Shown piece by piece: positions 1 to 64,000 of a stretch of 64,000 nucleotides of DNA. Source of the DNA: Candidatus Dojkabacteria bacterium (GTDB lineage Bacteria; Patescibacteriota; Dojkabacteria; B142; OLB20); assembly GCA_030583785.1 (NCBI GenBank), contig CP129475.1:25941-89940 (forward strand), written 5' to 3'. The position numbers and the translations under genes are program-made. Each line of letters starts with the position of its first letter. The stretch's first letter is position 1. A model generated the notes under the pieces. That model saw only the letters and a program-made list of their open reading frames with translations. It was not told where the DNA came from and made no database searches.

Positions 1-267
1 ACTTATGGACAACTAGCTAGTGCTTCGGGAATTAAATCGGCAAGGGCTGTTGGCAGAATACTACATAATAATCCCAATATAGAAACCAATCCCTGTCATC
101 GTGTCGTATTTGCAGACGGCTCTCTATCTGAGAGTTTTGCCTTTGGCGGTTTTGAAGCACAATACGAGTTGCTGAGATCAGAAGGGGTGTTTTTTTCTAA
201 AAATAAGGTAGATTTAAAAATTAGTGGTTATCATTTTCGTGAAGTAGACGGAAGCCCCTTGTCTTGA
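1..267 (+). CDS. ogt: Methylated-DNA-protein-cysteine methyltransferase (O6-alkylguanine transferase), 3' partial
   Basis: Frame-1 translation ...YGQLASASGIKSARAVGRILHNNPNIETNPCHRVVFADGSLSESFAFGG...EGV, with stop at 265-267. It carries the PCHRV active-site cysteine motif and matches the MGMT pattern YG.LA...ARAVG.A...NP..PCHRV...G.L.G(Y/F)GG. The gene enters from the left edge of the window. Confidence 0.6.
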   Translation, partial: TYGQLASASGIKSARAVGRILHNNPNIETNPCHRVVFADGSLSESFAFGGFEAQYELLRSEGVFFSKNKVDLKISGYHFREVDGSPLS

Positions 268-1528
268 TGGTTTCTAGTTTGCTACCGGGTTTTAAATTTT
301 GCATCTTCTTTCTAAGTCGAGAGACTAATCTGTCTATTGTCCAATCCGATACACCAAAATGCTCATATTCAGGCCAGACAAATCTTATCAACTCTTCTCT
401 AGTGCAAACTTGCTGGGACTTTCGTTCAAGGTATGTGTACAGTAAATTCTCTTTTTTCGTAAACATTTGTTGATTAGTTGGTTTGGAGTGTAAAAATATT
501 TTTTTTACATAGCCTTCAAAAAGTCTGGAAAATATTTTGTTGTGATTATCCAATATCCCCGTATCCCATAAATAAGTTGCTGTAGAGAATTCATTTTCTG
601 AAACTTGCTGATTCTTTATTAACTTTTTAATCACTTCTTTCTCGTTCGTATTTAAGTGCATTAATAGTTCTTCCGATTGCAATTGAATTCTTTCGTCTTT
701 GAGAATCATCTGAAAATCTCGGGATCTTTTTTCGCTACAATAAATATGCAGAAGTTGCAAATATGTGGAGTGCCCCGAACAAAGTTCGGTAATCATCTTT
801 TCATCAGACTTTGAAAGTCTTGTGGTAATCTTGTTTTGGAGGGCATTAAGCTGTATTTGTGTACTAACTGCATCTGCCGGCTTGATATAATGAACCTTCA
901 AGAAAGGTAAGAAGTCTGTTGCTGTGTATGTTTCTGGTGATAGAAGTGAAAGTCTTCGGTGTCCGGTTAATACAAAGTTTAATCTGCCTTGAGTGGCATC
1001 GATCAGTGCAGCAAGGTTGTTTTGGAAACTTAAATTGAACAGAGCAGAGATACGATCGAAGCGAATATAGATTAATGTTAAATAAATTCCTGTTTCAGTA
1101 ATTTTTCTTAATAGAGTTCTAACAGACTCGTAGGTCATGAACGACTCGTCGATTTGTATCGTTGAGGTAAACAAATTTTGTGCATATTCTTTTAGGCTCT
1201 TGTCTTCATGGTCTTCTAGACGATCTAGAATTCGTTTTAGAGTTAATCGCCAGAAGGCAAGCAATTCAAGCTCTACCAAATCATTAAGATCGATGCCAAC
1301 AATTATTCTTGTGTTTTTAAGTCTTGTTTGGATAGATTTTTTTTCGAGGAGAAATTTTAAAAGTGAGGCAATGCCAACCCTCTTCATACCAACAAGCTCA
1401 AATGATTCGTTGTTTGTGATCAAATCAGCAATAATCGATATGTCTCTTTCTCTGTAAAAATCCGGAAAGTCACTTTCGTGTTGATATTTCTTTGCCATAT
1501 CGAAAGATTTTACACTATCGAGATGCAA
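221..1528 (-). CDS. Regulator with an N-terminal ATPase-like domain and a C-terminal OmpR/PhoB-type winged-helix DNA-binding domain
   Basis: The C-terminus CTREELIRFVWPE...DWTIDRLVSRLRKKM...IKTRGFRLL matches the trans_reg_C pattern (ISRLRRK...T.RG.GY.F). The N-terminal ~330 aa has a degenerate P-loop-like segment LVGMKRVGIASLL and no receiver domain. Its 3' end overlaps the ogt stop by ~47 nt on the opposite strand. Confidence 0.45.
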   Translation of the reverse strand: MHLDSVKSFDMAKKYQHESDFPDFYRERDISIIADLITNNESFELVGMKRVGIASLLKFLLEKKSIQTRLKNTRIIVGIDLNDLVELELLAFWRLTLKRILDRLEDHEDKSLKEYAQNLFTSTIQIDESFMTYESVRTLLRKITETGIYLTLIYIRFDRISALFNLSFQNNLAALIDATQGRLNFVLTGHRRLSLLSPETYTATDFLPFLKVHYIKPADAVSTQIQLNALQNKITTRLSKSDEKMITELCSGHSTYLQLLHIYCSEKRSRDFQMILKDERIQLQSEELLMHLNTNEKEVIKKLIKNQQVSENEFSTATYLWDTGILDNHNKIFSRLFEGYVKKIFLHSKPTNQQMFTKKENLLYTYLERKSQQVCTREELIRFVWPEYEHFGVSDWTIDRLVSRLRKKMQNLKPGSKLETIKTRGFRLLHENDNH

Positions 1529-1623
1529 GTTGAGTACTATGTCAGGATTATGTCAGATTTTTGTTATCAATAAGTCAAGCGGATTAGTCTATCGCTGTTT
1601 ATATTGATGTGGTTTATTAATGC

Positions 1624-2250
1624 TTGTTTATGGAAGTAGGAAATTCATTTTTAGCTATTGTTGGTCCTGCCGGTGTAGGAAAAAGCACATCTTTCAATGC
1701 AATCTTGGATCATTTTGAGTCAAGGATTCGTGTTGTTCCAAAAGTTACAACAAGACCACCCAGAGAGAATGAAAAAGATACGAAGGCAGGTTTATCTCTA
1801 ACAGAGTTCCAAGCAGGGGTTGAATCTGGAGAAATAATACTGGCGCACCAACCATTCGGACCCGATGGTCACTGGTATGGTTATAGCCTTAATGAATTAT
1901 CTGGACAGTCTGGGCAGTTGAATATAATTGAACCTAATGTTGAACATCAGTTACCAGAATTCAAGAAAATATTTGGTGCTTCTGCATTTGTATTAGCCCT
2001 TCGCGCAGATAGAGAATACCTACGACATAATCTTTCGGAGCGAAATAGCGAAAGTCCAGAAAAAATTGAAGAAAGGTTAAGTGCAGCTTGCAGTATTAAC
2101 GATTTTATTGATAAATATTCTAACTCAGGATTAATAGATCAAGTTATTGAACTCAACTGGCACAATAGACCTAGAATGTTAGAAATTGTGTTAGGTTTGA
2201 CTGCTAGGGTGCTGAACAAAATGTCTGTCCTTCAGGGCAGATTTTGCTAG
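1624..2250 (+). CDS. gmk: Guanylate kinase-like P-loop NMP kinase
   Basis: Walker A motif GPAGVGKST, followed by VTTRPPRENE (Gmk has TTR.PR.GE), then YGYS (Gmk YGTS) and a C-terminal E.RL... motif. Confidence 0.5.
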   Translation: MFMEVGNSFLAIVGPAGVGKSTSFNAILDHFESRIRVVPKVTTRPPRENEKDTKAGLSLTEFQAGVESGEIILAHQPFGPDGHWYGYSLNELSGQSGQLNIIEPNVEHQLPEFKKIFGASAFVLALRADREYLRHNLSERNSESPEKIEERLSAACSINDFIDKYSNSGLIDQVIELNWHNRPRMLEIVLGLTARVLNKMSVLQGRFC

Positions 2251-2757
2251 ATACTGCAGTACAACAGGTAGTTGATTCCAGACCCATTGTGTGCAGAGTA
2301 ATTGCCTGTAGTGGATTCCGTTAATGATCTCTTTTAAATCGTACCAGCGGACTTCTTCGACCTCTTCTTCTTGAAGGTAAAAGTCCTGATCTGGGTTATC
2401 TATGTAGATAAGGTACAGGTAAATGTATTCGGACTGACTTTCTTGTCTGACTATATAGGTGTCGATTAAGTAGGCTTCGTAACTGACAATATAAAGTTCT
2501 TCGCGAAGTTCTCGTTCTAGGCCGTCTTTTGGATTGTCACCTTTGACTAGGTGTCCGCCAACAGAAATGTCCCACAAACCGGCACCAAGTTTTTTTGTTT
2601 TCGCTCTCTTTTGAAGAAGAACCTGACCTTTGTGGTTGAAAATCCAAGCATGGACTACGGGATGCAATAAATTTGGATTTTGGTGAGCTTCTTCTCTGGT
2701 TGCTTCAGAGATAATCAGCCCGTCTTCGTCAACAATATCAAATATTTCGTCTTGCAT
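2191..2757 (-). CDS. NUDIX hydrolase
   Basis: Nudix box GGHLVKGDNPKDGLERELREELYIV (GX5EX7REUXEEXGU). Confidence 0.7.
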   Translation of the reverse strand: MQDEIFDIVDEDGLIISEATREEAHQNPNLLHPVVHAWIFNHKGQVLLQKRAKTKKLGAGLWDISVGGHLVKGDNPKDGLERELREELYIVSYEAYLIDTYIVRQESQSEYIYLYLIYIDNPDQDFYLQEEEVEEVRWYDLKEIINGIHYRQLLCTQWVWNQLPVVLQYLAKSALKDRHFVQHPSSQT

Positions 2758-2826
2758 ATTAGTATTTCTAACTAGCAGTTATGATAGCAGATAATTCTTA
2801 ACTTTTTCTTAACTGGGTATGTCTTC

Positions 2827-3810
2827 TTGACTAAAAAAGTCCAAATAACTTATGCTGAATTTATCTACCCAATTATTGAATTTATGAATAAAATCCCTGG
2901 ATTTGTATTAATAATGTTTGCTGCATCATTGTGGGCGCTTGATGCCCTTCTAAGAACACATCTGACTTTTGCGATTCCTTCGATTTGGATTGTCTTTTTT
3001 GAGCATCTGGCAGGAGTTCTTCTTTTCCTGCCTGTTTTATATAACAGTCGATCAGTCTTTAATAAACTGAAAAAGAGAGATTGGATGATACTGCTTCTGA
3101 TGACAATTGTGAGTAGTGTCTTGGGCACCCTCTTGTTTACCGAAGCTTTAAATAAAAGCTTTGCTGTTGGCGATTTTGCTTCTCCTGTATTGTTGCAGAA
3201 ACTGCAACCCATGTTTGTAATTATGCTGTCTACGATCTTTTTAAAAGAAGTATTATCATATAGATTTCTTCTTCTGGCTGTTGTGGCCTTAATCGGCAGC
3301 TATATGATCAGTTTCGGCACAGATAGTGTCTTTCTTGATTTCAGCTCAAAGCTAGAGGTGTCCCTATTGGCAGTCGGAGCAGCAGTTGCCTGGGGAGCCG
3401 GAACGGTAATGAGTAAACATCTGCTTACAAAGGTTGATGCTGCACCTGCTACTGCTTTACGAATGCTTCTCGCTGTTCCTATTAGTTTTGCTGTTGCGTT
3501 GCTTATTGGTCAGGATTTGCAATTATCCGCAATCGGAAGCGCAGAGATCCTCAGAATTATATTGATAGCTTTATCAACTGGGGCAGTCGCAATTCTTATC
3601 TATTACAAAGGTTTGATCAAAACCAAAGCCTCTGTATCTGCTTTTGCAGAACTGGCGTTCCCAGTTGCCTCAATTTTTATAGCCATATCAGTTCTAAATC
3701 CTTACGGACAACCGCAAACTTTGACACTTGCAAATTCATTTGGAGTTATTATTCTCCTGATTTCAATTCTCTTAATAAGCACAGAAAATGAATCTAAAAA
3801 GAGCATTTAG
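2827..3810 (+). CDS. Polytopic membrane protein, EamA/DMT-type transporter-like
   Basis: About 10 predicted hydrophobic helices arranged as two repeated halves; there is no catalytic motif. Confidence 0.4.
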   Translation: MTKKVQITYAEFIYPIIEFMNKIPGFVLIMFAASLWALDALLRTHLTFAIPSIWIVFFEHLAGVLLFLPVLYNSRSVFNKLKKRDWMILLLMTIVSSVLGTLLFTEALNKSFAVGDFASPVLLQKLQPMFVIMLSTIFLKEVLSYRFLLLAVVALIGSYMISFGTDSVFLDFSSKLEVSLLAVGAAVAWGAGTVMSKHLLTKVDAAPATALRMLLAVPISFAVALLIGQDLQLSAIGSAEILRIILIALSTGAVAILIYYKGLIKTKASVSAFAELAFPVASIFIAISVLNPYGQPQTLTLANSFGVIILLISILLISTENESKKSI

Positions 3811-4543
3811 CGGGTATGTAATTGCAGGAGAAAGATTAGGTAGCAAGATTGGCTATCCAACAATCAATTTTGACCCAGAAATAATCAGTCAAAGCACAAG
3901 ACAAGGTGTTTGGGCAGCAAGTGTTGTTGTTGACGGAGATATTTACCTAGCCGCACTCTACTTTGGTCCCAAATATGTAGGTAATAAAAGTGAGCTGGTT
4001 TTAGAAATTAATATCTTAGAATATAGCGGTAGTATATATAAAAAGAGAGTCAGGGTAGAGTTGCTTAAATTTGTGCGCGAGCCGATAAAATATGACGATA
4101 TATCACTACTTAGAGAGCAAATAGGTAAGGATATTAAGCATATCGAGTTAATAACAGGATTGTTATCTAGAGAGAATATATATGCGGTCGTCGGAGTTTC
4201 TTTAGATACTGCAAAGTATGGTTATCGGGTATATAAGAGTATGTCAGATGCAGGCATAAATGTATCTGCAGTAAACCCAAAGTATAGTCAAGAACAAGGA
4301 ATTAAATTTTACAATTCGGTAGCCGACCTTAATGATAATGCCGAGGTAATCGTTTTCGTAGTTCCACCTGCTGTTGCAGAGAACATTATTCATGATAATA
4401 TCGAAGTTTTACGAAACAAACTTGTCTGGTTTCAGCCAGGATCAGAATCCGAAAATGCCTCTAAACTATGCGAAGTCAACCATATTGATTATGTACTAAA
4501 CAAATGCGTGGTGGTAGACGGATTGAGCCTGCAGTTAAGGTAG
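3788..4543 (+). CDS. Fusion of a riboflavin kinase domain with a CoA-binding (YccU-like) domain
   Basis: The N-terminus GYVIAGERLGSKIGYPTINF matches the riboflavin kinase G.V..G...G..LG(F/Y)PT(A/I)N motif. The C-terminal half IYAVVGVS...YGYRVYKSMSDAGINVSAVNPKY...VVPPAVAENI resembles the CoA_binding_2 Rossmann domain. The FAD-synthetase domain of a full RibF is absent. Confidence 0.5.
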   Translation: MNLKRAFSGYVIAGERLGSKIGYPTINFDPEIISQSTRQGVWAASVVVDGDIYLAALYFGPKYVGNKSELVLEINILEYSGSIYKKRVRVELLKFVREPIKYDDISLLREQIGKDIKHIELITGLLSRENIYAVVGVSLDTAKYGYRVYKSMSDAGINVSAVNPKYSQEQGIKFYNSVADLNDNAEVIVFVVPPAVAENIIHDNIEVLRNKLVWFQPGSESENASKLCEVNHIDYVLNKCVVVDGLSLQLR

Positions 4544-4894
4544 GTTCGAGTTGATAATCAATTATGATTGAAATTGGTCTAGACTAACTGGATTGTCTGT
4601 ATAGTCTTGTTGTATTGACTCTTCAATATCTAACCTTAAGGTTCTCGGTTAACAACACTAACATTACCTAGTAGTGGTTTTTCTATTCTTGGAGCTGCGG
4701 ATCGATGATTTTCGTATAGACCATGAGTGCTGTTTAATCCTAAGACATCAACAACCTTAGCTCTGAGTGTATCTAACAGTGTATCGTTTACAGGTCCATT
4801 ATTGCCTTCAACAAATAAAGGATTATCAAGCGTACATTGTAAGTTATTAATCATAACTTTATGTTAAGAATAATTGTTATCTAATTATAATAGA

Positions 4895-4924
4895 TAATGC
4901 ATTTTTTTACAAATATGGTAGAAT
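4895..4924 (+). promoter_or_regulatory. Candidate sigma-70 promoter with extended -10 (TGgTAGAAT) upstream of the 4948 operon
   Basis: TG at 4916-4917 and TAGAAT at 4919-4924 lie 24 nt upstream of the ATG. A weak -35 TTTTAC sits 18 nt upstream. The context is a 400-bp AT-rich intergenic region. Confidence 0.25.
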
Positions 4925-4947
4925 CTTACGATAAATAATAGATATAT

Positions 4948-6228
4948 ATGGACGAGTTCGACAGAAGAAACAATAGCGAAGCACCAGATCGATTCAGGAT
5001 AAGTGAAAAATATTCAGATGAAGAGATCTCATATCTTTCCATAGGAAATCCCGGAACTTTTCGATTTGTTCTATCTGGGCTTAGTGATCCATCTCAACTT
5101 AGAGTCCAACTAACCTTCGTAGATCCAAGATTTAGAGATAGAATGGGACCACTAGGTTACATTGGTTCTGTAATAGCAACAGAAACACAAGAAGTTGTAA
5201 ATCCAAGAATCTTTCAAGAGCTTTTCAAATCAAGGGGTGTTCCACCAATAACCTTTAAAGGAACATATTCAGAGGTGCAGTCAATTCAGGGATTAATTAC
5301 AGATGCAAATCAGGCCGGTTATGATGGCAATCGGGGAAGCGTATTCGCCTATACCGCAGATGGAGATGCACAAGATTATCAAGTTGCCGCAATGGCTCGA
5401 TTACTATTTAGGTCAGTAATTGGAGTTGCCAATAACTATCAAACACATATTCTAACTGCCTTTAATCGATCTTATGCATTGGCTAGACGGAGAAGAGAAC
5501 ATTATCGACTATTAGAAAATCAAACTGATACATTCGCTGCCTTGCCAGAAGAGGTATTGCAATCAATCTTCGCTGGTCCAATGATTGTTATGTTGAAGCG
5601 GGCCGAAGCTAAGGCAGATGTTAATCAAGCCCCTGCTGATAATAGAATTCAACCAATATTTAATCTGCATCTAGATGATTATTTCCAATTTTATTCCGAA
5701 GGCTACGAAGAAAGAAGACAAATCAATCAAAAAACATCGTTAGCAGATATTTTAAATGTAGCAATTAGTCAAGAGTTGGCCGTAGCTGGTGAAAGATACC
5801 TTCAATACACTACAACTGCAAATCGTTTATTGGAAGGCAGCGGTCCTTTAACAGAATGGGCTCGTTCTTTCCACGGCATAAGATTTGAAAAGGATATGCC
5901 TTTAGTAGTTATAGATCCTAGAGACCCGATTCTACTTACTTCGTTAATGGTTGCCTTGAAAAGAAAAGTAGATAGTGGAGATCCAATATATAGTCACCTT
6001 AGATCACCAGGTAGTATTTGGAGGGCTGTAGCAAACATAAGAAGCGAAATAATTTACTTACTTAACTCAGTATTATCGTTGAGCGGATCAAATACTATAC
6101 CCATGCTCGATGACCATGGTCTAATGCCAGGTGAGTTAGAGCACTTAGTCCATACTCAAAGTCTGACGGACGCAACTGATACTGAGCAATTACTTCTTCA
6201 GGAATACAATAGTCAATATGGAAAATGA
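4948..6228 (+). CDS. Hypothetical soluble protein (426 aa), no recognisable motif
   Basis: Long ORF with no TM segments. It is the first gene of a two-gene operon and overlaps the next gene by 11 nt. Confidence 0.5.
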   Translation: MDEFDRRNNSEAPDRFRISEKYSDEEISYLSIGNPGTFRFVLSGLSDPSQLRVQLTFVDPRFRDRMGPLGYIGSVIATETQEVVNPRIFQELFKSRGVPPITFKGTYSEVQSIQGLITDANQAGYDGNRGSVFAYTADGDAQDYQVAAMARLLFRSVIGVANNYQTHILTAFNRSYALARRRREHYRLLENQTDTFAALPEEVLQSIFAGPMIVMLKRAEAKADVNQAPADNRIQPIFNLHLDDYFQFYSEGYEERRQINQKTSLADILNVAISQELAVAGERYLQYTTTANRLLEGSGPLTEWARSFHGIRFEKDMPLVVIDPRDPILLTSLMVALKRKVDSGDPIYSHLRSPGSIWRAVANIRSEIIYLLNSVLSLSGSNTIPMLDDHGLMPGELEHLVHTQSLTDATDTEQLLLQEYNSQYGK

Positions 6229-7687
6229 ACCAAGACAACAGTATATCGATAAGCAACCTGAAGGCATGTATAGAGGAATCATAGCCAGATCTTCGAGTTT
6301 TGAAGAAGTAAAAAGAGTAATAACAGAACAGCCAAGATTTGCTAGAAGGGAGCAGGTTTCCGATGTGCAGTTAGTAGAGCGTTGGGGTGTAAGCACTAGC
6401 AGCTTAGCTCAATTCTTTGCCGAAAGAGATTATCGCGACAATAGATCAGAATTAACTGGAGTTCTTGATGGAGGACTTGAGATTCTATTCGAGACCAGAA
6501 GTTCGGTTAATGATCCTAGACAGAACAATGCATTAGTTACTTTGCAGCTAACACAAGGAGATCGGACATATTCAGTTAGTGTCAATACAGCAGAAAAACC
6601 TTATCGAGATATTGAATTTTCGCAGGTAGTGGCTCAAGCACTACAAGACAGAGTCAGTCAAAGATTCATAGTTTCTGAAGGTCGAGACGAAGAAAGTCAG
6701 GCTGAAGGGTTTGTTCCTCAGAATTCTGGTGGGATACTTGGAAATATCTCTTTACCGAGTAAGGTTGAATACTATAAGAGAGATAACCCGATAGATCATA
6801 GTAACCAAGAAAAAAAGAGGCAAGCATTTTACGATTTGTTCATGTTGGCTTTTACCAAGTTAACAATTGAATTGTACAAAGGCTTAGAACCTTCAAGGGA
6901 GGATATCATACTTCACTATCTCAGGTATTTCGATCAAATGACAGTCAGAAATATTCTGGCAAATATTGGTTTTAATGCACTAGGGGCTGCAATTATGGGA
7001 GAGTTCCCAGATGCCCGAAAGAATTTTCTAGACAGTCTTAACAGTCGAAGCGAAGAATACGAGCAAACAGAATCAAGAGAGGAAGATTACCGCTTAGATT
7101 TACCATTATTTGTAGATGAATCTTATATAGAAGACGAGGATAACTCTGTTGACGAAGTTGCTTTCCAGTTAACTTCAGATAGTGTAGTAAGAAAAGAACC
7201 CGAGGTTGGCTTCACCGATTTTGCTAGAACAAGGTTAGAGAGAATGAATATTGAAACCTTGAATATCATCAGAGAAACCGAGATGCTGCAAGACATTGCA
7301 CTACTTAATATGGAAGGAATTCAAGAATGGAGTATTAAACTTCATCGACAGTTATATGGTTCAGATAATGCCTTGCGAGAGCTTAATCCGGACGATTTGA
7401 TTATCAGACTATGTCTCTTCAAACTACTATCTGAACAGAATAGAATTCATATATTTAAAGATGCTATTGCTGCTTTAGCAATATTTATCAATAGTAGTGC
7501 ATTTCGAGGTGAGACAACACCTTATAGGAGTATTCTGCATAAGACCATAGTCTCTGGAAGCGCTGATTATCCAGACGGACACGATATCTTAACTAACCTG
7601 GATATTAAGATTGGTGTATCAGATCAACAGCGTCAGGAGTTGATAAATTTCCTTATCGAATTAACTAATAAATACCAGCAATCTTAA
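6218..7687 (+). CDS. Hypothetical soluble protein (489 aa), acidic, no recognisable motif
   Basis: Long ORF translationally coupled to the upstream gene. It contains Glu/Asp-rich segments. Confidence 0.5.
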   Translation: MENEPRQQYIDKQPEGMYRGIIARSSSFEEVKRVITEQPRFARREQVSDVQLVERWGVSTSSLAQFFAERDYRDNRSELTGVLDGGLEILFETRSSVNDPRQNNALVTLQLTQGDRTYSVSVNTAEKPYRDIEFSQVVAQALQDRVSQRFIVSEGRDEESQAEGFVPQNSGGILGNISLPSKVEYYKRDNPIDHSNQEKKRQAFYDLFMLAFTKLTIELYKGLEPSREDIILHYLRYFDQMTVRNILANIGFNALGAAIMGEFPDARKNFLDSLNSRSEEYEQTESREEDYRLDLPLFVDESYIEDEDNSVDEVAFQLTSDSVVRKEPEVGFTDFARTRLERMNIETLNIIRETEMLQDIALLNMEGIQEWSIKLHRQLYGSDNALRELNPDDLIIRLCLFKLLSEQNRIHIFKDAIAALAIFINSSAFRGETTPYRSILHKTIVSGSADYPDGHDILTNLDIKIGVSDQQRQELINFLIELTNKYQQS

Positions 7688-8129
7688 AGGTTGAGTTGTG
7701 CATAAGAACTGTATCCCCAAGTTGCTTGCCAAGTAGTTCTGCGTAATTGGTTGCGTCTACCCAGATTGTTGCCCCGATTTTAGTGGAAACAAGCTTTACC
7801 TGAGAGCCTGCCTGAACTATTGCTCGTTTAACAAGCGATCTCTTACTAAATTTTTTGAGATGTGTTTTGTAGGTAGATATATTGTTGTTGTGCAAAGAAG
7901 CCTGTGAAAGAAGTTTTAAGAATATTGGATCTGAAAATGATGGGTTAGCTTTTTTTAATTTTGATTCGATAGTGTTGAGTTTTGTTTGTTCGTTTTTTAT
8001 GAGGTTAATCAAAGTAGATCTGACCTTATATGCATTCATCGGGCATTGTTTAATAACTAATTCATCAATTAAAACGATTAAACAAAAAATCCTTACCCGA
8101 AATAAAACCAAAATTTGAGATTTGCGCAT
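7665..8129 (-). CDS. Small secreted or membrane-anchored hypothetical protein
   Basis: N-terminal hydrophobic signal-like segment MRKSQILVLFRVRIFCLIVLI. It converges on, and overlaps, the end of the 6218 gene. Confidence 0.3.
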   Translation of the reverse strand: MRKSQILVLFRVRIFCLIVLIDELVIKQCPMNAYKVRSTLINLIKNEQTKLNTIESKLKKANPSFSDPIFLKLLSQASLHNNNISTYKTHLKKFSKRSLVKRAIVQAGSQVKLVSTKIGATIWVDATNYAELLGKQLGDTVLMHNSTFKIAGIY

Positions 8130-8173
8130 TTTTACTCAGCTTTACCCTACTCAGATTGTGACGTATAATTGTT

Positions 8174-8599
8174 TTGCTGAATTACGATAATACTATGTTG
8201 CTTCTATATACAGACGGAGGATCAAGAGGAAACCCAGGACCAGCAGCAATTGGTGCCGTTCTTTACTCCGAAACCCAACAATTACTAGATTTTACTGCCG
8301 AGTATAAAGGCGTACTTACCAACAATCAGGCAGAGTATCTTGGTTTGTTGGCAGGATTAGGTTTGGCAAATAAGCATGCTAACGAAAGTTTAACGGTATA
8401 TATGGACAGTGAGCTTGTAGTCAAACAGATGAAAGGTGAATATAAGGTTAAGCATCCAGATATTATTCCGCTTAAAGCAAAGGTCGATAGTCTTCTGGTC
8501 AACTTTTCGCAAGTTAATTTCGTTCATATCGAAAGAGCAAAGAATAAATTTGCAGATAAACTTGTCAATATTGCTTTAGATTCTGCTGCCAATGCGTAA
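8174..8599 (+). CDS. rnhA: Ribonuclease HI
   Basis: LYTDGGSRGNPGPAAIGAVL...NNQAEYLGLLAGL matches the RNase H catalytic core (DEDD). Confidence 0.75.
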   Translation: MLNYDNTMLLLYTDGGSRGNPGPAAIGAVLYSETQQLLDFTAEYKGVLTNNQAEYLGLLAGLGLANKHANESLTVYMDSELVVKQMKGEYKVKHPDIIPLKAKVDSLLVNFSQVNFVHIERAKNKFADKLVNIALDSAANA

Positions 8600-10094
8600 A
8601 CTCAATATAGGTACATATTCAACAAAAGTTCAAAAGCTTCAGTCTGAAAAGGCCGTTCCATCAAAAAAAGAACCAAGCAGGGCAGATAGAAAAGCAAGAA
8701 AAGGATTTCCTATTAAAAGATTGGCTTCAGTACTTGTAGTTGTGCTCATCGCCGGTGGAGCAGTTTTTGGATATATGCGTTTACAGGCACTAAATTCACG
8801 GGTAGAAAAGTTTGATGAACAAGGCAATAAGCTAGAATGTACTAACATTCTCAATCCTGAATGTTGGACAACTGCCTTTAGACCTCAGCTTAAACAGACT
8901 AACGGATTTACTAATGGGCTTGTTTTAGGGATGGATAGCAGAACCGGCAAAGGAGATTCTCTAAAAAATACCGACACCATAATGTTTTTCTCGTTTAACC
9001 ACGAGACGCAAAAGACAATGCTGGTTTCAATTCCTAGAGACTTTTATATCCCAGTATATGCTGCAAAGATTAATGCAATTTATGCATTCACCGGCAATAG
9101 AAATCCCGATGATCCTTTCTTTTACATTAAAGAAACGGTCTCACAAATACTAGGTCAACCAATTCATTATTTTGCTACTGTAAGATTTGAAGGAGTAGTT
9201 GAAGCCATTGATAAAATTGGTGGGATTGAGGTTTGTGTTGAAGATACGCTTACAGCTCAGTATCCAAACGATAATGCCAAACCTAGCGACGCACAGCAAT
9301 GGTTCTTTATTGATTTTCCAGAAGGATGTCAGCAGATGGATGGAGAGAAGGCTCTTGTCTGGTCAAGGTTCCGCTATGTTGCCAAAGGTCCAAGTTCTTA
9401 TGCTAGCGACTTTTCACGAGCCAGAAGGCAACAACAGGTAACCGAAGCAGTTAAAGACAAGCTACTCGCAGAAGACATTAGCGTTGGCGAAAGGGCAGAA
9501 AGGTACTGGTCCTTAATGCAAACCTTTAATGAATCTGTAGATTTCTATGGTGTTTCTTTCGAAGATATTCTTGCAGGGTTGGCATTTATTGAAACTGCTG
9601 ACAGAAGTCCGATAAATGTGGTACTCGATCCGGCTTTGGGTGGAATAAATAAGCTAATCTTCGCAACGAGTCATCCCAATGCTGGGTATATTATTCAGGC
9701 AAGAGATTCCAGTTTTAAGACGATTCAATCATTTATTGGCAGAATCTGGGATAATGCAGATTTCTATAAAGAGCAGCCAAAGATAGTTGTTTTGAATCTG
9801 TCTGAAGAAAAGATATTAGCCAAAGACCATCCTGCCGTAGTCTTGAAAGATAAAATTGAGTTTTATGAACAGTTCCAATACTTAAATGAAGCTACAACCG
9901 AAGCGTTCACAGGAATTAAAGTGTTTGATTTCACTGCTGGAAAAGTCAATGGCAGCCTGAACTACATACTCGATTATTTTGGAATTGAAGAAGCTGAAGA
10001 GTTTCCAGAATTATATGACCTTAAACGCAAAAATAACGAGGATATTCTTATTGTGGTTGGCCCTGAGAAGTTAGAAGTTACGGCAACTCCTTAA
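8592..10094 (+). CDS. LytR-CpsA-Psr (LCP) family cell-envelope phosphotransferase
   Basis: N-terminal TM anchor, then GMDSRTGKGDSLKNTDTIMFFSFNHETQKTMLVSIPRDFYIP, which is the LCP signature (DSR...DT.M......V.IPRD). Confidence 0.7.
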   Translation: MRKLNIGTYSTKVQKLQSEKAVPSKKEPSRADRKARKGFPIKRLASVLVVVLIAGGAVFGYMRLQALNSRVEKFDEQGNKLECTNILNPECWTTAFRPQLKQTNGFTNGLVLGMDSRTGKGDSLKNTDTIMFFSFNHETQKTMLVSIPRDFYIPVYAAKINAIYAFTGNRNPDDPFFYIKETVSQILGQPIHYFATVRFEGVVEAIDKIGGIEVCVEDTLTAQYPNDNAKPSDAQQWFFIDFPEGCQQMDGEKALVWSRFRYVAKGPSSYASDFSRARRQQQVTEAVKDKLLAEDISVGERAERYWSLMQTFNESVDFYGVSFEDILAGLAFIETADRSPINVVLDPALGGINKLIFATSHPNAGYIIQARDSSFKTIQSFIGRIWDNADFYKEQPKIVVLNLSEEKILAKDHPAVVLKDKIEFYEQFQYLNEATTEAFTGIKVFDFTAGKVNGSLNYILDYFGIEEAEEFPELYDLKRKNNEDILIVVGPEKLEVTATP

Positions 10095-10895
10095 TTACTC
10101 ACCTTTTTGTCTAGAGAATCTACTAATTCCGTATAGTATTGCTATTGAACCTGCGGCAATTAGTGCTGATTCAAGAGCCAGTCGATGTCCGTTTTCCAGA
10201 TTAATATTGTGGTATTCAATTTTGGTAGAAGGATAATCGCTGGCTACGACTTGGACTGTGGGCAACATGTCGTGTCGCTCATCTAGTATCAGGACTGGTT
10301 GTTCTGTTGCAAAAATGTGAGAAAGCACTCTTTGCAGTCCATCATACTGTATGTCAATCTCTCTCCCACCAATGCGTCTTAGTATAGGCGATATTGCTTT
10401 CATGGCAACCATCTCGTATGGTTTCTTGCCGGCACCGGTAAAGATAACCCTTGACTTTGGTTCACCAGAAATATATTCATCAATATCGCCTTTATGATGC
10501 ATACCCACTATTTGTGCAGTTGCACCTTTTTGAGATATTGTATTACTTAGAAGTGCCAACCAATCGGTAAATGTTCGTAATTCAGAAGGCCTTGTGGTGA
10601 TTATGTTTATCGAGTTCAAAGGGTTAGTAGCAAGGCTCTTTAGAAATTCTAGACGAGAAGGATTTAAGGCTAATCGTGCTAATTGAGTTGGGCGCATGTC
10701 GTTGAACACTCCATCCAGGTCAAATACCAGCTGCGGGTTCTCTAAGGATAGGGAACGACCAACAACAGAAGTAATTGCACTTTGAAAGTTTGGGTGTTCA
10801 AAGACACTTAGATTTTTTGGTAGCTCTATTAATCTGTGAGTTTCTTGACTCAAAGCACAATAACTAAAGAAACGAATTATAGCAAACAACTCCAA
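10095..10895 (-). CDS. HAD-superfamily hydrolase-like protein
   Basis: LVFDLDGVFND (motif I, DxDG), ITTRPSE (motif II) and a HHKGD region (motif III-like). The call is weak. Confidence 0.35.
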   Translation of the reverse strand: MELFAIIRFFSYCALSQETHRLIELPKNLSVFEHPNFQSAITSVVGRSLSLENPQLVFDLDGVFNDMRPTQLARLALNPSRLEFLKSLATNPLNSINIITTRPSELRTFTDWLALLSNTISQKGATAQIVGMHHKGDIDEYISGEPKSRVIFTGAGKKPYEMVAMKAISPILRRIGGREIDIQYDGLQRVLSHIFATEQPVLILDERHDMLPTVQVVASDYPSTKIEYHNINLENGHRLALESALIAAGSIAILYGISRFSRQKGE

Positions 10896-10932
10896 TGGCG
10901 CATAGGCGCAATAGTGATATAATAGGTATATT

Positions 10933-11457
10933 ATGTTGGAGTCTGATTCAAATATACCAAATCCGCTATTTGCCGAAATGTGCCAGATAAAAGGTGATGT
11001 CCTCCGAGCTCTAGGTCCTTTAAAGTATCCATTGATTACAGCTGTGCCATCTTATCTTGAAGGGAAAGAAATGTTTGCACGGGCGCTTGAGAATGCTTTT
11101 CGAATTACTAGGCAGCTAGCTGCAGGTAATCCACCAACTCATCTGCCAAAAATGCACATTCCAGCAGTTCTTCATTTTTTTGAAGATCGTCAAGGTGACC
11201 TAGTTCTAGCGAAGCTTGTAAAGACTCATAATGGCAACATGGGGGATTATGCCATTGGAGCTGATGGTCAGAGATTACCAGCTTGGCTGTCGTGGCAAAT
11301 GCATGGCCAGCCATGTGAGCAACAAAGCCTTAAATTAGGAGGCGACCCATATCCTTTACTATATAATTCCGATCTTCTAAGAATTTGCCTTGACTCTGGA
11401 TTGCCGTATCCGACATTAAGCTCAAGGCGCAGAGAATACTGGCAACTTGTCGACTAG
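10933..11457 (+). CDS. Hypothetical protein
   Basis: ORF only. Confidence 0.35.
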   Translation: MLESDSNIPNPLFAEMCQIKGDVLRALGPLKYPLITAVPSYLEGKEMFARALENAFRITRQLAAGNPPTHLPKMHIPAVLHFFEDRQGDLVLAKLVKTHNGNMGDYAIGADGQRLPAWLSWQMHGQPCEQQSLKLGGDPYPLLYNSDLLRICLDSGLPYPTLSSRRREYWQLVD

Positions 11458-11504
11458 GCCTTGACGGTGTATATTGCAGTTATCTTATTGTTACATCTCT
11501 ACAA

Positions 11505-12290
11505 ATGACTAAACCAGTTATTGTTGTTTTGGTGGTGGGTCTTGTTGTGCTTTGTTGCTGTGTTGTATCAGTGCTTCTTCTTGCTGTGGGTGGTGTCAGT
11601 GTATATCTTCCGTTTTCTTCGTCAGATAGTATCACTTACTTAGATACAAAAACTGATAAAGTAACAATCTCACAGGCATATGTCTCAAGTCTAGTTACCG
11701 GAGAGAGCAGTAATAATGACTACAATAACGATGTTGTTCATTATTATCATAAGGTAGCTCTTAATCTTATGACCGTTGACGAGATCGACGAGGTTAAAGT
11801 TTATCAAATAGAATTGCAACGAAATTCAAATCAGGGTGAAGTGAAGATTATTCATCCAAAGCATACGCCGCAATTTGAAAGTACAAATCACTATTTCGGA
11901 CCTTATGGCGAAGATCCTGCCTTTACCGAAGTTAATAACGACGGTGACAGGTTTACACTTAAAAGTGTAGATAAAGACTTTATGAGTCTATATTATGACG
12001 AGGTCGGAACAAACATGGCCTTAATTAACTTTTCAATCTTTGTTCACGATTTTTGCAGATTCGACTATGAAAAGATTTTTGATGAGACAGGAATGATTGA
12101 TAGCACACAATATCTGGAATATTGTAATACAAATGCTAGTGCGTTAGACGAAGAGCTTGATTTCGTTGTTGAGGTCAAATTCAAAGATGGATCGATCGCT
12201 GTAAAAAATTTCTCCTTTGACATAGATGGAGATGCATTACTTGCTGGATATGCAAGTGTTTCGTCTGAATTAGTTGGAACTCAATTCTAG
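11505..12290 (+). CDS. Membrane-anchored hypothetical protein
   Basis: N-terminal TM segment VIVVLVVGLVVLCCCVVSVLLLAVGG followed by a soluble domain. Confidence 0.4.
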   Translation: MTKPVIVVLVVGLVVLCCCVVSVLLLAVGGVSVYLPFSSSDSITYLDTKTDKVTISQAYVSSLVTGESSNNDYNNDVVHYYHKVALNLMTVDEIDEVKVYQIELQRNSNQGEVKIIHPKHTPQFESTNHYFGPYGEDPAFTEVNNDGDRFTLKSVDKDFMSLYYDEVGTNMALINFSIFVHDFCRFDYEKIFDETGMIDSTQYLEYCNTNASALDEELDFVVEVKFKDGSIAVKNFSFDIDGDALLAGYASVSSELVGTQF

Positions 12291-12816
12291 GATCAATATG
12301 CACATAACCTTATTGATGGCGCAGAGCGCTAACGGATTAATTTGCGATAAAAACGGAAAAGAAGATTTCTTGTCTGAAGAGAACTGGCAGATCTTTGTTG
12401 ATAAAGCGAAAGAGATTGGTTGCTTAATCTGGGGGAGATCAACATATGAAGCTGTCAGTTCATGGGGATCGGGTTATCTCAAGCAGTTGATCGGAGTTCG
12501 CAAAATTATTTTGTCCAGATCGAAAAAACTTTTCTTGCCCATGGGATTTGAACAGGCTATGTCGGTTTCAGAGGCGGTTTATAATCTTGAAAGCGCCGGA
12601 ATAGACAAGGCACTTGTTTCGGGTGGCTCACAGACAAATTCGGCATTTACTCAGGCAGGACTGGTTGATGAGCTTATCCTACTGGTTAATCCGGTATTAA
12701 TCGGAGAGGGAAAAGGCATATTCTCTGGTCTCGATTTTGAAATCGGACTAAAGTTGGAGAAAATAACTACCGAAAAAAACGGAATAATTAAAATGGTTTA
12801 CAAGGTATTAAACTAG
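12274..12816 (+). CDS. Dihydrofolate reductase family protein (DHFR/RibD C-terminal-like)
   Basis: MHITLLMAQSANGLICDKNG...IWGRSTYEAV...RKIILSR follows the DHFR pattern (I.A...N..IG..G..PW......MGR.T.ES. ... VLSR). Confidence 0.5.
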   Translation: MELNSRINMHITLLMAQSANGLICDKNGKEDFLSEENWQIFVDKAKEIGCLIWGRSTYEAVSSWGSGYLKQLIGVRKIILSRSKKLFLPMGFEQAMSVSEAVYNLESAGIDKALVSGGSQTNSAFTQAGLVDELILLVNPVLIGEGKGIFSGLDFEIGLKLEKITTEKNGIIKMVYKVLN

Positions 12817-13304
12817 CAGTTTGTGCATGCCGGAAGTTTTGCCGAAATCCAGCTTTGTATTCCCCCATTTAACTCGACGACATTAGTAAATCCCAAATCT
12901 TGCATAATCTTTAGAGCGCCGCTGCTTCTGTTTCCAGAATTACAATAGAGTTTATAAGCCTGATTGCGATCAAGTTTTTCTAGCTGGTTTTTAAAGTCAG
13001 ATCTGTAGTAGTCGATATTAACTGCCCCTGCAATTCTACCGCTATTGTATTCTTGGAGTGTTCGAATATCCAGAATCACCGCACCCTCTTCTTGAACTTC
13101 AGAACTAAATTCGGATGCAGAAACAGAGGTGATGCCGGTTTTGTTATTTGAAGATCCATTAGCCATGATAATTGCTATAAGAAGAAAGAAAACAGTTAAG
13201 GCAAGAATGATTGGTTTTTTCATCAGTAAAGAAATTAGAAAGATAAATACAGAATAGCACAAACTTCTATAAATTATAGAGGGACATTTTAATATATAAA
13301 ACAT
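12813..13304 (-). CDS. Secreted or membrane-anchored rhodanese-domain sulfurtransferase
   Basis: Signal/TM N-terminus, then ILDIRTLQEYNSGRIAGAVNIDY...YKLYCNSGNRSSGA...GGIQSW, which matches the rhodanese fold with an active-site Cys in CNSGNRS. Confidence 0.65.
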   Translation of the reverse strand: MFYILKCPSIIYRSLCYSVFIFLISLLMKKPIILALTVFFLLIAIIMANGSSNNKTGITSVSASEFSSEVQEEGAVILDIRTLQEYNSGRIAGAVNIDYYRSDFKNQLEKLDRNQAYKLYCNSGNRSSGALKIMQDLGFTNVVELNGGIQSWISAKLPACTNC

Positions 13305-13366
13305 ATGGAGAAACTAGACAAAGAGGTGCAAATGTTATATAATTCATATATAGTTAAGATGCTAGA

Positions 13367-13972
13367 ATGTATATAGTATGTCCATTGCCCGATAAAAGCC
13401 TGGATGCAGCACATAATTTAATGTCTTCAAATGGCCCATTCTCGAGTCGAAGAACCTATGTCAGTCATACTTTCTATGACAAGGCAAATTTTAGAGAAGG
13501 ACCAGGTGGCTTCGTTTATGTCTGCAAATCGCCTGTTTTGCTTGGTGTTAATATTCATCTACCTGGTTCCAACATAGTTGAATCAATTATTCGTCCTTTT
13601 CAGAACGAAAGAGGCGCTCGATTTTTTTCACTGCCAGAAGATCCAGAGATAGTTGCTTCATTGGAACAGAATGGTGCAGAGTTTACAGTTGCAGATCGTT
13701 CTTTGCTATTAACTAGTGATGTGATGAATAGCTTCCATCTTTCTCTCAGAACAGGTGTTCAGGAAGATAAATTAAGAGATCCATCACTACTGATTTTCGA
13801 ACAGAATAACCGACCTAGTTTTGAGGTTCTTCTTTGGATGACACCTGAAGGAGAAGTTAGAGACACGAACAGATTGTCTGAGAAAGAGATTGATTATCTC
13901 AATTATAGGTACGATCTTTACATACAAGGTTTACGAGAGGAACAGATAAGACAAGGTTTTCTAAATAGATAG
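13367..13972 (+). CDS. Hypothetical protein
   Basis: ORF only. The start codon is uncertain. Confidence 0.3.
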   Translation: MYIVCPLPDKSLDAAHNLMSSNGPFSSRRTYVSHTFYDKANFREGPGGFVYVCKSPVLLGVNIHLPGSNIVESIIRPFQNERGARFFSLPEDPEIVASLEQNGAEFTVADRSLLLTSDVMNSFHLSLRTGVQEDKLRDPSLLIFEQNNRPSFEVLLWMTPEGEVRDTNRLSEKEIDYLNYRYDLYIQGLREEQIRQGFLNR

Positions 13973-13995
13973 AGAAAAACTCCTTTACCTTAAAA

Positions 13996-14757
13996 TTGAA
14001 AATAATGGATGATCAATACTACTTGATAAGCAGAGAAATAATATTTCCGCAGTTCCCAGGCTCACATCGTGAGACATTTGAAGACCTGAGAGAATTAAGC
14101 ACATCCGGTATCGGAGCATTTGGGAGTAATTTCAATCGAAATCTTGTGATGCCTGAAGGTTCTTATGATGACCCGGAAGTAAGTGCATTCCTCGATGATT
14201 ATTTTCGGGATCCATTTTTTCATGCAACCCTTTTTCGCTTAGATAGTTATCGTCCTGAGGAATGGGATATGGAATTCTCAGGTTTATACTGTGAACCTAA
14301 ATATAAAGCCTCTGGAGGCATTAATACAGAATGGAGTGCAGTAAGGTATCAAGTGATTACGAATTCTTTGGATGGAATATTCAAATACCCCAGGGGTCAC
14401 TATTCATATGATTCTCTCAAACATACTCGAGAGATATATGGACAACCTTTCAATCTATCAGATACTAATGACTCCGACACTCAACCCGTAATCATCCTTC
14501 CTAAATTGTTACAATGTAAGAAGGAATTAGTGACTTTAAGATTGCCGGTTATAAATCCATTAGTTTTAAAAGTTGATCCTAGGAGAGACCTTCGAGATCT
14601 AACAAGTTTAATAATTTCTATGAGAGAAGGTGAACCAAATATTGACGATATGTACGCACAATTAATTAGTACTGAGTATACAATACCAACATTTTTTGAG
14701 GGTCCACCAAGACCACCTTTCAGAGAATATCCTGTTACTCCTGGATTCTGGAATTGA
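13996..14757 (+). CDS. Hypothetical protein
   Basis: ORF 24 nt downstream of the previous gene. No recognisable motif. Confidence 0.4.
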   Translation: MKIMDDQYYLISREIIFPQFPGSHRETFEDLRELSTSGIGAFGSNFNRNLVMPEGSYDDPEVSAFLDDYFRDPFFHATLFRLDSYRPEEWDMEFSGLYCEPKYKASGGINTEWSAVRYQVITNSLDGIFKYPRGHYSYDSLKHTREIYGQPFNLSDTNDSDTQPVIILPKLLQCKKELVTLRLPVINPLVLKVDPRRDLRDLTSLIISMREGEPNIDDMYAQLISTEYTIPTFFEGPPRPPFREYPVTPGFWN

Positions 14758-14763
14758 CTTGAA

Positions 14764-16008
14764 TTAAAACAGCACGCTGATAAGCGGAATGTACATCTCC
14801 TTTGAGCTTAGTCCTCCATGTAATGATTTCTTGGTAATTTTGTGCTGTGCAGAGTTTATGTATGCACAGTGTCCTTCTTTGCCAATGATTGCTACATGTC
14901 CAAATCTTCGTTTAAAGATTTCGCTTTCTTTAAACAGTCCAAGGTTCTGCATATCTTGGTAGCTTAAGACATGATATTGTTCACCAAGTTTGTCTTTAAG
15001 TCTGTCGATAATCGCCTTAGTATCGTCTTTTGCATCAAGCCTTAAAAAGAAGTCTCTCGGAGTGCCAAGTGGATTATTTTGTCCAGGATATCTTGCAATT
15101 TGATTGATTTTTATGTCTGGAAAAAGATCATCGAGATAGACTGTTTGCGTATCATAAACTGCAGTCTGGCCATGATCTGCACAAACCAGCACCAAGGTGT
15201 TGGGATTATTCTTTATTCTACTAAGAAAGTTTTGCAGATGCCAAAGTGTAGATTTTAATTCTGCGTAAGTATATTCGCTATCGATTCTGTATTTGTGGGA
15301 AATTGTATCGATGCCTTCGTAGTAGAAGTATGTAAAACCCTTGGTTGAGTTTACTACTACCTCTTTGAGTTTTGTAAAGCCTTCGCTAAGCGTTGCATAA
15401 CCGATCGGATCATTAGATCCTTTGTAATAATGATTGAAGGCAGAAGGGGCGAGAATATTCGGTACTATCGCCTGAGTTGATAGTCCGTAAGCCTCAATTT
15501 TTTCAAACACATTTGATTGAGGAAGAATTTGGTCAATAGCGTAATCATCGAGCAGAGTTTCTGGCCTCGTATCTGTAGGTCTGTTCAGCAAAAAAGGAGA
15601 GATTATTTCGTCGATTTCGTCATGGTACATGTGCCATTCATAAATACCGTGCTCATAAACTGGTAGGCCGGTATAAACACTTGTTGCATGAGCAGAAGTA
15701 GTAGCCGGAAACTGTGATGTTAGTTTGCTGATTTGGTGATTGTAATCATCGAGAAAGGCATATTCATCGATGTATTTTTCTAAGAAATACCAGGCGAAAT
15801 TATCTAAGAATATTAGGATTACATTATCGATTTGTGGACTACTTAGATATTCAGATTCAGGAAGTGTCTCGTGAGCATCTTCAACTCCAAGAATCTTGTT
15901 GACAGTCGGCATGATATTAGCAAACGAAAGTTTTTCTTCGTATGCTGGCCTTATAATATCATCTGCACATTCTGTATTGACCAGTAATTTATTAGTATGA
16001 ATGTTCAT
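14764..16008 (-). CDS. Alkaline-phosphatase-superfamily enzyme (type I phosphodiesterase / nucleotide pyrophosphatase-like)
   Basis: N-terminal LIFLDNFAWYF (metal-binding D, G/N) and VLVCADHGQT (the DHG motif of the AP/NPP core). At 414 aa it is too short for a PglZ protein. Confidence 0.5.
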   Translation of the reverse strand: MNIHTNKLLVNTECADDIIRPAYEEKLSFANIMPTVNKILGVEDAHETLPESEYLSSPQIDNVILIFLDNFAWYFLEKYIDEYAFLDDYNHQISKLTSQFPATTSAHATSVYTGLPVYEHGIYEWHMYHDEIDEIISPFLLNRPTDTRPETLLDDYAIDQILPQSNVFEKIEAYGLSTQAIVPNILAPSAFNHYYKGSNDPIGYATLSEGFTKLKEVVVNSTKGFTYFYYEGIDTISHKYRIDSEYTYAELKSTLWHLQNFLSRIKNNPNTLVLVCADHGQTAVYDTQTVYLDDLFPDIKINQIARYPGQNNPLGTPRDFFLRLDAKDDTKAIIDRLKDKLGEQYHVLSYQDMQNLGLFKESEIFKRRFGHVAIIGKEGHCAYINSAQHKITKKSLHGGLSSKEMYIPLISVLF

Positions 16009-16023
16009 GGATTGAATCGAGGA

Positions 16024-16254
16024 TTATGTTTTTAGTCGAAATAACCCTTTTTCGGGTTTGTACACTTTGTCGGGATACTTTTCGACTAGTTTCCAGATAC
16101 AGCCATTAATTGTTTTTGGGTGGAGTTCGGGGGCAATCATTTGAATATCTTCGAGTAGTTTGTGCCAGCGAAGACCGGTTGGGTTTTGCTGTAAAAGTTC
16201 AAAAAGAAGTCTATATACTTTATCCGTTTTAGTTTCTACTTCCATAGAGATCAA
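16024..16254 (-). CDS. Small (76 aa) putative winged-helix protein
   Basis: YRLLFELLQQNPTGLRWHKLLEDI has an HTH-like heptad pattern. It is the last gene of the minus-strand cluster and abuts the GNAT gene with 0 nt spacing. Confidence 0.3.
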   Translation of the reverse strand: MISMEVETKTDKVYRLLFELLQQNPTGLRWHKLLEDIQMIAPELHPKTINGCIWKLVEKYPDKVYKPEKGLFRLKT

Positions 16255-16839
16255 TTATGGATTAATTTTATAAATCATGTCAAGACAAGCGATTCCATCA
16301 CTATTAACGAATTCGCAGACTTCTTGAAAGCCTAAACTTAGGTAATGTTTGATTGCTTTAGCGTTATCTTTATGTACTCCACCAAAAAGTATTATTGTAT
16401 CTTTTCCTAAATAAGATATTAATGGAATGATTTTTTTAAATACTACTAAGGCTATTCCTTTCCCCTGATATGCTTCAGCAAGCACAGGACCATATCTAGA
16501 AGTTCTTGCGACTTCTAAATTAACACCATGGTTTCGAAATCTTGTTATGTCTTCTTCAACTAGATCCATGCTGAATTCAAAGATACCAATCAGTTCGCTG
16601 TTTTTGCTGTTTTCAAGAACGAATCGTATCTTGTCGTATTTATCAATATCTTGACATAGACTAGCCGCCATAGCCTGATCAAAGGAGGGGTAGGTAAAGA
16701 ATCTTTTTGTGTCTTCGCTTAACGAAAGTAGCAATTTCGCAAGTGCTTGTTCATCTTTGCTTCTGAGTGGTCTGAGATTGAGTTTTAAGTTATTATTTTG
16801 AGTAAATTCGACTTGTAGCTTGGGGTCTTTGCTGTTCAT
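16255..16839 (-). CDS. GNAT family N-acetyltransferase
   Basis: YQGKGIALVVFKKII matches the acetyl-CoA binding motif (Q/R-x-x-G-x-G/A). Confidence 0.6.
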   Translation of the reverse strand: MNSKDPKLQVEFTQNNNLKLNLRPLRSKDEQALAKLLLSLSEDTKRFFTYPSFDQAMAASLCQDIDKYDKIRFVLENSKNSELIGIFEFSMDLVEEDITRFRNHGVNLEVARTSRYGPVLAEAYQGKGIALVVFKKIIPLISYLGKDTIILFGGVHKDNAKAIKHYLSLGFQEVCEFVNSDGIACLDMIYKINP

Positions 16840-16844
16840 ATATC

Positions 16845-17681
16845 TTAGTAGTTACCTATCAATCCATTATAAGCGAGATCAATTGTATTTTGTTGTGACA
16901 TGATATCCCTAAACTCGTCTGCCATGGCTAATAGTGTATCTATATTTGTTGGTAAACTCAAACCCTTCTCTCTGGCACCTTTTGTGTATTTGTACCACAT
17001 CTCAGAGATGGCGTTATCGTTGGCTTTTCTTTGATATATTATTTTGTTGGTCATATCGTAGTTGATCACAGCAACTCCAGTTCTTCTCACCATTAATAAT
17101 ACATTCCCAGGATTTGGATCTCCATGTAGAACATGTAAGTTCTGACCATTGATTATTGATGCTTTTCTAGCTAAAATGATGGCTTGAACAGCTGATAAAG
17201 CATAAGCTGCTGACGCGATTCCTATAACCTCTGGGGTGTTTGTTCTCTTAAGTATTGCTTCTATGCTTCGTCCGTAATGAGTCGATAATGTACCAAGGTA
17301 AGGTCTATCTTCTATTTCAACTTCCACAAATCGATGCATTTCTGAAGCCTCAATGTGCGAAAAGCCAGATGCTATTAGATGCATCTGTTGCGCTGGTACG
17401 CTTTTTCTTATAGTATCATTAAAGTCCGGATTTAGTGCTATTTTTAGCCACCTAGGGGTTATATAGTTAGTATCATAGATATCTTTAATGGTATTAACAA
17501 GGATACCGTACGGTCGAATATACTCAAGCTTAATTGGGTCAAATCTATTGCGATTTAATACCGCCCAAGTAGTGTCGCACAATTCTCCCTCTAAAGTGAC
17601 GCGAAAAGGAAAGGGCAGTATCTGGTTTCCTGCTTGTTCAATAATTTGTTGATTAATTATATCAAAATGATCTGGTCCCAT
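16845..17681 (-). CDS. Protein-kinase-fold phosphotransferase (APH / Kdo-kinase-like)
   Basis: Catalytic-loop motif HGDPNPGNVLL (compare HGDLHPGN of APH and choline kinases). Confidence 0.55.
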   Translation of the reverse strand: MGPDHFDIINQQIIEQAGNQILPFPFRVTLEGELCDTTWAVLNRNRFDPIKLEYIRPYGILVNTIKDIYDTNYITPRWLKIALNPDFNDTIRKSVPAQQMHLIASGFSHIEASEMHRFVEVEIEDRPYLGTLSTHYGRSIEAILKRTNTPEVIGIASAAYALSAVQAIILARKASIINGQNLHVLHGDPNPGNVLLMVRRTGVAVINYDMTNKIIYQRKANDNAISEMWYKYTKGAREKGLSLPTNIDTLLAMADEFRDIMSQQNTIDLAYNGLIGNY

Positions 17682-17782
17682 ATCTGATTCTAATCTATTG
17701 TTATTATATAACAGATCGACAAGAAATCTGTAGAGTATAGATTCACAATTACTAAGAAGATATCTCGTGTGAGGGAATAGTT

Positions 17783-18340
17783 TTAAGCTTCTATAAGCTT
17801 AACTACAGCTTCAAGACACTGTGGCAATGTATTCCAACCAGCCGAGCTGTTTAGGTGACCACCATCTTTGACAATTGTCAGCTCGCCATTTAGTTCTTTA
17901 GCAAGGAATTCTGCATTATCTAGCGGTACGAGCGGGTCGTTATCGCCATGAATAATTGAGAACTTATGACATTTTATCAGGATTGCTTTGAAGTCAAAGT
18001 CGCGGTCAAGAAAACTGAGTAATCTTTTGTTTTCAATTCTTTCTGAAGGTCCGGATACTAGAATGGCTCCTGCAATATTTTCTGCTTTGCTCGTTTCAAG
18101 ATATCTAAGGATCGCAGGGACTCCAAGTGAATGACCGATAAGATAGATTTCGTCTTGTGAGTTATTCTCGACATGTCTCGAAATTTCGTTAGTCCATTCG
18201 TCACACTTTGGATAATCTGGGGTGGGCATAGAAAGCGAGCAGGCGTAAATATCTAGCTTGTCAAGTTCACCCATCAGCCAAGGTCTCCAGCCTCCGTTAG
18301 GCCTGCCTTCAAAACCGTGGATGATGAATACCTTTGTCAT
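17783..18340 (-). CDS. Alpha/beta hydrolase, YdeN/RBBP9-like serine hydrolase
   Basis: The start IIHGFEGRPNGGW and the nucleophile elbow IGHSLG match the Ser_hydrolase (PF06821) pattern. Confidence 0.55.
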   Translation of the reverse strand: MTKVFIIHGFEGRPNGGWRPWLMGELDKLDIYACSLSMPTPDYPKCDEWTNEISRHVENNSQDEIYLIGHSLGVPAILRYLETSKAENIAGAILVSGPSERIENKRLLSFLDRDFDFKAILIKCHKFSIIHGDNDPLVPLDNAEFLAKELNGELTIVKDGGHLNSSAGWNTLPQCLEAVVKLIEA

Positions 18341-18342
18341 AG

Positions 18343-18990
18343 TTAGTTATACTTCAACCAATTACCTTCTGAAATTACTTCAACTTGATTATCTTTTACC
18401 ATAATCGCCGAGTTGTCGTCTAATGCGTAAACCTGTTCGCCGATTTCTTTTGATGCAACATCTAGGTTTGCTTCTTTGATTCTATCAAAGTGTGGGGAAT
18501 TGAGGTGTGGGATTGTTTGAAAATTAACAAGACCAAGACCTTGTTTGATTTCTAGATCATATTTCTCGCCAAACAGATTTTGAACAGAGTTGTAAATGGT
18601 TGAACCGGTAATACAGCTTCCGGCACTAATTCCAACATATATACGTGCTTGCAATAGATCCGGAAGAAGATCATGCAACCCAGATTTCATAAACCAGTGC
18701 ATTAAATGGAAGGTGTTGCCGCCACCAAACAATAGGACATCTGCAGATTCAAGTCTAGGTACCCAATGCTTCTGGGGTAATGCCGAGATATCTACGATGT
18801 CTAGCTCGAATCCTGCACTCACACAATTTTGCATATCTTCTATGAGCCAGCTTTTGTCTCCCTGTTCGATATTGGCAGCTGTTGGAATAAATGCAAGCTT
18901 TGATTTGTTTGCCGATTTTTCCATTAGATTCTCCAGGGCCAATATAATTGATTTGTTCGTTAAGCCCGCAGATGTTAGAAGAAGCTTCAT
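18343..18990 (-). CDS. Peptidase S51 (dipeptidase E-like) / class-I glutamine-amidotransferase-like
   Basis: ADVLLFGGGNTFHLMHW...IYVGISAGSCI contains the nucleophile Ser motif of PepE. Confidence 0.6.
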   Translation of the reverse strand: MKLLLTSAGLTNKSIILALENLMEKSANKSKLAFIPTAANIEQGDKSWLIEDMQNCVSAGFELDIVDISALPQKHWVPRLESADVLLFGGGNTFHLMHWFMKSGLHDLLPDLLQARIYVGISAGSCITGSTIYNSVQNLFGEKYDLEIKQGLGLVNFQTIPHLNSPHFDRIKEANLDVASKEIGEQVYALDDNSAIMVKDNQVEVISEGNWLKYN

Positions 18991-19137
18991 AAAGGATTTA
19001 AGATCACAGTTAAGTATAATAGTCTTTTAATCTTTGATGAAACAAACAATCACTCAAAGATTATATCGCAAATTGTCAGTCATTGAGAATCCCGATAGAA
19101 TTGATTAATAAGTAATCAAATTATTATTGAAATTATC

Positions 19138-19611
19138 ATGAACTATCTTCAGCAAATACTACCCAAAACGGTATCGAACAAATATTCCGGTCCACTAATC
19201 CCCCTGTATGTTTTTTATCTTATAACTAGTATTTCTATTGCTAGGAGCCTGATCCACATATTCTCACAAGATGGAGGAGCTGGGAGTATTGCTACTATCC
19301 CCATCAATGATTATGTAAATGGGGGAAAAGAGGCGGTAGTATTCATGTTTGCTATGTGGGGTTTAGGACAGCTTTTAATGGGAATCTTTTATGCTATTGT
19401 TTCCATTAAATATAAAAGTTTACTGCCTTTAATGTATATCTTCATATTCTTAGAGTATTTCGGTGCTTTTCTGATAGGACAATACAAAGGATTGGCAACA
19501 GAAGGTACACCTCCTGGAGCAATTGGTGCTCAAATTCTTATGCCTCTAAGTATTATGATGCTTATCTGGATTCTGAATGGCTCTCACGAATCTAGAAGAA
19601 TTCGCAATTAA
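19138..19611 (+). CDS. Small polytopic membrane protein (4 TM), unknown
   Basis: Four hydrophobic helices. It sits immediately upstream of the heliorhodopsin gene. Confidence 0.4.
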   Translation: MNYLQQILPKTVSNKYSGPLIPLYVFYLITSISIARSLIHIFSQDGGAGSIATIPINDYVNGGKEAVVFMFAMWGLGQLLMGIFYAIVSIKYKSLLPLMYIFIFLEYFGAFLIGQYKGLATEGTPPGAIGAQILMPLSIMMLIWILNGSHESRRIRN

Positions 19612-19711
19612 TTGCTTGCTTCACCGACAAATCTTGCCTAGATAGAAAATTGGTGCATTTTCTTGAGATTAGTTCTAATATAAAAGTATTAATAATTTAT
19701 ATTTTTTCAAT

Positions 19712-20485
19712 ATGAATACAGAAAATAGCTACAAAAAGTTACGGAAGTGGAATGCAATTATGGCTGTCCTCCACTTTGTCCAAGGAATTGCAATGCTTGC
19801 TATTAGCAGAGATTTTAGCATCCCTCTAACAACTACTTACTTAGACTTCAACTTGCAAGCTAACACGATATTGCCTGTGACAAATGAGGCAATGCAACTG
19901 AATCTGGGCCAGTTTATTTCTGTATTTCTATTCTTATCAGCTTTTTTTCACTTCCTACTTATCTTACCTGGAATATATGAATGGTATGTTAAGAATCTGA
20001 AGAATAAGATTAACTATCTAAGGTGGATTGAATACGCATTTAGCTCTTCGGTTATGATTGTAGCTATCGCAATTCTTTGCGGAATGTTTGATCTTCCGAG
20101 TTTGATTCTCATCTTTGGGCTAAACGCCATGATGAACCTGTTTGGCTTGATGATGGAGCTACATAACCAAACAACGAAAAAGACTAACTGGACTGCGTTC
20201 ATCTTCGGTACAATCGCAGGAATCCTACCTTGGATTGTAATAGCCATGTACTTCTTTGGAGCAGTGTCGTCCGTAGGTACCAACATCCCAACCTTTGTAT
20301 ATGCAATTCTTGTATCGATCTTTCTGTTCTTCAATTGTTTTGCAATCAATATGTTTTTGCAGTACAAACAAGTCGGTCCGTGGAAGGATTATCTTTTTGG
20401 GGAAAGGGTTTATATTCTGTTAAGTCTGATAGCAAAATCAGCATTGGCTTGGCAAATATTCTCAGGTACTTTGAGGCCGATGTAA
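19712..20485 (+). CDS. Heliorhodopsin
   Basis: 257 aa with 7 TM. The sequence is near-collinear with the heliorhodopsin family, with blocks RKWNAIMAVLHFVQGIAMLAIS, LIFGLNAMMNLFGLMMELHNQTT and GERVYILLSLIAKSALAWQIFSGTLRP. It carries H80, the E107 counterion (RWIEY) and the TM7 Lys242 (LIAKS), matching the H80/E107/K241 triad reported for HeR 48C12. Confidence 0.75.
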   Translation: MNTENSYKKLRKWNAIMAVLHFVQGIAMLAISRDFSIPLTTTYLDFNLQANTILPVTNEAMQLNLGQFISVFLFLSAFFHFLLILPGIYEWYVKNLKNKINYLRWIEYAFSSSVMIVAIAILCGMFDLPSLILIFGLNAMMNLFGLMMELHNQTTKKTNWTAFIFGTIAGILPWIVIAMYFFGAVSSVGTNIPTFVYAILVSIFLFFNCFAINMFLQYKQVGPWKDYLFGERVYILLSLIAKSALAWQIFSGTLRPM

Positions 20486-20517
20486 GAGTTGTCAGAAATA
20501 TTTGACCCTGCACTTCA

Positions 20518-21144
20518 ATGGGTAAGCAATTGGAATTATACGAGAAATACTTTGTTAAGAACAACTTCGAAAGGTTGGGATTATTCAAGTTGCTAAGAGA
20601 TGAATTCGACATTCGATCAGCATTATACCTTGGAAGTTTTCTACATATCACTCCTGCATTTGTATTTCCCAAGACAGTCTTTGTTGATAGCGATAGACGA
20701 GTACAAAAGTTCTATGCAGATCCTGAGATAAGAAAAATGGTTAAAAGCAAAAAGCAATATAAATCAGAAGCTGACTTTATAGGTATCCAGCAAAATTACG
20801 AAAAAACCAACTTACTAGATGAGGATTCTTTTGACCTACTAATTTCTCAATATGCAGGTTTTGTCTCACAGGCTGGCAAACGCTATCTAAAGAACAATGG
20901 CATTTTAATCGTAAATAACTCTCATGGTGATGCAAGCATGGCTTTTCTTGATCAGGATTATCAATTAGTTGGAGTAATCAACCATTCTAACGGTAACTGG
21001 AGATACAGTTCCAAAAACTTAGGTGACTACTTTGTTCCAAAGAAGCCACCACATCCATCAGTTGAGCAAATTAAATCAGTGATGAGGGGGGTAGTATATA
21101 CCAAATCTGCAGGTATTTATGTTTTCAAGCTTAGCAAGGATTAG
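20518..21144 (+). CDS. Hypothetical protein
   Basis: ORF only. It lies directly downstream of the heliorhodopsin gene. Confidence 0.4.
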   Translation: MGKQLELYEKYFVKNNFERLGLFKLLRDEFDIRSALYLGSFLHITPAFVFPKTVFVDSDRRVQKFYADPEIRKMVKSKKQYKSEADFIGIQQNYEKTNLLDEDSFDLLISQYAGFVSQAGKRYLKNNGILIVNNSHGDASMAFLDQDYQLVGVINHSNGNWRYSSKNLGDYFVPKKPPHPSVEQIKSVMRGVVYTKSAGIYVFKLSKD

Positions 21145-21239
21145 GATTTGCAGTAACTCTCAGGAATAGAAATCCAATCTTCTATTCCTTTGAACCTATA
21201 AAGTACGCAATTTGATCCAGATGAGCTAAGTGATAAAAC

Positions 21240-21324
21240 CGGAGAGGACAGGATTCGAACCTGCGGTTCCTTGCGGAACACAGTCTTTCCAGGACTGCCA
21301 TTTAAACCACTCATGCACCTCTCC
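21240..21324 (-). tRNA. tRNA-Ser (anticodon GGA)
   Basis: The reverse complement GGAGAGG-TG-CAT...ATG-G-CAGTC-CTGGAAA-GACTG-(long variable arm TGTTCCGCAAGGAACC)-GCAGG-TTCGAAT-CCTGT-CCTCTCC-G folds as a class II tRNA with a 7-bp acceptor stem and G73 discriminator. CCA is not encoded. Confidence 0.8.
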
Positions 21325-21457
21325 AAATTGTAGGTAATTATAGCTTATTCGTTCTCGCTTTAGAAATAGTTAATAAAGACCTGCAATAATTTCTTTAGAA
21401 AACAGCTCTTTAGTTTTTAAGGGAACTATTCTAAAATCAGGCATATATTATTCATTT

Positions 21458-22534
21458 TTGATGGACAATAAAAAGAAAGCCCTGCTTGCAGGCGGCGGTT
21501 TGCTTGGAGGTCTACTAGTTGCAGACAAATCGGGCGCAATCGTAAAAGGTATCGCTATCGGAATAGTCTGCATTCTGCTAGCAATGCTTCTTACTTTTAA
21601 TAGTGTGGGTGGAGTTCAAGAAGTATCCAACGATGTGGCAGCAATTCCGTTGGTCAGTGTTAATGATCTTGATGGTCAACGAGGAATGGTTAAGGCTTTT
21701 GGCACTATCAGCACAGAATCGTCATTGTCATTTGAACTAGTTAAATGTGCAGAGGTAGTATGCCTTTCTCCAGAGCTATTGTTGTCAGAAGAAAATCTTG
21801 CTTACTATAAAACTACTTTGCAAAGATTCGAAGTGATTCGCAAAGTTGAAGAGCAAGAAAGTAGTGGCAGTAGAGTTAGCGAAAAAGTGACATACAAAAA
21901 TGAGTGGGTCACAAAATCAGAAAAAGAGCAGTGGGCGGATTTGAAAATTGGAAGTGTTAAGATCAACCCGGTCAAAGCAAGAACGCTTATAGATACAGAA
22001 AGAGAAGAACTTACTGGTGTTTATATCGAGGGTTTAACTCAGTTAGAGACTTACGGCAGACAACCCGCAGAAGACGAACCAGCCTTTGGAACTACTCGCG
22101 CTGTGGTTACTTATTTGCCTTTAGACGATCGTGAATATACTGTTGTTGGCGAACTCAGAAGTGATGGCTTTAGTGCCGGAGACCCGTTCATTTTCACTGA
22201 TCTATCTGACAGCCAGCTCGTCTCTCGATTAGGAGGAGAAGAGTCTACAAGCCGCTGGCTAATGCGATTTGTTGCATTTGTTCTGTTAACATTTGGCTTT
22301 ACAAGCATATTAAGTCCGATACTTGTATTTACTGACATGATTCCTCTTGCTGGTAAAGCTGCACGCAGCGCAGCAACACTTGTCAGCGCAATTGCAGCAG
22401 GTATTATTGTGTTGGCTACAGTATTCTTGCTTAATTACTGGTGGGCAATAGCATTTATAATCATTTTGGGTTTATTTGGATTTGCATTTATTGCATCTAG
22501 AAAGACCAATACTAATACAGAGCAGAAAAGTTAA
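21458..22534 (+). CDS. Membrane protein, hypothetical
   Basis: One N-terminal TM and two or three C-terminal TM segments, with a central soluble domain. Confidence 0.45.
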   Translation: MMDNKKKALLAGGGLLGGLLVADKSGAIVKGIAIGIVCILLAMLLTFNSVGGVQEVSNDVAAIPLVSVNDLDGQRGMVKAFGTISTESSLSFELVKCAEVVCLSPELLLSEENLAYYKTTLQRFEVIRKVEEQESSGSRVSEKVTYKNEWVTKSEKEQWADLKIGSVKINPVKARTLIDTEREELTGVYIEGLTQLETYGRQPAEDEPAFGTTRAVVTYLPLDDREYTVVGELRSDGFSAGDPFIFTDLSDSQLVSRLGGEESTSRWLMRFVAFVLLTFGFTSILSPILVFTDMIPLAGKAARSAATLVSAIAAGIIVLATVFLLNYWWAIAFIIILGLFGFAFIASRKTNTNTEQKS

Positions 22535-22554
22535 GATGATTTTGAATTAATGAA

Positions 22555-22578
22555 ATGCGCCGGCTTTCGCCGGCGCAT
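22555..22578. terminator. GC-rich hairpin between convergent genes, a candidate bidirectional terminator
   Basis: AATGCGCCGGC-TTTC-GCCGGCGCATT-like perfect 10-bp stem with a 4-nt loop. It sits between the stops of 21458..22534 (+) and 22597..23010 (-). The flanks are A/T-rich but lack a clean U-tract. Confidence 0.35.
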
Positions 22579-22596
22579 CAATTACAAAAGCTTAAT

Positions 22597-23010
22597 TTAT
22601 TTCATCATCTCTGCCAGATAGAGCAAAGGAACATATGCTGATAGGAAATAGAAAGCAAATCCAACAAGCGATAATACTGTTATTGTTAAAACAGAAGCTA
22701 TCCACCTAGATGCAGTTGCATTGCTGGCTGTATTATTCATGTATCTGTAAGCAGCTAGAAATCCAATCACAACATAGGTTGCTGCAAGCACTAGCATTAC
22801 CTGCATTGGTGTAGTAGGGGGTTCAACACCAAACTTTACATACAATCCTGCGGTTTTATTACCTACAGTGTAGAGGTGCAGTAATACTAAGGTTAAAACA
22901 TAGCTGAGTGAATAAAACATCAGAAACACTTGCAGAGTCTTGATTATTGGATCAAGCTGCTTAACCTGTTTTACAGCTGGTTTGGCTTTTGCCTTCTTTT
23001 TTGTGGGCAT
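22597..23010 (-). CDS. Small membrane protein (4 TM), Lys-rich N-terminus
   Basis: MPTKKKAKAKPAVKQVKQ... followed by four hydrophobic helices. Confidence 0.4.
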   Translation of the reverse strand: MPTKKKAKAKPAVKQVKQLDPIIKTLQVFLMFYSLSYVLTLVLLHLYTVGNKTAGLYVKFGVEPPTTPMQVMLVLAATYVVIGFLAAYRYMNNTASNATASRWIASVLTITVLSLVGFAFYFLSAYVPLLYLAEMMK

Positions 23011-23073
23011 GTTTTAAAGAAAATAAATTATTAATAAACTTTAAACGAAAGTATTTGAGAGTGCAATACTGCT

Positions 23074-23481
23074 CTAGTCTCTGTCTGTCTCCCCAATTTC
23101 GGGGTAGCCTTCTACAGAGAAAGTGGGGGTTAAAACAGTTGGTCTTATTTGAAATGTTTTCCCATCTTTGGCAATACAGATTGTCCCTTCTGCGGTTCGG
23201 ACCAGTTTCCCATCATTCCTGCAACTTTCAATATCAGGGGTCGTTTGCTCAGTGGCTTGTGTCGGTTGTCTATCTGCAGTAATAAACTGTGTTGCTGTAA
23301 ATATACTGACTGCAATTAATAGCATAACAACCGAAATGGCAACAACTAGAAGGTAGGCAGCCTTTTGTCTTTGAAATAATTCTTTTTCTGGAATAAAGGT
23401 GTTGATCGCTGATCGAATCGCTTTCGATACATTATTGCGTCTGTTCGGAGAAGCTTTGATTACCATAATAAAGCATAGCAA
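23074..23481 (-). CDS. Membrane-anchored hypothetical protein
   Basis: One TM (YLLVVAISVVMLLIAVSIF) and a C-terminal extracytoplasmic domain containing two Cys residues. Confidence 0.35.
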   Translation of the reverse strand: MLCFIMVIKASPNRRNNVSKAIRSAINTFIPEKELFQRQKAAYLLVVAISVVMLLIAVSIFTATQFITADRQPTQATEQTTPDIESCRNDGKLVRTAEGTICIAKDGKTFQIRPTVLTPTFSVEGYPEIGETDRD

Positions 23482-23566
23482 TTACTATCCCTTCTGTAAA
23501 ATAGAAAGTTAAGGAATAATCAGACATAATCGTGTTATACTTTCTGCTGTCTTAAAAAAGAATATA

Positions 23567-26251
23567 ATGAAAAACGATTCAATCTTTGCGAAAATTAGTA
23601 CAGCTTTTGTTGGCAGATATCGACTCACAATACTTGCCTTTATTGGAATATTTGTACTTGGTGTGGTCTCATATGCAGTTCTCCTTAAAAGAGAAGGATT
23701 CCCAGCAATAGCCATTCCAGCAGCATTCGTTCAAGTTAATTATTTCGTTAACGATGCTACACTTGTAGATCAAGAAATTACAATTCCAATTGAATCGGTA
23801 TTAGTAAATATTGAGGGTGTAGAAAAAGTTAACTCATTCACAACAGATAATTTCGCCAGATTTACCGTAAGGTTTGCAGATGGCTTTACATCTGAAACCG
23901 GATCTGAAAAGCTAAAGAATGTTATTGCCAGAGATGCTAGTCTTCCAGACTCTGCTGCTGTAATATACCAAGTAATAAATGCCGCAGCTATTGATGGCAG
24001 AAACGATCTACTACTTTCTGTCGGTGGCGATTTCAATTTAGACGAGCTCACTAGCAAGGCAGAACTAATCCGTGATGCACTCGCAAATAATCCTCTACTT
24101 ACCAAGGCAGAGGTTCAGTACCTTACTGCCAAAAACATTAATCCATTCAATGGCGAAGAGGTAGAAATTGTCACAGGTTTTAACCGTATTGGCTCTCAAG
24201 TTGATGGCGAACTTGTGTTTTATCCAGCTATTAGTATAGGTGTTAATAAAAAATTCAATGACACAGGTACACTTGAACTATCAAATGCCGTTAGGTCAGA
24301 GGTAGAAAAGCTCATCGAAGATGACAAATTGGAAGGAGTCATTATTTCCTACGGAGGTGACTTCGCAGACGGCCTTCTTAAACAAATTGGATCACTTGAA
24401 TCTAATGTTATTACAGGGCTATTGGCTGTTATTGTTGTTCTTGTTCTTTTCATTAACTGGAGAGCGGCAATTGTCACTGCGATTTTTATTCCCACAGTAT
24501 TAGCTGCAACATTCGTAGGTCTTTATGTTATTGGTTACAGTTTAAATGTCTTATCACTCTTCGCTTTAATTCTGGTACTAGGTCTTTTTGTCGATGATGG
24601 TATTGTTATTGTAGAGGCGATCGATGCAGAAAAAAAGAAAGGTGTAAAGGGAGTAAAGGCCGTCTCCAACGCTTTAAATTCTGTTGGTCTAGCGGATGTT
24701 TCAGGAACAGTAACTACATTGTTAGTTTTTCTGCCAATGGCAGCGATATCTGGAATCCTGGGCGAATTTATTAGGCTAATTCCAATTACAGTTATATTAG
24801 CTCTTTCACTTTCGTTAATTATTGCTTTAACAATTGTTCCTTTGCTTTCTCAGATTATGCTGGTCGGAAAAACCAAGTCAAAAAGTGCACTCAGTAAAAC
24901 AGCTCACCTAATATTTTATGGGTTCAGTGATCTTATTCTTAAACTTGGTAAATTAACGGGTAGCTTTGTTCGCTTCTATTTGGCAACTCCGGTCTTAACG
25001 ATAATTGTTATGGTTATTGCCTTACTGTCCGTGGCTTTAGGCATTAACTATGCAGGTATGCTTAAATTCTCTATCTTTCCCACTCCTAAAGATACAGATA
25101 GTATGCTGATAACTATTTCTTATCCAGAGCAAACATCTATCGACGCTGCAGAAACAATTGCAATAGATGCCGAAGCACAAATCAAACAAGTTGCTTCTGC
25201 AGATATCGAAAAGATAACTTACCTTAGGTCAAATGCATCTTCAGCAATAATGATTGTCGATCTAACACCAGTTGGAACTAGAGACACCGCAGAAGTAATT
25301 GCAGAAAGACTTGACGACTTATTCTCTCAGCTTGACGGTGCTGATTTCAAAGTAGAGCTTTCTAGTGCCGGACCACCAAGTAGTGACTATCCATTCGCTA
25401 TGCAAATCTTTTCCGATGATCAAGAAGTTCTTACTCTTGCATCAGCTAAATTGGCAGATTTCATCAAAGAATATGATCTCGAAACAAATTCTGTTACAGA
25501 TGTAAAAGTCGACAATCTATCTTTGCTTGCAAAAATCGATGGCAGAAGGTTTGTAGAAGTTAAAGCCAGACTATCTGATTCTGAAAATTCAGCCTCACTT
25601 GTAGAACTACAAGATGCAGTTGTTGCAGAATATAACGAAAACAATCTTTCCGATCTTGGTCTTACTGCCAATTCATTAGAATTTGATTTTGGGCAGGAAT
25701 CGGAAAACCTATCCTCATTCGGATCGGCTTTACTGGCTATGTTACTCGCCCTCCTAATTATGTATGGATTATTAGTTCTTCAGTTTAATTCTTTCCTGCA
25801 GCCGTTTCTTGTCTTTCTTGCTATTCCTTTCAGTTTCGCAGGACTATTCTTTGGCCTTTACACAACCAACAACCCACTCAGTTTCTTTGTAGTTATTGGC
25901 ATGACCGGTCTTATAGGTATTGTTGTTAATAACACAATCATGCTGTTGGATTATGCTAACCAAATGATTAAAAGCGGGGCGTCAGCGAAAGAAGCAATAT
26001 CCGAAGCTGTGGCTGTTAGATTCCGCCCTCTGCTTGCCACTTCTGTTACTACTTTGGCAGGACTTCTTCCACTTGCACTCAGTGATCCTTTCTGGGAGCC
26101 ATTATCCTTAACAATTATATTTGGATTGATGTCCAGCACAGCTCTTGTAATTACAACTTTCCCAGCATTTTTTGCTGCCGCAGAATGGTTAAGAGCTCTC
26201 AAGCGAAGTCTCTTCAAGCGAACCGGCGTGTCGTCACTTTTACAAAATTAA
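23567..26251 (+). CDS. RND-superfamily transporter permease (AcrB/MMPL-like)
   Basis: 894 aa. The N-terminus is AcrB-like: one TM, then a periplasmic/extracytoplasmic loop (FPAIAIPAAFVQVNYFVNDATLVDQEITIPIESVL). It shows the internal 12-TM duplicated architecture, and the conserved TM4/TM10-like segments are present. Confidence 0.6.
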   Translation: MKNDSIFAKISTAFVGRYRLTILAFIGIFVLGVVSYAVLLKREGFPAIAIPAAFVQVNYFVNDATLVDQEITIPIESVLVNIEGVEKVNSFTTDNFARFTVRFADGFTSETGSEKLKNVIARDASLPDSAAVIYQVINAAAIDGRNDLLLSVGGDFNLDELTSKAELIRDALANNPLLTKAEVQYLTAKNINPFNGEEVEIVTGFNRIGSQVDGELVFYPAISIGVNKKFNDTGTLELSNAVRSEVEKLIEDDKLEGVIISYGGDFADGLLKQIGSLESNVITGLLAVIVVLVLFINWRAAIVTAIFIPTVLAATFVGLYVIGYSLNVLSLFALILVLGLFVDDGIVIVEAIDAEKKKGVKGVKAVSNALNSVGLADVSGTVTTLLVFLPMAAISGILGEFIRLIPITVILALSLSLIIALTIVPLLSQIMLVGKTKSKSALSKTAHLIFYGFSDLILKLGKLTGSFVRFYLATPVLTIIVMVIALLSVALGINYAGMLKFSIFPTPKDTDSMLITISYPEQTSIDAAETIAIDAEAQIKQVASADIEKITYLRSNASSAIMIVDLTPVGTRDTAEVIAERLDDLFSQLDGADFKVELSSAGPPSSDYPFAMQIFSDDQEVLTLASAKLADFIKEYDLETNSVTDVKVDNLSLLAKIDGRRFVEVKARLSDSENSASLVELQDAVVAEYNENNLSDLGLTANSLEFDFGQESENLSSFGSALLAMLLALLIMYGLLVLQFNSFLQPFLVFLAIPFSFAGLFFGLYTTNNPLSFFVVIGMTGLIGIVVNNTIMLLDYANQMIKSGASAKEAISEAVAVRFRPLLATSVTTLAGLLPLALSDPFWEPLSLTIIFGLMSSTALVITTFPAFFAAAEWLRALKRSLFKRTGVSSLLQN

Positions 26252-26266
26252 TAGGTATAGTAACCA

Positions 26267-26295
26267 TTGACAATTAGGTATACAGGGTATACACT
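26267..26295 (+). promoter_or_regulatory. lexA promoter (TTGACA-N17-TACACT) with an overlapping GTATAC-N3-GTATAC palindrome, a candidate SOS operator
   Basis: TTGACA at 26267-26272 and TACACT at 26290-26295. The perfect inverted repeat GTATAC agg GTATAC at 26278-26292 spans the spacer and -10, about 25 nt upstream of the lexA ATG. Confidence 0.35.
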
Positions 26296-26319
26296 AGTTA
26301 AAACTATTACATACTAATT

Positions 26320-26955
26320 ATGGCTCCACACCTGACACCGGCGCAGTCTACTGTGCTTAAGTATATTAAAAACCATATTCTGGCCAGAGGTTATGCGCCA
26401 ACTTTGTCTGAACTGCAAATCTCGCTTGGGGGTATTACTAAAAGAGCTGTGGTTAAACATCTCGAGGCACTAGAACGAAAAGGCCATATTCTCAGATCCA
26501 GCAAACCCAGGGGTATAACTTTAGTAGAAGATACCGGCAGTCCAGTAATGAGCATGAATATTCTCGGTTATGCCAATGCTGGTGCACCTTTAGTTTATGC
26601 AGAAGAACAAAAAATTGGCGTACTGCGTATAGATAAAAGTCTGCTTCCTGTAACAAAAAATGTATTTGCGCTAATCATTAAAGGTGACTCTATGAATAGG
26701 CGCAAGCTTAACGGTATACCATTATCCAACGGCAATTATGCCATTGTTGCCAACAATCAAGAAGTTCGCAATGGTGATGTTGTTTTAGCAATTATAGATG
26801 GTTGTGCCACCATAAAATCTTACCGTCACGATGGCCGAATGGTGGTTCTTTATCCAGAATCCACCAATTCTTTACACAGACCTATATACCTAAGCAGTGA
26901 TAACGAAGCGAGCATTTATGGCAAAGTAATCTCGGTTTTGCGTAATCCGGTTTAA
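26320..26955 (+). CDS. lexA: LexA repressor
   Basis: N-terminal wHTH (TPAQSTVLKYIKNHILARGYAPTLSELQ...HLEALERKG). The C-terminal S24 domain has the catalytic Ser in IKGDSMN and the catalytic Lys in TIKSY. Confidence 0.8.
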   Translation: MAPHLTPAQSTVLKYIKNHILARGYAPTLSELQISLGGITKRAVVKHLEALERKGHILRSSKPRGITLVEDTGSPVMSMNILGYANAGAPLVYAEEQKIGVLRIDKSLLPVTKNVFALIIKGDSMNRRKLNGIPLSNGNYAIVANNQEVRNGDVVLAIIDGCATIKSYRHDGRMVVLYPESTNSLHRPIYLSSDNEASIYGKVISVLRNPV

Positions 26956-26973
26956 TAGCGTATACATCAAATT

Positions 26974-27294
26974 ATGTCCGTAACAACATCTCCGGTTGGG
27001 TTTGCTTCACCGGCAGAAGATGTAATGGAGCGCAGTCTCGATTTACACGAACTGCTGGTAAAGCACCCTGCTGCCACTTTCTTTGTGCGTGTTAGTGGCA
27101 ATCAATTAGCAGTAAAGGGAATCTTCACAGACGATATTCTTATCGTAGATAGATCCCTAAAACCTACGATTAATTCTTTGATAGTAGCTATTATCGAGGG
27201 TGACTTTGTACTTGGCTATTTTAATTCATTTTCTAAAAAAGATAATCTCGAAGTGTGGGGAGTTGTGGTTTCGCTTATCAGGGAGAATCTATAA
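26974..27294 (+). CDS. umuD: UmuD'-like protein (S24-fold, catalytically inactive, N-terminally truncated)
   Basis: GFASPAEDVMERSLDLHELLVKHPAATFFVRVSGNQLAVKGIFTDDILIVDRS aligns residue-for-residue with E. coli UmuD 25-85 ([53 protein letters not shown]). GDSM is GNQL here, and the KK of UmuD 97-98 is absent. Confidence 0.65.
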   Translation: MSVTTSPVGFASPAEDVMERSLDLHELLVKHPAATFFVRVSGNQLAVKGIFTDDILIVDRSLKPTINSLIVAIIEGDFVLGYFNSFSKKDNLEVWGVVVSLIRENL

Positions 27295-27296
27295 AA

Positions 27297-28574
27297 ATGA
27301 TTGCCGTAGTTGATTGCAACAATTTTTTTGTCTCCTGTGAGTTAGTTTTTCACCCAGAGCTTAAAGGGCATCCCGTTATGGTTGCATCAAACAATGACGG
27401 ATGCATTGTTGCCCGTTCGCCCGAAGTTAAGGCCTTGGGGATCCCAATGGGAGCACCTGCATATCAATGGAAGGATTTGATCAGGCAGCATGACATCAAA
27501 ATATTTTCAGGCAATTTTGCTCTTTACGGAGATCTATCCAAGCGAGTAATGCAGATTCTTCTGCAAGCTGCTCCTACAGTAGAGATATATTCGATAGATG
27601 AAGCCTTCTTAGAATTTCCATCTTTGACAAACGAAATGATCATCTCTATTTGTAAAAACCTAAGAAGTCGGTTATTACAGAGTACAGGCATCCCTGTAAG
27701 TATTGGTATCGGAAAAACAAAAACATTGGCCAAGATTGCCGTCGAGATAGCAAAAAAGAATTCTGAATTTCAGGGCGTGTTTTCTGCCGAAAGCGACAAA
27801 TTTGATTCATTTCTTGCTCATATGCCAACCTCTGACATCTGGGGCATCGGTCGCAAATTGAGCGAACGCCTAAAGTGTTTTGGTATCTATACGGCTAAAG
27901 ATCTCAAACAAGCTCAGGACATAATTATCAGAAAATGCACGCATCTCCCCGGAATTCGTACCACATATGAATTACGAGGTATTAAATGCATAGAACTGCA
28001 AACTGCCCATTCTTCGCGTAAAGGCATAACAGCTTCTCGTTCATTTGGTCATCCTGTATCTACTTATACCGAAATGGCTGAAGCGATTGCTCTTTATACA
28101 ACCAGAGCCGCCGAAAGACTGCGTTCTGATAAATCAATTGCATCTTGGATACAAATCTGCATCGTTACCAATTATTTTCGTAAAGATCAAAAACAATATG
28201 TCGGATTTGACTCGGGACTTCTGCTTCAGCCAACAGCAGTTACTTCAGAAATAATTAAAACAGCTCATATATTATTAAAGCGTATCTTTAAAGAAGGATT
28301 CATATATAAAAAGGCTATTGTCAACTTGGGCGGAATCACTCCGGCATCTCAGCAACAAATAAGTATGCTCGCAGACATAAAAACCTCCCAGCGTCTTTCA
28401 AGACTAATGACGGCAGTAGATAAAATCAACAGGAAGGCAGGACGAAACAAAATCCATTATGCGTCTTGCGGTATATTAAAAAAGAAAAGTTGGCATCCAA
28501 AATCAGAAATGCTTTCGCGAAGGTATACAACAAGTTGGCAAGAACTGCCGGTCGTAAAAGCAATCTATAGCTAA
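27297..28574 (+). CDS. umuC: Y-family DNA polymerase (UmuC/DinB, Pol V catalytic subunit-like)
   Basis: MIAVVDCNNFFVSCE... matches the UmuC/DinB N-terminus (ALxDCNxFYxSCE). The likely start is the ATG 2 nt after the umuD stop. The listed ORF starts earlier, at 27255. Confidence 0.75.
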   Translation: MIAVVDCNNFFVSCELVFHPELKGHPVMVASNNDGCIVARSPEVKALGIPMGAPAYQWKDLIRQHDIKIFSGNFALYGDLSKRVMQILLQAAPTVEIYSIDEAFLEFPSLTNEMIISICKNLRSRLLQSTGIPVSIGIGKTKTLAKIAVEIAKKNSEFQGVFSAESDKFDSFLAHMPTSDIWGIGRKLSERLKCFGIYTAKDLKQAQDIIIRKCTHLPGIRTTYELRGIKCIELQTAHSSRKGITASRSFGHPVSTYTEMAEAIALYTTRAAERLRSDKSIASWIQICIVTNYFRKDQKQYVGFDSGLLLQPTAVTSEIIKTAHILLKRIFKEGFIYKKAIVNLGGITPASQQQISMLADIKTSQRLSRLMTAVDKINRKAGRNKIHYASCGILKKKSWHPKSEMLSRRYTTSWQELPVVKAIYS

Positions 28575-30094
28575 TCAGTTTGCAAAGATAAATAAGCTTT
28601 GCCTAAATAATCGATCAAGACAGAAGCGCTAAGTGCCTGAACACCAATTTCTTTAGCAGCAATGTCGGCAGCTCTTCCATGAAGATACACTCCAAGTATA
28701 GCTGCCTCAGCGGTGGGCAAGCCCTGTGCAATTAAACTGGCAATGATTCCGGTTAAAACATCTCCAGTCCCAGCAGTAGCCAAGCCGCTGTTTCCAGATG
28801 AATTGAAATGTATGCTGCCGTCAGGTGTGGCGACAGCAGTGTACTTGCCTTTTAGGACAACAGTAATCCCGTGTGAGATGACAAATCCCTGCAATGTTTC
28901 GAGCATCTCAATACTATCTTCCCAGTCACCTGTGAGTCTTTTGAACTCCCCGTGATGCGGTGTAATGACAGTATTCGGCGGAAGCATATCCAGCATACTT
29001 TCGTTTTCGGAAAGAATGTTGAGTGCATCTGCGTCCAGTACAAGATTTGTTTTGAGATTGCACTGTCCAAGAAATGAATCTAAGGCCTGAACCACATCGT
29101 CATGGGTGCTAATCCCGGGGCCAATTGCAAAGGCATCGAATTTTTTATCAAAAGGTATGTTAGAAAGGTGGTCTTGTTTACGATCGGCTATATACATTGA
29201 TTCAGGAATATATACTTGCAGGGCTGTGACAATACCTTCGGGTATGTTTGCAGTGACGAGTCCGCATCCTGCAACAAGAGCAGATTTTGTTGCCAGCAAA
29301 GCTGCCCCTGAATAACCGCGACTTCCGGCCGCAATCAGTACATGTCCCAGTTTATGCTTATAGGTAAAATCGTCTCGTTTGATCTTTCGTAATAACTTAT
29401 TCGCAATTTCTTCGGTTGTATAATGAAAAGGTGATTCAAGAGATTCTATGTATTTGTAATCTAGACCGATTGAATCAATGTTCCAGTCACCGAGGTAGTC
29501 CGCAGATTCCTTAAGTAGAAAACTAACCCTTGGTCTTTCGAGAACTACAGTTTCATCTGCTTTAATACAGGCATCTTCAACCAGCATCTCGCCCGGCAGT
29601 CCACTTGGAACATCTATGGCCAGAACAAATGCCTCAGATTTGTTAATTTTGTTAACTACTTTTCCAAGTAGGGACTTATTATCTATAGCCCTACTTAAGC
29701 CACTTCCAATTAATGCATCGACAATCAGATCATCCTTTTTCAGGGTTGGGAATGTTTTAATGTCACTGACTTCGTAAATCGGAATAGTTTGCAGTTTTCT
29801 TAGGTCGCTTGTAAGTTGATTTCGAAGCTCGCTAGAGCTGTTTCCTGTCTTTACTAAATAGACCCTGGGATCATATCCCTTTTTGCTTAACAGTAAAGCA
29901 GTTGCTAACCCGTCGGCGCCATTATCTCCGTTTCCGCAAAAAACATATATCCTGCTATCTTTCTTTAGCTTCTTAATTAGTCTTTTGAATGTCGCCTGAG
30001 CTGCGTTGGCTACGAGATGAGCTTTACTTAGAACTCCAGACTCGATTGTTGCCTGCTCGGCATCTTTTAGTTGCTGGCTGCTGATAATTTTCAT
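28571..30094 (-). CDS. nnr: Bifunctional NAD(P)H-hydrate repair enzyme Nnr (YjeF-N epimerase plus C-terminal ADP-dependent dehydratase)
   Basis: YVFCGNGDNGADGLATA (YjeF_N) and HKLGHVLIAAGSRGYSGAALLATKSALVAGCGLVT (carbohydrate-kinase-like domain). The start is taken as MKIISSQQL at 30094. The ORF can extend to 30145. Confidence 0.7.
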   Translation of the reverse strand: MKIISSQQLKDAEQATIESGVLSKAHLVANAAQATFKRLIKKLKKDSRIYVFCGNGDNGADGLATALLLSKKGYDPRVYLVKTGNSSSELRNQLTSDLRKLQTIPIYEVSDIKTFPTLKKDDLIVDALIGSGLSRAIDNKSLLGKVVNKINKSEAFVLAIDVPSGLPGEMLVEDACIKADETVVLERPRVSFLLKESADYLGDWNIDSIGLDYKYIESLESPFHYTTEEIANKLLRKIKRDDFTYKHKLGHVLIAAGSRGYSGAALLATKSALVAGCGLVTANIPEGIVTALQVYIPESMYIADRKQDHLSNIPFDKKFDAFAIGPGISTHDDVVQALDSFLGQCNLKTNLVLDADALNILSENESMLDMLPPNTVITPHHGEFKRLTGDWEDSIEMLETLQGFVISHGITVVLKGKYTAVATPDGSIHFNSSGNSGLATAGTGDVLTGIIASLIAQGLPTAEAAILGVYLHGRAADIAAKEIGVQALSASVLIDYLGKAYLSLQTD

Positions 30095-30147
30095 AGCTAC
30101 ATTGTATGTTAAGCGAAAGCAAAGCACAAAAGTTGTATAATGCATTC

Positions 30148-31413
30148 ATGAATAATCAGAAAACAATAGTTATAGTTGGAGGCGGAGCTGCAGGTATTAT
30201 GGCAGCGCTTAGTGTTCGCAAACATCATCCTCAAGATAAAATAATAATTCTGGATAGGACCTTTGCTTTGGGGCGAAAGATATTAGTTTGTGGAGCTGGT
30301 CGTTGCAATATAACAAACATCAATTTAGAACACGACCCTGCAAAGCATTACTACGGAGCGAGTCCTGATTTTATAAATTCGGTATTTGAACAATTCGCTT
30401 ATGCAGATATTTCAAATTTCTTCCACGAACTTGGCATTAATCTATATGTCGAACAAAAAAAAAGGATAGGCAAATTGTTCCCCACCACAAATCGAGCAGA
30501 TACTGTTACTGAGATTCTTTATGATGAACTTGAACATCAGCGGGTTGAAGTACGAACAAACTGTGAAGTAAAACAAATAACTAAAGTTAATACAATTTTT
30601 AACTTGCTTGCTTACTATGAAGGAAAGCTATTAGAAATCAAAGCCGATTATGTCATTCTTGCCGCCGGGGGTAGAACATATCCTGCTCTAGGAGCTGATG
30701 GAAGTGGATATAATCTGGCAAGATCTCTTGGGCATAATATTATTGAGCCTGTACCTTCAGCTCTACCGTTAGAAGCCAAGAATAACCTTTCACAACATCT
30801 TCAAGGCATTAGAATGGAATTAAATGTATCTGCCGAAATCAATGGAGAAATCAAAAAGAGCAGCACAGACGAGGTTATGTTTACTAATTATGGTTTAAGC
30901 GGACCAGCGGTACTAAATGTTAGTAGAGAGATTTCGATTCATCTTAATCGCAATAAACAAATCGAAGCTTATGTTTATTTAAATGCCTTCCCAATGCTAA
31001 CAGTTAAGCAGGTTAACGATCTATTAACGGCTAGGTGGAATAAGAAACCGAATCAGTCTGTAGTAAAAAGTCTATACGGACTGTTTCCAAACAAAGTTGC
31101 ACTGGCATATGTTAAAGAGTCGGGTATATCAGAGACTGCTTCTTCAAAAGATATTTCTACTGAACAGAAAGAAAAATTAATCAAAATCCTAACAAATTAC
31201 AAAATAAAAGTGCAAGCAACACGAGGCTGGAACGAAGCAGAGTTTACTGCAGGAGGAGTAGATACTTCAGAAGTTATGTCAACCAGTCTGCAATCAAAGC
31301 TTGTTTCGGGTTTGTATTTCTGTGGAGAAATACTCAATGTAGATGGTGATGTCGGTGGCTTTAATCTTTCTTGGGCATGGTCGTCTGGTCATGTCGCCGG
31401 TAAACTGCAATGA
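30148..31413 (+). CDS. HI0933/BaiN-family FAD-dependent oxidoreductase
   Basis: IVIVGGGAAGIMAAL (dinucleotide fold) and ILVCGAGRCNITN (HI0933 signature). The start is chosen at MNNQKT. The ORF can extend to 30106. Confidence 0.65.
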   Translation: MNNQKTIVIVGGGAAGIMAALSVRKHHPQDKIIILDRTFALGRKILVCGAGRCNITNINLEHDPAKHYYGASPDFINSVFEQFAYADISNFFHELGINLYVEQKKRIGKLFPTTNRADTVTEILYDELEHQRVEVRTNCEVKQITKVNTIFNLLAYYEGKLLEIKADYVILAAGGRTYPALGADGSGYNLARSLGHNIIEPVPSALPLEAKNNLSQHLQGIRMELNVSAEINGEIKKSSTDEVMFTNYGLSGPAVLNVSREISIHLNRNKQIEAYVYLNAFPMLTVKQVNDLLTARWNKKPNQSVVKSLYGLFPNKVALAYVKESGISETASSKDISTEQKEKLIKILTNYKIKVQATRGWNEAEFTAGGVDTSEVMSTSLQSKLVSGLYFCGEILNVDGDVGGFNLSWAWSSGHVAGKLQ

Positions 31414-31471
31414 ACTTCTTGACAATGCAAATATCATAAATATATCCTGTTGGCGGTTAGTTCACTTTTTT

Positions 31472-32452
31472 ATGCTAATAGATGATACAGACTTAACAAA
31501 TAGTCCGTTACAGCCAGAAGCTTTAAATAAAGCACAAACTGAGAGGTTGATACGCGAAAGATCTCGTTATGCAACCGAACTTGTAACGACAGGTATTCTC
31601 GACGGTACTTTGCATCTAACAACTCTGTATGGAGTTATGGGCGGGAGAAAGACCGGAACCTTAGCTGATATTGTTTCAGGGCTTCGTTCAAATAGTCGAT
31701 CTGTGCATATTTACCAGCCTAAAGGGATCAATAGAGGTGGTCTTAATGATGATCAAGTCTGGAGAAGAGATGGGGAAGCAATCACAGGCAATGTTGCTGG
31801 TGCAGATAGCCTTTTGCCAATAATTAGTAATATTAAATCAAGGGTTATCGAGCCCGGTGCAGTTATATCACTTGTGGAGGCACAATTTATTGATTCTGAC
31901 CCAGATAATATCGCTGCCTTTTTGGATATTGCTAAACAAATGCAGCATCCTGTTATCGTAGATGCTTTGGGCTCCTGGTTTGATGGTTTACCTGTTGGAG
32001 TGTGCGGTGATTATATCCAACGATCAAATTTAGCCATTCCGTTTCAAGGCTGGGACGATCTTGACCATAGTCGATTCGCTGATTGTACATTGCGTCTTGT
32101 AGGAATTACTCCAAACGGTGATGTTATCGACCCGCACACAGAAGATACTTATTATCGCGGACTAACACAACCAGAACGAATAGACCTAGTGAACAAGGTT
32201 AGAGAAGTTTACCAAGATAGGTTACTACTAAATAATCCCGATGGATATCAAGGTGTGTGTTATGGACTACCTTCTTATACCAGAGATGCAAGGTTTGCCC
32301 CTGGTGCAGGTAGATATCGCAGTGCTTCTATAGATAACTGGCGTCAACTATACGATTTCACTGGGACTCCAATTACAACAAATGTGCAACCAATAAAAGA
32401 AGTCTTCTCCGGAGAGAATATTCTCAATTGGCAGACCGTAGGTTTTGATTGA
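31472..32452 (+). CDS. Thymidine-kinase-like P-loop protein with a C-terminal extension (tentative)
   Basis: TTLYGVMGGRKTGT (degenerate Walker A), ISLVEAQFI (TK has VDEAQFF/ECQFL) and HPVIVDALGSWFDG (TK has VIVAGLD.DF). A ~150-aa C-terminal extension has no known match. The start is uncertain; the ORF track begins at 31343. Confidence 0.3.
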   Translation: MLIDDTDLTNSPLQPEALNKAQTERLIRERSRYATELVTTGILDGTLHLTTLYGVMGGRKTGTLADIVSGLRSNSRSVHIYQPKGINRGGLNDDQVWRRDGEAITGNVAGADSLLPIISNIKSRVIEPGAVISLVEAQFIDSDPDNIAAFLDIAKQMQHPVIVDALGSWFDGLPVGVCGDYIQRSNLAIPFQGWDDLDHSRFADCTLRLVGITPNGDVIDPHTEDTYYRGLTQPERIDLVNKVREVYQDRLLLNNPDGYQGVCYGLPSYTRDARFAPGAGRYRSASIDNWRQLYDFTGTPITTNVQPIKEVFSGENILNWQTVGFD

Positions 32453-32503
32453 CACGCAAAGTTTAGGTAACTATTATCAAGTTAATAGTTATAACAACTT
32501 CCC

Positions 32504-35500
32504 TTGAAAACCATAAAAAAAATATTTGCAGTTATCGGAATCTTGCTAATAGCAGGGGTTTCAGTTTTAGTTATTGCAAACCTTTCACAAGACCTTTCAC
32601 CAGAACAGAGTAGTGCAAATTTTGAATATGGCTTGATTGCAAAACAGAAGTCTGAATCCAGTCAAATTAAATTAACAACTGGTGATAGGGTGGATGTAGA
32701 AGTCCTCATGCTTGCTCCACAATCTGATCAGGGCAATCCAGAATCTGCTGAGGTAGTCATAGAATATAATCCTTCTCAATTGGAATTTGTAGAGATTTCT
32801 GAAGCAAGCGATGTATTAATGATTGGTCCAGAGAGCGATCCGACTAGAGGTCGCATCATCGTTGATTTTGTCAAACAAGGTCAGGGTGGATTTGTTGGGG
32901 ATAGTCTAAACCTAAAACTATTAGCAACGGCTTCTTTCACTCTTCGCTCCTCGGAACTTGATAATGTAAAAATCTCCTTTTCATCTGACTCAAAAGTAGG
33001 GGATAAAATGATTTCGCAATTAAATGCTGACGAAGAATTTAGTGTTGTTGTCTCAGGTAGTCTCCCTGTTTGTGGTAATAGCAATTGTGAATCAGGAGAA
33101 ACACTAATATGCCCACAGGACTGCAAAACAGTACCTACCCCATTAGCCAATAATATAAATACTCCTGAAGTAGATCCTAAATGCTCAGAGCTTGGCATTA
33201 ACTATGCTTCAGTTGTTCCGGTTGGAGACAATTGGCACGAGAAGGCTCAAAGCCTTGGTATGGGTTATACCCTAGAGATTGTAGGCAATTCTGAACAAAA
33301 ACTGGGTGTATTGCAGTCATTTCGTGCAGCAATGGCTAGAGGATTAACGCCAATTCTTCGTATATGTTATGGAAGTTATTGTTCATTTTCAAATGTTAAT
33401 ACATACATCAACTTTGTTAATGATCTAGCAGATGAACTAGCAAATGATGGAACTTTCTATATAATAGCAGGGCCGAATGAACCGTTGTCTGAGAATTGGT
33501 TGGGGAATATTGTTGGTGATCCAATATCTACGGCACAAAAAATAACACCATACATGAATGCTGTAATCGATGGTGTAAGTAAACCTAATGTTAAAATCCT
33601 CTCACCGGTTTTTAATACTACTAACGATAATTTTCCTTTTCTGGTTAGTGAGATGAAAATGCGAGGAGCTAAATTCAATCAACTAGATGGTATTGCTGGC
33701 AATGCATATAATCTTAAAGGCTATTCACTGGGTGAAACCCTTTCAGATTTCGTTACCAGAATGCGTGCCCAAGGCTTTTCTGCAAATGATATATATTTAA
33801 CTGAAGTAGGAGCATTTGAATCAGATAAAAATAATGGATGGACAGGTACAAAAGTCCCTCATCAAGAAGCCTTGCAGAATCTTCGTAACGAAATAGTAAA
33901 GCTTAGAAATGATAATAAAGTGAAAGCATATCTGTTGTTTAACTCTTTTGGGACAAATTCCGATTCCAATTTTGACTATAATGTCTTCTCTGATGATGAG
34001 TTAAATTATCTGGTTGGACCAGAATGTGTTAATGAAGATAATTCTCCATCCTCGACTCCCACAGCCACACCGTCGCCAACTATATCTAGCGTTCCTTTAT
34101 GTCGATATCTTTCAACTCAAGCAAGAGTCCAACGCTCGGTTACTGAACCTTGGGTTGATAATCTAGAGATAAGTTGTGAGGAAAGCTTTTCTGTCGGGTC
34201 GTTTCATGATAATAACGGTCAGTTTGCAAATGATACAATCATTAATGTCATCGATCCTCAAAACAGGACAAGTAATCTTAAGAACGGAGATAGCTTCAGG
34301 ACATCTGTCCCAGGCGACTATCGAGTTGTTGTAACTACAAACGGACAAGAAGGTGTAAATTGCCGAGATGAAGCAAAAGTAAGCTGCTCAAGCACCACAA
34401 CTCCGACACCCTGCCCAATAGAGCCAGTATGTTCAGCAGGTTATGATTTAGTAACGATACCACCATTTGATGGAGTCGGCTGTACAGTTTATGAATGTGT
34501 ACCTAGTTCAACAACTTTGACCTGTCAATCAGACAGATTTGTCGATAGCTTTTCTGCCCAGGGGATTAATAATTTTATCTGGAAAACAAGCGAAAAAGGT
34601 GGCGTAAGAACCGCGAATGGACATCTGTTAATCTCTGTTCCTTCTGGATCTTTTCAAAATAACTATGTAGAGACTAGATCTTTCATGCAAGGGAATTTTC
34701 AAATAACTGCTGATATCGTTGGACTTTCCACAGATTATAAAAATAGTGGAACTGCAGAATTAGGAGTAGGAAGTCCACTTGGACATGCGCACCTAGGCTT
34801 GAATCAAGGACACGATGGAAAACAATATCTCGAAGCGAATATTAGAATTGGTGAAAATTGGCTGGGTTCTAAGACATTAGATTTGGGTAATGTAAAACCA
34901 CCTGTGAAACTAATAATCTCTAGGTTCGGATCAACAGTATCTATGAGTGCAGAATATGGGGGAACTACCAAGCAAGTTGCAATTTTCAATAATGTTTACC
35001 TAGGGAATGTAAATGCTCAGCTTTACTCGTTTACAAAAGATGACAATCCAGCTATTAATGCAGCGTTTGATAATTACACTTATGGATGTTCTTCTGATCC
35101 CGGCTCGGTTACGGGTGTTCCAACTCCGGTTCCACCAACGCCACGACCAACTTGCCCAGTTGATCTAAAGGTCTGTCCTAGTGGATTTACAGTTAGTAGA
35201 GATCCATTTAATAACTGCGAATTCCGAACCTGTCCAATTGTGAGTTCAGTTTGCGGTAACAATATTTGCGAGACTGATGAAGAAATTAACAAATCTTGTT
35301 CTATTGATTGTGCACCAACAGTTACCCCGACTCCGACTCAGGCTCCAAAATGTACCTCGCATGAATATACACAGTGGTCTGAATGTATTAATGGATACAG
35401 AACTCGTAAATTGATATCTTCTTTACCAGAAGGATGTAAGCAGGGAGTTAGTCCAATTTTCGGCGAGGTCTGTGGTTCTGGATCATTAATATGCACCACA

Positions 35501-35983
35501 GATACAAAAGCATGTGATGACGGGACATGGGTTAGCAGGGATCCTTCAAACAATTGTGAATTTATGCAATGTCCAGGTCAAACAGAGTGTGTACAGCCAC
35601 CAGCTTGTGCAAATCCTGGGCCTGGTGAAGCAAGATGTTATCTCTCTCCAGAAACAAATTGGTGTAGCTTGGAATGTGAACCTATTCCTGCTTGTGCATT
35701 GGATTCGGCAGAACAGAGATGTTCTTTAGCTCCAGGTGTCAATTATTGTCAAGCTTTAGACCAAAATAGCGTAGACGAAAAGACAGCTAATGCCTGTAAG
35801 GCGGATTATGATGGCAATGGAACTATAGATATTAATGATTTTGCAGTATTTGCAAAAAATTACAAAAAAGAGAATATCGATTGTTCGCTGGACATTGTTA
35901 ATAATGACTGCAAACTGGATATCTCTGATTTTAGATTATTAGGATACATTTATGGTCAAGAAAATGCTTGTAAGAACAATTAG
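32504..35983 (+). CDS. Large secreted multi-domain protein: N-terminal anchor/signal, GH clan-A (GH5-like) domain, S/T/P linkers, beta-sandwich (ConA/LamG-like) domain, three Cys-rich repeats, C-terminal dockerin
   Basis: N-terminal TM KIFAVIGILLIAGVSVLVIA. IIAGPNEPLSENW (GH5 acid/base NEP) and ~110 aa later IYLTEVGAF (GH5 nucleophile TE.G). Linkers NSPSSTPTATPSPT, SSTTTPTPCP and TPVPPTPRPT. Dockerin duplicated Ca-binding loop DYDGNGTIDINDFAVF ... DIVNNDCKLDISDFRLL. Confidence 0.6.
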   Translation: MKTIKKIFAVIGILLIAGVSVLVIANLSQDLSPEQSSANFEYGLIAKQKSESSQIKLTTGDRVDVEVLMLAPQSDQGNPESAEVVIEYNPSQLEFVEISEASDVLMIGPESDPTRGRIIVDFVKQGQGGFVGDSLNLKLLATASFTLRSSELDNVKISFSSDSKVGDKMISQLNADEEFSVVVSGSLPVCGNSNCESGETLICPQDCKTVPTPLANNINTPEVDPKCSELGINYASVVPVGDNWHEKAQSLGMGYTLEIVGNSEQKLGVLQSFRAAMARGLTPILRICYGSYCSFSNVNTYINFVNDLADELANDGTFYIIAGPNEPLSENWLGNIVGDPISTAQKITPYMNAVIDGVSKPNVKILSPVFNTTNDNFPFLVSEMKMRGAKFNQLDGIAGNAYNLKGYSLGETLSDFVTRMRAQGFSANDIYLTEVGAFESDKNNGWTGTKVPHQEALQNLRNEIVKLRNDNKVKAYLLFNSFGTNSDSNFDYNVFSDDELNYLVGPECVNEDNSPSSTPTATPSPTISSVPLCRYLSTQARVQRSVTEPWVDNLEISCEESFSVGSFHDNNGQFANDTIINVIDPQNRTSNLKNGDSFRTSVPGDYRVVVTTNGQEGVNCRDEAKVSCSSTTTPTPCPIEPVCSAGYDLVTIPPFDGVGCTVYECVPSSTTLTCQSDRFVDSFSAQGINNFIWKTSEKGGVRTANGHLLISVPSGSFQNNYVETRSFMQGNFQITADIVGLSTDYKNSGTAELGVGSPLGHAHLGLNQGHDGKQYLEANIRIGENWLGSKTLDLGNVKPPVKLIISRFGSTVSMSAEYGGTTKQVAIFNNVYLGNVNAQLYSFTKDDNPAINAAFDNYTYGCSSDPGSVTGVPTPVPPTPRPTCPVDLKVCPSGFTVSRDPFNNCEFRTCPIVSSVCGNNICETDEEINKSCSIDCAPTVTPTPTQAPKCTSHEYTQWSECINGYRTRKLISSLPEGCKQGVSPIFGEVCGSGSLICTTDTKACDDGTWVSRDPSNNCEFMQCPGQTECVQPPACANPGPGEARCYLSPETNWCSLECEPIPACALDSAEQRCSLAPGVNYCQALDQNSVDEKTANACKADYDGNGTIDINDFAVFAKNYKKENIDCSLDIVNNDCKLDISDFRLLGYIYGQENACKNN

Positions 35984-36599
35984 TTTGATACTGTTACCAC
36001 TGGCCTTTGTTTGTCTGTTTGCATCTAATGTTAATGCACAAGATAATTCAGCAAAGATAACATTTGAAACAGAGGATGTCACGGTTGATATTGGCCAAGA
36101 TGTCCAGGTCAAAGTGGTCTACTCTGGGAGCTTTGACTCCAATGGAGTTTCGCTTCAATTGTCATATAATCCTGAACAGCTTACAGTTGTAAGTATAAAG
36201 GGAGAAACTGATACCCTCTCTGTTGGAACAACGATAGAAAACGGTCTTGCAGGAATAGATTTAGCCAAGGCTGAATCATTCCAAGACGGAGATGTATTGG
36301 CAGTAATTACTGTTCGACTTCTCACAGAAAAAGATACTACTTTGAAGTTATTAAGTACATCAAGAATTGTTGGCATAGAAGAGCAAACCCCTGAGCAAGA
36401 ATTGGGTGTTAAGTTTGCCTATCCTGAATTATTTCTCGCTACTAACGAAACTACAGAGAATGACAATAACTATGAGGAGTTTCAACCTGCCATAGCTATA
36501 ATACTAATGGTTGTTGGATCAATAATTCTTTCGGTTGCACTGATCGCATTATTCATTGTTTCTCTGAAAAGTAAACCAAATGTCAGTACAAAGATGTAA
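35952..36599 (+). CDS. Membrane-anchored cohesin-like domain protein
   Basis: Signal peptide, then ITFETEDVTVDIGQDVQVKVVYSGSFDSNGVSLQLSYNPEQLTVVSIKGE...GLAGIDLAKAES...GDVLAVITVRLL, which matches the cohesin beta-sandwich pattern (V.V......V.F.G......C.F...YDP..LE...I). It ends in a C-terminal TM plus a KSKPN tail. Confidence 0.5.
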   Translation: MVKKMLVRTISLILLPLAFVCLFASNVNAQDNSAKITFETEDVTVDIGQDVQVKVVYSGSFDSNGVSLQLSYNPEQLTVVSIKGETDTLSVGTTIENGLAGIDLAKAESFQDGDVLAVITVRLLTEKDTTLKLLSTSRIVGIEEQTPEQELGVKFAYPELFLATNETTENDNNYEEFQPAIAIILMVVGSIILSVALIALFIVSLKSKPNVSTKM

Positions 36600-37143
36600 T
36601 TGGGCAACTAGCGATGATCTCTTAGTTAGGTATCACGACCAAGAGTGGGGTAAACCGAACCACGATGACCGCAGACATTTCGAGCATCTGTGCTTAGAAA
36701 TAATGCAATCAGGATTAAGCTGGTTAACAGTTCTTAGAAAGCGGCAATCTTTTGCTAACGCATTTATGCAATATGATTTGCAAAAGATTGCCGCAATGAC
36801 CGAACTCGATGTCGAAAGACTAATGCTTGATGAATCGATCATAAGAAACAAAAGAAAGATCGAAGCCATCATTCATAACGCAAGAGTTGTTAGGGATATG
36901 CAAGAAAAGGGATTTCGCCTAAGTGTCTTCTTCTGGAGTTATGTAAACGGAGTCCCATTAAAGAATAAGTGGTTAAATCAAGAACAACTGCCTGCAAAGT
37001 CAGATTTATCAGAGCAAATAGCTAAAGACATGCGGAAGAATGGCTTTAAATTTGTGGGTCCAACAAATATTTATGCTCATTTGCAATCAATGGGAATAAT
37101 TAATGACCACTTACAAAGCTGTTTTAGGTATAATCAGGTGTAG
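36580..37143 (+). CDS. tag: DNA-3-methyladenine glycosylase I
   Basis: RCNWATSDDLLVRYHDQEWGKP...HLCLEIMQSGLSWLTVLRKRQSF is a near-canonical Tag N-terminus. Confidence 0.75.
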   Translation: MSVQRCNWATSDDLLVRYHDQEWGKPNHDDRRHFEHLCLEIMQSGLSWLTVLRKRQSFANAFMQYDLQKIAAMTELDVERLMLDESIIRNKRKIEAIIHNARVVRDMQEKGFRLSVFFWSYVNGVPLKNKWLNQEQLPAKSDLSEQIAKDMRKNGFKFVGPTNIYAHLQSMGIINDHLQSCFRYNQV

Positions 37144-37152
37144 AAATAAAAG

Positions 37153-37617
37153 ATGAAAATTCTAATCTCACTAATAATAATTGTCTCCCCATTTATTTTG
37201 GCGGTACTACTGTCTGGGATTCTTATCGAGACGCCAGACACTACCCCGCAAGATACTACGGCTGTTGTTCCTAGTGTTACAACAGTATTTGAGATCTTGC
37301 CTGTAGAGATAGCAGTAGAAGCAACACCTACATTCGAAATACTTCCTGTTGAAGATACTCAGATACCAACAATTACTAACTCGCCAATCCGAGTTAATCA
37401 AGTTCAGCAGATTGAACCAACTAGTCTCGAAGAGAATAATATCGTTAATCCCACCGAGACAGAATTGATAATTGAGGCAACAATTCCTCCGGATGTTACT
37501 ACAGCTGATATTGGTATGGATTCTACATCAATTCTTTTAACCACTTTGTTTATTACCTTAACAAGTGGATTCTTATTGTACTTGGGCTCTATTCTTAGAA
37601 AACACAAGGGTAAATGA
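37153..37617 (+). CDS. Small surface protein with a tandem TxFEILPVE repeat and a C-terminal hydrophobic plus basic tail
   Basis: N-terminal signal/TM. Repeat TVFEILPVEIAVEA / TPTFEILPVEDTQI. C-terminal LLTTLFITLTSGFLLYLGSILRKHKGK resembles a cell-wall sorting signal but has no LPXTG. Confidence 0.4.
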   Translation: MKILISLIIIVSPFILAVLLSGILIETPDTTPQDTTAVVPSVTTVFEILPVEIAVEATPTFEILPVEDTQIPTITNSPIRVNQVQQIEPTSLEENNIVNPTETELIIEATIPPDVTTADIGMDSTSILLTTLFITLTSGFLLYLGSILRKHKGK

Positions 37618-38264
37618 AAACTTTAGTTATTGCCGATTTACATCTCCGCAATGCTTTCGACCAAAGATTGTTTGATTTTTTGAAGAATCTTATCTCTGAC
37701 GCTCAGCAAGTAATCATAAATGGAGATTTGATCGAAGGTGACCTCGCATACTGGCAGGATATATTCTCCGGAAAGTGGTCAAAATTATGGGAATTGTTCA
37801 GCAAAAAAAAGTCCATTTATATTCTTGGAAATCATGATTCAGACATTGAAATTGATGAATTGAAGAAACTGAATATCTTCAGCGAAATAGGCACAAGTTA
37901 CAATTTTATTCATCAGGATATGAAGGTGCATGTGGAGCATGGACATCGCTTTACAAATGAATCGCCCCTTAGGTCGTTGCCTAGATCTTTGCTAAAGCCT
38001 GTCGCTTATGTAAATAGGATTAAGGACTCAATCCTAGATCAAATTTGGCCATATAAGGGGAAGAATAAAATCGACTACAAGCAGTTGAAAAATGCAGAAA
38101 TAGAAACTAACCCCGAAGCGGATATCTTCATTTTGTCCCACACTCATCAACCATATGCAGATGAAGATGAAAAGATATACAATACAGGAAGTATAAGATT
38201 TGGCTTCGCCTCTTGGATAACAATCGAAGATGGCAAAGTCAAAATTCATAAAGCTAAATACTGA
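37614..38264 (+). CDS. Calcineurin-like metallophosphoesterase
   Basis: MKTLVIADLHL (motif DxH), INGDLIE (GD), ILGNHD (GNHD/E) and HTH near the C-terminus. Confidence 0.6.
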   Translation: MKTLVIADLHLRNAFDQRLFDFLKNLISDAQQVIINGDLIEGDLAYWQDIFSGKWSKLWELFSKKKSIYILGNHDSDIEIDELKKLNIFSEIGTSYNFIHQDMKVHVEHGHRFTNESPLRSLPRSLLKPVAYVNRIKDSILDQIWPYKGKNKIDYKQLKNAEIETNPEADIFILSHTHQPYADEDEKIYNTGSIRFGFASWITIEDGKVKIHKAKY

Positions 38265-39579
38265 AATGGATGAATACCTAAAACTACTACGCGAGATAAT
38301 TGCGATTAGAAGTGTATCAACTGATGCTTCGTATCAGACAGAAATTCATAAGGCAGTTAAATGGTACAAAGAATTACTCAGTAGGGCAGGAGCCGAGGTA
38401 GAAATAATTTCTGGTTACGATAATCCTTTTGTAATAGCAAAGTTCTTAGTAGACAAAAGTCTTTCTACTTGCTTAGTTTACGGACATTATGATGTGCAAC
38501 CTGCAAATATTGATGAAGGCTGGACTTCTGAGCCATTCTCTCTTCGGATAGACGACCAACGCGTTTATGCCAGAGGTGTTGTCGACAACAAAGGGCAAGC
38601 ATTAATACATATATATTCTGTTATTAGAGCATTTCGAGAAAACAAATTATCTAAGAATGTGGTATTTCTGCTTGAAGGCAACGAAGAAACTGGCTCTCCT
38701 GCATTGCCAAGATTCATTAAGGATAAGTCGAAGCTATTGAAAGCAGATCTAGCCCTGATCTCCGACGGTGAGATTGTAGGCTCTACTCCTGTAATTGAGG
38801 CGGGTTTTCGAGGAGGATTCAATTCAACATTACAAGTAAAAACTGCCGATCTTGATCTTCACTCTGGCATCTATGGGGGCACTGCACCGAATGCTGCTCA
38901 CGAATTAATCACTATCCTCACAAAACTTATAGATGCAAAAACATATAAGGTAAACATACCAGGCTTTTATGAAGATGTAGATACGATCACTGATGATCAG
39001 CTAAAGAACAACAAATCAATTCCATTTAACTCTAAGGATTACAAGGATATCTCTGGAATCAAGGTTATCCTCAATGAAGAATATGATGTATATACACAAA
39101 CAGGGCTTCTTCCTAGCGTTCAAATTACAGGTATAAGCAGTGGCTATAATGGTCAAGGCTATCGAAACGGCATTCCTGCCGTTGCTAGTGCAAAGATCAA
39201 TTTTCGACTTGTAAAATCACAATCGGCGCAAAAAATTACAAAACAGTTCAGAGAATTTATTGATAAGATTAAACCAAGTTATGCTGAGATCGATTTACAA
39301 ATCAACGATCCTTATGAAGGAGTAAAACTAGATTTGGATAATGATCATATAAGACTTGCGGCAAAAATCATTAATAAGACTTTTGGAGTAGATCCGGTTT
39401 ATAAGTATTCAGGCGGAGGTCTTCCGATAGTGACTTATTTACAAGACTACTTAAGAATAACACCTGTACTTGTTCCTTTAGGAAACGAAGATTGCAACAT
39501 GCACGCAATAAACGAAAATTATAATCTAAAAGTACTAAAATCAGCACTAGATTTTAGTATGCTATATTTTACTAGTTAG
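38230..39579 (+). CDS. M20-family metallopeptidase (dipeptidase / ArgE-DapE-CPG2-like)
   Basis: LVYGHYDVQPA, GVVDNKGQ and LLEGNEETGS are the M20 metal-binding and catalytic motifs. Confidence 0.7.
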   Translation: MAKSKFIKLNTEMDEYLKLLREIIAIRSVSTDASYQTEIHKAVKWYKELLSRAGAEVEIISGYDNPFVIAKFLVDKSLSTCLVYGHYDVQPANIDEGWTSEPFSLRIDDQRVYARGVVDNKGQALIHIYSVIRAFRENKLSKNVVFLLEGNEETGSPALPRFIKDKSKLLKADLALISDGEIVGSTPVIEAGFRGGFNSTLQVKTADLDLHSGIYGGTAPNAAHELITILTKLIDAKTYKVNIPGFYEDVDTITDDQLKNNKSIPFNSKDYKDISGIKVILNEEYDVYTQTGLLPSVQITGISSGYNGQGYRNGIPAVASAKINFRLVKSQSAQKITKQFREFIDKIKPSYAEIDLQINDPYEGVKLDLDNDHIRLAAKIINKTFGVDPVYKYSGGGLPIVTYLQDYLRITPVLVPLGNEDCNMHAINENYNLKVLKSALDFSMLYFTS

Positions 39580-39589
39580 CAAAATAATT

Positions 39590-40462
39590 ATGAGGATTCT
39601 CAAAGGAGCAATTCGTTTATCAAGATATAAAGAAGTTCTGGGCACAGTGTTTGTGCTTTCCTTTTTCGGGGTTTTATTGGCACAGCATAATACAGAAGTG
39701 CTTAATTATCAGCTAATTCCAATCATTATTCTTGCTAACTTGGGTGCAACAACATTCGCTTTCATGATTAACGATGTAGAAGATGCAGAAGATGATGCCA
39801 GAGATCCCAAAAAAGCTAAAAGAAACCCTATCTCTGCCGGTTTATTAAGTCATTTTGAAGGAACTACTATCTCAATGCTTATGTTCATAGTCTCCTTAAT
39901 TTTGTTTGCACTACTTGGGGAGCTTGTGTTCTTGGTGGGGGCTTCTATGTTGATTATTGGCTTTCTTTACTCTTGGAGAAGAATTAGACTTAAAGGTTTG
40001 CCATTTATCGATATGATCTCTCACGGGTATTTCTTAGGTGGAGCTGCACTTCTTGTCTCATATCTTGCTTTCGCTCAGCTTTCTATAGAAATATTACTTG
40101 CTTTCTTGGGTGTGTTTCTTGTATCGCTTGGTGGAGACATGTTTAACGAGATCAGAGATTACGAATCAGATAAGAAAGCTAAACTCAAAAACACAGTTTC
40201 GGTTTTAGGATTGAAACCAAGCATCTTTCTAAGATACTTTTTTACCGTGGTTGGCTTAGGTCTGCTCGGGTTTACTATTCTTAGTATTTTCTCTTTATTA
40301 AATATCCCTGCAGTTATCGTGGGTATTGTTCTTACTGTTCTTCTAAGCTTATATACGATATTTATTAGTAAAGAATCGATCTTAGACTACGATAATATAA
40401 TGTTTTATAATCCGCTACTTGCTATAGTATGCGTAGTGTTAATAATCTCAATATTTTATTAA
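39590..40462 (+). CDS. UbiA-family prenyltransferase
   Basis: Polytopic, with NDVEDAEDDARDP (the NDxxDxxxD Asp-rich motif) and a second DxxxD-like motif in GGDMFNEIRDYESD. Confidence 0.65.
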   Translation: MRILKGAIRLSRYKEVLGTVFVLSFFGVLLAQHNTEVLNYQLIPIIILANLGATTFAFMINDVEDAEDDARDPKKAKRNPISAGLLSHFEGTTISMLMFIVSLILFALLGELVFLVGASMLIIGFLYSWRRIRLKGLPFIDMISHGYFLGGAALLVSYLAFAQLSIEILLAFLGVFLVSLGGDMFNEIRDYESDKKAKLKNTVSVLGLKPSIFLRYFFTVVGLGLLGFTILSIFSLLNIPAVIVGIVLTVLLSLYTIFISKESILDYDNIMFYNPLLAIVCVVLIISIFY

Positions 40463-40468
40463 TATCCG

Positions 40469-40819
40469 ATGTCACAATCACAAACGAAAAGCGAACAAGC
40501 AACTGGAGGAATATTTTCTTTTGGGTTTGGAATTATTAAAAGCTTTGTCTTCTTTTTCTGGCAACCTATAGTGCTTGCGATTCTAGGATATGTACTGTAT
40601 TCAGAACTTCGACAGTCTTTTCTGTTTGCTCTCTTTGTGTTAAGTGCTTTTTATCTAGTTCTGTTTGCATTCCGTTTTCTTAAACTGGCACTATCAGCAA
40701 TGACATTCAACATAATAGGCATATTCAGAAACTTGAAGAATATCCTTTTCAGCCTGTTTTTTTTACTCCTATTATGGACTGCGTATGTCTACTTTTACGG
40801 AACAGATTTCGTACTTTAG
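40469..40819 (+). CDS. Small membrane protein, unknown
   Basis: Three or four hydrophobic helices. Confidence 0.35.
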   Translation: MSQSQTKSEQATGGIFSFGFGIIKSFVFFFWQPIVLAILGYVLYSELRQSFLFALFVLSAFYLVLFAFRFLKLALSAMTFNIIGIFRNLKNILFSLFFLLLLWTAYVYFYGTDFVL

Positions 40820-40899
40820 TATGTCTTTGTGGTGTAAGACTTGACAAATACACCTGATCGTAAATATAGTGAACTAATAATTTTGATGGAAATATTGGT

Positions 40900-41283
40900 A
40901 TGGATGAATTAAAGAAAGTTTTGGTAGTTGAAGATGAACCAGATGCCAGACAAATATTCCTAGATGTACTTTCAGAAGCAGGTTTTGACACAAAAGTTGC
41001 TGCAGATGGAGTAGAAGCTCTTGAGCTTATGCAACAAAATAAGTTTGACTTGGTACTACTCGACATAATTATGCCAAATATGGATGGAGTAATGACTTTG
41101 GCAGAAGCAAAAAAGTATCCCGGCAAATATGGTGATATGAAAATTGTAATGCTCAGTAACATTGGCGGAGATGTAGCTATTGATAAAGCGCTTAAACTCG
41201 GTGCAGATGGATATATGCTTAAATCCGAAACCGAGCCTGATGATCTAATCGCCCTCGTTAAAAACTATTTGGGGGTAGCATAA
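40900..41283 (+). CDS. Stand-alone response-regulator receiver (CheY-like)
   Basis: KVLVVEDEPDARQIF...DLVLLDIIMPNMDG...KIVMLS...ALKLGADGYMLK carries D10/D11, phospho-acceptor D54 (LLDIIMP), T/S82 and K104. There is no output domain, and no histidine kinase in the window. Confidence 0.7.
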   Translation: MDELKKVLVVEDEPDARQIFLDVLSEAGFDTKVAADGVEALELMQQNKFDLVLLDIIMPNMDGVMTLAEAKKYPGKYGDMKIVMLSNIGGDVAIDKALKLGADGYMLKSETEPDDLIALVKNYLGVA

Positions 41284-41310
41284 TTAATTACCCGTTAATT
41301 CAAATTCAAC

Positions 41311-42567
41311 ATGAAGATTGATTCAGTATTTGCCCGCGAAATTCTTGACTCCAGAGGAAATCCAACTGTAGAGGCCGAAGTTAAACTTGCAAATGGCATT
41401 ACAGCCAGAGCAGCTGTCCCCAGCGGAGCTTCCACTGGTGAACACGAAGCTGTCGAACTTAGAGACGGAGGCAGCAGATATCTTGGCAAGGGCGTATCAA
41501 AAGCAGTTAACAATGTGAATGGGACAATTGCTAAAGAAATAGTAGGATTTGACTCAGAAAAACAGGCAGAGATTGACGAGCTAATGATCAAGTTAGACGG
41601 TAGCGAAAATAAATCCGTACTTGGAGCGAACGCAATATTGTCTGTATCGTTAGCTGTAGCAAGGGCTCATGCACTTTCTGTCAATGAACCACTATACAAA
41701 TATTTAAGCACTTTTTCTGAAACAAATCACAAGCTGACTCTACCTACACCTATGATGAATGTTCTAAATGGCGGTCAGCATGCTCCTGATGGTGTTGATA
41801 TGCAAGAGTTCATGGTCATGCCTTTAGGTATCGAAGATTTTTCTGAAAAGGTCAGAGCTGGTGCAGAGATATTCCATAAACTAAAAGAGCTTCTTAAAAA
41901 GTCAGGATATGTAACCTTGGTCGGAGACGAAGGCGGTTTTGCCCCTGCACTAAAAAAGAATGAAGATGCAATTGCCATAATACTTGAAGCAGTCGATGCT
42001 GCAGGTTATAAAGCTGGTGAGCAGGTTAAAATTGCTATGGATCCTGCTATGTCAGAACTCTGGGACGAAAAACAGGGTGTTTATGACTTAAAGAAAGAGG
42101 GAATAAAACTTACTCCAAACGAAATGAAAAAGTATTGGCAAGATATTACAAATAAGTATCCTGTATTTTCGATAGAAGATATCCTTGACGAAGATGCCTG
42201 GACTGATTGGGCTGATTTTATGAGTAGTTATAACTCAAAGAATATTCAAATAGTCGGAGATGATTTCTTGGTCACAAATATTGAAAGACTCAACAAGGCT
42301 ATAGAAACCAAGGCTTGTAATTCTATTCTGATTAAACTAAATCAAATAGGAACTTTGTCAGAAACAATAGCGGCCATTAATCTTGCACACAAAAATAACA
42401 TGACAGCAGTTGTGTCTCATAGGTCCGGAGAAACGGAAGATACTTTTATCGCAGATCTCGTTGTAGGAATGGGTACCGGTCAAATAAAAACTGGCTCCAT
42501 GTCCAGATCAGATAGAGTGGCAAAGTATAATCAACTTCTCCGCATTTCAGAACAAATTACAAATTAG
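41311..42567 (+). CDS. eno: Enolase
   Basis: MKIDSVFAREILDSRGNPTVEAEV..., SGETED and the full-length enolase signature. Confidence 0.9.
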   Translation: MKIDSVFAREILDSRGNPTVEAEVKLANGITARAAVPSGASTGEHEAVELRDGGSRYLGKGVSKAVNNVNGTIAKEIVGFDSEKQAEIDELMIKLDGSENKSVLGANAILSVSLAVARAHALSVNEPLYKYLSTFSETNHKLTLPTPMMNVLNGGQHAPDGVDMQEFMVMPLGIEDFSEKVRAGAEIFHKLKELLKKSGYVTLVGDEGGFAPALKKNEDAIAIILEAVDAAGYKAGEQVKIAMDPAMSELWDEKQGVYDLKKEGIKLTPNEMKKYWQDITNKYPVFSIEDILDEDAWTDWADFMSSYNSKNIQIVGDDFLVTNIERLNKAIETKACNSILIKLNQIGTLSETIAAINLAHKNNMTAVVSHRSGETEDTFIADLVVGMGTGQIKTGSMSRSDRVAKYNQLLRISEQITN

Positions 42568-42576
42568 TTATCGATA

Positions 42577-43590
42577 ATGAAGCAATTCTATGTGACCGAT
42601 TTAAAGCATGGTCTGCAGTTAAACAATGAAACATTTGCTATAAAAGATGCGACCAGACAAACTACTAAAGCAGGTAAACCGTTTTTTAGATTAACCCTGC
42701 AAGACAAGACTGGTTCAATTGGTGCCCAAATATGGTCAGACAGCTTTGCTTCTGTAGACACAAAAACGATCTCCTCTGGAAGAGTCGTTATGATAGATGC
42801 CATGGTAGAAGACTATAAAGGCACTCTGCAATTGAATATCTCAAAATTATCAGCTGTAGATGAAACTGCCTTAGAAGAATTTGTCGAGGCTAGTGACTTT
42901 GATCTAGATGATCTTTGGAAGCAACTTCGAGAACATATTGATTCAATCCAAAAACCAAACATCAAAAAGTTTTTAGAAAAGTTCTTTGGTGACCAAGACT
43001 TTTGTGTCAGGTTTAAAACAGCTCCTGCTGCAGAAGAGATTCATCATTCATTTCGGGGCGGTTTACTAGAACATGTTCTTGAGATGCTTGCCATAATTGA
43101 TTCATTTAAAAAGTTCTATCCTGAAGCTGATTACGATATTGCTAAGGCTGGTGCAATTTTGCACGATGTCGGAAAACTCGAGGAAATGAAAGTAGAAGGA
43201 ACTGTTGTTCAAAGAACCAAGGCCGGAAGTCTGCTTGGCCATATTCCACTAGGCTTTGAGATGGTCTCAAGATATGCAGATAATGTTCTCAGTCTAGAAG
43301 AAGCGTTAAATATCAAACACATAATACTTTCTCATCATGGTCAGTTAGAGTATGGAAGTCCGGTTAAGCCTGCAACAATAGAAGCAATAATGGTTAGCGA
43401 GGCAGACGATACATCATCAAAGGTGCGCATCTTTCAAAAGGTACTTAGAAGAGCAAGCAGTGCTGACGGTGAATTTACTGAATATGATCGTATTCTTGGG
43501 ACAAAAGTCTATAAAAATACAACATTAAAGTCAGAAGCAACTAGTTTAGATGACTCAGAATTAGCGCATGAACAATCTTCCTTTGCATAA
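42577..43590 (+). CDS. yhaM: YhaM-like 3'-5' exoribonuclease (OB-fold plus HD domain)
   Basis: N-terminal OB-fold (FAIKDATRQTTKAGKPFFRLTLQDKTG). HD domain HHSFRGGLLEHVLEM...ILHDVGK...LSHHG. Confidence 0.6.
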   Translation: MKQFYVTDLKHGLQLNNETFAIKDATRQTTKAGKPFFRLTLQDKTGSIGAQIWSDSFASVDTKTISSGRVVMIDAMVEDYKGTLQLNISKLSAVDETALEEFVEASDFDLDDLWKQLREHIDSIQKPNIKKFLEKFFGDQDFCVRFKTAPAAEEIHHSFRGGLLEHVLEMLAIIDSFKKFYPEADYDIAKAGAILHDVGKLEEMKVEGTVVQRTKAGSLLGHIPLGFEMVSRYADNVLSLEEALNIKHIILSHHGQLEYGSPVKPATIEAIMVSEADDTSSKVRIFQKVLRRASSADGEFTEYDRILGTKVYKNTTLKSEATSLDDSELAHEQSSFA

Positions 43591-44218
43591 ACTCTCACTT
43601 ATCGAGCTAGAAGAATTATTCTCAGAAGTTTTTGATAACTACCTTGATTACGAGATTGTTAAGAAGGCTTATGATTTTGCTAAAAAGGCTCACGCTGGTC
43701 AGTTGAGAGACGAAGGCAGGGAATACATAGTTCATCCCTTAAGAATGATAATCACTATGTTTCGTGATTACCAAGTTGATGATAGAAATATGCTGGTTGC
43801 AGCTCTATTGCATGATGTGATAGAAGATACGAGCATTAGTGCCGAGCAAATCAGAGAGGAATTTGGCGAGAAAGCGTGTGATTATGTCTTAGCACTAACC
43901 AGACCAAGAGATGCAAACGAGAATCCCAACGATAAATTTGCTGCAAAAAAAAGAAAGTTTGAATATTATATGCAAGCTCCGTTCAAAGTAAAGCAGATTA
44001 AACTGTTTGATCTAATCGACAATATGTTGGATTGGCAGTACTTCCCCAAGAACCATCCAACAACTGAAAAGTTCCCCAGGTGGCTGTTTGAATATAAACA
44101 CTTTGTTGTCCCACTGGCAGAATCAGTAGGACCAAGGTATCTTGAGCCGATAAGCGAAGTTCTCAGCAAGATGAAGAAGATGGGATACGAGCCTAAAAAC
44201 GGAAGCTACAAGGCTTAG
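43568..44218 (+). CDS. HD-domain (p)ppGpp hydrolase-like protein (Rel/SpoT hydrolase domain only, SAH/Mesh1-like)
   Basis: AKKAHAGQLRDEGREYIVHPLRMIITMF...VAALLHDVIEDT matches the SpoT HD hydrolase N-terminus (A...H.GQ.R..G.PYI.HPL.VA..L....D...I.AALLHDV.EDT). No synthetase domain is present. Confidence 0.55.
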   Translation: MNNLPLHKLSLIELEELFSEVFDNYLDYEIVKKAYDFAKKAHAGQLRDEGREYIVHPLRMIITMFRDYQVDDRNMLVAALLHDVIEDTSISAEQIREEFGEKACDYVLALTRPRDANENPNDKFAAKKRKFEYYMQAPFKVKQIKLFDLIDNMLDWQYFPKNHPTTEKFPRWLFEYKHFVVPLAESVGPRYLEPISEVLSKMKKMGYEPKNGSYKA

Positions 44219-44228
44219 TTTATTAATC

Positions 44229-45890
44229 TTATGAATAGCTGATTATAGGTAGTATCATCGGCTCTCTTTCTGTTTCATCATAAAGGAGCTTTCTGACAGT
44301 GCGCGAAATTCGCTCGCGAATTTCGCGATCATTCTTATAATCCTTTATCTCGTTTTCCATGATGCCCTGAACAAGGGATTTTGCTCTGTTGATAAGTTCT
44401 CCGTGAGTTTTGACGAACACAAATCCTCTGGATACAATTTGCAGGTCTTTTACTCTATGTTTATCTGCATCTAGAGATAGGGCAATAACCACAACTCCAT
44501 AATTTGCCAATTGTTCTCTGTCGCTAAGGATTATATCGCCGATATCACCAACCCCTGAGCCAGATATCAAGATAGGGTTAGATTTAACTTGTGTTGTCAT
44601 CTTCCAGCCTGATTCGTCTAGTTCGATAATAAATCCTCTCCTTGGGATTATCGTATTCTTTTTCTCCATCCCTACACTCATGGCTGTTAGAGCATGTTTA
44701 TGAAGAAATGATGGATATCCATGAATAGGTATAAAGAACTTAGGTTTAACCAGATTGATCATCAGTTTTTGATCCTCTTGATAGCCATGTCCGCTTGAAT
44801 GAAGATCCATTATTTCGGCTTTATGAAGGACATTCGCGCCTTTCTGCGAAAGATCGTCAATCAATCCTTGAACAGTCATGTCGTTGCCAGGAATAATTGA
44901 GGCTGACAAGATTACGGTATCTCCTTGTTTAATCGAAAAATCTTTATGCTCGCCTCTGGCCATTCTAGCTAAGGCTGCAAAGTGTTCGCCCTGAGCTCCC
45001 GTAGCGAGGATCATTACTTTTTCGTCGGGAATTGACTTAAGGTTCTTGGGTGATATAAACAAGTCGTCTTTAACATTGATATAACCTAGCTTTCTAGCTA
45101 TTGTAATTATGTTTTCCATGCTGCGTCCGGCAATCGCCACTTTTCTGCCTTCGTCGTTTGCAATCTTAATTAACTGATAGATTCTGGTCAGCAAAGATGA
45201 AAATGTCGCGACAATAACTCTGCCGTCTGCGTTTTCGACTATTCCTTTAAGAGTATCGTAGATCACCTTTTCTGATTTTGAATGCCCTGATTTAAAAGCA
45301 TTGGTAGAATCTGATAGCAGTGCAAGTACACCTTCTGATCCGGTTCTGGCAATTTTGTCATACTCAGTAACAGGTTCGTTCATAGGTGAATTATCGAATT
45401 TGAAGTCTCCTGAATGGACTATTGTTCCGGCAGGTGTCTTGATTACTACCCCCATAGATTCTGGGATCGAATGTGTTACACCAAAGAACGAGATTTCAAA
45501 GCTTCCAGAGGCGAGTTTTGATTCTTTGGTTACTACTCTGATTTTAACTTTATCCATCAATTTGTGCTCTTCTAGTTTTTGCCTTATCACTTCTAAAGAA
45601 AAGCGTGATGCAAATATTTCTGGAAAGCCCAGATCTTTAATAACATATGGTAATCCTCCAATATGATCTAGATGTGCATGTGTGATGATAATTCCTTGTA
45701 TCTTTTTTTTGTTCCTTTTTAGATAGTCAATATTTGGAATGACATAATCTACTCCGTATTGATCAGACAGGGGGAAGCCAAGTCCGATATCAATAACTGT
45801 GATCTCGTCGTTGTACTCAATTGCTGTACAGTTTATTCCGATTTCTTCAACTCCTCCTAAAGGTATGATCTTAATTTTTGATTTCGACAT
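44229..45890 (-). CDS. rnj: Ribonuclease J
   Basis: MSKSKIKIIPLGGVEEIGINC, ITHAHLDHIGGLPY (metallo-beta-lactamase HxHxDH) and a beta-CASP region. The start is chosen at the conserved MSKSKIKII. The ORF can extend to 45950. Confidence 0.8.
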   Translation of the reverse strand: MSKSKIKIIPLGGVEEIGINCTAIEYNDEITVIDIGLGFPLSDQYGVDYVIPNIDYLKRNKKKIQGIIITHAHLDHIGGLPYVIKDLGFPEIFASRFSLEVIRQKLEEHKLMDKVKIRVVTKESKLASGSFEISFFGVTHSIPESMGVVIKTPAGTIVHSGDFKFDNSPMNEPVTEYDKIARTGSEGVLALLSDSTNAFKSGHSKSEKVIYDTLKGIVENADGRVIVATFSSLLTRIYQLIKIANDEGRKVAIAGRSMENIITIARKLGYINVKDDLFISPKNLKSIPDEKVMILATGAQGEHFAALARMARGEHKDFSIKQGDTVILSASIIPGNDMTVQGLIDDLSQKGANVLHKAEIMDLHSSGHGYQEDQKLMINLVKPKFFIPIHGYPSFLHKHALTAMSVGMEKKNTIIPRRGFIIELDESGWKMTTQVKSNPILISGSGVGDIGDIILSDREQLANYGVVVIALSLDADKHRVKDLQIVSRGFVFVKTHGELINRAKSLVQGIMENEIKDYKNDREIRERISRTVRKLLYDETEREPMILPIISYS

Positions 45891-45963
45891 ATATGTTTGT
45901 TGACTGAATATTGTGTTAAATTGTCGACTTATTATAATACATTTAAGCAATTAAACTAAGGGA

Positions 45964-46620
45964 GTGGCACTTCTGCAATCCATACTTCAAAATAAACGAG
46001 TTTTAATATCTTTAGGCTTATTGCTTGCGGTCTATTTGCTTCTGTTATTCATCTTCCGTGAGTATGGAATTTCGCGAGAACAAATTAATTCCTTTCTTGC
46101 GCCATTAGGTTATTGGGGTTTGCTGGCTGCGTTTCTCATACAGATATTAACTTCGATGACTCCTTTGCCCGACGCACCTCTAGCTTTTGCGACTATGATT
46201 CTTTACGGACCTTATATCGGATCTATCACAATCTTTGTTGCAATGTTAATTGCGACCGCAATCAATTATATGATCGCGCATAAGCTAGGAAAAAAGTATA
46301 TCCTTAGACGATTTCCACAGACAGCAGGTTATCTAAACAACTATGGACAAAACGCATCAGTAGAATCACTTGTTTTGCTTCGCTTTTTCTCGTTTCTGAC
46401 ATTTGATATTGTCTCCTATATTGCCGCTCTTTCTGGGGTGAGCTTCTCGAAATTCATGTTTAGCTCCGTTATTGGTCTGATCCCGTTAGTTATTTCTCAC
46501 GCTCTAGTTTCACAGGGGCTTTTTGCAAGTAGCCCCTTGGAGCTTCTTGTACTTTGGAGCATTCCAGCCTTGATTTTACTCAGTGCATCTGTGGCCAGAA
46601 GAATTCTGCAAGGCAGATAG
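45964..46620 (+). CDS. DedA/TVP38-family membrane protein
   Basis: YWGLLAAFLIQILTSMTPLPDAPLAFATMILYG...IAHKLGKKY matches the DedA core (re-entrant loops with the conserved G..P and F/Y..R/K). Confidence 0.5.
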   Translation: MALLQSILQNKRVLISLGLLLAVYLLLLFIFREYGISREQINSFLAPLGYWGLLAAFLIQILTSMTPLPDAPLAFATMILYGPYIGSITIFVAMLIATAINYMIAHKLGKKYILRRFPQTAGYLNNYGQNASVESLVLLRFFSFLTFDIVSYIAALSGVSFSKFMFSSVIGLIPLVISHALVSQGLFASSPLELLVLWSIPALILLSASVARRILQGR

Positions 46621-46696
46621 AACTAGACAATAGTTTTCCCATATGACTATAATAGAGTTACTGTTCCAGTAATAGATTTTTTTTTAATATTCGCTC

Positions 46697-47158
46697 ATGT
46701 TCGGAGATTTAAATCGTGCAGAAATAATTGGAAACATTACCAATGATTTACAGGTAAAATACACTGGTAACGGCAATGCAGTCTGTTCCTTTAGCGTGGC
46801 GACAAATCGTAGTTATAGAGTCGATGATACCTGGAAAGACGAAACGACCTTCCATAACCTAGTAGTTTGGGGTAATCAGGCAGAACAACTTGCACAGAGA
46901 GCTCGCAAAGGAACACGCATATTTGCCAGCGGACGCCTGCAAACCAGAAACTGGGAAGATGCTGAAGGCAAAAAAAATTATCGGACAGAAATTGTTACGG
47001 ATAATGTCATATTGCTAGATCGATACGAAAGAGGCAAGTCAGAAACCCTGTCTTCAAGCTCATCCCATGAATCAGGTGAAAGTCCAAAAGCTTCACCTAT
47101 CAAAAAGAAGGATTCTAAACCCGAAGCAGTTATTGATCCGGACGATTTGCCATTTTAG
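46697..47158 (+). CDS. ssb: Single-stranded DNA-binding protein
   Basis: OB-fold NRAEIIGNITNDLQVKYTGNG...FHNLVVWGNQAEQLAQRARKGTRIFASGRLQTRNWED, a Gly/Ser/Glu-rich linker, and the acidic C-terminal tip DPDDLPF. Confidence 0.8.
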   Translation: MFGDLNRAEIIGNITNDLQVKYTGNGNAVCSFSVATNRSYRVDDTWKDETTFHNLVVWGNQAEQLAQRARKGTRIFASGRLQTRNWEDAEGKKNYRTEIVTDNVILLDRYERGKSETLSSSSSHESGESPKASPIKKKDSKPEAVIDPDDLPF

Positions 47159-47176
47159 TTACCGAGTAAAATCGCT

Positions 47177-48889
47177 ATGAAGTATTCCCAACTATTCGGA
47201 AAACCGAAAAAAGACGCTAAAGCTTACGATACAAAGAACGCCACTTATCTAATCAAAGGCGGATTCGTCGATCAAACCATGTCTGGGGTGTATAAATATC
47301 TCCCGCTAGGCTTAAAGGTGCTCAATAAGATTGAACAAATTGTTCGCCAAGAAATGGATAAGATCTCACAAGAAATGCTTCTCAGTGCCTTATCTCCTCG
47401 TGAACTATGGGAAACAACAAATCGAGCCGAAATTGATGTGCTTTTTAAAGTCAGAGGTGCCAATGAAGCGTCGCGAATGCAAAATGACAGTACATATATT
47501 CTTAATCCAACTCACGAAGATAATATTACTCCGCTTGTGCAAAGGTTTGCCAAGAGTTATAAAGAATTCCCAATTGCCTTGTATCAAATTCAGAACAAAT
47601 TCAGAAACGAAGCAAGGGCAAAATCAGGGGTGCTTAGAGGTAGAGAATTCCGCATGAAGGATTTATATAGCTTTCATACAAACCTTGAAGACCTAATGGA
47701 CTATTACGAAATAGCCAAGCAAGCCTATGTTAGAGTATTTGAAAGACTAGGAATAGGTGACTCTACAGTTATTGCTCTTGCTAGTGGAGGCGATTTCACT
47801 GAAAACTATTCTCACGAATTTCAAACCTTCTGTGATGCCGGCGAAGACACAATCTTTTTTGATGAGACAGAAAACATCTGGTACAACAGAGAGGTCACAC
47901 CTGCAAAAGCACCAGCTTATAAATACGATACAGAAATGAAGCCTCGTAAGGATGTATTTGGCGAAAACATCGTAAGTGTAGAAAAGTTAGTTGAGTTTCT
48001 AAAAATCCCCATTGAAACAACTATTAAAACCCTGATCTACACATCTAAAGATCAAATCTATGCAGTAGCAGTTCGCGGTGATTACGAGGTAGATGAAGGA
48101 AAACTTAAAAAGGTGACAGGTAAGAAAGATCTGCAACTTGCAGATGCCAAAACAATAAAACAGATTACTGGCGCAGAAGTGGGCTATGCGGGTATTCTTG
48201 ATTTACCAGAATCTGTAGAAGTGATCTGCGACGAAGCTCTATCTGACATGGTCAACTTCGAAGTTGGTGCCAACAAAACAAACTATCACACGGTTAACGC
48301 CAATTGGGGAAGGGATATCACAAAACCAAGTCAATTCTTCGATATCAAAGTTGCCAAGGATACAGATCTCAATCCAAAAACAGGTAAACCTTACCAAATC
48401 AAGAAGGCAGCTGAGGTGGGGAATATCTTTCCTCTCGAAACAAAATTCTCAAAAGCCTTCAATTTTAAATATGTCACAGATAAAGGTAAAGAAGAATTTG
48501 TCTATATGGGAAGCTATGGCATAGGTACAACCAGACTTGTAGGAGTTATTGCAGAAATTATGAGTGACGATAAGGGTCTTGTCTGGCCTAAACAGGTAGC
48601 ACCGTATCAGGTGCATTTAATTTCACTTGGTAAGAAATCAGAAGAATCTTATCTGAAAGCAGAGGAACTATATCAAAACCTTAAAAGCAAGGGTATAGAT
48701 ATCCTTTGGGACGATAGAGAGGACGCCAGCGCTGGTGAAAAGTTTGCAGATGCAGATCTAATTGGTGTTCCGACTCGACTTGTCTTAAGTAAAAAAACTC
48801 TAGCAGCAGAAAGCGTTGAGCTTAAACAAAGAACTGATAACGATTCAAAAATGGTTAAGTTAGATCAGATTCTCGAATTTGATTTTTAA
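47177..48889 (+). CDS. proS: Prolyl-tRNA synthetase (bacterial type)
   Basis: The N-terminus MKYSQLFGKPKKDAKAYDTKNATYLIKGGFVDQTMSGVYKYLPLGLKVLNKIE is canonical ProRS. Class II motifs 2 and 3 and the anticodon-binding domain are present, and the 570-aa length fits. Confidence 0.85.
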   Translation: MKYSQLFGKPKKDAKAYDTKNATYLIKGGFVDQTMSGVYKYLPLGLKVLNKIEQIVRQEMDKISQEMLLSALSPRELWETTNRAEIDVLFKVRGANEASRMQNDSTYILNPTHEDNITPLVQRFAKSYKEFPIALYQIQNKFRNEARAKSGVLRGREFRMKDLYSFHTNLEDLMDYYEIAKQAYVRVFERLGIGDSTVIALASGGDFTENYSHEFQTFCDAGEDTIFFDETENIWYNREVTPAKAPAYKYDTEMKPRKDVFGENIVSVEKLVEFLKIPIETTIKTLIYTSKDQIYAVAVRGDYEVDEGKLKKVTGKKDLQLADAKTIKQITGAEVGYAGILDLPESVEVICDEALSDMVNFEVGANKTNYHTVNANWGRDITKPSQFFDIKVAKDTDLNPKTGKPYQIKKAAEVGNIFPLETKFSKAFNFKYVTDKGKEEFVYMGSYGIGTTRLVGVIAEIMSDDKGLVWPKQVAPYQVHLISLGKKSEESYLKAEELYQNLKSKGIDILWDDREDASAGEKFADADLIGVPTRLVLSKKTLAAESVELKQRTDNDSKMVKLDQILEFDF

Positions 48890-49368
48890 TCTTCTTCCTG
48901 ACCGTCACCTTCGTATCTTGAAGGATCACTGTCATCAGCTTGATTTGGTGTGGACGGTTCATTTGTTCCGCCTTCGGGAACTGTTTGTTGTCTAACCCTA
49001 GACTCATAGAGTTCTTGTTCAGCTCTTTTTAATTCTTCTGCATCTTCAATGTTTTTTTCCAGCTCAGGAGAGCCTACATCGAGCATGGTTCCAAAGAAGG
49101 AAAATTGCACACGGGGATCGTTTTCCCAGTCTTCTCGACCTGTTAGGGTTCTAAAGTAATCATCAATATCTGCCAGATCCTCTTTAGTAGGAGTATTGTT
49201 AAATCTGACATCATAACTATTTGTCTGTTGCGAGAGCGTAATTTTGTAACTTTCTTTTTCGATGACGATAACTTCTCTGGTTGCCAGAAGGTAGACAACG
49301 ATAACAACAAACAATAGAAACACACCAATAATAAATATCCTTTTAAAGTTAATTGCGTTAATTTTCAT
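48886..49368 (-). CDS. Membrane-anchored protein with an acidic C-terminus, hypothetical
   Basis: N-terminal TM IFIIGVFLLFVVIVVYLLAT. The C-terminal 40 aa are rich in D/E/Q. It overlaps the proS stop by 4 nt on the opposite strand. Confidence 0.4.
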   Translation of the reverse strand: MKINAINFKRIFIIGVFLLFVVIVVYLLATREVIVIEKESYKITLSQQTNSYDVRFNNTPTKEDLADIDDYFRTLTGREDWENDPRVQFSFFGTMLDVGSPELEKNIEDAEELKRAEQELYESRVRQQTVPEGGTNEPSTPNQADDSDPSRYEGDGQEED

Positions 49369-49385
49369 AAAGAATCATTAATAAA

Positions 49386-52300
49386 CTATTGTCCCATCTC
49401 TGCGCAGGACGAACCGAACAATTGACATATTACTTCGTTAGGTACAGTCGGCTTCTTCGCTTTTCTGGAGAAATCGTTGTCGTTCAAAATACCACTTGCT
49501 CCGTAACAGTATCTTTTTCCATCGGCTGCAGTAGCTAGATTGCTCGATGCGTTCCAGCTATGGGCGAATGTACTAACATGAGATGATCCCGTTGCCGTAG
49601 ACGGAGGTGCAGCTGCATTGCAGCCAAGCAACTGTCCATATAGTAAATAAGGATCGACATCCATCTCAACACCATTGTGTGTGTAGTTGGCTAGTATATG
49701 AATATGAGCATTATTAACCGAGTAAACTCCGCCTTTAAAGTTACCATCTTTATCGGATTTATTGACAGTAACATATCCGATCAATTGCCCGACATTTACT
49801 TCTTTACCTTCAGCAGCCTCTGGTAATCTTCTGTTAACTGCTAAATGCTGAATGTGGTACTTGATTCCAGACCTTCCCTGCAAAATTATGATATCGCCGT
49901 AACCACCATCGTACCTGCGAAGAATTCTGCCGGCCTCTGGTGCAACAACTCGAAGTTTGGCATCAGATAAATCTGGGTTAGGATCACTATCTGAATTAAT
50001 TGGCCATGGATTTAAGTCTATCGGCAGTCCTCTGTTTTGGAAATGTGTAAACCATCCATAAGGACCCTGAAAACAAGAGTGTCCCGCTGGTGATGTCATA
50101 GGGCAGGTTGTGCCGGGTGCTCTTCCTGTAATAGGAGTTTCTATGTCAGTTCCCGGTCCTTCTTCAACTAAACATTCAATAACAGTAGCATCTGTCAAAT
50201 TGTCTCTAGCCCAAGTACCCAGTCTCGCTACATTTTCACAATAGGCCTTACCGTTGCAACTGGCTCGGTTATAGTACCAGGCACGGCCTGCGTAGACCAT
50301 GTCATTTGCAGTCCAAGATTCAGCTGGAATATAGTCAGGGTAGGCAACACCATCGTAAAAGTTGCGTTGAAATCTTGCTGCTTCTCCAAGATCTATTGCT
50401 GTGGCGCATATAACATCACCAATTCTGTGGCGACTAAAATTGTTTTTGTAGTAATCTCTAAGTGCAGGATCAGCTACATTGTCGTAGTATGTTCCGCCAA
50501 CTTGACCGGGTATTTCTTGCCCTCTACTTCTATCGACACCAAGAAAGTCCATACATGCTTCAAGAAGCTCTCTAGTGTTATCACGATCACCGGGACGACT
50601 CCATAATGGTCTGTTATCGACTATTCTTTTAAATCTTTCTGGCATATGCTGTCCGAGTCCTTTGCCATATGTATCTACGGGATGAGCATCTGCCCAAAGT
50701 GTTAATTGATTCGGATCGCCACCACAGGTATCAGCAAATATTGTATAGTCAGGCGCATCACTTTTAATAGTTTGCACAGTTACTCTGCCTCGATACCATT
50801 CTGCATAGGTGTCAACACATCTATGTCTTGTCTCAAAATTAAATATGGTCCAAGGAATATACCAAGGTATTCTAGAGCCTCCTCCTTGTGAATTGATAAA
50901 ATTAACTGCTTTTTGAACTAAGCTGGTGAAGTCATCACCTGATCCAGGGATTAGAGAACAACATTCGTCTGCAGGGCTAACCGGATCGATAGGTGAAGTT
51001 GATCCTGTTGCCGATAAGAGTATGGTAGCCGGATCGATGTAGTCCCTTCCACCTGCTGCGGTCTCTTTATACAGAGTGAAATGAAGGTGTCGACCTGTTG
51101 AGTTACCGGATGTACCCATAATTCCGAGTTTTGTACCTTTTGTTATTGTTGAGTTTAGTTTTACACCGCTTTCTACGGTTGCCAAATGAGCATAAAGGCT
51201 ATATACAGAGCTTCCATCGGTGAGTACATGTTTGATTTTTATATAGTTGCCATACCCTGAGCCACATGTGCTTCCTACAGATCCCTGAGCAGGGCAATTA
51301 TCAACTTTGTCTACTACTGTGCCGTCTGCAACTGCAACAATAGAAGGATCGCTATTATTAATTGTTACAAGATCTACACCGTTATGGTATTTACCAAGTT
51401 CTGGGTAATTATAATTTGTTGGACCAGTATATCCCCCAGAAATCTGATAACCGCCATTTCTAAACTGATTCACACAGGTGTTATATACAGTCTGACTATC
51501 TGTCGCTCCATAACAGTGAGACATAATAATCGAACCTTTTGCTGCTACCAATGGGCTACCAAAATCTTCAAGATTAACCTGCGGAGCTGGTTTTCCACCT
51601 GTTGCAGGATTAATGCATTGGTTTATTCCAGGTACAAAATTACTTGTTCTTGGTTGTTTAAATCCTCCACCAGAAGTTAACGGATCGGTTGTCCTATCCG
51701 CAAAAAGCCATTCCTCTAGTGGATCTACTTCACTTTGATCTCTAGCAATACAATCACATTGACCTTTGGGACTTCCGTCTGGACAATCACAATCACAAAA
51801 ATCGATAATAATCTTACCAGTCTCGGTATTTCTAAGATTTAGAGATCCGCACTGTGCTTCGCGAACATTCTTGAATGATTTTCCTGTGTCGTAAGTGTCG
51901 ACATTTGTGAGAAAAACACTTATTCTTTCAAGCATTCTAGGGATTTGTCCAAGCCAAGGATAATAGTAATACAGATCTACTGCGGATACATCTTTTTCTT
52001 CACCCAGAGGATCAATAAACTTTGCCAAACGATAATCTCCTTCGTAGACAGGAAGATATTTTTCTGGCTCAGAAAGATTGCTAATATATTCTCTAAGAAA
52101 ATGATCGGGTATGTTTTCGATATCAAAATCTGAATCTGGGTTTTCAAATAGCTTTAAGTTATATTTAAGAACCTCAGCCAATAGGTCACCCTCAAGTCTT
52201 TTAGCTGGATCGTATGAAGATCGGTTATTTTTGGTGTAGTCAGATTTGCTCTGAGTCATTTGCAGGTCATAGACTCTAAGCCCCCATTCAGTTGTTAATC

Positions 52301-54956
52301 CAGAGTTAACATTATGAATGATTTTGTATGGACTGTTGATTCTTTCCAGTTGGTATACTAGGTATAGGTATCTTGACAGTCCTATTAAATCGGTTGCCTG
52401 ATAACCATTTCTTACCCAGCGCATATGTGGGTCACCACCTACCGAATCGACTTGCTTGTTGAGTCCTCTGCAAGCTCGATAAATGCTGTCAATACTTGTT
52501 GAACAAGTTGTTTGAACTCCGCAAATGTCTACAAAAGGAATGACTTCACCGCTCCAAGGAACTGTATCTCCGGGACAGAATGAGACAGAATACGAGCTTC
52601 CCGGAGCTTGTCTGGAAACTCTGGACACGAAGCCGGCCGTAATTGCATCTGGATAGGATTCTCCGCCGGGGAGATCATAGTATTCGCGAAGTCTGTCATT
52701 TTGATCTGGTAATTGACATCTAGCTCCAGTAGTTTTTATCTGAACTTGTCTATCGTTCTCTTGAACTTGGACAGCAATTCCAAATTGAGCATCGCAAAGT
52801 TGGTTTTCGGTAATTTCGTAATTCCAATCATCTTCGATCAAGTATTCATATGGACCAGAGGTGTCGTCGTTGACAAACTTCATCGATTTTCCGTCTAGCT
52901 GTCTAAAGCTATTAATTCCCTTACCTGGAATTCTGGAGCAGTATATTTCGTCGGGGATTGTCTCTCCTTCGACATTTGCTCCTTGAGAAAAGAAACTAAA
53001 CAGTTTTTTAAGAAAACTAACCAGCACATTGTCGTTAATGTTTTCTGGGGCAAGTGTAGCTCCACCTGCATTTTTTAAGTTCTGTGTTGATAAAGGATGT
53101 ATGCGCATATCGAAAGTATCTATGGGATCAGATACTACTTCGTTCCAGCTAAGGATTCCGCAAGCCGAAGCGCCACCAAGAAGAGGTGTTTTAATATTTA
53201 CAGCACTTGATTCATTAGTACGAATAAATCTTGCCAGACCAGGAAACTCACTGGTAAAGAAGAGCTCAAAGGGAGATTGGGTCCCGTTCGTTTTTTGATA
53301 TAGATAATATGGATGAGTAATGTTTCTAAAACTTAAGGTTTTACAATAAGGAGTGTAGGGATTAGCATCAGTTTTCTCTGATGTTGCTAGAAATGAGATG
53401 AGAGGGAATTCACGCATTCCTCCGGTATATGCAAATCCTGCAGTCCAGTTTTTTTCATCTGCACAAATTTGCTGATAAGGTTTACTGTCAGCGCTGTTAG
53501 TCTGGAATCCAGTTGGGTGATTCGGATCACATGAGTTAAGATCAAGCCAAACTTGAAGTTTACCATTAGGCGATAAAGATTCTCGTTCGGTATCTGAGCT
53601 TTGTAAGAGTAAACCATTTATTGTTTTTGGTTGTACTTCACAACTTCGCATTGTCCAATGTGTAGGCAGTTCGAGATGTTCTGCTGTTTGCGGGTCAACC
53701 TGTGCAGCAATGCTCAGATCTTTTGGTTGAGGTAGTTCACGGATATTACACGCCCCAAGAGGACCAAAAATTTGAGCTATGGCATTATCGTCAAGTTCTA
53801 GATTTGACCAGGGGGTTCCATCTGGCAATGTACGATCTCCTCCTTGTCCGAATGCATTAAAGAATAAGGCGAAAACAATTCTTCCGTTTTCTGCTATTGC
53901 CCTCACTTCTTCTGCAAGCATAGAATAGTCTTTCAAAAAATTGCCCATCTCGTTGATTCCCCAAGGCTTACTGTCAGTAAAGACTCTGCCGGCAAGGTCT
54001 ATTGCGGCCATAACATTAGATTCTGGTTGTGTTGGGATTCCGGAATATACATTGAAGGTCCACATGTCTACATGATCATTACCACCGGCATCAACAAACT
54101 TTTGATGACCTTCTGTAAAGATTGCTCCACCATCGGCAAAAATATTGTATGTCGGACCAGAAATTACAATATTTGCAGCATGATCAGATCTCCTGACAAC
54201 TTCGGCAAAACAACGATGAAAATCTGCAGCTTTTGTGAAACGATCCATCATAGGTGTATTCACATTCCCTAGAAACCAGGATTCTGAATTGATCTCGTTT
54301 AGTGGTGCAGCAACAAACTTAATTCCTGGTGCTTGATCTGCAACTTCTAAAGTTGCATTACCTGCTGCTCGCCCTGCACTACAAGCATCTGTAATACCAG
54401 CCGTTCCAACTTTGATTTCGCAATCGGGCGGTAGGCCTCTTTCTCCGTCAACTCTGCCATCGCTTCCTTGATTTGTATCTCCATAACAATACCTATATAC
54501 GCCTGTCAGACCACTTGTTTTCAATGCTTCTGATGCAACCCCTGAGTGAACTGGTCCTTGTAGAGTATGAAGATAATACTTCATGCCCCATTCCAAGATT
54601 TTTCCGTAGTTATCGCTTTGTAGCGGTTCAGTTAGTAAGTTGACGCCAAATTTATCGCAAACAGCTACAGCTCCGTCATTGCTACTTGGAGTCCCTGTCG
54701 GAGATGTGGTTGGATTTGCCTGAGCAATATTTTGTTGCAGGATTCTGGCAATAATGCTTTCTTCACTACCAATAAGTCTTTCTGGTTCAATTTCATTTCC
54801 AGAAAAGGAATCATTGCCAATCGATATTGTTGTTCTAGTGATTGAGAATAATATTCCAAAAGCGGCAACAGAAACTACCACAACTAGCATTAAAGCCTGT
54901 GGTCGTTTATATAGTTCAATTAAAGCCGTTTTAATCTTCAGCAATGTCATCTGCAT
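49386..54956 (-). CDS. Giant (1856 aa) membrane-anchored surface protein with a GH clan-A-like region and two M23 (LytM-type) peptidase domains
   Basis: N-terminal TM LMLVVVVSVAAFGILFSI. AAPLNEINSES and ~110 aa later WGINEMGNF (a clan-A acid/base and nucleophile-like pair). First M23: YHNGVDL...YAHL...GRHLHFTLY (HxxxD...HxH) at nt ~51060-51420. Second M23-like: GYGDIIILQGRSGIKYHIQHL...NNAHIHILA at nt ~49680-50100. Cys-rich segments are present, including CDCDCPDGSPKGQCDC. Confidence 0.6.
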   Translation of the reverse strand: MQMTLLKIKTALIELYKRPQALMLVVVVSVAAFGILFSITRTTISIGNDSFSGNEIEPERLIGSEESIIARILQQNIAQANPTTSPTGTPSSNDGAVAVCDKFGVNLLTEPLQSDNYGKILEWGMKYYLHTLQGPVHSGVASEALKTSGLTGVYRYCYGDTNQGSDGRVDGERGLPPDCEIKVGTAGITDACSAGRAAGNATLEVADQAPGIKFVAAPLNEINSESWFLGNVNTPMMDRFTKAADFHRCFAEVVRRSDHAANIVISGPTYNIFADGGAIFTEGHQKFVDAGGNDHVDMWTFNVYSGIPTQPESNVMAAIDLAGRVFTDSKPWGINEMGNFLKDYSMLAEEVRAIAENGRIVFALFFNAFGQGGDRTLPDGTPWSNLELDDNAIAQIFGPLGACNIRELPQPKDLSIAAQVDPQTAEHLELPTHWTMRSCEVQPKTINGLLLQSSDTERESLSPNGKLQVWLDLNSCDPNHPTGFQTNSADSKPYQQICADEKNWTAGFAYTGGMREFPLISFLATSEKTDANPYTPYCKTLSFRNITHPYYLYQKTNGTQSPFELFFTSEFPGLARFIRTNESSAVNIKTPLLGGASACGILSWNEVVSDPIDTFDMRIHPLSTQNLKNAGGATLAPENINDNVLVSFLKKLFSFFSQGANVEGETIPDEIYCSRIPGKGINSFRQLDGKSMKFVNDDTSGPYEYLIEDDWNYEITENQLCDAQFGIAVQVQENDRQVQIKTTGARCQLPDQNDRLREYYDLPGGESYPDAITAGFVSRVSRQAPGSSYSVSFCPGDTVPWSGEVIPFVDICGVQTTCSTSIDSIYRACRGLNKQVDSVGGDPHMRWVRNGYQATDLIGLSRYLYLVYQLERINSPYKIIHNVNSGLTTEWGLRVYDLQMTQSKSDYTKNNRSSYDPAKRLEGDLLAEVLKYNLKLFENPDSDFDIENIPDHFLREYISNLSEPEKYLPVYEGDYRLAKFIDPLGEEKDVSAVDLYYYYPWLGQIPRMLERISVFLTNVDTYDTGKSFKNVREAQCGSLNLRNTETGKIIIDFCDCDCPDGSPKGQCDCIARDQSEVDPLEEWLFADRTTDPLTSGGGFKQPRTSNFVPGINQCINPATGGKPAPQVNLEDFGSPLVAAKGSIIMSHCYGATDSQTVYNTCVNQFRNGGYQISGGYTGPTNYNYPELGKYHNGVDLVTINNSDPSIVAVADGTVVDKVDNCPAQGSVGSTCGSGYGNYIKIKHVLTDGSSVYSLYAHLATVESGVKLNSTITKGTKLGIMGTSGNSTGRHLHFTLYKETAAGGRDYIDPATILLSATGSTSPIDPVSPADECCSLIPGSGDDFTSLVQKAVNFINSQGGGSRIPWYIPWTIFNFETRHRCVDTYAEWYRGRVTVQTIKSDAPDYTIFADTCGGDPNQLTLWADAHPVDTYGKGLGQHMPERFKRIVDNRPLWSRPGDRDNTRELLEACMDFLGVDRSRGQEIPGQVGGTYYDNVADPALRDYYKNNFSRHRIGDVICATAIDLGEAARFQRNFYDGVAYPDYIPAESWTANDMVYAGRAWYYNRASCNGKAYCENVARLGTWARDNLTDATVIECLVEEGPGTDIETPITGRAPGTTCPMTSPAGHSCFQGPYGWFTHFQNRGLPIDLNPWPINSDSDPNPDLSDAKLRVVAPEAGRILRRYDGGYGDIIILQGRSGIKYHIQHLAVNRRLPEAAEGKEVNVGQLIGYVTVNKSDKDGNFKGGVYSVNNAHIHILANYTHNGVEMDVDPYLLYGQLLGCNAAAPPSTATGSSHVSTFAHSWNASSNLATAADGKRYCYGASGILNDNDFSRKAKKPTVPNEVICQLFGSSCAEMGQ

Positions 54957-55031
54957 TGTTTTATTCTAAAAGAAAAAGAAGCATATTGAAAGAAATTAAC
55001 ACTTTATAAATGCTCATATTTGCGTTAAACT

Positions 55032-55733
55032 TTGCCATATAGAATGATTAAGATGCCAGCAATAAATCTTGACGATTACGGAGGAGCAAATGCATTTTCA
55101 TGGACACATGAATACCTTCAAAACTATCTTACAAACGGCAAGCACCGAATAATAAAACGACCTCTTCTAAAAAATGCCTTTTCCCAGATTCATAGATCAG
55201 ATTTTGTCCTAAAAGAATTTGAGGCGTTTAGTAATGAAGATCGCGAACTCGATATCGGTTATGGCGAAGTCATTAATAAACCGACTGTCATTGCAGAAAT
55301 ACTAGAACTTTTATCGATTAAACTTGGCGGTAAATATCTTGACATCGGAACAGGTTCGGGCTATGTGGCTGCACTGCTTGGAATGTCTGTCGGTGACGAC
55401 GGCATAGTTTACTCATTAGAAAGAATACAATTCTTAGCAGATATTGCCCGTATTAACTTGAGCAAGTATCCAGATCTTCAAAATGTAAAAATTCTATTTA
55501 GAGATGGAAGCAACGGCTTCTCTGATTACGCACCCTATGATGGAATACATATTGCAACCGCTTTCGACGAAGTACCTAAAAGCATACTTGTTCAACTAAA
55601 GATCGGCGGAAAGCTTGTTATGCCGACTACCTTTAATGACATCAGGCTTTATGAAAGGATCGGTGAAGACGATTTTGAAGAAACAGTTATTGAAGGTTAT
55701 AAATTTGACCCAATGCAGAAGGGTGTTGAATAG
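55032..55733 (+). CDS. pcm: Protein-L-isoaspartate O-methyltransferase
   Basis: SAM motif I YLDIGTGSGYVAALL. The post-I and motif II/III spacing and GKLVMP match PIMT. Confidence 0.7.
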   Translation: MPYRMIKMPAINLDDYGGANAFSWTHEYLQNYLTNGKHRIIKRPLLKNAFSQIHRSDFVLKEFEAFSNEDRELDIGYGEVINKPTVIAEILELLSIKLGGKYLDIGTGSGYVAALLGMSVGDDGIVYSLERIQFLADIARINLSKYPDLQNVKILFRDGSNGFSDYAPYDGIHIATAFDEVPKSILVQLKIGGKLVMPTTFNDIRLYERIGEDDFEETVIEGYKFDPMQKGVE

Positions 55734-55805
55734 TTAGCAGTCTAGTCTCAAGATTGACAATTATGATATATTTATCTCGATCAATAGTTATTATTTCCAA
55801 GCAGT

Positions 55806-58376
55806 ATGACAGGTAACAATCCATTTGATCCTTTTGGCGACAATGACGATCCATATAATGGATTTTCTAGTTATAGGGGGCCATCTGAACGAACAGATAT
55901 TACCCAACTTTTTTCGGAAAGGACAAAAGAAGCTTTGCAAAAAGCAGCAGAAATAGCTGTAGAGTTTGGACAAAGAAATATTGATAGCGAACATATGCTT
56001 CTTGCCTTGCTTCGTGACGGAGAACTTATGACTAGAATCTTTAAAGAACTAGATATTGATGTTCCCGAACTTAGTAATTATGTAACAGAGCAGTTAGCTA
56101 AGGGAACATACCAAGGATCGTCTGTAGGTATCACTCCGAGAGCAAAGCAAATCCTGCAACTGGCTTTTCAAGAGGCTATGGAGCTTGCTCATAACTATAT
56201 TGGTACAGAACATATTTTGCTCGCGATTCTGCGCGAGAACGAAGGACTCGGTGCACAAATACTTCGTAAACATGCCATATCTCTACCAAAGCTTAGACAA
56301 GCAGTAATTAAAATAGTAGGTAAAGGCGATAAAGAGGGTGAGGCATTCAAGAGTAAATCGCAAACACCAGAACTCGACAAATTCTCCAAAGATTTAACTG
56401 ACTTAGCCAGGAAAGGTAAAATTGACCCAGTTGTCGGGCGCGCTGACGAGATAACCAGAATAGTAGAAATTCTCGCCCGAAGGAAAAAAAACAATCCCGT
56501 TTTAATCGGAGAACCAGGTGTTGGTAAAACAGCAATAGTAGAAGGGTTGGCACAAAGGATTATTACTGGAAATGTACCAGATGTATTGCAAAATAAACAG
56601 GTCAAAGCACTCGATCTCGGGTTGCTTCTGGGTGGATCAAAGTTTAGAGGAGAGTTTGAAGAACGAGCCAGCAAACTTATAAAAGAGTTAGAAGATTCCG
56701 AACGAGATATCATTCTATTTATTGACGAGCTTCATACAATTGTTGGATCCGGAGCCAGAGAAGGTGAGCTAGATCTGGCAAATATGCTCAAACCGGCTCT
56801 TGCAAGAGGCGAAATGCAGGTGATCGGAGCAACAACATTAAACGAATATAAAAAGTACATCGAAAAAGACGCAGCACTTGAAAGAAGATTCCAGCCAATC
56901 CTTGTAGAAGAGCCAACGGTAGAACAAACTATTGAAGTACTCAGAGGAATTAGAGATAAATACGAAGCTCACCACAGAATCAAAATTACTGATGAATCTC
57001 TTGTTGCTGCTGCAGAATTATCTGATCGCTACATTAAAGATAGATTCTTGCCAGATAAGGCAATAGACGCAGTTGATGAAGCTGCAAGTAAAGTCAGGCT
57101 AAGAGTAACAGCCGAGCCAGAAGAACTAAGGCAACTGCGCACAAAAATAAAACTACTCGAAACAGAAAGAGAATCTCTAAGTAGAGTGAATAAACACAAA
57201 GAGGCTGCAGAACTTAAAGTCGAGATAGAAAAGATCAAGGAGCAGATTAAACCAATTGAAGAAAGCTGGCAAAGAGAAATCGGAACAGGTACACCCGAAG
57301 TAAGCGTATCCGATGTCGCCGAAGTTATTTCAAATATAAGTGGTGTTCCTGTAAAAGAACTTAAAATTGACGAGAAGGCAAAGCTTCTTAACCTTGAAGA
57401 CAAACTGCATGAAAGAGTTATTGGACAAGATGAAGCAATCCAACTTGTGGCAGAATCAGTCAGAAGGGCAAGAGTTGGATTAAAAAACCCAAACAGGCCT
57501 ATTTCAACCTTTATCTTTCTTGGTCCAACGGGAGTTGGTAAAACAGAACTTGCGAAAGCCCTTGCAGAGGTAGTTTTTGGCGATGAAGAAGCAATGATCA
57601 GGCTTGATATGAGCGAATATATGGAAAGACATTCGGTAGCTAGATTAATCGGTTCTCCTCCCGGCTATATTGGATACGAAGAAGGCGGTCAGCTTACAGA
57701 AAAGGTAAGAAGACATCCATATGCAGTCATTTTGCTAGATGAGATAGAAAAAGCTCATGCCGATGTTTACAACATTCTTCTTCAGGTATTTGATGACGGT
57801 AGGCTTACCGACGGCAAAGGTAGAACTGTCGATTTTCGAAATACAATAATCATTGCTACAAGCAATGTTGGGTCGCCACTCATTCTTGAAGCAATAGAGC
57901 ATGATAAACAACAAAAAACAGTCGAAGCACCTAAACAACCCGAAAGCAAGGGCTTGATCAAAATGAAGCAAGTAAGTAAAGATGCAGACAAAAGCGAATT
58001 CACATGGGAAAGAACGAAAGAAAAAATAATGGATGTATTAAAATCCACTTTTAGGCCCGAATTTCTAAATAGAGTTGACGAAATAATAATTTTCAAACCT
58101 TTGGAGCAAGGTCAATTAAGAGATATTGTAAAGATCCTCCTCGAAAAAACCGCAAGATTATTAACTGCGCAAGGAATGAATCTTATTGTCACAGACGCAG
58201 CCATAGATGAAATTTCTAAAAGAGGATACGATCCGCAATTCGGTGCTAGACCTCTTCGCAGAATAATTCAGAGAGAAATTGAAAATCCAATCTCGAACAA
58301 AATACTTGCGGGTGAATTCTTGCCCGGAGAAAGTATTAGTGTTGATTTTAACAATGGTTTTATCTTTAGCAAATGA
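55806..58376 (+). CDS. clpC: ATP-dependent Clp protease ATP-binding subunit ClpC-like (class I AAA+ Clp/Hsp100)
   Basis: Two Clp_N repeats ([19 protein letters not shown]...HMLLALL and [15 protein letters not shown]...HILLAIL). D1 Walker [16 protein letters not shown]. Short coiled-coil middle domain. D2 Walker [16 protein letters not shown] and the sensor-2 region. It has a 35-aa N-terminal extension and a ~35-aa insertion in D2. Confidence 0.8.
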
Positions 58377-59515
58377 AGATAGCTCAAATTACAACCTTTT
58401 TTCACCCAGTTACAGGAGGCGTTGAAACGCATGTCCTAGAACTTTCCAGAGATTTGGTCGAAAAAGGACACGATGTTGAAGTTTTGACATCATCTTCGAA
58501 TAAAAATGGTCCTAAAATCACTGAGTTTAAAACGCAGTTCCTTGGGGTAAAGGTGCGCAGATTCCGAACATGGTTTGCTCTTTCTCCGTATCATCGGTTT
58601 TTTCCGGGACTATTTTTTTATCTACTTAAACAAGACTTTGATGTTCTTCATGTCCATGGCTTCCGAAAATTGGAGGTCTATGTAGCAATGCTCATTAAGT
58701 TTATTAAGAAAGGGAAACCAAAATTGATCGTTACTGGTCATAATCCTTTTCCGACGACAAGCAGGAGAGTTAGATTTAATGTTTTAGTTGCTTTGCACGA
58801 TAAAACAATAGGTCAATTATTTACTAAAAGCATTGATAAGATCGTCGCTCTTGTTAAATCAGAGGCGAAAAAATATGAGAAAGATTTTAATGTTCCTAAA
58901 GACAAGATTGTAGTCATACCAAACGGCTTTTCCGAGATATTTCTGGATCAACACGATCCAGACATCTTTTTTAAAGAATGGGAAATTGATAAATCAAAGT
59001 GGAATGCCGTAGTGGCATCTGCGGGTCGAATTAACAAGGCTAAAGGTTTTCAATATCTAAGAAAGGCTATCGAGAAGCATAAAAAAGTTCTATTTGTAAT
59101 TAGTGGCGGTGATGACGGCTATTTATCCAGACTAAAGTTTGAACTGGGCAATTATCGCAATGTCGTTTTGACGGAACATTTCTTGCCACCTGTTAAGTTG
59201 GCGCAGTTGTTTGCTGCTGCAGATATATTCGTTTTGCCAAGTCTGCACGAAGCCTTCGGTATTGTTCTTCTTGAAGCAATGGCTAGTGAACTCCCAATTA
59301 TTTCTACAAATGCAGGCGGTCCAGCGGAATTTGTCGTAGAGGACTTCGGAATTCTTGTCCAGCCAAAAGATGAAACAGCATTAAGCAATGCAATATTCGA
59401 ACTTGTTGAAGATCAGAAGAGAAGAGAAGAAATGGGAAAGAAGGCTAAAGAATTTGCAGAAAAGTATACTTGGGGTAAAATCACAGGCAAGATAGAAAAA
59501 TTATATATTAACTAA
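58373..59515 (+). CDS. GT4-family glycosyltransferase
   Basis: EAFGIVLLEAMASELPIISTNAGGPAEFV carries the E-x7-E motif of GT-B retaining GT4 enzymes. Its start overlaps the clpC stop (ATGA). Confidence 0.7.
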   Translation: MKIAQITTFFHPVTGGVETHVLELSRDLVEKGHDVEVLTSSSNKNGPKITEFKTQFLGVKVRRFRTWFALSPYHRFFPGLFFYLLKQDFDVLHVHGFRKLEVYVAMLIKFIKKGKPKLIVTGHNPFPTTSRRVRFNVLVALHDKTIGQLFTKSIDKIVALVKSEAKKYEKDFNVPKDKIVVIPNGFSEIFLDQHDPDIFFKEWEIDKSKWNAVVASAGRINKAKGFQYLRKAIEKHKKVLFVISGGDDGYLSRLKFELGNYRNVVLTEHFLPPVKLAQLFAAADIFVLPSLHEAFGIVLLEAMASELPIISTNAGGPAEFVVEDFGILVQPKDETALSNAIFELVEDQKRREEMGKKAKEFAEKYTWGKITGKIEKLYIN

Positions 59516-59518
59516 TGC

Positions 59519-60391
59519 TTGATGCTGATCCTAGGTCTATTTCAAAACGGTAATAAAACTGACTTTGCCATAGTTGCATACGGATGTAACCTTGTTTCCT
59601 CTGGCAGTATTGTTTCGATTTCAGAAACAGAGATTGTTGAGTTTGTTGAGCAAGAAAGCGGCCTCAAGCTTACTGATTTAGATCGAGTTGTTACTTCAGG
59701 TCTACACCCAATACTTATTGATAAGGTTGAAGCAGAGAAGGTTGATGAACGAATGGCTCTTAATCATAGTATCTGGGTTAACTACAAATCCGATAAGATA
59801 GCAACTGAGTCTCCTGAGTATCCATATATCCTATGCAATGACATCCACGGTACTATCACTTTTCACCTAGTTGAATCACTAGATAAAGCCAATAGTTTTG
59901 AATCATCTACAAACGGTTCATTATCAAATCTAGAGAAAGCATTTCAGGATAAGTATCAACAAGAATTCTTAAGCTCGGCCATACTTGGTAATCAGGACTA
60001 TACTCCAATCCAGACGGCTAATTATGACTTATCGGCAGAATCACTTCTAACAGAAATCCAATTGAAGGAGGATAAAGTAATTGACGGTGCGTCAGAGGAA
60101 GTAAAAGCTGAACTTATGAATTTCGCAGTTTTTGATCTAGCTGCCAATGTATTAGATTCTTATTGCCAAGCTATTGTCGGCAAATTGTTATCTTTTGCTC
60201 AGGAATTCGCAGTTAAATCAATTGGCTACGACGGCAAGCTAATCTATAATGAGCGTTTCAGAGAGATTATCAGCAACACTTCAGAATCAATGAATATGCA
60301 GTTAAGACTACCACCTGTTGCAAGTTCAGATAATATGGCTTTCGCCCTTGCAGCTTATGCAAATTTCCTTTTTGAATCCAAAAAGTTATAA
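59519..60391 (+). CDS. Hypothetical protein
   Basis: ORF only. It has a weak resemblance to the ASKHA fold (DFAIVAYG...). Confidence 0.35.
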   Translation: MMLILGLFQNGNKTDFAIVAYGCNLVSSGSIVSISETEIVEFVEQESGLKLTDLDRVVTSGLHPILIDKVEAEKVDERMALNHSIWVNYKSDKIATESPEYPYILCNDIHGTITFHLVESLDKANSFESSTNGSLSNLEKAFQDKYQQEFLSSAILGNQDYTPIQTANYDLSAESLLTEIQLKEDKVIDGASEEVKAELMNFAVFDLAANVLDSYCQAIVGKLLSFAQEFAVKSIGYDGKLIYNERFREIISNTSESMNMQLRLPPVASSDNMAFALAAYANFLFESKKL

Positions 60392-60397
60392 TAGCTT

Positions 60398-60616
60398 ATG
60401 ACAGATAAACGCTATGCCTTCGTGGCTTCAAAACATTTAAGCAAGCACATCGATGAACTGCGGGTTAAGCTTGGTCTAGAAACCAACGCAGAAGTTATAT
60501 CTATGGCTTTATCAATGCTTGAACTATCGCTCGGAAGGAATGTTGAAGTTAAAGATAGAAAAGGCAATATGCAGGTAAATAAATTTGCAGATTATCAACC
60601 TACGGTAGAACTCTAA
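60398..60616 (+). CDS. Small hypothetical protein (72 aa)
   Basis: ORF only, tightly spaced in the operon. Confidence 0.3.
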   Translation: MTDKRYAFVASKHLSKHIDELRVKLGLETNAEVISMALSMLELSLGRNVEVKDRKGNMQVNKFADYQPTVEL

Positions 60617-60617
60617 A

Positions 60618-60929
60618 ATGGCAGATCAAGAAGAAAACTTTTCGGTAGAAGATTTAGATATAGACGAATACGAGCTGATTCCTGACCCACAACCGATCAA
60701 AGATCTGGATGTCATCAAGGTCAAGCGGGAAGATGTTCGTGGACTGCTGGCTGTCGTATTCTTAATCGGCTTTTTCTTCATTCTTCTTGCAGGAATTTTT
60801 ATTGCTGCAATAAACGAAGGTAATAAAGTTGAATCTTTGACTGCTGTTTTACTTTCGATTTCCGGTATTTTATCCGGACCACTTGGTTTTGTTATTGGTT
60901 ACTACTTTAGAAGTAAGGATCAGAAGTAG
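60618..60929 (+). CDS. Small membrane protein (2 TM) with an acidic N-terminus
   Basis: MADQEENFSVEDLDIDEYELIPD followed by two hydrophobic helices. Confidence 0.35.
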   Translation: MADQEENFSVEDLDIDEYELIPDPQPIKDLDVIKVKREDVRGLLAVVFLIGFFFILLAGIFIAAINEGNKVESLTAVLLSISGILSGPLGFVIGYYFRSKDQK

Positions 60930-61604
60930 CTACATTCCTTTCAATTTTGAGATTAATCTGTTTAGAAGGCCTCTTCTTGTGTCCTTTTCGATTCGAAGTC
61001 GTTCCATAGTATTGAGTTCCTCTCGTTTTGCGCGAAGCATTTGTTCATAGTATGGTATTGCTTGATCTACAGATGGAACGCTCAATTCGACGATAATATC
61101 AAAGCGAAAGTCTATAGTTGGTGTGGTTTTTTGAACAAAACTTAGAATCATATATATTTTATCTAAAAAACTGTAGTCACTTTCTGAATAATTTGTGATT
61201 ACAGCTAACCTGTTAATCGGCTTCTCGAAGCCCGGAATGTGTAAACCGTTATCGTCGACAGTAATACTTCGAACATTCTCAATCATTAGATCAAGTAGAC
61301 CTGCTATTGGGATTCCATTGTTGGTTCTTTGTAGAAGAGGGTACTTTGATCGTTCTTCATAGGGTAGTTCGGATGAGAAGCCATACTTATAAAAAACTTC
61401 GTTTAGCCTTTCTGATCTTTCAATACCACCAGGGCATGCAAAGACAGTTGTGGGGAATTTCGCAGCAGGGGTTTGATAGTCATGGTTGAAATAATTTCTG
61501 ATACCGGCAATTAGTTCGCCAGTTATGCCTATCTCTGATAGTATATCTTGATGTTGATTAAAGTCCTTGCGATTTAAGTTTTGTTCCATAATACAGTATA
61601 TCAC
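60930..61604 (-). CDS. Hypothetical protein
   Basis: ORF only. Confidence 0.4.
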   Translation of the reverse strand: MIYCIMEQNLNRKDFNQHQDILSEIGITGELIAGIRNYFNHDYQTPAAKFPTTVFACPGGIERSERLNEVFYKYGFSSELPYEERSKYPLLQRTNNGIPIAGLLDLMIENVRSITVDDNGLHIPGFEKPINRLAVITNYSESDYSFLDKIYMILSFVQKTTPTIDFRFDIIVELSVPSVDQAIPYYEQMLRAKREELNTMERLRIEKDTRRGLLNRLISKLKGM

Positions 61605-61680
61605 AGATATATATTGCGAAGAAAAAAACTATACAATTCTGTGAATATATCTGCTATAATTGGCGTGCTCTTTACAATTT

Positions 61681-61752
61681 GGCCCTGTAGTATAACGGTT
61701 AGTACACCGGGTTTTCATCCCGGCAATCGGGGTTCGATTCCCCGCAGGGTCA
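61681..61752 (+). tRNA. tRNA-Glu (anticodon TTC)
   Basis: GGCCCTG-TA-GTAT-AACGGTTA-GTAC-A-CCGGG-TTTTCAT-CCCGG-CAAT-CGGGG-TTCGATT-CCCCG-CAGGGTC-A forms a clean cloverleaf with a G2-U71 wobble. CCA is not encoded. Confidence 0.8.
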
Positions 61753-61856
61753 TAACTACTAGTCTAGAACGAGTTTTTTGCCTATTTCAAAGACATTTAC
61801 AGTAACCTTACTTTCGCGTTCTGCTATAATACCTTCAATTCTTAACCCCTCACTCC

Positions 61857-62909
61857 ATGAAAGCAAAATCATTTGCAGTTGCCTCTAAAGATTCGCCACT
61901 CAAGTATTACGAATTCGACAGGCGCGAACCTACGGATTCCGATGTAGTAGTCAAAATCAAGTATTCTGGCATTTGCCACAGCGATATTCATACAGCCCGT
62001 GGAGACTGGGGTGATATTGAATATCCTTGTGTACCAGGGCACGAGATAATTGGCGAGGTGGTGCGCATAGGCAATAAGGTAACTCAGTTTAAGCCAGGCG
62101 ACATTGTTGGTATTGGAGTAATGGTTAACAGCTGCAATAAATGTGCGGCCTGCAAGTCTGATTTTGAGCAGTACTGCGAAAACGAACCTACTTATACATA
62201 CAGCTCAACCGATCCGATTGACGGCACAGATACGAAGGGTGGATATTCTAATCTAATTGTTACGCAAGAAAAGTTTGTGGTTCATATTCCTAAAGACCTG
62301 GATATATCTAAAGCAGCACCACTTTTGTGTGCTGGTATTACTATGTACTCTCCACTCAGGCACTGGGGTGCAAGTACGGGCAAAAAAGTTGGAATTATTG
62401 GCCTAGGTGGACTTGGGCATATGGGTGTTAAGTTTGCGAAAGCCATGGGGGCAGAGGTATATGTAATTACATCATCTCTAGCAAAAGTTGCAGATGCAAA
62501 AAAATTTGGTACGGATGGCGTAATAGTTTCATCTGACCCAGAAGATATGGATAAACATGAACGCTACTTTGACCTATTAATTGATACAATTCCAGTTGAG
62601 CATAATCTGGAACCCTACATAAAATTGCTTAACATTAACAGTACTATTGTACTTGTTGGTCCTATCAACCCAATGCCTGGTTATCATGGTGGAGATTTAA
62701 TTGGCGGTCGCAAGGCAATTGCTGGATCAGGTATCGGTAGTATGAAGGAACTAAAGGAGATGCTGGAATTCAGTGGCAAGCACAACATATTGCCTGAGGT
62801 CGAGCTAATAAAGTTTGCAGATGCTAATATGGCCTGGGAAAGCATGCAGAACAAAGCTATGTCACACAGGTATGTGATTGATGTGGAAAGATCTTTTGCT
62901 GAAAATTAG
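61857..62909 (+). CDS. Zn-dependent alcohol dehydrogenase (cinnamyl-alcohol / NADP-dependent ADH family)
   Basis: GICHSDIHTARGDWG (catalytic Zn Cys-His), VPGHEIIGEV, the structural-Zn cysteines CNKCAACKSD, and the Rossmann motif GIIGLGGLGHMG. Confidence 0.75.
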   Translation: MKAKSFAVASKDSPLKYYEFDRREPTDSDVVVKIKYSGICHSDIHTARGDWGDIEYPCVPGHEIIGEVVRIGNKVTQFKPGDIVGIGVMVNSCNKCAACKSDFEQYCENEPTYTYSSTDPIDGTDTKGGYSNLIVTQEKFVVHIPKDLDISKAAPLLCAGITMYSPLRHWGASTGKKVGIIGLGGLGHMGVKFAKAMGAEVYVITSSLAKVADAKKFGTDGVIVSSDPEDMDKHERYFDLLIDTIPVEHNLEPYIKLLNINSTIVLVGPINPMPGYHGGDLIGGRKAIAGSGIGSMKELKEMLEFSGKHNILPEVELIKFADANMAWESMQNKAMSHRYVIDVERSFAEN

Positions 62910-63030
62910 TTTCAGAGTCAAATACTCCATACAATCAATATTAGTAAGTCTTTCCGAACTTAACGAATAGCAAAGAATTTTGTAGCATATTCACCATAAG
63001 TTTGATATCTCACAATGCCTTAGGTTATGA

Positions 63031-63852
63031 TTGCTTATGGCAAGAAGGTTTTCTGTAAAAATTCCCGTGAGTAGAAGGCGACCACTTAAGTCTCTTGCCA
63101 AAAAAGATTGGCGACCGATTTTGATTCAAATCAAAGCTAAAGTAGTGCTTATCGGTAAGAAACTTCGTGGCACAATTCTTGGTAAGTCGGCAAATATTCT
63201 TGAGCTTGTAAAAAATAATCCGAAAAAAGCCAAAATAGCAGGATTAACAATATTATCTGTCGTTATTATTCTGTTTGTTGCATATATCTTTTTCGATAGG
63301 AACACCGTTAAAGTTGTGATTGGTGAGCCCGAGATAATCACTTTCTCAACAGATGAACCAGAAGAAGCTATACCTTCAGGTAATTACACATGGATCGGGC
63401 GTGAAATTGATCCTAAGTATATTAACCTGCCAACAATATCAAGGTCTGGGTATATTCAGCATGTCGGAGTAGACCAGAATAATCAAATCGCTGTTCCCTC
63501 AAATGTTTTTATCGCCGGCTGGTTTGTAAATACAGTCAGACCAGGACAGAAAGGACTAAGCATTATAGACGGACATGTAGATGGTCCTACTCGAGAAGGG
63601 ATTTTTCATAGGTTAGAGGAACTTCAGATAGACGATACTTTCGAGATTATTCTAGGCAACGAAACTGTCTTAAATTATCGGGTTCTTGAGGTAAAAACTG
63701 TTCCTGTTTCGGAAGCTGAAAAACACCTGTTTGAACAGAAACTCGATGTCGTCAGCCAGTTAAACTTAATAACTTGTGGCGGCAATTACAACCGTGAATC
63801 CAGAACCTATGAAGGCAGAGTTATAGTTATGGCTCAACTGATGGGTAATTAG
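63031..63852 (+). CDS. Sortase (transpeptidase)
   Basis: N-terminal TM KIAGLTILSVVIILFVAYIFF, catalytic His region LSIIDGHVDGP, the TLXTC active-site motif in QLNLITCGGNY, and the conserved Arg in EGRVIVMAQL. Confidence 0.65.
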   Translation: MLMARRFSVKIPVSRRRPLKSLAKKDWRPILIQIKAKVVLIGKKLRGTILGKSANILELVKNNPKKAKIAGLTILSVVIILFVAYIFFDRNTVKVVIGEPEIITFSTDEPEEAIPSGNYTWIGREIDPKYINLPTISRSGYIQHVGVDQNNQIAVPSNVFIAGWFVNTVRPGQKGLSIIDGHVDGPTREGIFHRLEELQIDDTFEIILGNETVLNYRVLEVKTVPVSEAEKHLFEQKLDVVSQLNLITCGGNYNRESRTYEGRVIVMAQLMGN

Positions 63853-64000
63853 TATTACTACGACTCCCTGCATTATGTACATTAATCGCATACTTCATTT
63901 TGAATATACTGATGCGCCTTTTCAAGGCCTCATCTTTGATTGATTTTGACATCGACAATAATTCTTCTATAGCAGGCAGTCTTCCAATGTCTCTAAGTAT

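What the first reader, a model, noticed from the sequence alone, without database searches (positions are those of the whole stretch)
49386..54956. 1856-aa membrane-anchored protein combining a clan-A glycosidase-like region with two M23 peptidase domains
A single N-terminal TM tethers an enormous extracytoplasmic protein. After a Thr/Pro/Ser linker comes a region with an NE...NE(M)G catalytic-pair signature (aa ~215 and ~330). Two M23/LytM-type peptidoglycan endopeptidase domains follow: HNGVDL...HLHF around aa ~1200, and a second with HIHI at aa 1751-1753. Several Cys clusters, including CDCDCPDGSPKGQCDC, suggest metal or disulfide sites. Both glycan- and peptide-cleaving activities on one surface protein fit an enzyme that digests a host cell wall. 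That would matter for an obligate epibiont, and it could also be a self-wall remodelling enzyme. It takes up nearly 9% of the window.
Basis: partly seen in the sequence, partly recalled or inferred. Interest (0 to 1): 0.55.

Follow-up and report, generated by a model that had tools for sequence, protein, structure and literature searches.

The report
Giant membrane-anchored multi-enzyme cell-wall hydrolase
This is a real 1856-residue surface protein of an uncultured Dojkabacteria (WS6, candidate phyla radiation) bacterium. It strings at least three, probably four, wall-cutting enzyme modules around a large conserved core of unknown fold, which makes it a good candidate tool for opening a cell wall, either a host's or its own.

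Summary
One N-terminal membrane anchor is followed by these modules:
- A ~670-aa Cys-rich core, aa 411-1085, with no detectable relative outside this family.
- A canonical M23 endopeptidase, aa 1190-1299 (Pfam E=1e-22).
- A divergent second M23-like domain, aa ~1615-1770. It keeps HxH, the central His and the Asp but lacks the canonical HxxxD His. It scores below the Pfam threshold; hhalign gives 92%.

An exhaustive search of 1.84 billion representatives found only 19 relatives. All are large multidomain proteins; those that could be traced are Dojkabacteria. They sit at one conserved housekeeping locus, with permuted modules and swapped wall-hydrolase accessory domains. Databases label the protein only "M23 metallopeptidase". 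The biochemical class is well supported. The target (host or self) is inferred.

The parts
49386..54956 (-). Whole gene: 1856-aa membrane-anchored multi-hydrolase (stop codon 49386-49388)
   Evidence: ORF listing. A 99%-identical protein is on 18 contigs. NCBI WKZ28050.1 is in the same 90% cluster.
54837..54899 (-). N-terminal signal-anchor/TM helix, aa ~20-40, preceded by K/R-rich aa 7-18
   Evidence: Only hydropathy peak in the protein. Every full-length homologue read also has an N-terminal hydrophobic segment.
54672..54836 (-). Juxtamembrane linker, aa 41-95, including the T/P/S-rich stretch at aa 80-92
   Evidence: Read from the sequence. Only the 99%-identical P0001 matches it.
53727..54671 (-). 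Clan GH-A-like (β/α)8 glycosidase module, aa 96-410. Candidate acid/base is N220-E221; candidate nucleophile is E336.
51702..53726 (-). Family-defining Cys-rich core module, aa 411-1085, of unknown fold. Conserved motifs: NWTAG(F/Y), IIHxxN(V/I)G, YDLQ, GQIPRMxER. Contains the CDCDC...CDC cluster at aa 1054-1069.
   Evidence: Present in all 19 relatives. 70 residues are conserved in at least 12 of 14 sequences. No Pfam or PDB sequence match.
51012..51416 (-). Canonical M23 (LytM-type) metalloendopeptidase domain, aa 1181-1315. Key residues: H1191, D1195, H1257, H1290, H1292.
   Evidence: PF01551 E=1e-22, 80.5 bits against a cut-off of 28.7. PDB M23 chains match at E down to 3e-9. Motif positions.
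50169..50939 (-). Lysozyme/lytic-transglycosylase-like all-α module, aa 1340-1596. Invariant E1375. Conserved G1433..Q1436 and R1509-x-R-x-G-D1514-x-x-C-A.
49647..50114 (-). Second, divergent M23-like domain, aa ~1615-1770. Retains D1647, H1704, H1751, H1753. No His at D-4; the candidate replacement is the invariant C1618-P..G-H1626-S-C1628.
   Evidence: PF01551 at 25.7 bits, E=1.3e-5, below the 28.7 cut-off. Alignment with the C-terminal domains of P0004-6. hhalign against the family's M23 profile gives probability 92.3%, E=5e-7. No PDB sequence hit.
49389..49646 (-). C-terminal tail, aa 1771-1856, with 4 Cys. No relative other than the same-species protein.
   Evidence: phmmer module map.
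48886..49368 (-). Downstream 160-aa ORF with an N-terminal TM and acidic C-terminus, 17 nt after the giant gene. Possible partner or regulator; its membership in the system is tentative.
   Evidence: A 155-168-aa ORF sits immediately downstream in L005 (1-nt gap) and L006 (4-nt overlap). Similarity is only 17-23% in alignment and undetectable by BLAST. No Pfam match.

Best explanation
The gene encodes a type-II-anchored, extracytoplasmic multi-enzyme wall hydrolase of a Dojkabacteria (WS6) bacterium. One N-terminal helix holds it in the cytoplasmic membrane, and the other ~1800 residues lie outside.

Shown at domain level:
1. A clan GH-A TIM-barrel glycosidase module with an intact NE/E catalytic pair.
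2. A canonical Zn-dependent M23 endopeptidase, which should cut peptidoglycan peptide cross-links.
3. A divergent second M23-like domain.
4. A ~670-aa disulfide-rich core that is the family hallmark.

Supported by a predicted fold only:
5. A lysozyme/lytic-transglycosylase-like module with an invariant Glu (E1375), which would cut the MurNAc-GlcNAc backbone.

Inferred mechanism: the peptide-cutting and glycan-cutting modules act together on one patch of peptidoglycan. The GH-A barrel removes a non-peptidoglycan wall or capsule polysaccharide that shields that patch; in orthologues, NAGPA, amidase, GH25, VanY, M14 or SGNH modules may play comparable accessory roles. The core acts as a scaffold or as the target-recognition part.

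Inferred target: the envelope of a neighbouring (host) cell at the contact site. The reasons are that the protein evolves faster than its neighbours and shuffles and swaps its hydrolase modules between orthologues, as host-interaction proteins do. The small membrane ORF immediately downstream may restrain or position the enzyme.
For: - Anchor: single hydropathy peak at aa 20-40.
- M23a: Pfam E=1e-22; PDB M23 hits; all five catalytic residues present.
- M23b.
- Guilt by association: 17 of 18 relatives carry M23, and the other Pfam domains found are nearly all wall hydrolases (Amidase_2, GH25, VanY, M14, NAGPA, GDSL).
- Vertical inheritance at one locus, GT4-ClpC-PCMT-[giant]-small ORF-ProRS-SSB.
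- Faster divergence than the flanks: 27% identity against 36-70% for neighbours in L005/L006, and 54% against 60-75% in L007.
- Module order is permuted between orthologues.
- The organism is Dojkabacteria. Cultivated members of this radiation are obligate epibionts, and giant surface proteins and wall hydrolases have been proposed as host-attack tools (PMC8080830).
Against: - No activity has been measured.
- M23b lacks the canonical first zinc ligand and was not modelled, so it may be a non-catalytic LytM-type regulator.
- The query's own GH-A module hits no Pfam family, and its substrate is unknown.
- A membrane tether and a conserved housekeeping locus fit a self-wall autolysin equally well.
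- No host is known, and nothing in the window links the gene to a contact apparatus.
- The downstream ORF shows no detectable sequence conservation.
Confidence: 0.5

Rival explanations
1. Self-wall remodelling enzyme. It would be a housekeeping autolysin that splits the bacterium's own septal peptidoglycan, or opens local gaps for pili or type IV secretion machinery. This is comparable to the membrane-anchored multi-hydrolases of Gram-positive conjugation systems (VirB1/TrsG-type SLT+CHAP proteins; PrgK-type LytM+SLT+CHAP, the latter from my own knowledge).
For: - N-terminal membrane anchor.
- Found at the same housekeeping locus in every related genome recovered.
- The M23 plus lysozyme-like combination resembles space-making hydrolases. 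[quoted passage not shown]
- A sortase in the window indicates a Gram-positive-type wall that needs such remodelling.
Against: - Architecture turns over extensively between orthologues: module permutation, a NAGPA/M23b swap, and gain of GH25, amidase, VanY, M14 and GDSL modules. That is unusual for a housekeeping autolysin.
- It diverges faster than its flanks.
- The genes annotated near it include no T4SS or pilus genes; many window ORFs were not annotated.
- A GH-A barrel has no obvious role on the cell's own peptidoglycan.
Confidence: 0.3
2. Nutrient scavenging. A surface-bound depolymerase complex digests free cell-wall debris and exopolysaccharide in sludge or biofilm, supplying amino sugars and peptides to an auxotrophic cell. 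No specific host would be attacked.
For: - Combination of polysaccharide-, glycan- and peptide-cleaving modules.
- Carboxypeptidase-type modules (M14, VanY) in relatives would trim released peptides.
- Relatives P0008-P0015 carry an extra cysteine-containing module upstream of the core that looks CBM-like by eye (untested).
Against: - No linked transporters or downstream catabolic genes in the flanks.
- A single-copy tethered enzyme is a poor way to harvest diffuse substrate.
- Same lack of activity data.
Confidence: 0.12
3. Mainly an adhesin or structural surface fibre. Its hydrolase-like domains would be degenerate binding modules, in the way LytM-type EnvC/NlpD domains bind and regulate rather than cleave.
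For: - M23b lacks the canonical HxxxD His.
- The largest part of the protein (the core, aa 411-1085) has no enzymatic signature.
- Giant surface proteins of CPR bacteria have been proposed as attachment devices.
Against: - M23a keeps all five catalytic residues.
- The GH-A NE/E pair and the Glu of the lysozyme-like module are invariant across relatives that are only 18-40% identical. That argues for retained catalysis.
Confidence: 0.05
4. Prophage-derived virion-associated lysin or tape-measure-like protein.
For: PHROG matches to endolysins, tape-measure and minor head proteins. PDB match to phage Gp16.
Against: - All those matches cover only the M23 domain at aa ~1170-1330.
- The flanks are ProRS, SSB, ClpC, PCMT and GT4, with no phage genes, and they are syntenic across diverged genomes.
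- Base composition is not clearly atypical: GC 0.39-0.42 across the gene against 0.37-0.42 elsewhere in the window.
Confidence: 0.02

Closest known systems
Peptidase family M23 (LytM, lysostaphin, MepM/ShyA; Pfam PF01551)
   Same: Domain aa 1190-1299 scores 80.5 bits against a cut-off of 28.7. It has HxxxD, the central His and HxH.
   Different: It is embedded in a protein about ten times larger, with a Cys-containing insertion (C1221, C1231). The second copy (aa ~1615-1770) is below the threshold and lacks the HxxxD His. A distant upstream His (H1626) could substitute, as I recall for the M23A/LasA subfamily, but this was not tested.
Clan GH-A glycoside hydrolases. The nearest curated family is Pfam PF11790 Glyco_hydro_cc, which I recall corresponds to CAZy GH128. 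The best structural neighbours are GH53, GH26, GH1, GH39 and GH5, plus the Psl exopolysaccharide hydrolase PslG.
   Same: (β/α)8 barrel. Asn-Glu after β4 and Glu at the end of β7 are invariant. Sister modules in P0010, P0015 and P0007 pass the PF11790 threshold.
   Different: The window's module matches no Pfam or PDB sequence profile. It has a disordered Cys-containing insertion (model residues 64-93). It has NEI instead of NEP. Its substrate is unknown. It occurs only in these giant proteins and in a few standalone 360-450-aa proteins, one of them labelled Dojkabacteria.
Lysozyme-like superfamily: family-1 lytic transglycosylases (Slt70, MltC/E/F; GH23), phiKZ gp144, and the T6SS muramidase effector Tse3
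   Different: No SLT Pfam or PDB sequence match, even by profile. Foldseek finds nothing. Only about half of the 257-residue module superposes. The conserved SRxRVGDxxCA helix and the Cys pattern have no SLT counterpart. In the window protein the GxxQF element reads GLGQHM.
Membrane-anchored multi-hydrolases of Gram-positive conjugation systems (TrsG/VirB1-like SLT+CHAP; PrgK LytM+SLT+CHAP, from my own knowledge) and phage virion-associated lysins that combine M23 with a transglycosylase
   Same: N-terminal anchor plus M23 plus a lysozyme-like module in one chain. The logic of cutting both glycan and peptide bonds locally is the same.
   Different: No T4SS or phage genes among the annotated neighbours. 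No CHAP domain. It is several times longer. It has a GH-A barrel and a 670-aa core that those proteins lack.
Giant membrane/surface proteins of CPR bacteria (for example the 1392-4163-aa proteins of Vampirococcus lugosii)
   Same: Very large, membrane-associated, in a reduced-genome CPR organism, and proposed to mediate host interaction.
   Different: Those are described mainly as interaction or adhesion proteins. This family is built from hydrolase modules, and an exhaustive search found only 19 cluster representatives; those that could be traced are Dojkabacteria.

Membership tests
Peptidase M23 (PF01551) - first domain, aa 1190-1299 | Score above the Pfam gathering threshold | tested here: met
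   80.5 bits against 28.7, E=1e-22. PDB M23 chains match at E down to 3e-9.
Peptidase M23 (PF01551) - first domain, aa 1190-1299 | Zinc and catalytic residues: HxxxD, central His, HxH | tested here: met
   H1191/D1195, H1257, H1290/H1292. Invariant in the family alignment A5.
Peptidase M23 (PF01551) - first domain, aa 1190-1299 | Endopeptidase activity on peptidoglycan cross-bridges | not testable with these tools
   Needs a zymogram or muropeptide analysis.
Peptidase M23 - second domain, aa ~1615-1770 | Score above the Pfam gathering threshold | tested here: not met
   25.7 bits against 28.7 (E=1.3e-5) when scanned alone. No PDB sequence hit.
Peptidase M23 - second domain, aa ~1615-1770 | Profile-level homology to M23 | tested here: inconclusive
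   hhalign of A4 against the family's M23 alignment A5 gives probability 92.3%, E=5.4e-7 over 58 columns. This drops to 53-77% when the alignment is forced to extend.
Peptidase M23 - second domain, aa ~1615-1770 | HxxxD and HxH zinc-binding motifs | tested here: not met
   HxH (H1751/H1753), the central His (H1704) and the Asp (D1647) are present. The residue at D-4 is Gly. The candidate substitutes H1626 (invariant) and H1638 were not placed structurally.
Peptidase M23 - second domain, aa ~1615-1770 | M23 β-sheet fold | not tested
Clan GH-A glycoside hydrolases | (β/α)8 barrel fold | tested here: met
Clan GH-A glycoside hydrolases | Acid/base Glu (in Asn-Glu) after β4 and nucleophile Glu at the end of β7 | tested here: met
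   N220-E221 follow strand 119-122 of the model, and E336 ends strand 237-242. Both are invariant in 11 sequences at 18-41% identity.
Clan GH-A glycoside hydrolases | Membership of a curated GH family by sequence | tested here: inconclusive
   The window's module matches no Pfam family and no PDB profile below E=0.2. Homologous modules in P0010, P0015 and P0007 pass PF11790 at 26.6-32.6 bits against 21, and hhalign links the subtypes at 99.6%.
Clan GH-A glycoside hydrolases | Glycosidase activity and substrate | not testable with these tools
   Needs enzyme assays on candidate polysaccharides.
Lysozyme-like / family-1 lytic transglycosylase (GH23, Pfam SLT PF01464) | Lysozyme-like α-helical fold | tested here: inconclusive
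Lysozyme-like / family-1 lytic transglycosylase (GH23, Pfam SLT PF01464) | Catalytic Glu at the C-terminal end of an N-terminal helix | tested here: inconclusive
   E1375 is invariant in 13 sequences and lies at the end of helix 27-37 of the model. Its superposition on the catalytic Glu of Slt70/MltF could not be inspected.
Lysozyme-like / family-1 lytic transglycosylase (GH23, Pfam SLT PF01464) | Sequence-profile match to SLT | tested here: not met
   No Pfam SLT hit in any of 13 members, nor in P0017. No PDB sequence hit with profile A3.
T4SS-associated wall hydrolases (VirB1/TrsG/PrgK type) | Encoded within or next to a type IV secretion gene cluster | tested here: not met
   The neighbours are GT4, ClpC, PCMT, ProRS, SSB, DedA-like, RNase J and HD proteins.

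The most novel reading that the evidence does not exclude
The ~670-aa Cys-rich core (aa 411-1085) could be a new fold that recognises or opens a host envelope. In that reading, the giant protein and the tiny membrane ORF downstream form a lineage-specific attack/self-protection pair, analogous to an effector-immunity pair. Dojkabacteria would use it to breach host cell walls at the contact site, retuning it to different hosts by shuffling hydrolase cassettes. Besides the M23 domains, the cassettes seen are GH-A, lysozyme-like, NAGPA, GH25, amidase, VanY, M14 and SGNH.
Probability: 0.2. Interest if true: 0.75.

Novelty: new variant of a known kind. Interest (0 to 1): 0.5.

Why it matters
How ultrasmall CPR bacteria open the envelope of the cells they live on is largely unknown, and Dojkabacteria have no cultivated representative that I know of. 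This protein and its 19-member family offer a concrete, testable candidate. It is a single surface-tethered chain predicted to cut peptide cross-links, glycan strands and an accessory polysaccharide. It sits at a fixed locus, and its module content varies between species.

Two of its catalytic modules are invisible to standard profile annotation, and the largest conserved part has no known relative. Public databases therefore describe it only as an "M23 metallopeptidase". Even if it proves to be a self-wall autolysin, it would define divergent GH-A-like and lysozyme-like families and an unusual case of module permutation between syntenic orthologues.

Tried and rejected
- Whole-protein and per-segment Pfam, NCBIfam and PHROG scans detected only M23.
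- Profile searches of PDB sequences gave nothing significant for the GH-like (A1), lysozyme-like (A3), M23b (A4) and core (A7) alignments, nor for M23b alone.
- The word-indexed homologue search returned only 3 relatives for the full protein. With alignments A1 and A3 it failed to return known family members. Family size therefore rests on the exhaustive search.
- The afdb50 fold library was unavailable.
A narrower alignment found one genome, WS6 OLB20.
- The prophage/tail-lysin reading was rejected on context.
- No internal repeats were found by self-BLAST.
- Promoter and terminator scans were at chance level.
- The CDCDC cluster as a universal metal site was rejected as unsupported, because it is conserved only in the closest clade.
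- Forcing hhalign to extend M23b over the HxxxD region gave only low-confidence columns, so it does not settle the first zinc ligand.
Full report
**1. Observation**

The minus-strand ORF 49386..54956 (ATG start, 1856 aa) is exactly as reported. Hydropathy shows one strong segment only, at aa ~20-40, preceded by Lys/Arg residues. A single N-terminal signal anchor with a very large extracytoplasmic body is therefore the straightforward reading.

All quoted motifs are present:
- NE at 220-221 and NEMG at 335-338
- HNGVD at 1191-1195
- HLHF at 1290-1293
- HIHI at 1751-1754
- CDCDCPDGSPKGQCDC at 1054-1069
- 44 cysteines in total

The gene is real. A 99%-identical protein is found on 18 metagenome contigs up to 445 kb. 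The same 90% cluster contains NCBI WKZ28050.1, from a 1.17-Mb Candidatus Dojkabacteria contig, and fragments from WS6 bacterium OLB21. These are annotated only as 'M23 family metallopeptidase' or 'peptidoglycan DD-metalloendopeptidase family protein'.

**2. Family and context**

An exhaustive phmmer search with aa 90-1180 against 1.84 billion cluster representatives gave only 19 proteins with E<=1e-3. Most are 1100-2570 aa; two are short fragments of 155 and 687 aa.
- Those with names are Dojkabacteria.
- A scan of GTDB species genomes found one locus, in candidate division WS6 bacterium OLB20.
- The word-indexed search behaved erratically for this family and is not used for counts.

In the window, in two diverged metagenomic relatives (L005, L006) and in OLB20 (L007), the giant gene sits at the same place. 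The order is GT4 glycosyltransferase, ClpC, PCMT methyltransferase, [giant], small ORF, ProRS, SSB. It is therefore a vertically inherited chromosomal gene, not a prophage or island gene.

It diverges faster than its neighbours:
- 27% identity against 36-70% for the flanking proteins in L005 and L006.
- 54% against 60-75% in L007.

Module order also differs between these positional orthologues. The window's aa 101-403 module lies N-terminal to the core. In P0002, P0003, P0008 and P0011 it lies C-terminal to it. The C-terminal domain is an M23-like domain in the window's clade but a NAGPA phosphodiester glycosidase in P0002 and P0003.

**3. Module by module**

(a) aa 96-410, GH-A-like barrel.
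- No Pfam or PDB sequence hit for the window's copy.
- An 11-sequence alignment (18-41% identity) has invariant N220, E221, E225, P268, N271, D297, Y304, E336 and G338.
- AF2 on a 6-sequence alignment gave pLDDT 76 and pTM 0.81, with eight β/α units. NE falls immediately after β4, and E336 falls at the end of β7.
- A second subtype of the same module occurs in P0009, P0010 and P0015 and in standalone 360-450-aa proteins, one of them named Dojkabacteria. hhalign links the two subtypes at 99.6%, E=1e-23.
- The P0010 and P0015 copies, and the barrel fragment at the start of P0007, exceed the gathering threshold of PF11790 'Glycosyl hydrolase catalytic core'.
- Substrate is open. From general knowledge, peptidoglycan glycosidases belong to lysozyme-type or GH73-type folds, not GH-A. 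A non-peptidoglycan wall, capsule or matrix polysaccharide is the more likely substrate (inference).

(b) aa 411-1085, core.
- Present in all relatives.
- In a 14-sequence alignment, 70 residues are conserved in at least 12 sequences. They include at least nine Cys and the motifs NWTAG(F/Y), IIHxxN(V/I)G, YDLQ and GQIPRMxER.
- No Pfam, PHROG, NCBIfam or PDB sequence similarity.
- The CDCDC cluster is conserved only among the closest relatives. Only the final CDC recurs in distant ones. Together with the extracytoplasmic location, this suggests disulfides rather than a universal metal site (inference).
- Fold and function are unknown.

(c) aa 1190-1299, first M23 domain.
- Canonical M23: PF01551 E=1e-22 and PDB M23 chains at E down to 3e-9.
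- H1191, D1195, H1257, H1290 and H1292 are all present and invariant in the family alignment.

- A 13-sequence alignment shows an invariant Glu (E1375), a conserved G..QF element and an SRxRVGDxxCA element.
- AF2 gave pLDDT 76.7 and pTM 0.85, all-α.
- Against this, Foldseek found nothing below E=1, and no SLT profile or PDB sequence matches.
- I treat it as a probable lytic transglycosylase or muramidase-like module (about 70%).

(e) aa ~1615-1770, second M23-like domain.
- Scanned alone, it hits PF01551 at 25.7 bits, below the 28.7 cut-off, E=1.3e-5.
- It aligns with the C-terminal domains of the closest orthologues P0004-6. Invariant features are C1618-P, G-H1626-S-C1628, YDGG, H1704 and the first His of HxH.
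- hhalign against the family's M23 profile gives 92.3%, E=5e-7.
- It keeps the Asp (D1647), the central His and HxH, but has Gly where the HxxxD His should be.
- An upstream His might substitute. I recall such longer spacing in LasA-type M23A enzymes, but did not test this. Catalytic competence is unresolved.

**4. What the relatives add**

Across 18 relatives, Pfam finds M23 in 17. It also finds NAGPA (4), Amidase_2 (2), Peptidase_M14 (2), GDSL/SGNH (2), PF11790 (2), GH25 muramidase (1) and VanY (1). Apart from the GH-A and NAGPA modules, whose substrates are unknown, these accessory domains belong to families that act on peptidoglycan or (SGNH) can modify it. That is strong circumstantial evidence that the whole family is a modular wall-degrading device.

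**5. Mechanism**

Shown: the domain identities above.

Inferred: a membrane-tethered chain brings an endopeptidase, a glycan-strand cleaver and a polysaccharide hydrolase to one patch of wall. The core acts as scaffold or recognition unit.

For the target, I lean towards a neighbouring host cell (about 0.45-0.5). The reasons are cassette shuffling, faster divergence, and the epibiotic lifestyle known for cultivated CPR bacteria, in which wall hydrolases and giant surface proteins have been proposed as host-interaction tools.

A self-wall role (division, or space-making for pili or T4SS) is a serious rival at about 0.3. It fits the anchor and the housekeeping locus, and the Patescibacteria T4SS study notes that VirB1-type hydrolases are often missing next to the T4SS. 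Scavenging, pure adhesion and phage origin are less likely.

The 160-aa TM protein encoded 17 nt downstream has a positional counterpart in L005 and L006, with a 1-nt gap and a 4-nt overlap respectively. It shows no detectable sequence conservation. A partner or immunity role is speculation.

**6. Comparison and novelty**

Multi-domain wall hydrolases that combine M23 with a transglycosylase are known, for example phage virion lysins and Gram-positive conjugation hydrolases. The kind is therefore known.

New here:
- The size and the combination with a GH-A barrel.
- Two catalytic modules too divergent for profile annotation.
- A 670-aa conserved core without relatives.
- Restriction to a very small family, Dojkabacteria wherever traced.
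- Module permutation between syntenic orthologues.

I found no description of this family in the searched literature.

Verdict: a new variant of a known kind, of moderate interest (0.5).

Noticed in passing
window 32504-35983 (+): A second large ORF (1159 aa) with no Pfam family at E<=1e-5. It is another orphan large protein in this small-genome organism.
   Followed up: no
window 48886-49368 (-): A 160-aa ORF with an N-terminal TM and acidic tail, 17 nt downstream of the giant gene. A similarly sized ORF abuts or overlaps the giant gene in L005 and L006, but there is no BLAST-detectable similarity. It may be a partner, regulator or immunity protein.
   Followed up: partly
window 63031-63852 (+): A sortase-domain protein (PF04203, E=1e-13). 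This implies covalent anchoring of surface proteins to a Gram-positive-type wall. The giant protein itself has no LPxTG-like C-terminus.
   Followed up: no
window 23567-26251 (+): An 894-aa protein matching the AcrB/RND transporter family (PF00873, E=1e-97). This is notable in a presumably monoderm CPR genome.
   Followed up: no
L007 4977-10765 (WS6 bacterium OLB20, JYNZ01000002): The orthologous giant gene is split into three consecutive ORFs (1109, 183 and 687 aa) in this MAG. This points to frameshifts or assembly errors. The last fragment (P0017) carries a VanY domain at its end.
   Followed up: partly
P0002/P0003/P0008/P0011 against the window protein (L005 5964-12395, L006 6588-13364): Positional orthologues have their modules in a different order: the GH-A-like barrel comes after rather than before the core. 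Their C-terminal domain is also different: NAGPA instead of the M23-like domain.
   Followed up: yes
P0008-P0015 (relatives, upstream of the core module): Several relatives carry an extra ~250-aa module (pattern ...GSFE...W...HG..Y.K.F...G.C...TFWDG.F) that looks like a carbohydrate-binding module by eye. It is absent from the window protein.
   Followed up: no
tool behaviour: The word-indexed homologue search missed most members of this family, even when queried with alignments containing them. The exhaustive search found them.
   Followed up: yes
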